This document shows positions 1-31,485 of a stretch of 31,485 nucleotides of DNA, piece after piece (positions within the stretch are counted from its first letter, which is position 1; each line of letters opens with the position of its first letter). This DNA is from a virus (lineage: Duplodnaviria; Caudoviricetes). The notes beneath the pieces were generated by a model. The model was not told the DNA's origin. It saw only the letters and a program-made list of their open reading frames with translations, and did no database searches. The translations under genes were made by a program, and so were the position numbers. The stretch spans positions 1 through 31,485 of the IMG/VR virus record IMGVR_UViG_3300044512_000254. One strand, written 5' to 3'.

Positions 1-1
1 C

Positions 2-325
2 AACAGAACTGTTGCTGAGTTTAATCACACTTACAATCTATCCAAGTTCTTTAGAGACTTTTTAAACTTTGAAGATGAAGGCTTAGGTGAGGTAGGCATC
101 AATGGATTTTATGGTATGTTTGGTAAAGATGCTTGGTTTGTTTTAAACAAAGCTGTTAAAACGTTTAATCAATCAGACATAAATCATGATTGGTTTAAAG
201 ATTGGGCAGAAAAAGAATATAATCCTGAGAATGGTCATGGTAGTGTGGATACTGCTATGAAATTACTTACAGATATGATGAATACCTGTAAAGAATATCC
301 AACTTCAGTTATAAAAATTTATTAA
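2..325 (+). CDS. hypothetical early phage protein (5'-truncated by the window edge)
   Basis: The frame is open from base 2 (NRTVAEFNHTYNLSKFF...) through the listed 116..325 ORF to TAA at 323-325. Confidence 0.75.
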   Translation, partial: NRTVAEFNHTYNLSKFFRDFLNFEDEGLGEVGINGFYGMFGKDAWFVLNKAVKTFNQSDINHDWFKDWAEKEYNPENGHGSVDTAMKLLTDMMNTCKEYPTSVIKIY

Positions 326-342
326 TTTAATAGGAGAAACTT

Positions 343-504
343 ATGGAAAATAAAGATCACTTTGATATTGTAGACTTTATAGAATCAACTATAGAGCCTA
401 AAGAAAATGTTATTGCTTCTGAAAAAGACATTGATGAATGGTTATTGGAAGAAGAAATTAAAAGAGACGGAGGCTCAGACTTTATAAATAAATTATATAG
501 TTAA
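343..504 (+). CDS. small acidic hypothetical protein (53 aa, MENKDHFDIVDFIES...KLYS)
   Basis: Not in the ORF track. Strong SD (AGGAG) before ATG 343 and stop TAA 502-504. Confidence 0.75.
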   Translation: MENKDHFDIVDFIESTIEPKENVIASEKDIDEWLLEEEIKRDGGSDFINKLYS

Positions 505-515
505 GATATAATGGG

Positions 516-544
516 TTGCTTCGGGGCAAGTGCCTCGGTATAAT
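516..544 (+). promoter_or_regulatory. sigma70-type promoter
   Basis: TTGCTT (516-521), 17-nt spacer, TATAAT (539-544), at the start of a ~300-nt intergenic region. Confidence 0.65.
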
Positions 545-716
545 GACCCCAGCAGAACACAGGACAATTAGTAAAAGAGCTGATAAATATCAGATAAAAT
601 AATATAACTATTTGTCAAGGGATATGGAGAAACACCAGCGTAAATAAAGTTTAAAGATAACCTGCATGAAACTCCCCCGAACCATACAGACATCATTGCG
701 ATTGTATGTGTAAATT

Positions 717-752
717 CCCACTTGCTAGTTGATGGGTACAAACTAACTAGCA
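717..752 (+). ncRNA. predicted H-type RNA pseudoknot, copy 1
   Basis: P1 CCCA 717-720 / UGGG 733-736; P2 UGCUAGUU 723-730 / AACUAGCA 745-752; followed by a U-rich tract. Confidence 0.65.
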
Positions 753-805
753 CTTTTATTAACCTTTAGTTCTAAGGAACTATAATAACTATGGAGATAG
801 TAACT

Positions 806-1231
806 ATGTCAAAATTGATATACAGCAGAAATGGTAGCGAGACTACTGAAAGCATTCGTAATGCATCACCTACAATTCAAGCAGTATGGGATCAAGCACA
901 TAAATTTGGTGCTAATATTGTAAGAGTTAGATCAGAAAAGAATAGATTTGGTGCTGACACAGGTCGTACTTTTAATTCTTTTCACAATGGTAAGGTATCA
1001 GTCTACAAGCAAAAAGATCAAGTGCATGAGAGTAATGCCTTGTACTTTGCTCAGAAGATACCTGTAACTAAAGCAAACACAGGTATGCAAATACTTGAGG
1101 TAGCTTCTAATCTTGATGTCCAAGATACTTTGGATACTATTGATGCTATTCAATATTATTCAGAGACTTCTTTTCTAGGAAGACTTTGGAATCGTATTAG
1201 ATATGGTACTCCCATGTCTATCACAGCCTAG
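806..1231 (+). CDS. hypothetical early protein
   Basis: ORF 791..1231. ATG 806 is preferred because GGAGA (793-797) lies at SD distance. Confidence 0.8.
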   Translation: MSKLIYSRNGSETTESIRNASPTIQAVWDQAHKFGANIVRVRSEKNRFGADTGRTFNSFHNGKVSVYKQKDQVHESNALYFAQKIPVTKANTGMQILEVASNLDVQDTLDTIDAIQYYSETSFLGRLWNRIRYGTPMSITA

Positions 1232-1253
1232 CACATAGCGTATCTATGTTGAT

Positions 1254-1302
1254 GGTGCTAATGAGGAAGTTGGTAGTTATCTTTCGCACCTAAAAACTAC
1301 CA
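1254..1302 (+). ncRNA. predicted H-type RNA pseudoknot, copy 2
   Basis: P1 GGUGC 1254-1258 / GCACC 1286-1290 plus GGAAG 1265-1269 / CUUUC 1281-1285; P2 UGGUAGUU 1271-1278 / AACUACCA 1295-1302. Confidence 0.7.
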
Positions 1303-1335
1303 TTATTTTAACGCTAATATTTATGGAGATATATT

Positions 1336-1785
1336 ATGGCACAGATGAGAGTAAAAGACCAAGACCTAATCATAGAGCAGGTTGTAGAAAAAATTGAAGC
1401 TACTGAACTTGATAAGTTCAAAGCTCGTGATGATGTTCAATCTATTCAAAGTGTAATTGAAGCAAGGATTGAAGTAATTTCAAAACTTGTAGACCAATAC
1501 AAAAAACTTGAAGAAAATATTAAAGCTGACCAAAAAGAACTCGAAGCTTTAGTTAAATCATTTCAAGAAGCTAATGGGTTTGAGACAGCTCTTTACTATG
1601 ACAACCAAGGTATTAAATTACAGGGTGTTAGTTATGGATTCGGAGTTCCTACTTATGAGTTAGTTTGGAACTTACCTCACAGCACCAAGCGTGAGTTATC
1701 TACTAAACTCAGACTGCAAACGATAAGTGGAGACTTTGATGTCTACAAACTTATTGAGGAGTTGACTACAGAGTTTAGTTCGTAG
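1336..1785 (+). CDS. hypothetical early protein with coiled-coil segment
   Basis: 149-aa ORF with GGAGA SD and a heptad pattern in its middle. Confidence 0.8.
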   Translation: MAQMRVKDQDLIIEQVVEKIEATELDKFKARDDVQSIQSVIEARIEVISKLVDQYKKLEENIKADQKELEALVKSFQEANGFETALYYDNQGIKLQGVSYGFGVPTYELVWNLPHSTKRELSTKLRLQTISGDFDVYKLIEELTTEFSS

Positions 1786-1791
1786 TATAAT
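1762..1791 (+). promoter_or_regulatory. sigma70-type promoter
   Basis: TTGACT (1762-1767), 18-nt spacer, TATAAT (1786-1791), overlapping the end of the upstream gene. Confidence 0.55.
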
Positions 1792-1905
1792 TTGTCCGAG
1801 GAACTATCTGCGAGTTTCACAATGATTGTTGCAACAGTCGTGGAACTAAAGAGGAGAAGGACAAGACTCATCAGTACCTAGAGTATGAGTATAAAATATG
1901 ATTAG

Positions 1906-1939
1906 GTGTAGGTTGGTAGTCCTACATAAAAAACTACCA
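1906..1939 (+). ncRNA. predicted H-type RNA pseudoknot, copy 3 (preQ1-I-riboswitch-like scaffold)
   Basis: P1 GUGUAGG 1906-1912 / CCUACAU 1921-1927; P2 UGGUAGU 1914-1920 / ACUACCA 1933-1939; A-rich linker; about 10 nt upstream of the SD AGGAG. Confidence 0.75.
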
Positions 1940-1960
1940 CTTAATTTTTAGGAGATAAAT

Positions 1961-2173
1961 ATGAGCTTGATGTTAGATACACCCGAACAAATTCAAATGG
2001 CTAGGTACTTGACCATGAGGTCTGGTCTTAAATTAGAGATACAAGGACTACGCTTGACAAGAGGAGTCTCTTGCTATAAGATGGTCAAAGATACTTTCGG
2101 ATTGAAAGGCTCGAAACAAAAAGTCTTAGATCAATTTGAAGATTTGCTTAGAGAAGCAGGAGTAGAAGTATGA
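1961..2173 (+). CDS. hypothetical early protein
   Basis: 70-aa ORF with AGGAGA SD. Confidence 0.8.
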   Translation: MSLMLDTPEQIQMARYLTMRSGLKLEIQGLRLTRGVSCYKMVKDTFGLKGSKQKVLDQFEDLLREAGVEV

Positions 2174-2448
2174 GTAATGAAAACAACGATGTTATTATGG
2201 ACAACTTAAGAGATAATGTGCATGAACTATGGGTACTTGATAGTCGACCAGACTTAGAAGCTGATTGCCTAGACTATTGTTATGAAAATATTCATACACC
2301 TGTACCGACAGCAATGATTGAGTTTCTATCTCAGCATTGTAGTCAAGCTATGTCGACTCAAGACTATGAGTTTGCAAGAGACGAGCATAACAAAAACCTT
2401 GTAGTTAAACTACAAAAATTATCAAAGGAGATGAAAGACAATGCCTAA
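2170..2448 (+). CDS. hypothetical protein
   Basis: 92-aa ORF, ATGA-coupled to the upstream gene, GGAG SD. Confidence 0.75.
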   Translation: MSNENNDVIMDNLRDNVHELWVLDSRPDLEADCLDYCYENIHTPVPTAMIEFLSQHCSQAMSTQDYEFARDEHNKNLVVKLQKLSKEMKDNA

Positions 2449-3169
2449 ATATAATTTGCTATCTAGTGGTAGTACCAAGATTGAAAAGAGCAACAAGCTA
2501 TCTGATGAATGGTTTAGTCGAATAATATATTTAGCACCTGATGATTTAGCAGATGGCAAGAGAACTCTATGTCCTTATGCTAAAGTTGCCAAGTGTAATG
2601 TGCCTTGTTTGAACACAGCAGGGATGGGTAAATTCTCTAATGTTCAGCAGTCAAGAATTAAAAAATCTTTACTGTTTCTAAATGAGCCACAGGAGTTCAT
2701 GAGACAGCTTGTACAAGACGTAAATAAATTCCTAAAGGAATGTGATAGGTTGGGTAAAAAACCTGCCCTACGTCTTAATGGTACAAGTGATATTCAGTGG
2801 GAAACTATAGAGGTTGATGGACATGAAAACATCTTTGCCATGTTCCCACAGATACAGTTTTATGACTATACAAAAATCCCAACTAGGAAGGTAGAGCACA
2901 TACCTAATTATCATTTGACTTGGAGTTATTCCGAAGCCAATGATAAGTATGCTACTCTGTTCGACAAAGTATCGAACAACATAGCAGTAGTCTTTCGTGA
3001 TGCTCTACCTAAAATGTTCAAGGGTTTGAAAGTAATTGATGGGGACAAACATGACATGAGATTCTTAGATGAAACTCAAGTGGTGGTAGGACTTATCGAA
3101 AAGGGTGAAGCCAAGAAGGATACTTCAGGCTTTGTAATTGATTTAATAAATGCGAGGACAGTAGCATGA
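2441..3169 (+). CDS. Gp88-like protein (radical-SAM-like, Cys cluster)
   Basis: Motifs CPYAKVAKCNVPCLNTAG, LRLNGTSDI, FYDYTK, NYHLTWS and IDGDKHDMRFLD are typical of the phage 'gene product 88' family. Confidence 0.75.
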   Translation: MPKYNLLSSGSTKIEKSNKLSDEWFSRIIYLAPDDLADGKRTLCPYAKVAKCNVPCLNTAGMGKFSNVQQSRIKKSLLFLNEPQEFMRQLVQDVNKFLKECDRLGKKPALRLNGTSDIQWETIEVDGHENIFAMFPQIQFYDYTKIPTRKVEHIPNYHLTWSYSEANDKYATLFDKVSNNIAVVFRDALPKMFKGLKVIDGDKHDMRFLDETQVVVGLIEKGEAKKDTSGFVIDLINARTVA

Positions 3170-3378
3170 TGATATTTAATTACGAAAGTAAAAAACAAAT
3201 GAAGGAACACATAGGTGAACCTTTAAAATACACAGAAACTTCTATGTTCGGAGACGAATATGTAAGTGATGGTAAAATTATAGGGTGTAATAGACCCCAT
3301 GACCCAAGAGGTACAGGAACTCGTGAGTTCTTTGCCGAAGTTAAAATTGAAAACGATTTAATCGTAGGAGTAAACTAA
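3166..3378 (+). CDS. hypothetical protein
   Basis: 70-aa ORF coupled to the upstream gene (ATGA). Confidence 0.75.
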   Translation: MMIFNYESKKQMKEHIGEPLKYTETSMFGDEYVSDGKIIGCNRPHDPRGTGTREFFAEVKIENDLIVGVN

Positions 3379-3668
3379 TGACAGTGAACAAACACTTACA
3401 AGCAACTGATGCAGAGATAGCTGAAGTTGAAATGGATAGAAAGTTCGAGGAACTTCATGATAGTATAGAAAAGTTAGATGATAAAATACATGATAGGATT
3501 GGAGACTTAACCTTTAGACAAGAAGATGTAGAGTCTTGTATTGATAATGCACAAGACGATATCATAGATTTGAATGCAGAGGTTGTTGAGTTAAAAGAAA
3601 CTGTTGAAGACTTACAAGATACTATTCAAGAACTACAAGATAAATTGGAGGAACTAACTGATGGATAA
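3378..3668 (+). CDS. highly acidic coiled-coil protein
   Basis: 96 aa, about one third D/E, continuous heptad repeat, AGGAG SD. Confidence 0.75.
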   Translation: MTVNKHLQATDAEIAEVEMDRKFEELHDSIEKLDDKIHDRIGDLTFRQEDVESCIDNAQDDIIDLNAEVVELKETVEDLQDTIQELQDKLEELTDG

Positions 3669-3918
3669 AGAATATACAATGATAGAAAAAGCTGTAGGCA
3701 AAGCATTCTTTAATGGCTATGGTTTAATGTTTAAGTACCACAAGATTGAAACAGGTGAGCACCAACAACGAATGCTATTGACTGTATCAGATATTAAATA
3801 CAACTCTGATGATGATATATTAGTAGGTGGTTGTATTAATACTGATGGGGATTACAGACAATTTTTCATGGAAAACATGATGTCTGTTAGACCTTTTAAG
3901 TATGTGTCTATTGACTAA
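3661..3918 (+). CDS. stand-alone WYL-like (Sm/SH3-fold) domain protein
   Basis: Pattern FKY...GEHQQR...ILVGGC...GDYRQFFMENMMSV resembles the WYL F-x-Y...G...R...R-x-F-x-x-x-x-I signature; GGAGG SD. Confidence 0.55.
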   Translation: MDKEYTMIEKAVGKAFFNGYGLMFKYHKIETGEHQQRMLLTVSDIKYNSDDDILVGGCINTDGDYRQFFMENMMSVRPFKYVSID

Positions 3919-3929
3919 GGAAAACTTTT

Positions 3930-4184
3930 ATGATACAATACAACAAGATTAAGGTGACAGCAAAAGTAAAAGCTAAACACACTATATCAGATTATTTGAT
4001 GAAGGTGTTTGATGGGTTGAAACATAATCCATTAGACTTTATAAATGATTGGGAAACCATGACAACAAAAGAACAAGAAGCAGTGATAGATCAAGTCAGC
4101 TTATTTGAGGACAGGATACACAAACTGCTTGGAGTTAAATTTAAGGAGATAAAAAGTGCGAGTAATTTTAGTAAATCCATTTGA
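3930..4184 (+). CDS. hypothetical protein
   Basis: 84-aa ORF with AAGGA SD. Confidence 0.75.
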   Translation: MIQYNKIKVTAKVKAKHTISDYLMKVFDGLKHNPLDFINDWETMTTKEQEAVIDQVSLFEDRIHKLLGVKFKEIKSASNFSKSI

Positions 4185-4512
4185 CGAGACAGTTAAAGAA
4201 GCAGTATATGGTGGGGACTATAGAGAAATCTATGACCTTATTGGGTGTAGTACCTTTACAGTTCAGATGATTGATGAAGACAATGATTTGTTTTTAGATG
4301 ATGAAGGACTGTTAGTTTATCAAGGCAATCAAAGATACTTTGAATACAAAGGTCTTGGAACTTTTGCAGGTAAAGGATTGATCATGGCTCATGATGATAA
4401 AGGAGAGTCAACAGCTACAACTCTTGACCTCATGAAAGTATCATCACTGATAGAGTTCAAACCTAAAGGATATGTTGAAGAACCATACATGGAGTTCAAA
4501 GCTTTATTATGA
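4156..4512 (+). CDS. DUF3846-like phage protein
   Basis: GTG start with AAGGAG SD; motifs IYDLIGC and LFLDDEGLL...N...FAGKGLI. Confidence 0.65.
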   Translation: MRVILVNPFDETVKEAVYGGDYREIYDLIGCSTFTVQMIDEDNDLFLDDEGLLVYQGNQRYFEYKGLGTFAGKGLIMAHDDKGESTATTLDLMKVSSLIEFKPKGYVEEPYMEFKALL

Positions 4513-4769
4513 ACAGTAAACAAGTAAAGCAGTTAAGAAAAAAAGTTAAACAGTTTCAACTTGAATGGATGAAGTCTTTAGTTTCTGAAGAGGAAGCTAA
4601 GAAAATTACATTAGAAAATATTACTGCCATGATGCCACCCGATACTCATGTCAAAGGATTAGAGTCAACAACTTTATCTTACATGTCTGATAAGTGGGTG
4701 TTAAAGATACTTAAAAAACATCCTGATATCAGTACCTTACAAGAACTATTAAACCTAGGAGAAAGTTAA
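4509..4769 (+). CDS. hypothetical protein
   Basis: 86-aa ORF, coupled to the upstream gene. Confidence 0.75.
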   Translation: MNSKQVKQLRKKVKQFQLEWMKSLVSEEEAKKITLENITAMMPPDTHVKGLESTTLSYMSDKWVLKILKKHPDISTLQELLNLGES

Positions 4770-5020
4770 TGGATGAATATTTAGTTGAAGTAAAAAAAGA
4801 TGGAAGCATTGAAACTTTAAAAAGCTATTGTGCTTCTCCGATTGAAGCACTTGATAGCATGATTAGTTTTGAAGATGTTTCTAATATTTATAAAATCACC
4901 CACGTTAAAACAAACGAGACTTGGGACTTTGATAACTCTGCATTAGAAGAGTTAAGACAGTTGCGTGGTGTAATAAATAATGAAGAAATAATTATTAAAG
5001 AACTGAGGAATAAAAATTAA
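4769..5020 (+). CDS. hypothetical protein
   Basis: 83-aa ORF, TAATG coupling, AGGAG SD. Confidence 0.75.
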   Translation: MDEYLVEVKKDGSIETLKSYCASPIEALDSMISFEDVSNIYKITHVKTNETWDFDNSALEELRQLRGVINNEEIIIKELRNKN

Positions 5021-5021
5021 A

Positions 5022-5228
5022 ATGGAATTTATATTAATAGTAGTAGGTGTTGTCACCTTATTAACGACAACAGTTTTGTACATGTACTTGGTAGATGAGG
5101 AAAAGATAGAACCACATTACCCAACTACTGCACAGCGTGGAAACTTTTGGGATGCAGAGACACAGAAGTTTTACAAATGGGATGAGTTGATGGAACTTAA
5201 AAAACAAAGGGAGATAAACAATGACTGA
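5022..5228 (+). CDS. small membrane protein (N-terminal TM helix)
   Basis: Hydrophobic stretch FILIVVGVVTLLTTTVLYMYLV; GAGG SD. Confidence 0.7.
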   Translation: MEFILIVVGVVTLLTTTVLYMYLVDEEKIEPHYPTTAQRGNFWDAETQKFYKWDELMELKKQREINND

Positions 5229-5430
5229 GTTTTATGAAGCTGTTGAACAGCAAAAAGAAATATTAAAAAAAGAAGCTGAAGATAATCAAGTAAAATATAT
5301 TGACATAAGAATCAATGATGGTAAATGGACAGAGAGTACAACTGATTATGTTTCGGGTAGAAGAGTTACAGAGTTTAACGATAAGCGTAAGAAAAATATA
5401 GAGGAGTATTATGGCGAAGACGTGGACTAA
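5221..5430 (+). CDS. hypothetical protein
   Basis: 69-aa ORF with GGGAG SD. Confidence 0.7.
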   Translation: MTEFYEAVEQQKEILKKEAEDNQVKYIDIRINDGKWTESTTDYVSGRRVTEFNDKRKKNIEEYYGEDVD

Positions 5431-5560
5431 AACAAGTTATACTTCTGCTACCAAACAAAGGGGCAAGAAGACCAGTCAAGGTAGAGGTAATGTTGGCACC
5501 TCTACTATGAACAAGAATAAGAAAGCCAACTTAAAAAAATATAGAGGGCAAGGTAAATGA
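5411..5560 (+). CDS. small basic protein (49 aa, ...KKTSQGRG...MNKNKKANLKKYRGQGK)
   Basis: Not in the ORF track. GAGGAG SD before ATG 5411. The KKTSQG...YRGQG motif is recalled from small marine-phage proteins. Confidence 0.75.
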   Translation: MAKTWTKTSYTSATKQRGKKTSQGRGNVGTSTMNKNKKANLKKYRGQGK

Positions 5561-5679
5561 ATGATATAGAAAAATTACTAAAAGATAAACTAGCCAGTCA
5601 AGGTATAGACAAGGCTTGGTTAGATAGTCATCTTGAAGTCTTAACAGACGATGACGATGATGATGAGGAAAACGAATGA
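5557..5679 (+). CDS. small protein with poly-acidic tail (40 aa)
   Basis: Not in the ORF track. ATGA overlaps on both sides; ends ...LTDDDDDDEENE. Confidence 0.65.
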   Translation: MNDIEKLLKDKLASQGIDKAWLDSHLEVLTDDDDDDEENE

Positions 5680-6173
5680 ACATATTTTATTTTGATGAAT
5701 GTCCTACCATATCAGCAGAAGCACAGCCTGATAAGATGTTAGTCAAGATGCCACTTGAAACAGCACAGATGTTATGTACAGCACATAGGTTGTTAGATGG
5801 TGATGAGTATGCAGATGCTAATGGTTTGTACAAAGAAGCCTACAAGAATCACCCATGTACTATATGGGCTAGAGAATCTAGCTCTAACTACTCATGGTTG
5901 TACCGACACTTCTTAGCATTAGGTTCAGAGTATGAGTATAGATATGGTAGGAAACATGCAAGTGTTGTAAAGCTAGAAGACCCGTTAAGTAAAATGCCTG
6001 ACAACATTACACATACAAGCATGACACCACTAGCACAGGCTATGCCTGAGGAGTATAAGAATGAGGATGCTATCACTGCTTATCGTGATTACTGCATTAA
6101 CGAAAAACACTATGCCAAATGGGAACGCAATAGAACTAAGCCTATATGGTGGACAACACAGGAGGTTGCATGA
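5676..6173 (+). CDS. pyrimidine-dimer DNA glycosylase (DenV/endonuclease V)-like protein
   Basis: Motifs MNIFYFD...KMPLETAQML...YKNHPCTIW...EYEYRYGRKH...QAMPEEYK. Confidence 0.7.
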   Translation: MNIFYFDECPTISAEAQPDKMLVKMPLETAQMLCTAHRLLDGDEYADANGLYKEAYKNHPCTIWARESSSNYSWLYRHFLALGSEYEYRYGRKHASVVKLEDPLSKMPDNITHTSMTPLAQAMPEEYKNEDAITAYRDYCINEKHYAKWERNRTKPIWWTTQEVA

Positions 6174-6391
6174 ACTACATATACGAAAGGATGATGGCTG
6201 AAGGAGAGACAGCTATCTTTGACAGAGATGAACTCAGAAGGTTTGAAGCTTATGTTTCAGCTAACTATGAATCTTTCTATGATAACAAGGCTACTTACGA
6301 GGTGAAAAAGGAAGGAGAAAAATTCCTGGTCACTTTATTTGAGAACCCTGTTATAACAATGGAAGATATTTTGCTTGACATTCGAGATTGA
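6170..6391 (+). CDS. hypothetical protein
   Basis: ORF 6146..6391. ATG 6170 is preferred (AGGAGG SD, ATGA coupling). Confidence 0.75.
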   Translation: MNYIYERMMAEGETAIFDRDELRRFEAYVSANYESFYDNKATYEVKKEGEKFLVTLFENPVITMEDILLDIRD

Positions 6392-6403
6392 TTCTGTTAT
6401 ACT
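6375..6403 (+). promoter_or_regulatory. strong sigma70 promoter with extended -10, driving the replication module
   Basis: TTGACA (6375-6380), 17-nt spacer, TGn-TATACT (6398-6403). Confidence 0.85.
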
Positions 6404-6414
6404 CTGTATCACAA

Positions 6415-6530
6415 TGAGTAACCAAACATATCAAGCCCTCTATCTCCAATTGAACAGATGGTTTGGTGCAGCTAATGCTGTAGCTTTTAGGGTAGCTACT
6501 CACAACCCTTCCAACTTCACAACAAAGCTA
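6415..6530 (+). ncRNA. structured 5' leader of ssb (candidate cis-regulatory RNA with pseudoknot)
   Basis: Stems ACCAAAC/GUUUGGU, GCAGC/GCUGU, UAGCUUU/AAAGCUA and AGGGU/ACCCU. Loop UACUCA (6497-6502) is complementary to UGAGUA (6415-6420). Confidence 0.6.
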
Positions 6531-6548
6531 TAAAAGGAGGAAACGCAT

Positions 6549-6965
6549 ATGGCTATATTAGAAGGAACTGCGTACTGGGCAAGTATAACTACACCCAATA
6601 CGACTTTTGAACCAGTGTATACTGTCAACCTAGTGGTTGATAATGAGACTGCAAATGATTTTGCATCTCGTGGACACACTGTAAAGCAGATGGATGAAGG
6701 TCCTGCTTTAATTATGAAACGAAAGGTAAATGGTCCGAAAGGAATGGTAAGACCTGCACCTAGATTGTTTGATAAGGACAAGCAAGAAGTCAGCACTGCT
6801 GTTGGTAATGGCTCTCAAGTGAGAGTTCAATTCAATGAGTACGATTGGGAGTACGCTGGTAAGCAAGGGAAAGGTCTCGACTTACAAGCTGTTCAAATTG
6901 TTAATCTTGTTGAATACAAGAACGGTGATGGTGATGAATTCTTTTCTGATGGGGAGGAATTCTAA
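6549..6965 (+). CDS. ssb: single-stranded DNA-binding protein (T7 gp2.5 / DUF2815-like)
   Basis: Motifs G-x-AYWA...P, VGNGSQVRVQF and LQAVQIVNLVEY; acidic tail ending in Phe (DGDEFFSDGEEF); located before the primase. Confidence 0.85.
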   Translation: MAILEGTAYWASITTPNTTFEPVYTVNLVVDNETANDFASRGHTVKQMDEGPALIMKRKVNGPKGMVRPAPRLFDKDKQEVSTAVGNGSQVRVQFNEYDWEYAGKQGKGLDLQAVQIVNLVEYKNGDGDEFFSDGEEF

Positions 6966-7273
6966 TGATCATCACTATTAAAAATGATGACGGAGAAACA
7001 AACTTCGACATCAATAATATTGCAGATGAACAGACGAAGCAGGAAGCTACTGTGATTGTGCAAAAGGTTGGCAACCTACAGGTTGTCATTGAAGCCTTAG
7101 ACTTTGCTAGTCGTACCCACAGAGCTAACTTAGAAGAGTTGCTTAAGGGTAGAGACGAAGCTATAGTTGAGCCTGAAAGGGCTAGGGATGAAGAAGGTAA
7201 GTTTGTAGCAGACGACCCTGAAACACCCGACACTAATGAAGCTTGGGTTGGTGGTAAAAAACCTGCCAAGTAA
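6965..7273 (+). CDS. hypothetical protein with C-terminal RAR...GKF..DDPETP..NEAW motif
   Basis: 102-aa ORF, TAATG coupled to ssb, GGAGG SD. Confidence 0.75.
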   Translation: MIITIKNDDGETNFDINNIADEQTKQEATVIVQKVGNLQVVIEALDFASRTHRANLEELLKGRDEAIVEPERARDEEGKFVADDPETPDTNEAWVGGKKPAK

Positions 7274-7282
7274 TTTAAAACC

Positions 7283-7312
7283 GGCTAGGTGTAAAAGCCT
7301 AGCCACTTTTCT
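7283..7312 (+). terminator. probable intrinsic terminator/attenuator hairpin
   Basis: GGCTAGG 7283-7289 / CCTAGCC 7298-7304 stem followed by ACTTTTCT. Confidence 0.6.
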
Positions 7313-7324
7313 AAAGGAGATAGA

Positions 7325-8986
7325 ATGCAAGAACAAAGTAAATTTGTACGACATAAGTTACCCTGCCCTTCATGTGGTGGCTCTGACCCTGTGTCTATGA
7401 ATGAGGATAAGTCTGCTCATTGCTTTAGCTGTGAGACACACTTTCCTAATTATGTGGATGCGTGTGATGGAAAAATTGTGGATACTACACCTAAACCTAA
7501 AGTCACTACCTCTTTCTTAAACAGTTATACTGGTAGCTTTGGTCCTTTAACAGACCGAGATATATCAGAAGAGACTGCTAAGAAATATAGTGTTAGAAGG
7601 ATTGTTAGTTCCACCAATCAGATATCACAACACATTTATCCCTTCTTTAATGGTAACGAAGTTGTCGGTACTAAGACACGCTTTATTGAAAATAAAAACT
7701 TTGCTTTTTCAGGAACATATGAAGGCACTGGTTTATTCGGTGAGCAACTGTTTAGAAATACTGGTGGTAAGTATCTAACTATTACAGAAGGTGAATGTGA
7801 TGCTATGGCTGCATATGAATTGATGCAATCCAAGTGGGCATGTGTATCACTAAAGCGAGGTGCTTCGGGTGCTGTTAAAGATATCCGAGAAAGCATTGAG
7901 TTTGTTGAATCATTTGATAATGTAGTGTTATGTTTTGATAATGATAAGGCAGGTAGAGAAGCAGCTCGTAATGTTGCACGCATATTAAAACCCGGAAAAG
8001 CTAAGGTAATGACATTACCTAACGGCTATAAGGATGCAAACGATATGCTCAAGCAACGTAAGTTCCAAGAGTTTATGTCCTCATGGTGGGAAGCTAAGAC
8101 TTATACACCGTCAGGTATTATGGAACTTTCTTCTCAAAGAAACGATTGGTTACATAGAGAAGTTAAAGAAAGTATTGCTTATCCTTGGGAAGGACTCAAC
8201 AAAAAACTGTATGGTCTGAGGAAAGGTGAGCTTGTAACTCTTACAGGTGGAACAGGACTTGGTAAGTCTTCAGTGACTCGTGAGCTAGAACATTGGCTAA
8301 TCAAAAACACTAAAGATAACGTAGGTATCGTAGCTCTTGAAGAGAACTGGTTGAGAACTGCTGATGGTATCATATCCATTGAAGCAAATGATCGACTGTA
8401 TCTAACAGAGAAAAGAAACAACTACAGTGATGAACAACTCACTGAATTATTTGATAAGGTTATTCCTAGTGGTCGTGTTTATATTCATGCTCATTTAGGT
8501 GCTACTGATATCGAAGAAATATTTTCTAAGCTAAGATATATTATTGTAGGCTGTGAATGTAAATGGGTTGTGGTTGATCACTTACACATGCTTGTTAATG
8601 TACTTGCTGAAGGTGATGAAAGAAGAGGTATCGATTCTTTGATGAATAGATTACGTAGTCTTGTTGAAGAAACAGGGGTAGGCATGATATTAGTATCACA
8701 CTTGCGTAGAGCATCGGGTGATAAAGGACACGAGCAAGGTATCGAAGTATCGTTATCACACTTGAAAGGCTCTCAAGGAATAGCACAACTATCTGATTGT
8801 GTGATTGCATTAGAACGTAATCAACAAGCATCGAATGAAGACGAAGCTAACACCACAAAAGTTCGTGTACTTAAATCAAGATACACAGGTGATACTGGAC
8901 TGGCATGTAGCTTAAGATATAACAACGACACTGGTAGATTATTTGAAGTATCAGAGGAGGAAACTTTTGACAACACAGAATTCTAA
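7325..8986 (+). CDS. T7 gp4-like DNA primase-helicase
   Basis: N-terminal Zn finger (CPSC...CFSC), TOPRIM motifs (ITEGECDAM, FDNDKAG), Walker A GGTGLGKS, VVVDHLH, LKGSQGIAQLSD, KSRYTGDTG. Confidence 0.96.
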   Translation: MQEQSKFVRHKLPCPSCGGSDPVSMNEDKSAHCFSCETHFPNYVDACDGKIVDTTPKPKVTTSFLNSYTGSFGPLTDRDISEETAKKYSVRRIVSSTNQISQHIYPFFNGNEVVGTKTRFIENKNFAFSGTYEGTGLFGEQLFRNTGGKYLTITEGECDAMAAYELMQSKWACVSLKRGASGAVKDIRESIEFVESFDNVVLCFDNDKAGREAARNVARILKPGKAKVMTLPNGYKDANDMLKQRKFQEFMSSWWEAKTYTPSGIMELSSQRNDWLHREVKESIAYPWEGLNKKLYGLRKGELVTLTGGTGLGKSSVTRELEHWLIKNTKDNVGIVALEENWLRTADGIISIEANDRLYLTEKRNNYSDEQLTELFDKVIPSGRVYIHAHLGATDIEEIFSKLRYIIVGCECKWVVVDHLHMLVNVLAEGDERRGIDSLMNRLRSLVEETGVGMILVSHLRRASGDKGHEQGIEVSLSHLKGSQGIAQLSDCVIALERNQQASNEDEANTTKVRVLKSRYTGDTGLACSLRYNNDTGRLFEVSEEETFDNTEF

Positions 8987-10712
8987 AATTATATTTGACA
9001 TAGAATGTGATGGTCTTAAACCAACTAAACTACATTGTATTGTAGCAAAAGAACTCGATGGAGAAATTCATAAGTTCCCACCTCATAAACTTAAAGAAGG
9101 GATTGAGTTTTTAAAACAAGCTGATACTTTAGTTGGACATAACATCTTACGATTCGATCTTGATGTTATTAAGAAACTAACAGGTGTTGATCTTTATCAC
9201 AAGAACATTGAAGATACTCTTGTGATGTCTAGATTATTTAAACCTATCCGTGAGAACGGTCATAGTTTAAAGACATGGGGTTATCGTGTTGGCTTTGCTA
9301 AACAAGAACAACCTATAGACTTTGATGAGTACACACCACAGATGCTTGAGTATTGTTGTAATGATGTAAGGTTGAACGAATTAGTTTACCTTGCTTTATT
9401 AAAAGAACAGACAGGTTTTAGTGATCAATCTATTGCTCTTGAACATGCAGTAGCTAAAGTAATATCCGACCAAGAAAACAATGGGTTTGCTTTCAACGAG
9501 AAGCAAGCTACCATGTTACTTGCTAAACTTAAAGATAAGATGTACGAAGTTACTGATGAAGTTCAACGTACTTTTAAACCTAGGATGGTTGATGTTAAAT
9601 GGGTAACACCTAAGTTTAAGAAAGATGGACAGCTATCTAAGTCAGGACTAACTGTTGATGAATACAAACAATGTATTGATACAGGTAATCATAAACCTTT
9701 TATGCGACAAGAACTACAAGAGTTTAATCTTGGCAGTCGTAAACAAATAGGTGAGTACTTAATGGAGTTTGGTTGGGAACCTAAACGTTTCACACCAACA
9801 GGTCAGCCGATTGTAGATGAAGGGACTCTTAAAAAGATTACCCACATACATGAAGCTAAACTTATTGCAGACTTCTTGTTGTATCAAAAGCGTATTGCTC
9901 AGATACAATCTTGGTTAGATGCTTTAGAAGAAGATGGTAGAGTACATGGTTCAGTTATTCCTAACGGAACTATCACTGGTCGTATGTCTCACAATCATCC
10001 TAATGTTGCTCAAGTACCGGCTGTTTACAGTCCCTTCGGTCAAGAATGTAGAGCTTGTTGGACTGTAGAAGACGGGAATGTTTTAGTTGGAGTTGATGCT
10101 TCAGGACTAGAACTTCGTATGTTAGCACATTACATGAACGATGAGGAGTATATAAATGAAGTTGTCAATGGAGACATACACACGACTAATCAAAACCTTG
10201 CAGGACTTGAATCAAGAGATACAGCAAAGACTTTCATCTATGCCCTTGTCTACGGAGCAGGAGATGAAAAGATTGGAAGCGTGGTTGGAGGTTCAAGAAA
10301 GCAGGGCAAAGAACTTAAAGAACGTTTTCTTACCAACTTACCAGCACTTAAAACTCTTAAGGAAAAAGTACAACGAGCAGCTAAACGAGGATTCCTTAAA
10401 GGATTAGATGGTCGTAAGATTTATATCCGAAGTGAACACGCTGCTTTAAATAGTTTACTTCAAGGTGGTGGTGCTATTGTAATGAAGAAAGGTTTAGAGT
10501 TACTTGACAAACGACTAAGCCTTACTGAGATTCCTTATAAGTTTGTTGCAAACATTCATGACGAATGGCAAATAGAAGTAAGAGAATGTCAAGCTAATAA
10601 AGTAGGACAACTTGCTGTTCAAGCTATCATTGATGCAGCAGAACATTTTAATATGAGATGTCCTTTAGATGGAGAATTCAAGGTTGGGAGGTCTTGGGAT
10701 GAAACACATTAA
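8967..10712 (+). CDS. polA: family A DNA polymerase with 3'-5' exonuclease (T7 gp5-like)
   Basis: ExoI FDIECDGL, ExoII GHNILRFD, motif A DASGLELR, motif B RDTAKTFIYALVYG, motif C IHDEWQ. Probable TTG start at 8967 behind GAGGAGG. Confidence 0.96.
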   Translation: MTTQNSKIIFDIECDGLKPTKLHCIVAKELDGEIHKFPPHKLKEGIEFLKQADTLVGHNILRFDLDVIKKLTGVDLYHKNIEDTLVMSRLFKPIRENGHSLKTWGYRVGFAKQEQPIDFDEYTPQMLEYCCNDVRLNELVYLALLKEQTGFSDQSIALEHAVAKVISDQENNGFAFNEKQATMLLAKLKDKMYEVTDEVQRTFKPRMVDVKWVTPKFKKDGQLSKSGLTVDEYKQCIDTGNHKPFMRQELQEFNLGSRKQIGEYLMEFGWEPKRFTPTGQPIVDEGTLKKITHIHEAKLIADFLLYQKRIAQIQSWLDALEEDGRVHGSVIPNGTITGRMSHNHPNVAQVPAVYSPFGQECRACWTVEDGNVLVGVDASGLELRMLAHYMNDEEYINEVVNGDIHTTNQNLAGLESRDTAKTFIYALVYGAGDEKIGSVVGGSRKQGKELKERFLTNLPALKTLKEKVQRAAKRGFLKGLDGRKIYIRSEHAALNSLLQGGGAIVMKKGLELLDKRLSLTEIPYKFVANIHDEWQIEVRECQANKVGQLAVQAIIDAAEHFNMRCPLDGEFKVGRSWDETH

Positions 10713-11253
10713 TTGTAAAGATTGTGGTACTGAGTTAACAGATGAGAACTGGTACCCTTCAAGAAAAGAAAAAAATATTCAGGTATGTATTGAATGTTGG
10801 AAAACAAATCCAAAGCATACACAAAGAAACAGTAACAGGATGTTTGTTAATGGGAAACATATTTCCACTAGCCATCCATTACATAAAGCAGGTAACTATA
10901 AAACTTTTGAAGATGCAGCTTTCGCTTCTCTTGCTCAATATAAATCAACCAAAGAAGGTCAAGTGTATGTTTTAACTAACAAAGCTTGGAAGGGTTGGGT
11001 TAAAATTGGTATGGCAATTGATGCTGAAGATAGATTAAATGGTTATCAAACATCTAGTCCTCACAGAGATTATGAATTAAAGTATAAAAAGTTTTTTAAA
11101 AATAGAAGAAAGGCTGAACTCGAAGCTCATAAACTTTGTGAAAAGAAAGCAAAAGAAAGAAACGGTGAATGGTTTAAGTTGACAATTACAGATGCTATTC
11201 AAATAATAAACAATCTAACAGAGGAAACTCATGAAGAAAAACAAACAGCTTGA
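10699..11253 (+). CDS. T5orf172/GIY-YIG-like nuclease with N-terminal Zn ribbon
   Basis: CKDC...CIEC, then GQVYVL...VKIGMA...RLNGYQTSSP...E...H...GEWF. ATG 10699 is preferred. Confidence 0.75.
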   Translation: MKHINCKDCGTELTDENWYPSRKEKNIQVCIECWKTNPKHTQRNSNRMFVNGKHISTSHPLHKAGNYKTFEDAAFASLAQYKSTKEGQVYVLTNKAWKGWVKIGMAIDAEDRLNGYQTSSPHRDYELKYKKFFKNRRKAELEAHKLCEKKAKERNGEWFKLTITDAIQIINNLTEETHEEKQTA

Positions 11254-12112
11254 TACGTTGATTGCAGACATCTATGAAAAAGTTGAGATACTTGGAAGAG
11301 GTGAAGCTATTGATGTTAGTGAAGAAGACTTGGATAAATTTGCTGAGTTTATGAAGCAAGCATTAGTTGATTGGATAACTCCAAGAGCTAATAAGAAACC
11401 TACACTTAGAATGTCTAATGTTGGAAAGCCTAACAGACAACTGTGGTTTGATATGAACTCAGAACGAGAAGCCAAAGGTATCAATGCTCCGACTATGATT
11501 AAGTTTTTATATGGACATATACTTGAAAGAGTTGTGTTGTTTTTAACAGAGCTTGGTGGACATACAGTTACTGATGAACAAAAAGAAATTAAAGTCAATG
11601 GTATACTAGGACACATGGATTGTAAGATTGATGGTGAAGTAATTGATATTAAGTCAGCATCTAATTATGCATTTCAAAAGTTTAAGAATGGTACTCTAGC
11701 AGAAGACGACCCTTTCGGATACATGGCTCAGCTTGCAGGATATGAAGAAGCAGAAGGTACAAGTAACGGTGGGTTCTTAGCAATTAATAAAGAGACAGGA
11801 GAACTAGCTTTGTTCCAACCTCAAGAACTTGACAAGCCTAATATCAAAGCAAGGATTACTAAACTTAAATCAGAAATTAAAGGTAAGACTTTACCTGATT
11901 TTTGTTACCAACCTATAGCTGAAGGTACATCAGGAAACTTTAAACTTCCTAGAGGTTGTTCGTGGTGTCACCATAAGTTTGAATGTCATAAAGATTCTAA
12001 CGATGGTAAAGGTTTAAGAGTCTTTGAATACTCTAAAGGTCTAACCTATCTTACTAAAACTGTAAGGGAACCCAAGGTAAATGAGATTACTCATAGGTTT
12101 ATCAATGGCTAG
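11231..12112 (+). CDS. PD-(D/E)XK exonuclease (Cas4/lambda-exo-like)
   Basis: LRMSNVG..R.LW, GHILE, GHMDCKIDGEVIDIKSAS, Y..QL..Y and C-terminal C...CSWC...C. Confidence 0.8.
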   Translation: MKKNKQLDTLIADIYEKVEILGRGEAIDVSEEDLDKFAEFMKQALVDWITPRANKKPTLRMSNVGKPNRQLWFDMNSEREAKGINAPTMIKFLYGHILERVVLFLTELGGHTVTDEQKEIKVNGILGHMDCKIDGEVIDIKSASNYAFQKFKNGTLAEDDPFGYMAQLAGYEEAEGTSNGGFLAINKETGELALFQPQELDKPNIKARITKLKSEIKGKTLPDFCYQPIAEGTSGNFKLPRGCSWCHHKFECHKDSNDGKGLRVFEYSKGLTYLTKTVREPKVNEITHRFING

Positions 12113-12545
12113 AAGAGTACCAAGAAAACCAAGACCTAAAAAGATTAACGTACCTAAAGGGTATGACAGTCGATGGGAGTATGACATTCACTTAGGTATT
12201 TTAAAAGATTGGAAACACCACTGGGATGTCATACAATATGTTGTTGAACACAAATACGAACCTGACTTTGTCAAAGAGTTTGATGGTAAGATAATATTAC
12301 TAGAAGCAAAGGGTAGATTTTGGGACCATGCTGAGTACAGTAAGTATATTCATATTAGAAAAGTTTTACCTGAAAATACTGAGCTGGTGTTTTTATTTCA
12401 AAAGCCTTTATCTCCAATGCCGGGAGCTAAAGTAAGATTAAATGGCACAAAAAGAACCCATGCTGAATGGGCTGAAACAAATAACTTTAGATGGTACAGT
12501 GAAGAAACGTTACCGAAGGAATGGAAAAATGACAGAACAGATTGA
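12105..12545 (+). CDS. T7 gp3-like endonuclease I (Holliday junction resolvase)
   Basis: YDSRWE...YEPDF...LLEAKGRF...WAE..NF.W. ATG 12105 is preferred. Confidence 0.85.
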   Translation: MARRVPRKPRPKKINVPKGYDSRWEYDIHLGILKDWKHHWDVIQYVVEHKYEPDFVKEFDGKIILLEAKGRFWDHAEYSKYIHIRKVLPENTELVFLFQKPLSPMPGAKVRLNGTKRTHAEWAETNNFRWYSEETLPKEWKNDRTD

Positions 12546-12813
12546 TTATAAATTTAATGAACGAAGACATATAATTGAATTAAAAGAATATATTGATGGT
12601 ACATACGGTGAGCACTACGCTTCTGATAAGTACCAAGCAACCGATGTGATCATTGACTCAGGTCATGGTGAAGGTTTTTGCATGGGTAACATTATGAAGT
12701 ATGCAAAACGTTATGGAAATAAAGCAGGAAAGAACAAAAAAGACTTGCTTAAAATCTTACATTATGGTATAATTATGCTTGACATACACAACAAGGAATC
12801 AAATAATGGTTGA
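12529..12813 (+). CDS. DUF3310 family protein (T7 gp1.7-like nucleotide kinase family)
   Basis: HY...GFCMGNIMKYAKRYGNK...DLLKILHY. ATG 12529 follows AAGGA. Confidence 0.75.
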   Translation: MTEQIDYKFNERRHIIELKEYIDGTYGEHYASDKYQATDVIIDSGHGEGFCMGNIMKYAKRYGNKAGKNKKDLLKILHYGIIMLDIHNKESNNG

Positions 12814-14701
12814 AGATAAAGTCGGTATCAAGGATTATCTTGGTATAAAAATTAATTACAGTAATGAAAGACTACTAGATAAGTTTAGTCTTGATACATT
12901 AAAAGATAGATATTTATGGGAGAATGAAACACATGCACAAGAAGCTTTCGCAAGAGCCTCCGTCTTCGGAGCAACCTACAAAGGTCAAACAGATTTTGAA
13001 TTGGCTCAGCGACTTTATCACTACAGTTCCTCTTGTTGGTTTATGTTTAGCACCCCTATACTTAGTAACGGGGGAACCAGTCGTGGGCTTCCTATTAGCT
13101 GTTTCCTCAATTATGTACCTGACAGTCGTGACGGGCTATCTTCTCATTACAATGAAAATATATGGTTGGCGAGTTCAGGTGGAGGTATTGGTGGATATTG
13201 GGGAGATATCCGTAGTAATGGTATATCTACTACTCACGGTAGTAAGTCTACTGGTTCAATCCCCTTTATACATGTAGTAGATTCACAGATGTTAGCCTTT
13301 AACCAAGGTGTAACAAGACGTGGTTCTTATGCTGCATACATGGACATATCTCATCCGGAGATTGAAGAGTTCATTAACATGCGTAAAGAATCCGGTGGTG
13401 ATATCAATCGTAAGAACCTCAATCTTCATAACGGTATTAACATTACCAATGAGTTCTTGAAAGCTGTTGAAGAAGACGCAGACTTTAGATTGATTGACCC
13501 TAAAACTAATGAGCCTACTAAGACTGTTAATGCTAGAGACTTATGGTGGCAGATCATTAATGCTAGAGCAGAAACAGGTGAGCCTTACATGGTAAACATA
13601 GATACATGTAATGATGCTTTACCAAAAGAACAAAAAGATTTAGGTTTAGAAATCAAACAGAGCAATCTTTGTTCTGAGATTACTTTACCCACTAACGAAG
13701 AACGAACAGCAGTATGTTGTTTATCTTCTGTTAACTTAGAATACTTTGATGAATGGTCAGAAAATCCAATGTTCATTGAAGATTTAATTACCATGCTCGA
13801 CAACGTGCTTCAACATTATATTGACCATGCTGTTGACACAGATAACTTAGGAGAATATAATGCAAATTTTAAAAGATTTCAAAAACATATTAAAGAAGGT
13901 AGGGAAGGGTTTACTAAATCTGCCTACTCTGCTTATAGAGAAAGGTCGTTGGGTCTCGGTGCGATGGGCTTCCATTCGTATCTCCAATCACGCAACATTC
14001 CTTTTGAAGGTATCTATGCTACGGGCTTCAACTATAAAGCATTTAAATATATTAAAACGAAAGCACAACGAGCTTCTGAAAAACTTGCTGACCAACGTGG
14101 AGAAGCACCTGATATCAGTGGTAGTGGGAGGAGGAATGCTCATCTTTTGGCTGTTGCTCCTAATGCCAGCTCTAGTATTATTTGTGGTGGGACATCTCCT
14201 TCGATTGAGCCTTATCGTGCTAACGTTTATACGCACAAAACTCTCTCAGGTTCTTACCAAGTTAAAAACAAATATTTAGAAGAACTCCTTAAAGATAAAG
14301 GATTAAAGAAAGATGAGTTGACTGTATTGTGGAAAGACATTGCAGGTAATGATGGTTCAGTACAGCACTTAGATATTCTTACTGATGAAGAAAAAGAATT
14401 GTTTAAGACTGCTAATGAAATAGATCAAATATGGATTGTAGAACATGCAGCTAAACGTCAAGAGTTTATTTGTCAAGCACAATCTGTCAATCTTTTCTTT
14501 ACACTTCCAAAGGCTACTGAGACACAGGAAGTACACGATGAGTACATGCAGTACGTCAATGATGTACACTGGTATGGTATGAACAAACTAAAGTCTTTGT
14601 ACTACTTTAGAACTAATGCTGCTAGAAATGCAGAAAATGTAAACGTTAAAGTTCAGCGTATTAAATTAGACGATGCTGAATGTATTGCATGTGAAGGATA
14701 A
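12806..14701 (+). CDS. nrdA: ribonucleotide reductase class I alpha subunit
   Basis: STPILSN, PISCF, QSNLCSEI, CCLSS, LGLGAMG, APNASSS, KSLYY and C-terminal CIACEG; no N-terminal ATP cone. Confidence 0.96.
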   Translation: MVEDKVGIKDYLGIKINYSNERLLDKFSLDTLKDRYLWENETHAQEAFARASVFGATYKGQTDFELAQRLYHYSSSCWFMFSTPILSNGGTSRGLPISCFLNYVPDSRDGLSSHYNENIWLASSGGGIGGYWGDIRSNGISTTHGSKSTGSIPFIHVVDSQMLAFNQGVTRRGSYAAYMDISHPEIEEFINMRKESGGDINRKNLNLHNGINITNEFLKAVEEDADFRLIDPKTNEPTKTVNARDLWWQIINARAETGEPYMVNIDTCNDALPKEQKDLGLEIKQSNLCSEITLPTNEERTAVCCLSSVNLEYFDEWSENPMFIEDLITMLDNVLQHYIDHAVDTDNLGEYNANFKRFQKHIKEGREGFTKSAYSAYRERSLGLGAMGFHSYLQSRNIPFEGIYATGFNYKAFKYIKTKAQRASEKLADQRGEAPDISGSGRRNAHLLAVAPNASSSIICGGTSPSIEPYRANVYTHKTLSGSYQVKNKYLEELLKDKGLKKDELTVLWKDIAGNDGSVQHLDILTDEEKELFKTANEIDQIWIVEHAAKRQEFICQAQSVNLFFTLPKATETQEVHDEYMQYVNDVHWYGMNKLKSLYYFRTNAARNAENVNVKVQRIKLDDAECIACEG

Positions 14702-14704
14702 ATT

Positions 14705-14854
14705 ATGGATTGTTGGCACTGTGGAAATAAAGTAATATGGGGAGGTGACGTGGACATTAGTCATGAAAGCGAAGACTTCCAAATGGAAACAAATTTAAAA
14801 TGTACTAAATGTAATTCAGAAATTTTAGTATACTTACCAAAGGAAACAAAATGA
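14705..14854 (+). CDS. small Zn-ribbon protein (49 aa, CWHC...CTKC)
   Basis: Not in the ORF track. AAGGA SD, ATG 14705, MDCWHCGNKVIWGGD...LKCTKCNSEILVYLP. Confidence 0.75.
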   Translation: MDCWHCGNKVIWGGDVDISHESEDFQMETNLKCTKCNSEILVYLPKETK

Positions 14855-15030
14855 AACAAGAAGAGTTTACAGATGTGTTTAGTCAGAAGTTTTCAGGCTT
14901 TACAAGTAGGATGTGGTTAGATTATTGTGATGAACATAAAGACCCATTCTCAAAAACAAAAGATTACGCAGGATATGTAATTGAAAATTTAAAATATTTA
15001 GTTAAGAGATTTAACAAGGAGAACAGATGA
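14851..15030 (+). CDS. hypothetical protein (59 aa, ...RMWLDYCDE...)
   Basis: Not in the ORF track. AAGGA SD and ATGA overlaps with both neighbours. Confidence 0.75.
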   Translation: MKQEEFTDVFSQKFSGFTSRMWLDYCDEHKDPFSKTKDYAGYVIENLKYLVKRFNKENR

Positions 15031-16007
15031 GCTTATTAGACACAAGAGATTACTACAAACCATTCGATAACCCTTGGATGTTTGACTACTATGTTTTACA
15101 AAACCAAATGCACTGGATGCCGGAGTCAGTACCTTTACATACCGATGTAAAAGATTGGCAAGAGTTAGATTCAAAAGAAAAGAATTTACTGACACAAATC
15201 TTTAGATTGTTTACTCAATCTGATGTAGATGTTGGTGCAGGTTACGTTGATAGATACATGCGTATCTTTAGAAAGCCTGAAGCTAGAATGATGATGGGGT
15301 CGTTTGCCAACATGGAGTCTATCCATCAACATGCATACAGTTTGTTATTAGATACAGTTGGTATGCCTGAGATAGAGTACAAAGCTTTTTCAGAGTACGA
15401 ACAGATGGCTGATAAACACGAGTACGTACATAACATTAAGACCATTAAGAAAGATAAGAAGAGTATTGCAAAAACTTTAGCAGTCTATTCAGCTTTTACA
15501 GAAGGACTACAGTTGTTTAGTAGCTTTGCAATCTTGTTAAACTTTCCAAGGTTTGGTAAGATGAAAGGTATGGGACAAATAGTTACCTACTCTATACGTG
15601 ATGAGTCTATGCACGTTGAAGCTATGACTAAGTTGTTCAGAGAATTTATACAAGAGAACTTAGATATTTGGACAGATGATTTTAAAGCAGAACTCTATGA
15701 GATTTGTAGACAAATGGTAACACTAGAAGACAAGTTCTTAGACTTAGTGTTTGATATGGGAGACCTTGAAGGTCTTACCAAGAAAGATATGTATGCTTAC
15801 AATAGATACATAGCTGATAGAAGATTGTTACAGCTTGGTCTTAAAACAAACTATGACCAACGTGAGAATCCTCTTGGTTGGTTGGATGAAGTGATGGGTG
15901 TTGAACATCAGAACTTCTTTGAAGGTCGTGCTACTTCTTACATGAAAGCAGGACTACGTGGTAGACAGGATAAGATAAGTTTTGCAAGGATTGGTGATGA
16001 GAACTAA
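15027..16007 (+). CDS. nrdB: ribonucleotide reductase class I beta subunit
   Basis: HWMPESV, FTQSD, ESIHQHAYS (with the radical Tyr), EGLQLFSSF, RDESMH, NFFE. Confidence 0.96.
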   Translation: MSLLDTRDYYKPFDNPWMFDYYVLQNQMHWMPESVPLHTDVKDWQELDSKEKNLLTQIFRLFTQSDVDVGAGYVDRYMRIFRKPEARMMMGSFANMESIHQHAYSLLLDTVGMPEIEYKAFSEYEQMADKHEYVHNIKTIKKDKKSIAKTLAVYSAFTEGLQLFSSFAILLNFPRFGKMKGMGQIVTYSIRDESMHVEAMTKLFREFIQENLDIWTDDFKAELYEICRQMVTLEDKFLDLVFDMGDLEGLTKKDMYAYNRYIADRRLLQLGLKTNYDQRENPLGWLDEVMGVEHQNFFEGRATSYMKAGLRGRQDKISFARIGDEN

Positions 16008-16224
16008 ACGTACAGAAGCTAGGCTTTTAGCATATGAATTGTTTTATGACAGAACAGGTAAGCTAGTTACAGAAAGAAGTAAATCAGACATCACAGCCTT
16101 GAAAGATTATTTAAGTAAAGAAGAATTTAATACTTTAACAATTGTTTTAAGAGAAGCTACAGCTAAGTTAGATAAGATTCACAATGAGATTGAAGCTCAT
16201 TTGAATGCAAGATTATTAAGTTAA
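15997..16224 (+). CDS. hypothetical protein, last gene of the + arm
   Basis: ORF 15982..16224. ATG 15997 follows AAGGA. Confidence 0.7.
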   Translation: MRTKRTEARLLAYELFYDRTGKLVTERSKSDITALKDYLSKEEFNTLTIVLREATAKLDKIHNEIEAHLNARLLS

Positions 16225-16296
16225 ATACGATAACGTCAATAAACTTAATATAATTATTGGTAGAAAAAAATTTTGATTAAGAGACCTTCTAGTCAT
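16216..16296 (-). CDS. putative 26-aa single-TM peptide downstream of the holin
   Basis: MTRRSLNQNFFLPIIILSLLTLSYLT. Starts 2 nt after the holin stop and fills the convergence gap. Confidence 0.4.
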   Translation of the reverse strand: MTRRSLNQNFFLPIIILSLLTLSYLT

Positions 16297-16298
16297 TG

Positions 16299-16688
16299 TT
16301 AATCTCTGTTTACGCCTTTGCTTTTTTCAAAGCTACGCATACCACCTAGACCTAACATTCCTAAAAGAATCGTTAGTAAAGCGTTCATGTCAAACTCAGG
16401 AAGTGGTATCGTTTCTCCTGAGATAGCAAATAAAAAAACTATAATTGGTTGTAAGATAAAGTGATAGCCCAGTGCGAATGTACACATCCATGCACATGCA
16501 GGTCTCCATCCAGCCACAAAGATTGACTTGTGGGCTGCTTCTACTTTATTAATTTCTAACTGAGCTACGTTAGCCCTGTGAAGTTCTAACTCTAGCTCGT
16601 GGTTTAGTTTTGTTTTTAAGTCTTTATCAGATACAAACTTATCAAGAATGTCTGCTAAAGGACCTGTTAATACATCTAATACTTTCAT
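16299..16688 (-). CDS. holin (3TM / GTA-holin-like family)
   Basis: EAAHKSIFVAGWRP..W motif, two clear TM segments, LGMLGLGGMRSFEK.KG C-terminus. Confidence 0.8.
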   Translation of the reverse strand: MKVLDVLTGPLADILDKFVSDKDLKTKLNHELELELHRANVAQLEINKVEAAHKSIFVAGWRPACAWMCTFALGYHFILQPIIVFLFAISGETIPLPEFDMNALLTILLGMLGLGGMRSFEKSKGVNRD

Positions 16689-16921
16689 GGTTCTATGGTT
16701 AAAGTTGATTCAAGCAAATCGTTTACAGAGTCTATTAAATACTCAGGTATGTCAGCACCTAGTATATTATCTTCACTGTATGCAATCATATAAGACTCAA
16801 GCAAGTCTTCATACAAAGGTCTAAAGTCTTCACGTTGAACCCAAGGCTCGTTACATTTAGCACGAGCTTTACAGTCTATTCTATAAGCTTTGTCTAATTG
16901 TTTCTCTGTGTATAGTAGCAT
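16685..16921 (-). CDS. hypothetical protein in the lysis cassette
   Basis: ORF 16685..16936. ATG 16921 is likely (MLLYTEKQL...). Confidence 0.7.
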   Translation of the reverse strand: MLLYTEKQLDKAYRIDCKARAKCNEPWVQREDFRPLYEDLLESYMIAYSEDNILGADIPEYLIDSVNDLLESTLTIEP

Positions 16922-16923
16922 AA

Positions 16924-17289
16924 TTAGTACGACCAAATCCGGGGTCTGGGGCGAGATTCATCCATATCCAAATGAATAAAACGAGAGCCAACAGGACCTT
17001 TTTGTGCAATTCCAATTCTAATAATACCATGTTTGTATGCTACTTCTACTAACTTATGTGCTTGTTCCATACTGACAAGTATGTCTAAAGCTTTACCTGA
17101 AGCATGAGCACCGGGTTTAGATTTAGCAGCTTCTATAGGATGAGTAGGGTGTCGATACGCACTACTAACTCTAAAAGGAAATCCACATTCTTCTCGGATG
17201 TCTTCAATTACTTTCATAAATGCAATATCCATACCATTCTCACCTGTATGTTTACAAGCTAACTCTGAGTCTTTGAAGTACTTATACAT
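16924..17289 (-). CDS. peptidase M15 family endolysin
   Basis: YF..SELACK, SSAYR, H.SGKALDI and FIHLD Zn-binding motifs; adjacent to the holin. Confidence 0.85.
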   Translation of the reverse strand: MYKYFKDSELACKHTGENGMDIAFMKVIEDIREECGFPFRVSSAYRHPTHPIEAAKSKPGAHASGKALDILVSMEQAHKLVEVAYKHGIIRIGIAQKGPVGSRFIHLDMDESRPRPRIWSY

Positions 17290-20200
17290 TATGTTATTAA
17301 GTCATACTCTGTTTTTGTTACACCTGTGGGCTGTCCAAGAATCCCTTCTCCATATGTTTCAATATACTCACCAAAGTCTTCTTCCAGTATTTTATTAATT
17401 TCTTTTATTCTTTTTTCTACTTTTTTATATTCTGGGGTTTTTGCTTCTTCTGGGATTATTCTATTTTTTGCACTGTTTATCTGTACTTCAATCCCTTGGT
17501 TTTCTAGCTTAGTAAGAATTTTACGACCTAGGTTGTTTTCTATTGCCCATAAACCATCTTCACCTTGCTTTGCTTCTGTACCAAAAAACTCATCTAATAA
17601 CTCTTGACGTTTTATTTTATCTTGGTCAGATAATTTAGCAAGTCTATTTGCTACCATTGTTTCTCGAATTTGAGTCAGTCTATCAAATTCTGTTATTAAT
17701 TCTCCTAATTCAGAATCTTTAGTGGACTCTTCTCTATTTAAAACAGCCTCTAAAGTTGGTTCTTTCTTAGTTGTTCGATTCCCAAACTCATCAAAGTTCC
17801 AGTTAGCTTGTTCAGCAGGAGTCATTAGTTCTTTATCAGACACCGTATCTGCCATAGCTTTATATAGTTTATCATCGGCAGCCCAAAACATTTCGTTGTC
17901 GGGATTTTCTTTAATAGCATTTCTTATTAATCTAGCTATTTCAAGTTCAGGCATTCCTGTTTGTTTTAATTTTTTAGTAATATTTGTAGAAGCTCTGTTA
18001 ATTGAATCTTCTAATTCTTTACCTGTTTTCGGACCACCCATAATATCAATTAACCTTTCTGCTTCAGCTTCAACTTGAAGTACAGCTTCTGTTACTTTAT
18101 CATATTCTTGTTCGTCAATGCTTTTTGTTTTCATCCCAATATCAGTAACTTTAGTAGCTTGAGCCTCATATGGTTTTATATCTTCCATCATTAAATTTAA
18201 TTCATTATCTGTTACTGTTTCTAATTGGTCTCTTAATCTTGCAGCTTCAGGAACATCATTATAAAACTTTTTCATAACAGGATCGTTTTGAAGTTGTTCT
18301 GTGATTTTAGAATACTCTTCAATTGACACGTCTTTATTTCTTACAGACTTTTCAACAAGTTCGTTATACGCTTCTTGGGTGGCTTCATCTTGTTTAGACC
18401 ACCATACAGACACAAGTTTATTAATTCTTTCATTAATTTCCTCATTCTTTTTATCAAGATCAAACATAACTTTCTCGAGATCACCTTCTTTAGAAACTCG
18501 TTCAGTCATGAAAAGTTTTTTAATGTTAGGTATTAAGTAAGTATCGCCTTGTTTAATACTATCAAATCCTGCTTTCTCTAAGATATTAAATAGTTGTGTA
18601 TTAAAGAATGAAGTTGCAATCTTTCTATCAGTCATGTCTACTACTTCTTCATCAGCAAACTTTTGTTTAACTCTATCAAAGTCTTTAAACAATCCTTCTA
18701 AATCACTATCAAACTTTCCATACTCATGTGATCTTGATTTAACTTTATCAAGGAATAACATTTTTAAGGCTTTATCATTAGCAAGAGTATTAACATTAAT
18801 AGCTTTATTACTACCAGTAATTTCTAAAGGATTCTTAATTGCAACTTTTGCCTTGTATCCTTTTGCTACAGGCTTGGTTGAAACAGGTACACCTGCTGTG
18901 TTCATATCAAAGTACTGATAGGTCATGATATCTTTAACATCATCACCTGTATAGTTTAAGTAAACATCCTTTTGTACTTTAGAGCCTTTAATATTCTTGG
19001 CTACTTCATCTACGTTATTAAGTTTAACTTTACTTTCGTCTGTCCTAATAGAAAATATCTTATCAAGGTTCTTAGTTTGCTCATCGAATATACTATGTAA
19101 CTCTGTATGCTTAGAGCCTTTTAAGTTACTCCTAAAAAACTTTTGCATAAACTTAGAAAATCCTTTACTAGCCACTGAACCAACAACACCACCAACTGCA
19201 AAGCCTAATCTATCTTCATCGTCTTCAACAATAAAACCTGCTAGTTCTTTAAAGGTATAAGGCATACCACGAACTTTAGTGTCTTCTGGTTCTGGCTTAA
19301 CCCCGGGTATGTTAGCATAAACTCTACCACCTCTATCTCTTTTAATTCTTTCAGGTTCTACAATATCAGGTCTAGCAGTAGTAGGTTCTGTTGTTACTTT
19401 TTCAGGAACTAATCCTATAGCTACAAACGCATCTTCTAATACTTGGTAAGTATCTTTATCAAATTCTCTGGCTGCTTGTTGTAAAATCTTAGGTACGTCT
19501 TCACCTTCAGGAATAATACCGGTTCTTAAAATCTGATTAATAACTGGTATTTTTCTAGAGAAGGTTTCTGTTAAGCCTCTATTAAACTGGAACATTTCAA
19601 TTACATCACTAACAGTTGGACCTCCAATAGCTTTAGCAAGCACAGTAGGAACTCCTCGACCACCGTATTGAATATTTTTAGCAACTCTGTTAACTGTATC
19701 AAAAACTCCAGTTACTCCAGTTCTAGACCAAGCATTTAAAAAGATTTCATCTGTAGACTTTTCAAATTCTTTACCTGAACTTCTAAGATTGTTTAAGTAC
19801 ATAGCTGCTGTAGCCATGATTGCAAACGTAGAAAGTAACTTAGCAGGGTTAGTAAGATCACCACGAGCCATGCTTCTAGTACTTCTTTGAATACCTTTCT
19901 TTAATACAGTATTAGAAAAAGCAGAAGGATAACTTAAAAACTGAAACAATAACTTTGCTTGAGGATGTGTGTACATCTTAGGCTTTAGAGCACTAGCAGC
20001 ACTAGGGTTTAAAATAACTTCGTTAGTAAAAGATGTAGCTCCTTCTAGTAGTTGATAATAGAAAGGGTCATAGACTCTACCGTCTGACATTCTTTCATAA
20101 GTACGGGTTCTTTTATTTGCTTTACCATATTTCTTAGAGCCATTTCTATACCACTTAATAGCATCTTCAGGGTTAATACCAAGCTCTACTAATTGTTCTC

Positions 20201-22949
20201 TTAGTCTTAATTCTTTAGAAGCTTTAAGTCCACCCTTAGATAACTCTTCAGCAGCATCTGCTATAATTCTTTTACCTATTACAAAAGATGTACGTTCTAC
20301 ACTGGCTGTCCAGTCTCTAAGCATGTTAAACTTATAGAAGCCATCTTGTAATGTTGTAATCTTAGGACCAACTCCAAAGAATTTAGCATCAGATATACTC
20401 TCACCACTTAAGGATAAAACTCTTTCTCTTCCTGATTGCTCTACAGCAAATCCAAACAGTCTAAACTCTCTGTCAATCTCATCACCAGTTAAGCCAAGTC
20501 CTCTAAGCTCATCTACTTGTTGATTAAACATCAGCTTAGTTTTATTAACCATAGCATCTGTTAATTCTCTAGCAGGTTTACCAACTTCAGAAGCGTATTG
20601 TTTTACATTGGCTCTTGCTAGTGGTAAAGCTAACTCAGTTAAACTAGATACAGTTGCAAGAGGTAGATAGGCTGTTGCATTTATAAGCTGCATATGTGGT
20701 ACAACTTGTTCAGCAATAATACCACTACCATTCAGACCTTTACCTGTGGTATACATATATAGATCATCTAAATATTTTCTATCTTGTTGTGATAATTTTA
20801 AAGGTGTATCTCTTTTAATATTTAAACCTTTATCATCTTTTAACAGATTACCTTTAGAATCTAATTTATACTCTAACTCATCTTTAATTTTATCAGAATA
20901 TCTAGCTCTAAAGTCATCTAAGTTATACCCAAGTCTTTTAGTTCTAGTAATAATAGGTAATGATCTATTAAAGTATCCTTGAAAAGCTCTCATCATATCG
21001 CCTTCAATAATACCATTGTCTATTAAAAACTCATCACTTATCTTATCAAAAGCCCTGCTGTTAAAGTTACCTCTGCCTCCACCACTTTTAACATCATAAG
21101 TCATATCAACGTTAGCTTGATCAATCATGCTTTCATAAATCTCTAAAGCTTTACGATCTTGAATATCTTTTGCAAGTTGTGGGTAGTTTCTTTGTATTTC
21201 TACTATCCTTATCTCTTGCATTTCTTCAGGGAACGAAGAATAAACTTTATGAAAAGGCACTTGCCTAGACCCAGTTCCATCAGCTTCCGGCATTGTAATT
21301 GTAACAGTTCTTTGTAGCTCAGGTCTACGAGCTATCTCATCAACAAAGTCTTGAGCAATAGGTGTGACTTCACCTTTATCAATAAGTTCTTTAATAAAGA
21401 TATCTTTGTTTTCAATAAGACCTTCTCTTAAATAATATCTAGGTACGTGATTCTTAATAAACCTTACGTTTAATCCAGCATCCATAGCATCTCTATAGAT
21501 ATCTGTATCTAAGTTTCTAAGCTTTTGTCCTGCATCTAAAACAACTTTACTGATTGGTGTACTGTCTTTACCATATACCTTTTTACCTTGAAGGACTGCA
21601 GTTAATTGTTCGTTAATGTCAGGGCTTAATCTAAACTCTCTACTAAAAATACTTTCGTCTACTTCAAAAATAGGCTGTAGTATTTCCATAAATTTCTGAC
21701 GGACTGTACCTCTATAAGCTTCAATCTCTGTACTGAAATCTAATCCTTTAACTAACTCAGGAAGGTCTGTATACTTCTGAGCTTCATCTCGTTTTAAAGT
21801 TTGTAGTAATAATTTTGCAGAAGGAGATTGATCAGCTAAGCCACGTAAAGGGGCTGTTTGTCTAGCAAAAGTTAAGAAACCTAGTGTATCTCCAGTAAGA
21901 CGATTTAGTTTTCTAAAGAAATTAAAGTTAGCTTCACTAACATCTTTACGAACAAAGTCTTCGTTCTCGTAGTTATCTATTTTAGCTTTGTAATCGCTTA
22001 ATAATTTTTGTTGATATCTATCTAACCCAATAGCTTTACTACCAGCTTCAGCCATAGGACCTACAATTTTACCTGCAGCAATACCAGCAGTAGTAAAAGC
22101 ACCCGGAGCTAGTGTACCTATAGATGTACCAAGAGGAAGCATAGCTGCTGTCTGTAACGGGTTATAAGCTTCTTTAATATTAGTAGCTATTTGTGTACCT
22201 TGACGTGCTACGTCTCCAAGACCAATGTGTGCTAAACCTTCGTATGCACTAATCATTGAAGCATTTCCAAGTATACGAGCTGCATCGTTGTCAAGATTTA
22301 ACAACTTAGCAAATGTTGTACCAGTATTTCTAAGATTTGTTGGGGTAGGAACTACTGTAGATTTAGCAAAGTTCTTCATGGTTGCTTTAAAACCTTCAGC
22401 AGCAGATTTACGAGCTGCAAAGGAAGCAGCAGTTGCTGTACCTCCTGTAAATAAACCAGCTACAATACCTAAAATATTTGTAGGGTCTGTAACAATATCA
22501 ATTGTAGCATCTTTAACTAGCTCCATTCCTTGTCCAAAGCTACCTAAAGAAGCGTTATCAAATGCTGTTCTTAAATAAGCATATCGTTGTTTATTAATCT
22601 CAGATAAGTTTGTTGCATCTGCCCAACGTTGAAAACCATCAACCAAATTAAAGTCTTCGTCACGCATGTATTCAAAAATATCATCACCTGACTCACCGAT
22701 ATCTCTTAAAAAATCACCAGCTATTTGTTGATATTCTTTATCTTTCTCTAAATCAACTAATGATTTTTTGTAAGTACCGTCACCTAGTTGTTTACTTAAT
22801 TCACCATAAGCTAAACCAACATCAGCTTGTTTTTGTTGTTTAAATTCTGTACCAAAATACCCATCCCAATCTACTTGATTAGATTGAGTAGGGATTGCAG
22901 GCTGATCAGTTAAGGAAGAACTAAACAGGTCTTCAAAATTTATAGACAC
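17289..22949 (-). CDS. very large internal virion/ejection protein (1886 aa)
   Basis: Size, position at the end of the virion module and helical composition; no catalytic motif recognised in the N-terminal part. Confidence 0.7.
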   Translation of the reverse strand: MSINFEDLFSSSLTDQPAIPTQSNQVDWDGYFGTEFKQQKQADVGLAYGELSKQLGDGTYKKSLVDLEKDKEYQQIAGDFLRDIGESGDDIFEYMRDEDFNLVDGFQRWADATNLSEINKQRYAYLRTAFDNASLGSFGQGMELVKDATIDIVTDPTNILGIVAGLFTGGTATAASFAARKSAAEGFKATMKNFAKSTVVPTPTNLRNTGTTFAKLLNLDNDAARILGNASMISAYEGLAHIGLGDVARQGTQIATNIKEAYNPLQTAAMLPLGTSIGTLAPGAFTTAGIAAGKIVGPMAEAGSKAIGLDRYQQKLLSDYKAKIDNYENEDFVRKDVSEANFNFFRKLNRLTGDTLGFLTFARQTAPLRGLADQSPSAKLLLQTLKRDEAQKYTDLPELVKGLDFSTEIEAYRGTVRQKFMEILQPIFEVDESIFSREFRLSPDINEQLTAVLQGKKVYGKDSTPISKVVLDAGQKLRNLDTDIYRDAMDAGLNVRFIKNHVPRYYLREGLIENKDIFIKELIDKGEVTPIAQDFVDEIARRPELQRTVTITMPEADGTGSRQVPFHKVYSSFPEEMQEIRIVEIQRNYPQLAKDIQDRKALEIYESMIDQANVDMTYDVKSGGGRGNFNSRAFDKISDEFLIDNGIIEGDMMRAFQGYFNRSLPIITRTKRLGYNLDDFRARYSDKIKDELEYKLDSKGNLLKDDKGLNIKRDTPLKLSQQDRKYLDDLYMYTTGKGLNGSGIIAEQVVPHMQLINATAYLPLATVSSLTELALPLARANVKQYASEVGKPARELTDAMVNKTKLMFNQQVDELRGLGLTGDEIDREFRLFGFAVEQSGRERVLSLSGESISDAKFFGVGPKITTLQDGFYKFNMLRDWTASVERTSFVIGKRIIADAAEELSKGGLKASKELRLREQLVELGINPEDAIKWYRNGSKKYGKANKRTRTYERMSDGRVYDPFYYQLLEGATSFTNEVILNPSAASALKPKMYTHPQAKLLFQFLSYPSAFSNTVLKKGIQRSTRSMARGDLTNPAKLLSTFAIMATAAMYLNNLRSSGKEFEKSTDEIFLNAWSRTGVTGVFDTVNRVAKNIQYGGRGVPTVLAKAIGGPTVSDVIEMFQFNRGLTETFSRKIPVINQILRTGIIPEGEDVPKILQQAAREFDKDTYQVLEDAFVAIGLVPEKVTTEPTTARPDIVEPERIKRDRGGRVYANIPGVKPEPEDTKVRGMPYTFKELAGFIVEDDEDRLGFAVGGVVGSVASKGFSKFMQKFFRSNLKGSKHTELHSIFDEQTKNLDKIFSIRTDESKVKLNNVDEVAKNIKGSKVQKDVYLNYTGDDVKDIMTYQYFDMNTAGVPVSTKPVAKGYKAKVAIKNPLEITGSNKAINVNTLANDKALKMLFLDKVKSRSHEYGKFDSDLEGLFKDFDRVKQKFADEEVVDMTDRKIATSFFNTQLFNILEKAGFDSIKQGDTYLIPNIKKLFMTERVSKEGDLEKVMFDLDKKNEEINERINKLVSVWWSKQDEATQEAYNELVEKSVRNKDVSIEEYSKITEQLQNDPVMKKFYNDVPEAARLRDQLETVTDNELNLMMEDIKPYEAQATKVTDIGMKTKSIDEQEYDKVTEAVLQVEAEAERLIDIMGGPKTGKELEDSINRASTNITKKLKQTGMPELEIARLIRNAIKENPDNEMFWAADDKLYKAMADTVSDKELMTPAEQANWNFDEFGNRTTKKEPTLEAVLNREESTKDSELGELITEFDRLTQIRETMVANRLAKLSDQDKIKRQELLDEFFGTEAKQGEDGLWAIENNLGRKILTKLENQGIEVQINSAKNRIIPEEAKTPEYKKVEKRIKEINKILEEDFGEYIETYGEGILGQPTGVTKTEYDLIT

Positions 22950-22952
22950 GTA

Positions 22953-25823
22953 TTAGTCTCCTAAAATTTCTTGTTTACGTTGTTCGATATAAGCTATAAC
23001 TTCAGGAATAATTTGTCTGTTTTCTTCAACAACTAAAGGTAAAGACATTGATCGTTTAAGAACCCTATCAATATCTCTGTTAAATTTATTTTTAACTTCT
23101 TGTCTGATGATACTAAGCTTTTGAGCTGTATCTTTTTCTCTACCTGTTTGAGGAAAGAAACTTAAAGGCTGTCCAATCATATCAGCACTAAGAGAACCAA
23201 CAGCAGTTCTAAAATCAGATTTTAAATCTCTATCTTCTCTTTTTGCTTTGTTAATTCTTCTACCTCGAACTTGAGTTTCTTGACCGAATAATTCAAAACC
23301 TGTTTTATCCATGTCATCATCGGCTGCTAATAAACTTGGAGCAGGAGAAGGTGCAGGGGTAGGAGCAGGTGCAGGAGCTTGAGTTTTGGGACTTATATTT
23401 TTAAGTTCGTTATAAGTGTCTTCTCCAAAAATCTTTTTAACATAGTCTTGAGTTTCCTTTCTTAGTTTACTAAAGTCTCTTCCACCTGCTATCCATTCAT
23501 TAATCGTACCCGGTCCTGCATTGTAAGCCATAGCTGCAGTTACTAAGTCTCCATTATACTCTTTAGTTAATGCATCAAAATAGTCTGTACCTACTCTTAC
23601 ATTTTCTTCAGGAGATATTGACCCATCGGCATTTCTTACTGCTGGTTTAACACCAAATCCGGGCTTATCTGCAGTTGAATCTTTTAATTGCATTAAGCCT
23701 TTAGCACCATGATTACTTACAGCATCAGGATCACCTGAGCTTTCTACTTCTATAATTTTATTAATAATAGGTCTATCAGAAATATTTATATCTGTTTCAA
23801 AAGTAAAGCCTTGAGTTATATTCTTAGTAGGCACTGTAGCTGCTTCAGGTTCTACTTCAAGTATAACTTCTTCAGGTAAATAACCTAATATCTCTGATAC
23901 ACTTTTTGTTGGTGTTACAGTTTCTAATTGGTTTAACATAGAATTTAAAGCAGAATTACTTTCTCTAAGTTTTTGAATTGTATTAATATTTGGATTACGT
24001 TTAACAACCCCATCAATAATTATAGCAGCATTCATTAATAAATTTTCTTTAGCTTCTATGCTTTCAGGATTATTACCTAAAGTTTCCCATGCTAAGTTGT
24101 ATTGTCTACCTGCTTTTTCTTGTTTAAGCATGTCAACATTATTAGTTTTATTATCTGTAACTGATTGAGAAACATTTAATTGTTTAAAAGATGTATCACT
24201 AAACGGTTTAAATACAAGTTCGTCATTCTTATCTACTTCTAGCTTTCTTAGTTCTTGAGTAAACTTAAGATTTAAAGCTGCTTGATATTCCTCTTCAGTT
24301 ATTATACCTTTATCTTTATTTCTTTCTAGATCATACATAGTGTATGCTAAGTTAGTCTGCATTGTAGATACAACTCCTTTAAATTTATAATCAGGATTTG
24401 CAGTATCTGTTTGTACAAAAAATTGATCAAGTACATTAACTAAAGATTTTATATCAGCATCTTCAGATTTTTTTTCTATTTTAGATAAATATGTAGGATT
24501 ATCTAAATTACTCTTAATAGTTTTAACTGTATTTAATGCTTTATTTTGATAATCAGATTGAACAGCATCATCTAAGTTTAAGAAAGATTTAACAGAATCA
24601 GACCAGAGTTGAGGATTAGCATCAACAATAGCTTTACCTCCTGACGTACCCATTGCCTGTAATAAAATGCTATCATTAATTGGTTGTCCACTATTTACAG
24701 CATTTATAACATATGGTAAAGGACTTGAAGCAGTAAAGTCAATATCCATATCAGGGAATCTGTCTTTTAATAAAGTTAATATTTTATCTTTATCTGAAGT
24801 TTGCTTAGAAAGAATGTCTGCATAATTAAGGAACTCACCCATTTGATCTACGTTAACATCTGTAGCAAAAGGTCTACGAGCTTCCATCCATAATTCAGTT
24901 GGATTAATACGTTCATTTTTTTGATAAGCTTCTTTAACTAACATATCAAATCTAGCTTCAATTCTTTCAGGGTTATTAATCTGCATTGAAGTTTTATTAA
25001 TCAACGGAGTAATTGCAGCTTTAATTGTTGCGTATGGAACTTTAGAGTTTAATAACATAGTTCTTAAAGCTTCATCAGTTTGAGCAGGAACTGTTTCTGT
25101 TTTAGCTCCACCAGCTATAATTTGTTTTCTTGTAGCTAGTGCTGCACTTAAAGCTGTATTATCTTCTGTGATTGTATTGTAAGTAGTTGTAGTCAGATCA
25201 TAATACTCATCATCTTTACCTCGAAGAATACCAATGGTTGAAAAAGTAGGTTTAGTATCTTTAATAGTTTGTAATCCAGTTACAGCAGCATTTGTATAAG
25301 TATCATCATATTTATCAAAACTACTACCAGAGTTCCAAAGTTCTTCTGCTCTTTTTAATTCTTTATTATAGCTATTAGTTAAAGTAATACGTTCTTCAGG
25401 AGTTATCATACCACTAGCAAAAGCTGTATCAATATCTTTAATACCAGTAAATTTATATTTAGAAATATCTGGAGAAGTAAAAGCTCTAGAAGCTGCTTGA
25501 GCTGACCAAATATTTTCAGGTGTACCATACTTATCTAATAAACCTAAACGTTCTTCTTGAATTGCATTACCTTGTGCTAAGTTAGCAGCATAATTAATAG
25601 TCTTTGGTAAGTTAGTGATATGCATTTGTTTAAGTCTATTCTCTGAATTATTAACAAATTCTTGAGCACCAAGACCTAGTAAAGTTTTCCAATCTTCTCT
25701 ACGCTGTTGTTTTTTCATATCTTTTCGATATGCAGCAGCTTGTTGGTTTTTCCAATTACGAGTTGACTGTACCATATAATCAGCATACTCAACTGAATTC
25801 ATCTCTTTAATATCTTTAGACAT
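22953..25823 (-). CDS. internal virion protein with lytic transglycosylase (SLT) domain
   Basis: IIEVESSG...GAKGLMQL...AAMAYNAGPG...ETQDYV at about 23430-23770. Confidence 0.85.
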   Translation of the reverse strand: MSKDIKEMNSVEYADYMVQSTRNWKNQQAAAYRKDMKKQQRREDWKTLLGLGAQEFVNNSENRLKQMHITNLPKTINYAANLAQGNAIQEERLGLLDKYGTPENIWSAQAASRAFTSPDISKYKFTGIKDIDTAFASGMITPEERITLTNSYNKELKRAEELWNSGSSFDKYDDTYTNAAVTGLQTIKDTKPTFSTIGILRGKDDEYYDLTTTTYNTITEDNTALSAALATRKQIIAGGAKTETVPAQTDEALRTMLLNSKVPYATIKAAITPLINKTSMQINNPERIEARFDMLVKEAYQKNERINPTELWMEARRPFATDVNVDQMGEFLNYADILSKQTSDKDKILTLLKDRFPDMDIDFTASSPLPYVINAVNSGQPINDSILLQAMGTSGGKAIVDANPQLWSDSVKSFLNLDDAVQSDYQNKALNTVKTIKSNLDNPTYLSKIEKKSEDADIKSLVNVLDQFFVQTDTANPDYKFKGVVSTMQTNLAYTMYDLERNKDKGIITEEEYQAALNLKFTQELRKLEVDKNDELVFKPFSDTSFKQLNVSQSVTDNKTNNVDMLKQEKAGRQYNLAWETLGNNPESIEAKENLLMNAAIIIDGVVKRNPNINTIQKLRESNSALNSMLNQLETVTPTKSVSEILGYLPEEVILEVEPEAATVPTKNITQGFTFETDINISDRPIINKIIEVESSGDPDAVSNHGAKGLMQLKDSTADKPGFGVKPAVRNADGSISPEENVRVGTDYFDALTKEYNGDLVTAAMAYNAGPGTINEWIAGGRDFSKLRKETQDYVKKIFGEDTYNELKNISPKTQAPAPAPTPAPSPAPSLLAADDDMDKTGFELFGQETQVRGRRINKAKREDRDLKSDFRTAVGSLSADMIGQPLSFFPQTGREKDTAQKLSIIRQEVKNKFNRDIDRVLKRSMSLPLVVEENRQIIPEVIAYIEQRKQEILGD

Positions 25824-25826
25824 ATT

Positions 25827-26411
25827 TTACCTACTTAATAAACTTTTTACTTCTTCTACTGGAGCTTCTTCAACTGCCTTTTTTAATTCAGGCTTTAAAG
25901 CTGCTGATTTTTGCATACCTTCTAAGTCAGCATCCTGTTTAGAATGCTTATACATTTTTGTTATGTCTTGCATAACGTTACCAACCTTAGCTGTTTCTTC
26001 TGCATCAAGGTCTTCTAATTCAACATCATCATCATCAAATTCATAATCAATATTAACTCTTTCAGCCATAGCCATAATAAATAATACTAAAGGCTCATAA
26101 GCTAACATCATTAAATCAGGAGTTAGTTTACCTTCTGTAAAATTAGTATACAAAATCATTTGAGCCAACGAATCTACTGTCTGACCTCTAGCTAAAAGCT
26201 TCATCATTTCTGTATATGTATCAGCTTCTAAAAGAATATCTGCAAAGTAAAGCATTAAATCATCAATGCTTGTAAACTCAGGAGGTCTTTCAAATGCATG
26301 AGGCTTGTCAGGACTGTTAGTTAAAGATTGTCCCGGTATCGGAGCATCAAAGAAATTAACTTCCTGTAAAGCTTGTGAATTCATTTCTTGTTGAAATTGT
26401 TGTTTCTTCAT
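25827..26411 (-). CDS. putative virion protein
   Basis: 194-aa ORF (DAPIPGQSLT...ERPP) tightly packed in the virion operon. Confidence 0.7.
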   Translation of the reverse strand: MKKQQFQQEMNSQALQEVNFFDAPIPGQSLTNSPDKPHAFERPPEFTSIDDLMLYFADILLEADTYTEMMKLLARGQTVDSLAQMILYTNFTEGKLTPDLMMLAYEPLVLFIMAMAERVNIDYEFDDDDVELEDLDAEETAKVGNVMQDITKMYKHSKQDADLEGMQKSAALKPELKKAVEEAPVEEVKSLLSR

Positions 26412-26413
26412 AA

Positions 26414-27709
26414 TTAATTACCTGCTCCTTGAGTATAAGCTGGAACATATGCTTGTAAAAATTCACTACCGGGATTTAAGTATTTATTTAAATCATAACT
26501 TTGACTAGCTAAATCATATGTATTAATATTTTGAGGATGGAAACCATAGCTACCTGATGATAAATTAGTTTGTTTCATTTTACTAATATCTGTGTTCCAA
26601 TCAGTATCTGTTCCAAAACTGGCAATAGGATTAACATTTATTTTTCCAAGCTCTTGAATTGCAAGTCCTGATGCATAATAATTAGTTCCGGGTTCGTAGT
26701 CAACTGTATCGTCTCTTAACATTCCACTAACTACATTATTAGCTTGATAGATTGTACCGATTCTTGAGTTACCAAAAATATTTCCTAAAGGATTTTCTTT
26801 GTCAGTAATAGTACTCATAAGATCATTAGGTGTTAAAGTCCATGAACCTTCATAAGCTTGTCTAACATCATCAAGAGTTACATCAGACCAGTCAACATCT
26901 TTACCAGCAATCTTACCAAGCTTTTGTTCAAAGATACCTTTAGGTTTTGTAGTATCGAGTAAGCTTGGTGTTTGACCAGCATCAGTTAAACTTGTTAAGT
27001 CTTTCATGTCAGTAGCTATTGGAATGTTTCCTGAGCTATCAACACCAAATAAGTTTTTAGGGTCGTTATAAAACTTACCTTCTAAAACAGAAGTACTACT
27101 TAAAGCATCTCTTTGATTGAGTAAGAAGTTATCTGTAGCTGGTCCTTTATATCCACTAGCTACAATGTCATTTAAAGCTCCTTCTGTTTTTAATAATGGG
27201 CTGTCTCCAAGGTTAGGATACTTAGCATCAAAAGCTTTAACATCTTCAAATAAACTAGCTGTATCTTCTCCCATTGGAATACCACCCGGACCAGTAACCA
27301 TCTTAGGTCCAAAAGCTTTTTGAACTCCTAACTTTTCAGCTACAAAATTGTGTGCATCTTTAAATAAGTTAGTTGCGTTAGTTACTAAATCTTTGGTAGG
27401 ACCAAAAGAATTTAATCCTTGCATCATAGCTTTAACAGGACTTAAAACAACATTACCTACGGTACTTGCCATCTTATGTAAAGTTTGAGCTGCTTGACCT
27501 ATAAACGATGTAGCAGGGGAGGCTGCTCCTAATCCTGCCCACCACGATCCTAGATAAGGCATAGCAAACATTAAAGCCATAGAACCTAAAGGTCCCATTT
27601 TATTTAATAGTTTACTAATTCCAAGTTTGTCTAAAGCTTTACTAAAAACTTTACCAACTTTTTTAATGCCTTTTTTAATTTTTTTAAATGCTTTTTTTAT
27701 AAATTTCAT
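26414..27709 (-). CDS. putative internal virion/DNA-ejection protein with amphipathic N-terminus
   Basis: Lys-rich amphipathic helix followed by a hydrophobic Gly/Ala segment. Confidence 0.6.
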   Translation of the reverse strand: MKFIKKAFKKIKKGIKKVGKVFSKALDKLGISKLLNKMGPLGSMALMFAMPYLGSWWAGLGAASPATSFIGQAAQTLHKMASTVGNVVLSPVKAMMQGLNSFGPTKDLVTNATNLFKDAHNFVAEKLGVQKAFGPKMVTGPGGIPMGEDTASLFEDVKAFDAKYPNLGDSPLLKTEGALNDIVASGYKGPATDNFLLNQRDALSSTSVLEGKFYNDPKNLFGVDSSGNIPIATDMKDLTSLTDAGQTPSLLDTTKPKGIFEQKLGKIAGKDVDWSDVTLDDVRQAYEGSWTLTPNDLMSTITDKENPLGNIFGNSRIGTIYQANNVVSGMLRDDTVDYEPGTNYYASGLAIQELGKINVNPIASFGTDTDWNTDISKMKQTNLSSGSYGFHPQNINTYDLASQSYDLNKYLNPGSEFLQAYVPAYTQGAGN

Positions 27710-27712
27710 TTC

Positions 27713-30133
27713 TTAACCTGTATTTGTAAATCTATTTAATACTGATAATGCTGAATCTAAATTAGTAGACCAGTTTTTTCCTTGATATGAACCACCTTCG
27801 TTACCTAAAGCTGCTATAGCAATAGATATTTTACGCTGTGCTTCGTTTTCAGTTCTTTGGAAATCAAACGTAGCTTGATCTCTTAACTCTTGCCATAAGA
27901 ATTGTTGAGCTTGTGAAGACATGTTAAATGCATTCTGAGCATTTTGTTGATTGACTGCGTTTTGAGCAGCAGTATCAGCTAAGTTAATTTGTCTTCTCCA
28001 TGCAAGATCAGCTTGTTCAATAGCTTGTTGATTAGCTACGTTAAACTTATTGACTTGGAATTCTCTATCAGCATTAAACTGATTAATTTGATTAGCCATT
28101 TGAGCATTAGCTTTTTCAAAGTCTGCATCAACTTGAAACTCTAAAGCTTGTCTAGCATTAATCTGTTGAGTATTAAACTGTGACATACTATTGTTTTGAG
28201 AAGCATTAAACTTATTAATATCAGCAGCTAAACCAGCCATAAACTGTTGTGTCTGATTTTCACTAGAAGCATTAAATTGTCTAGCAGCATTTGTTGCAGC
28301 TTGATTGCTTAGTAACGTTTGTTGAGCTTGTTGTGCTTTAATTACGTTAGCTTGTTGTTGGTTGTTAAGATTTGTTAAGTCCATCTGCATAAACGCTTGA
28401 GCATTTTGTATCTGTGTCTTTTGATAAAAATCTGCTTCAGCTAAATTAGCTTGAGACATTAAGATAGCATTTTGAATAGTTGCTTGTTGCTGGTTGTTTG
28501 CTTCTGTTAAGCCAACACTTTGCATAAACTTACTATTTGATAAAGCTACTTGTTGCTCATTACTTAAATTAGCCATGTCCATTTGAAAAACAGTACTAGC
28601 ATTTTGAAGTGCTGCCTGTTGTCTAAACTGAGCATTAGTTAATTCAGCTTGAGCTTCAATTGATTTTTGTTGTCCTACACTTGCTTGAATAGCTTGAGCA
28701 TTAGCTTGTGCTAAAGGAACAGCAGATTGTATAATAGCATTAAGCAAGGCATCTCTACCTACAGTAGAAGCTGACATACCACGCTGTGCTAACATAGCTT
28801 CTACACTAGCTACAGCAGGGGCTGCCCATGTAGGAACCTCCCCTTTTTCAATGCCACTTAATAAACTATCTAGCTGATTAGATACTAAAGCTTCTTCAGG
28901 AAGACCAGCAATCATACCTCTTTCAGCTTCACTAAAGTCCATTAACCTTTCTTCTAAGGCTTCAGGGTCGTTACCTAATTCAGCAATATCTGCAGAACTT
29001 AATCCTGCGTTAGCTAATTGTTTCTTAGCTCTTGTAACTCTTGCTAAAGTTGTACCTGCTACTTGAGCAGCTTCAGCTTTTGCTTCAGGACTAACGGTTC
29101 CTACAACTGCTTCAATCAAAGCACCTTCAGGTATCTCAACCTTAGCAGCTTCAATAGGAGCTACACGTTCTACTTCTGCAGCTTCAGCTAATGCTTCAGG
29201 TCTTACTTCGCCTTCAGCTACAGCAACTTCAGGAGCTTCTGTAATCTGTGCTTCTTCCATCTGTGCAGCAGTTAAAGGAATAGGAGCTTCTGCTTGCTCT
29301 ACACCAGTAACAACTTGAGCTTCAGGAGCTTCAGGTGCTACTGCTTCAACAGCTTCTAATTCTGTTGGAACATCCATTTTCCTAGCAACACCAGCTTTAC
29401 CAGCTTCTACTTTAACAGCATCAGGAACTTGAGGAACACCTGTTATATCTCCAGAGACTAACTGTTCTGCTCTTGTTCTAGCATCTACTAAATCTTCTTG
29501 GGTTTGAGCAGCAGTTTCTTCTGCAGCTTTTCTTTCTGCTTCAGCTTTTTGTTGAGCTTGTTCAATAGCAGCTTGTTGTTCAGGAGTAAATCTGTAACCA
29601 CCTCTATCTAAGTCACCTCTAAAAGCTTTTTGAGCAGCTTCCTGCCCTATTCTGGTAATAGTTTCTCTATCAGGCAGAACAAAATCTTCTGCAATTAACT
29701 CAGGTCTTATAACGGGTGCTGGTGTCGGTGCAGGTGTTGGTGCTCTTGTAGGAGCTGGGGCTGGTGTTGGAGCTGGAGTAGGTCTTGGAGCAGGAGTTGG
29801 TTCTCTTGTAGGAGCAGGTACTCTGCTAACTGGCACATCAATAGGCTCTGGTCTATAAACTGGAGTAGGTCTAGGTGCTGGTCTAGGAGCTGGTGAAGGC
29901 GTTGGTCTAGGAGCAGGTCTTGGAGCTGGAGCTGGTGCTCTTCTGGGAGCAGGTGTAGGAGCTGGTTTAGTTGGAACTGCTTTAAAGTTTTCTAAAACTT
30001 CACCAGTTTCTCTATCTACTACAACCTTTCCAAGCCTATACCCAACTCTACCGCCTTGACTCATGTCTACACGACCATCAGTTTTATAAGTAGCTCTGTA
30101 CTTTTTAGTTCTTTTCTTTTTATTTTTTGGCAT
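27713..30133 (-). CDS. putative internal virion protein (Pro-rich linker, Q/N/A-rich coiled coil)
   Basis: PAP(R/T)P repeats, E/A-rich middle region, repeated QFNA-like heptads. Confidence 0.65.
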   Translation of the reverse strand: MPKNKKKRTKKYRATYKTDGRVDMSQGGRVGYRLGKVVVDRETGEVLENFKAVPTKPAPTPAPRRAPAPAPRPAPRPTPSPAPRPAPRPTPVYRPEPIDVPVSRVPAPTREPTPAPRPTPAPTPAPAPTRAPTPAPTPAPVIRPELIAEDFVLPDRETITRIGQEAAQKAFRGDLDRGGYRFTPEQQAAIEQAQQKAEAERKAAEETAAQTQEDLVDARTRAEQLVSGDITGVPQVPDAVKVEAGKAGVARKMDVPTELEAVEAVAPEAPEAQVVTGVEQAEAPIPLTAAQMEEAQITEAPEVAVAEGEVRPEALAEAAEVERVAPIEAAKVEIPEGALIEAVVGTVSPEAKAEAAQVAGTTLARVTRAKKQLANAGLSSADIAELGNDPEALEERLMDFSEAERGMIAGLPEEALVSNQLDSLLSGIEKGEVPTWAAPAVASVEAMLAQRGMSASTVGRDALLNAIIQSAVPLAQANAQAIQASVGQQKSIEAQAELTNAQFRQQAALQNASTVFQMDMANLSNEQQVALSNSKFMQSVGLTEANNQQQATIQNAILMSQANLAEADFYQKTQIQNAQAFMQMDLTNLNNQQQANVIKAQQAQQTLLSNQAATNAARQFNASSENQTQQFMAGLAADINKFNASQNNSMSQFNTQQINARQALEFQVDADFEKANAQMANQINQFNADREFQVNKFNVANQQAIEQADLAWRRQINLADTAAQNAVNQQNAQNAFNMSSQAQQFLWQELRDQATFDFQRTENEAQRKISIAIAALGNEGGSYQGKNWSTNLDSALSVLNRFTNTG
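29712..29975 (-). repeat. degenerate tandem repeat encoding Pro-Ala/Thr/Arg linker
   Basis: Repeated ggagc(a/t)ggt / ggtgc units on the + strand, encoding PAPRPAPRPTPSPAPRP... Confidence 0.75.
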
Positions 30134-30242
30134 TCTTTTTCCTACGTGTTAATTTCTTCAACATTTTTGAAGGCACGGTAGCAATAGAAATAACTAAGGT
30201 CGAAGCAGGAAGCTTCTTAGTTTTTTTCTTCTTTACTACCAT
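30120..30242 (-). CDS. small basic protein (40 aa, MVVKKKKTKKLP...RRKKNAKK)
   Basis: Not in the ORF track. Fills the gap exactly, starts 1 nt after the upstream stop and overlaps the next start. Confidence 0.55.
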   Translation of the reverse strand: MVVKKKKTKKLPASTLVISIATVPSKMLKKLTRRKKNAKK

Positions 30243-30243
30243 T

Positions 30244-30486
30244 TTACTTTACTTCAAAGAGTTTGTCAAGCTTTTCACTGATTTTATCCATTCTTTCCAT
30301 AATGATGGTCATATCGTTTCTTAGCTCATCTTTGGTTACATAATCTTTTGCAATACCTTCACGGGTCTTGTTCAGCAATATATCTTGTCTTCTAAGCTCT
30401 CCAGAGTTCTGCCTAATCTGAAACCAGATAGGGGCTAAGACTAAAGTTATAAAAATGTTCCAAATGATATATGCTGATAGTTCCAT
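30244..30486 (-). CDS. small membrane-anchored coiled-coil protein
   Basis: N-terminal TM (YIIWNIFITLVLAPIWF) followed by heptads (YVTKDEL...MDKISEKLDKL). Confidence 0.7.
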   Translation of the reverse strand: MELSAYIIWNIFITLVLAPIWFQIRQNSGELRRQDILLNKTREGIAKDYVTKDELRNDMTIIMERMDKISEKLDKLFEVK

Positions 30487-30489
30487 GTG

Positions 30490-31110
30490 TTATGCTCCTA
30501 GTTCTGGAAACTCACCTAAAGGTCTTGTGTAAACAGGACTTTCTTCAGTGCCTGTATTTGTATAAGTGTATAAAGCTGCTAAAGCATCTACGTCTGCAGC
30601 ACCATCAATAGCTGTACACATGTCATTAGACTTTGTACGCACTGCAGCTCTCCAAGTTGTAATGTCGCTTGGTACAGCAGTACCACCTTCTGCAGCTCTA
30701 ACCACCATCCAGTCAGTGCCTTGTAAGATACTACCGGCTTGTGCGTTGATAGTATCTTTATAGCCTTGACGGATTCCCGGTTGCTTTACATCGCCTACAG
30801 AAGTATCTTCTGGCATATCTTCATCGCCTTCTGCCCATAGAATATCATCTATAGGTTTAGCAGTTGCCACACCGTATGAAGCTGTTACTACACCATCTGC
30901 AAAGTCAAAGCTTTGATTGGTGTTGATGTAATACTCTTTGTCTTTTAAGTTTGTATTGTCGATAACGATTTCATAAATCCCAATGGCTTCAAGTTCTGAA
31001 GCTGTCCAAAGCATAAAGATATTGCTAGGGTAATTAACTTCCCCTATAGTCATACCTTTAGGTCTTGTAAAGACCTGTGTTACGTTATTTGATTCTACTA
31101 AAGCCCACAT
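30490..31110 (-). CDS. tail fibre assembly chaperone-like protein
   Basis: IL..TDWMVVR...WRAAVR motif, directly downstream of the tail fibre. Confidence 0.65.
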   Translation of the reverse strand: MWALVESNNVTQVFTRPKGMTIGEVNYPSNIFMLWTASELEAIGIYEIVIDNTNLKDKEYYINTNQSFDFADGVVTASYGVATAKPIDDILWAEGDEDMPEDTSVGDVKQPGIRQGYKDTINAQAGSILQGTDWMVVRAAEGGTAVPSDITTWRAAVRTKSNDMCTAIDGAADVDALAALYTYTNTGTEESPVYTRPLGEFPELGA

Positions 31111-31113
31111 AAT

Positions 31114-31485
31114 TTACCTCGCTGTTGTTGGGATTCCTGTTGATGTTGTGAATGGATTTTCTGCAAATGCCATGTAGATGTATTTTGTACCACTAGCATT
31201 ATAATCGCCACCAGAACCTCTTATTTTAAAACCGTTAGACAACATATCTATTCCTGCATCTGTGTCTGTTGCTTCTGCTGAAGTTGAGTATGGAAAAAGT
31301 CTATTAATATTCACGTTGTTAGGACTTCTTGCAGAATCGTATAATCTCCACTGAGATGCATTAGTTCCTTTTGTTAATACAAAAGCAGGTTTAAAGCCTG
31401 TATAGATGAATGGACCATTGTCGTTTCCATTACCGACATAACTGCCAAACTTGCTGTAGCCTTGTATTGAAGTCCACGCATAACA
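31114..31485 (-). CDS. tail fibre protein, C-terminal part (truncated by the window edge)
   Basis: Frame open from 31485: GYSKFGSYVGNG..GPFIYTGFKPAFV...DMLSNGFKIR...YIYMAFAENPF, a pattern recalled from marine phage tail-fibre domains. Confidence 0.8.
   Translation of the reverse strand, partial: CYAWTSIQGYSKFGSYVGNGNDNGPFIYTGFKPAFVLTKGTNASQWRLYDSARSPNNVNINRLFPYSTSAEATDTDAGIDMLSNGFKIRGSGGDYNASGTKYIYMAFAENPFTTSTGIPTTAR

What the first reader, a model, noticed from the sequence alone, without database searches (positions are those of the whole stretch)
717..1939. Family of three covarying H-type RNA pseudoknots in consecutive early intergenic regions
Seen: each of three consecutive spacers holds the same architecture shortly upstream of the next gene's SD: P1-5' / 1-2 nt / UG(G/C)UAGU / P1-3' / A-rich linker / ACUA(C/G)CA / U-rich tract. 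Copy 1 (717-752) is CCCA-cu-UGCUAGUU-ga-UGGG-uacaaacu-AACUAGCA. Copy 2 (1254-1302) is GGUGC..GGAAG-u-UGGUAGUU-au-CUUUC-GCACC-uaaa-AACUACCA. Copy 3 (1906-1939) is GUGUAGG-u-UGGUAGU-CCUACAU-aaaaa-ACUACCA. P1 is entirely different in sequence in each copy yet always pairs. P2 shows a compensatory G-C to C-G swap. Each copy is also preceded by a small CAU...AUG hairpin. Inference: selection acts on RNA structure, pointing to a repeated phage RNA device. It could be a nuclease block or processing signal that stabilises early mRNA segments, a protein-binding translational operator, or a decoy RNA against host defence (type III ToxI antitoxins are also small H-type pseudoknots). I do not recognise it as a described motif.
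Basis: partly seen in the sequence, partly recalled or inferred. Interest (0 to 1): 0.88.

Follow-up and report, generated by a model that had tools for sequence, protein, structure and literature searches.

The report
Portable tmRNA-type RNA knot in phages
Three ~35-base stretches between the early genes of a marine phage are copies of a small, predicted knotted RNA fold whose base pairs are kept by compensating changes across many unrelated phages and which also ends some phage ribosome-rescue RNAs (tmRNA); it likely works as a portable barrier against RNA-degrading enzymes, but this is untested.

Summary
The three pseudoknots are real (717-752, 1265-1302, 1906-1939; 3 found against 0.095 in shuffles). 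They belong to a phage family, P1-(U)1-3-UG(G/C)UAGU-(U)0-3-P1'-A-rich-ACUA(C/G)CA. Selected on one stem, the other still pairs in 72 of 96 viral matches (permuted 26) but only 16 of 116 bacterial ones (permuted 21). No Rfam family matches the window.

The same geometry closes alphaproteobacterial two-piece tmRNA (42 of 45 ends), and 8 phage tmRNAs end in the exact family sequence. Elsewhere the knot sits 2-7 nt before tRNAs, right after promoters, or between a stop codon and a promoter. It occurs in a podophage clade, Kyanoviridae and Schitoviridae.

These contexts argue against a gene-specific operator, riboswitch or strong terminator. They best fit a compact RNA-decay barrier that would cap upstream RNA and slow RNase E scanning downstream (0.5; inferred, no RNA ends mapped). 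The spacers are stacks of swapped RNA modules, including a second pseudoknot type. The scan noted what reads as the same family on other DNA (e1-5914765, e1-6317749, e1-9729842, e1-6126863).

The parts
717..752 (+). Pseudoknot copy 1: P1 CCCA/UGGG, P2 UGCUAGUU/AACUAGCA, A-rich loop 3; 12 coaxial pairs
   Evidence: a family knot precedes the orthologous gene in 18 of 19 loci, 6 distinct forms; pairs counted
1265..1302 (+). Pseudoknot copy 2: P1 GGAAG/CUUUC, P2 UGGUAGUU/AACUACCA; 13 coaxial pairs
   Evidence: the orthologous spacer holds a family knot in 12 of 17 loci and a GGGUA/UACCC variant in the other 5
1906..1939 (+). Pseudoknot copy 3: P1 GUGUAGG/CCUACAU (GUAGG/CCUAC when the upstream knot is folded), P2 UGGUAGU/ACUACCA
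1866..1908 (+).
   Evidence: 10 sequences, 98% of cells paired, 3 pairs changed on both sides, 0 of 500 shuffles reach the covariation score; sequences were picked by a pattern that fixes part of the stems
619..678 (+). Conserved irregular stem (GGG/CCC, GAG/CUC, A-rich internal loop, C-loop-like bulge [label recalled]) in the leader before copy 1
   Evidence: 14 sequences; inner helix 100% paired with 4 of 5 pairs changed on both sides; 22 viral stretches match a pattern of it
563..616 (+). Stem with AAAAGAG / AUAAAAUAAU internal loop and an inner hairpin; stems vary in sequence between relatives
   Evidence: read by eye; pairs not counted
683..708 (+). Hairpin before copy 1; structure kept, sequence replaced in relatives
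1229..1260 (+). Hairpin starting at the stop codon of the upstream gene, before copy 2
1792..1864 (+). Module closed by UUGUCC/GGACAA, holding a variable insert; in L156 the insert is itself a family-like knot
516..544 (+). Predicted sigma-70 promoter (TTGCTT-17-TATAAT); TTGACA at the same place in L085, L087 and L091
   Evidence: sequence; not listed by the consensus scan
1762..1791 (+). Promoter-like site (TTGACT-18-TATAAT, 11 of 12); weak, since the -35 lies in coding sequence and the scan finds 31 sites against 26.6 by chance
753..805 (+). U-rich unstructured tract and GGAG Shine-Dalgarno after copy 1 (likewise 1303-1335 and 1940-1960)
806..1231 (+). Early gene of unknown family after copy 1 (ORF listed from 791)
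   Evidence: no PHROG or Pfam match, 19 viral relatives
1336..1785 (+). Early gene of unknown family after copy 2
1961..2173 (+). Small gene after copy 3 (phrog_19182, unknown function)

Best explanation
The three elements are copies of a compact, predicted H-type RNA pseudoknot with the same geometry as the knot that ends two-piece tmRNA, and phages likely use it as a portable barrier to RNA decay at the borders of genes and RNAs. Shown: sequence, covariation, strand, contexts and the link to tmRNA ends. Inferred: the two stems stack (12-14 pairs here), the 1-3 U of loop 1 and the A-rich loop 3 pack into the grooves, and this explains the fixed UAGU/ACUA core. Inferred: after a cut just 3' of the knot (RNase P before a tRNA, RNase E in the U-rich tail) or after 3' trimming, the upstream RNA would end in a knot with almost no single-stranded tail for PNPase, RNase II or RNase R. 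Inferred: on an uncut or 5'-cut transcript the knot would hinder RNase E scanning into the next ribosome-binding site. Each early cistron would thus be insulated from decay begun in its neighbours, and the swapped stacks of modules would tune cistron lifetimes.
For: Structure: P1 pairs after selection on P2 alone in 72 of 96 and 61 of 99 viral matches (permuted means 25.7 and 27.1, maxima 37 and 45) and 30 of 57 metagenome matches (17.5, maximum 28). Bacterial genomes are at chance (16 of 116 against 20.6). The outer P2 pairs are complementary in 22 of 24 clade sequences anchored only on the core, in 7 combinations (permuted 6.2, maximum 13). 78 of 78 model matches in 66 loci are on the coding strand. 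Loop 3 takes a ~75-nt insert in L017.

3'-end contexts: 42 of 45 alphaproteobacterial tmRNA ends have this geometry against 36 of 1763 random segments. The family sequence is the last element of 8 Rfam-confirmed phage tmRNAs (L109, L208, L213, L411, L414, L560, L594, L595). 12 of 120 copies end 2-7 nt before a tRNA, and so does L605 at this clade's own second spacer. L460, L466 and L479 (related to each other) lie 3-5 nt after a stop codon with a -35 box at +1.

5'-end contexts: 9 of 123 copies lie within 35 nt of an upstream sigma-70 consensus; in L141 and L176 the knot begins 6 and 12 nt after the -10 box.

Precedent: H-type knots of 8-15 coaxial pairs impede RNase E scanning in E. coli in proportion to length (PMC9943677, passages). 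3'-appended pseudoknots are used to stabilise pegRNAs (PMC10575697 passages; listing).
Against: No RNA end was mapped: the only runs offered were contigs, which cannot show ends. Ordinary frameshift pseudoknots do not stall Xrn1 (PMC10321173, abstract), so an H-type knot is not automatically an exonuclease block. I found no paper giving a protective role to the tmRNA terminal knot; the two primary papers tried were not held. A knot that forms the whole leader of a pre-tRNA (L141, L634, and the cyanophage group L430/L475/L485/L522) has little upstream RNA to cap. The near-fixed UG(G/C)UAGU sequence across hosts may mean a binding partner rather than pure stability. T5's annotated stable RNAs, some abutting tRNAs, do not end in such a knot (0 of 8). 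In 47 of 60 clade copies a Shine-Dalgarno and ATG follow within 70 nt, which a translation role explains equally well.
Confidence: 0.5

Rival explanations
1. The knot is a landing pad for ribosomal protein S1 or the 30S subunit and, with the U-rich tract, boosts translation of the next gene.
For: It is the last structured module before the U-rich tract and Shine-Dalgarno in most clade spacers. 61 of 120 wider copies have a start 16-71 nt downstream. The tisB standby pseudoknot is needed for S1 and 30S binding (PMC7708055, abstract).
Against: Copies before tRNAs, at tmRNA ends and before promoters lead to no start codon. At this clade's second spacer a tRNA can stand 4 nt after the knot (L605). 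The ribosome-binding sites are open and carry strong GGAG, so they need no standby site.
Confidence: 0.13
2. The knot survives decay as a free ~35-65 nt RNA that acts in trans as a decoy for a host or defence protein that recognises tmRNA-type or antitoxin-type pseudoknots.
For: Promoter-knot-tRNA arrangements (L141, L634, L430, L475, L485, L522) would release little more than the knot after RNase P cleavage. The sequence is fixed across phages of different hosts, and several copies sit in the early region.
Against: No Rfam type III antitoxin match at E<=10 and no tandem near-identical repeats. There is only one model match per genome in nACB1 and Melnitz. No sign of abundance was obtainable.
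Confidence: 0.12
3. P2 plus the U-rich tail is a partial intrinsic terminator that attenuates early transcription, as the stem-loops of PeSL cassettes do.
For: The three window copies have 5-6 U in the next 8 nt. Some copies lie between a stop codon and a promoter. PeSL stem-loops terminate in vivo (PMC2839356, passages).
Against: Only 17 of 123 copies have 6 or more U in the next 8 nt, and U content is higher before genes (0.53) than elsewhere (0.41), so the tract goes with initiation regions. tRNAs 2-7 nt and starts 16-37 nt downstream need read-through. The terminator scan lists none of the three.
Confidence: 0.08
4. The knot is a gene-32-like operator on which a phage protein (for example the ssDNA-binding protein) nucleates and shuts off early translation.
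For: T4 gene 32 has the same topology (4 bp, 1 nt, 7 bp, 0, 5 nt, then an AU-rich leader), and gp32 binding there is documented (PMC3014915, section 24).
Against: The model does not match T4. None of 47 clade ssb leaders has the family knot; 8 have a different knot with a long loop 1. The element spans phage families with unrelated ssDNA-binding proteins and many non-coding contexts.
Confidence: 0.07
5. The knot modifies elongating RNA polymerase or blocks Rho, in the manner of put or EAR antiterminator RNAs (both recalled, not checked).
For: Some copies directly follow promoters and lie ahead of long early operons.
Against: The tmRNA-terminal and pre-promoter positions gain nothing from it, and promoter-proximal copies are a minority (9 of 123).
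Confidence: 0.05

Closest known systems
3'-terminal pseudoknot (PK2) of two-piece tmRNA, alpha/beta type (tail of Rfam RF01849 and RF01850; PMC3985003 passage says the coding piece has PK1 and PK2 around the tag)
   Same: H-type geometry, 1-4 nt loop 1, almost no loop 2, A-rich loop 3, ACUU-like tail. 8 phage tmRNAs carry the family sequence at this position, 9 of 123 family members keep the ACAGA loop-3 signature, and phage tmRNAs show intermediates (GGGAGAU, GGUAGGU, GGUAGCU).
   Different: Bacterial copies have a G-run/C-run P2, so the model does not match them. The window copies are detached from any tmRNA and are repeated between protein genes. Homology against convergence is not settled.
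T4/T2 gene 32 translational operator pseudoknot (PMC3014915)
   Same: Stem and loop lengths; AU-rich leader to the start codon.
   Different: Different P2 sequence; single copy at ssb in T4; here absent from ssb leaders and common in non-coding contexts.
preQ1-I riboswitch aptamer and its engineered 3'-cap derivative evopreQ1
   Same: Size, topology and A-rich loop 3 (recalled); use as a 3' protective cap (PMC10575697).
   Different: No Rfam match; loop 2 is 0-3 nt, mostly U, with no conserved C to pair a ligand; no queuosine genes follow.
PeSL cassettes of T4-type phages (PMC2839356)
   Same: Repeated structured elements between early ORFans that are swapped between relatives.
   Different: PeSLs are promoter plus G/C hairpin terminator, and the word pseudoknot does not occur in that paper's main text. 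Here the module is a knot, often without a promoter.
Coremin / xrRNA-WCC of RNA viruses (PMC10321173)
   Same: Small hairpin whose loop pairs with an A-rich spacer ending in CUAC; a nuclease-blocking role.
   Different: There the second stem is 3 bp or non-canonical and a downstream hairpin is required; here P2 is 7-8 bp and is usually followed by an open U-rich tract.

Membership tests
Two-piece tmRNA terminal pseudoknot | H-type geometry with short loop 1, near-zero loop 2, A-rich loop 3 | tested here: met
Two-piece tmRNA terminal pseudoknot | Lies at the end of a tmRNA coding piece | tested here: not met
   No tmRNA in the window; met for 8 family members elsewhere
Two-piece tmRNA terminal pseudoknot | G-run/C-run P2 and GCAACAGAA loop 3 | tested here: not met
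   Window copies have UG(G/C)UAGU and other A-rich loops; the model misses 23 of 23 bacterial tmRNA loci at E<1
Gene 32 operator | Pseudoknot plus AU-rich leader | tested here: met
Gene 32 operator | Upstream of the ssDNA-binding protein gene | tested here: not met
   0 of 47 clade ssb leaders hold the family knot; no model match near 6549
Gene 32 operator | Bound and repressed by the protein | not testable with these tools
   needs binding and reporter assays
preQ1-I / SAM-II type riboswitch | Rfam model match | tested here: not met
preQ1-I riboswitch | Conserved ligand-pairing C between the stems (feature recalled) | tested here: not met
   loop 2 is empty, U, UU or UUU in 80 of 94 cores
Type III antitoxin (ToxI-like) | Tandem near-identical pseudoknot repeats beside a toxin gene, or a mimic of them (recalled) | tested here: not met
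   single copies with unrelated P1; no Rfam match at E<=10
Intrinsic terminator | Hairpin followed by a 7-8 nt U tract | tested here: inconclusive
   5-6 U of 8 in the window copies; 17 of 123 family-wide have 6 or more; not called by the scan
Coremin / xrRNA-WCC | Second hairpin directly after the knot | tested here: not met
   40 nt downstream fold at -6.0, -3.7 and -1.2 kcal/mol in the window; family mean -4.0
Coremin / xrRNA-WCC | Stalls a 5'-3' exoribonuclease | not testable with these tools
   needs an in vitro assay
TYMV-type tRNA-like structure | Unpaired, invariant 3' CCA (recalled) | tested here: not met
   the last bases pair and covary: CCA, GCA, ACA, UCA, GUA, GGA
Frameshift pseudoknot | Inside a reading frame after a slippery site | tested here: not met
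   window copies are intergenic; 6 of 120 lie inside same-strand ORFs
PeSL cassette | Strong sigma-70 promoter and terminator stem-loop in every unit | tested here: not met
   no promoter predicted in the second spacer's 105 nt beyond 9-of-12 sites, and no terminator call

The most novel reading that the evidence does not exclude
Phages have detached the terminal pseudoknot of two-piece tmRNA and spread it as a standard part: the first natural bacterial-world RNA module that blocks decay from both sides, and, where RNase P or RNase E frees it, a stable mini-RNA that titrates a host factor (S1, SmpB-RNase R or a defence nuclease) during early infection.
Probability: 0.2. Interest if true: 0.85.

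Novelty: new variant of a known kind. Interest (0 to 1): 0.6.

Why it matters
If it is a decay barrier, it shows how AT-rich phage transcripts are partitioned and stabilised without terminators or RNase III hairpins. It would give a job to the little-studied last knot of alphaproteobacterial tmRNA, and supply a natural ~30-nt stabilising cap for synthetic RNA. Cultured phages carry it (Methylophilales phage Melnitz, Acinetobacter phage nACB1, Synechococcus phage SynMITS9220M01), so the question can be tested directly.

Tried and rejected
Rfam: nothing at gathering in the window; four irrelevant matches at E<=10 in 330-2200.

Cultured relatives: blastn of 330-2200 against cultured phages gave only short chance matches. 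There is no convincing family copy in HTVC103P (one weak opposite-strand match, E 0.07), T4, or the first 50 kb of T5. The T5-like blast hits are not knots. In 41 Pelagibacteraceae-family genomes the model gave only weak matches (best E 0.004, 7 genomes); I did not examine them.

RNA evidence: metatranscriptome contigs cover parts of the region but may be DNA, and they break at variable or repeated places, so I drew nothing from their ends or depths. Where the tmRNA molecule ends relative to its knot was not determined.

DNA-level inverted-repeat site: rejected (G-U pairs, strand bias, variable spacing, loop-3 insert).

The short ORF at 544-603 is not conserved.

Two of my own errors, discarded: a misregistered structure string (redone) and a regex bug that gave 7 of 19 (redone as 18 of 19).

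Literature: nine completed searches (minus none failed; one search did not run) turned up no description of this phage motif. In Fremin et al. 2023 (PMC10690425) four short motif strings were absent from 6 supplementary files, but files 1, 2 and 4, which likely hold the alignments, were not searched, so the motif may be among their unnamed candidates. Sharkady and Williams 2004 and Gaudin 2002 were not held.

Full report
Setting. The window is a 31.5-kb record of an uncultured phage with a T7-like primase/helicase, family A polymerase and ribonucleotide reductase on the + strand and virion genes on the - strand. The best cultured primase matches are HTVC103P-type pelagiphages at about 45% identity, so the host is unknown. 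Runs holding the region are mostly marine. The finding lies among small genes at the left end, taken to be early genes from their position (inference).

Observation. The three elements are present as described. A generic H-type scan gave 3 in 331-2200 against a shuffle mean of 0.095 and a maximum of 1 in 200; over the whole window it gave 9 hits on both strands. Nested folding finds one stem or the other, with z-scores of -0.3 to -1.9, so single-sequence energy is not the evidence. Rfam has no match. A model built from 17 non-window copies ranks the three copies first. Copy 2's supported core is 1265-1302, the CAU...AUG sequence of the preceding hairpins is not conserved, and the third hairpin is part of a second pseudoknot.

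Family in the clade. In 99 related loci plus the window, a family scan gave 110 hits, 105 on the coding strand, 43 distinct (some loci overlap). The gene after copy 1 is preceded by a family knot in 18 of 19 loci, and the next spacer holds one in 12 of 17 with a variant in the other 5. The spacers differ widely in length and content: they are stacks of hairpins and knots that are swapped between relatives, and the family knot is usually the last module before a U-rich tract and GGAG. Anchoring only on the core, the outer P2 pairs are complementary in 22 of 24 sequences in 7 combinations (permuted mean 6.2). On 17 in-register copies, chosen for having P1, all 5 P1 pairs and 2 of 7 P2 pairs change on both sides (descriptive, because of that choice).

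Family beyond the clade. Pattern scans that fix only P2 and part of loop 3 found an estimated 530 and 360 viral stretches, of which 121 each were returned. P1 pairs in 72 of 96 and 61 of 99 distinct matches against permuted means of 25.7 and 27.1; a stricter cut gave 56 of 96 against 19.9. A metagenome replicate gave 30 of 57 against 17.5. The same pattern in bacterial genomes gave 16 of 116 against 20.6, that is chance. Cultured carriers are Acinetobacter phage nACB1 (Schitoviridae), Methylophilales phage Melnitz and Synechococcus phage SynMITS9220M01 (Kyanoviridae); the last was found by BLAST and script, not by the model. In 94 cores, loop 1 is mostly U or UU, loop 2 is empty or U-only in 80, and loop 3 ends in purines (a few are reverse-strand reads of the same element).

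Link to tmRNA. Several viral matches lay at the end of permuted tmRNA genes. Of 45 alphaproteobacterial tmRNA loci fetched (30 of 79 and 12 of 28 matching genomes, plus 3), 42 end in a knot of this geometry against 36 of 1763 random segments. Their P2 is a G-run/C-run, so the sequence-weighted model misses them. Eight Rfam-confirmed phage tmRNAs end in the family sequence itself, and intermediates exist. A review states that the two-piece coding piece has PK1 and PK2 around the tag (PMC3985003, passage). The fold is therefore known in one context; descent against convergence is open.

Contexts. Of 123 distinct cores, 120 had enough flank. Of these, 12 end 2-7 nt before a tRNA, 61 have a Shine-Dalgarno and start 16-71 nt on, 4 have a -35 box at +1, 7 have TATAAATA within 50 nt, 6 lie inside same-strand ORFs, and 41 have none of the first four. 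The set includes some chance matches and related sequences, and the -35 class (4 of 120) is not above the random rate (2.8%). Nine of 123 follow a promoter consensus within 35 nt; in L141 the knot is the whole leader of a tRNA. In L605, an 84%-identical relative at the second spacer, a tRNA follows the knot by 4 nt. Only 17 of 123 have 6 or more U in the next 8 nt. None of 47 clade ssb leaders has the family knot.

Mechanism. What follows the knot can be a gene, a tRNA, a promoter or nothing, and what precedes it can be a stop codon, a tmRNA tag or a transcription start. A property of the RNA itself fits this better than a gene-specific control. I commit to a two-sided decay barrier (0.5): a 3' cap after RNase P, RNase E or trimming, and an obstacle to RNase E scanning. 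The second half has direct precedent for knots of 8-15 coaxial pairs (PMC9943677, passages); the window copies have 12-14. The first half rests on position and on engineered 3' caps (PMC10575697, passages). Against: no ends were mapped, frameshift knots do not stall Xrn1 (PMC10321173, abstract and parts 1-3 of 6), T5's stable RNAs lack the knot, and the fixed core sequence may indicate a partner. Rivals are an S1 landing pad (0.13; PMC7708055, abstract), a free decoy RNA (0.12), an attenuator (0.08; PMC2839356, passages), a gene-32-like operator (0.07; PMC3014915, passages and section 24) and an antiterminator (0.05).

Novelty. I found no catalogue entry or paper for the free-standing phage motif in ten searches. 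The alignment files of the largest phage RNA screen could not be searched (PMC10690425, passages and 6 supplements). Also read as passages: PMC3968760, PMC11915505, PMC2704228. I reached the tmRNA link; notes of this scan seen later describe what reads as the same family on other DNA, and they are not independent support. Verdict: a real and widespread new variant of a known fold, with function inferred only; interest 0.6.

Noticed in passing
window 619-678: Covarying irregular stem with an A-rich internal loop and a C-loop-like bulge; it moves with copy 1 in front of different genes (L013, L016, L055, L059, L077); no Rfam match.
   Followed up: partly
window 563-616: Stem with an AAAAGAG / AUAAAAUAAU internal loop whose flanking stems change sequence between relatives.
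   Followed up: partly
window 1866-1908: Second pseudoknot type overlapping copy 3 by 2-3 nt; a second UAGGU at 1909-1913 could pair instead and break copy 3's P1, but relatives favour the first partner.
   Followed up: yes
window 6420-6548; L031, L038-L042, L045, L046: The leader of the ssDNA-binding protein gene has its own conserved structure (CCCUCUAUCUCC motif; in 8 relatives a knot UGGGG/CCCCA with CAUAGC/GCUAUG), a candidate autoregulatory operator.
   Followed up: no
L017:3733-3853 (also L018, L027): Family knot with a ~75-nt insert in loop 3, closed by its own AGUUAU/AUAACU stem.
   Followed up: partly
L111, L113, L114, L193, L214, L524:1500-1611: In T4-like aquatic phages including Melnitz, a 70-110 nt structured RNA starting GGGUGCAGUUCGUAAGUC and ending in the family knot lies between a promoter-like site and a TATAAATA site ahead of the small heat-shock gene; no Rfam match.
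   Followed up: partly
L133, L138, L140: A related GGC..UUCGUAAGUCC RNA with a family knot follows what reads as a ribosomal protein bS21-like gene (identified by eye).
   Followed up: no
L121:~1530-1900, L128, L155:1360-1528: A 115-200 nt structured RNA with a GUUGCAAC-containing hairpin inside phage tRNA arrays, ending in the family knot; window 1822-1846 holds a similar GAUUGUUGCAAC string.
   Followed up: no
L561, L569, L597, L612, L618, L627, L635: Family knots preceded by short reading frames ending like tmRNA tags, near tRNAs; of these, five were scanned with short flanks plus L597 and L618, and none gave an Rfam tmRNA match. Possible divergent tmRNAs.
   Followed up: partly
L141:1543-1618, L634: The tRNA directly behind a promoter-knot leader has a CUA anticodon (amber suppressor-like).
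   Followed up: no
L025:3330-3650, L097: A 300-nt spacer packed with at least five different pseudoknots in tandem.
   Followed up: no
window 7283-7310: Bidirectional terminator-like hairpin between the ssb region and the primase gene, conserved in relatives.
   Followed up: no
window 5676-6173: Pyrimidine-dimer DNA glycosylase-like gene (PF03013) in the early region.
   Followed up: no
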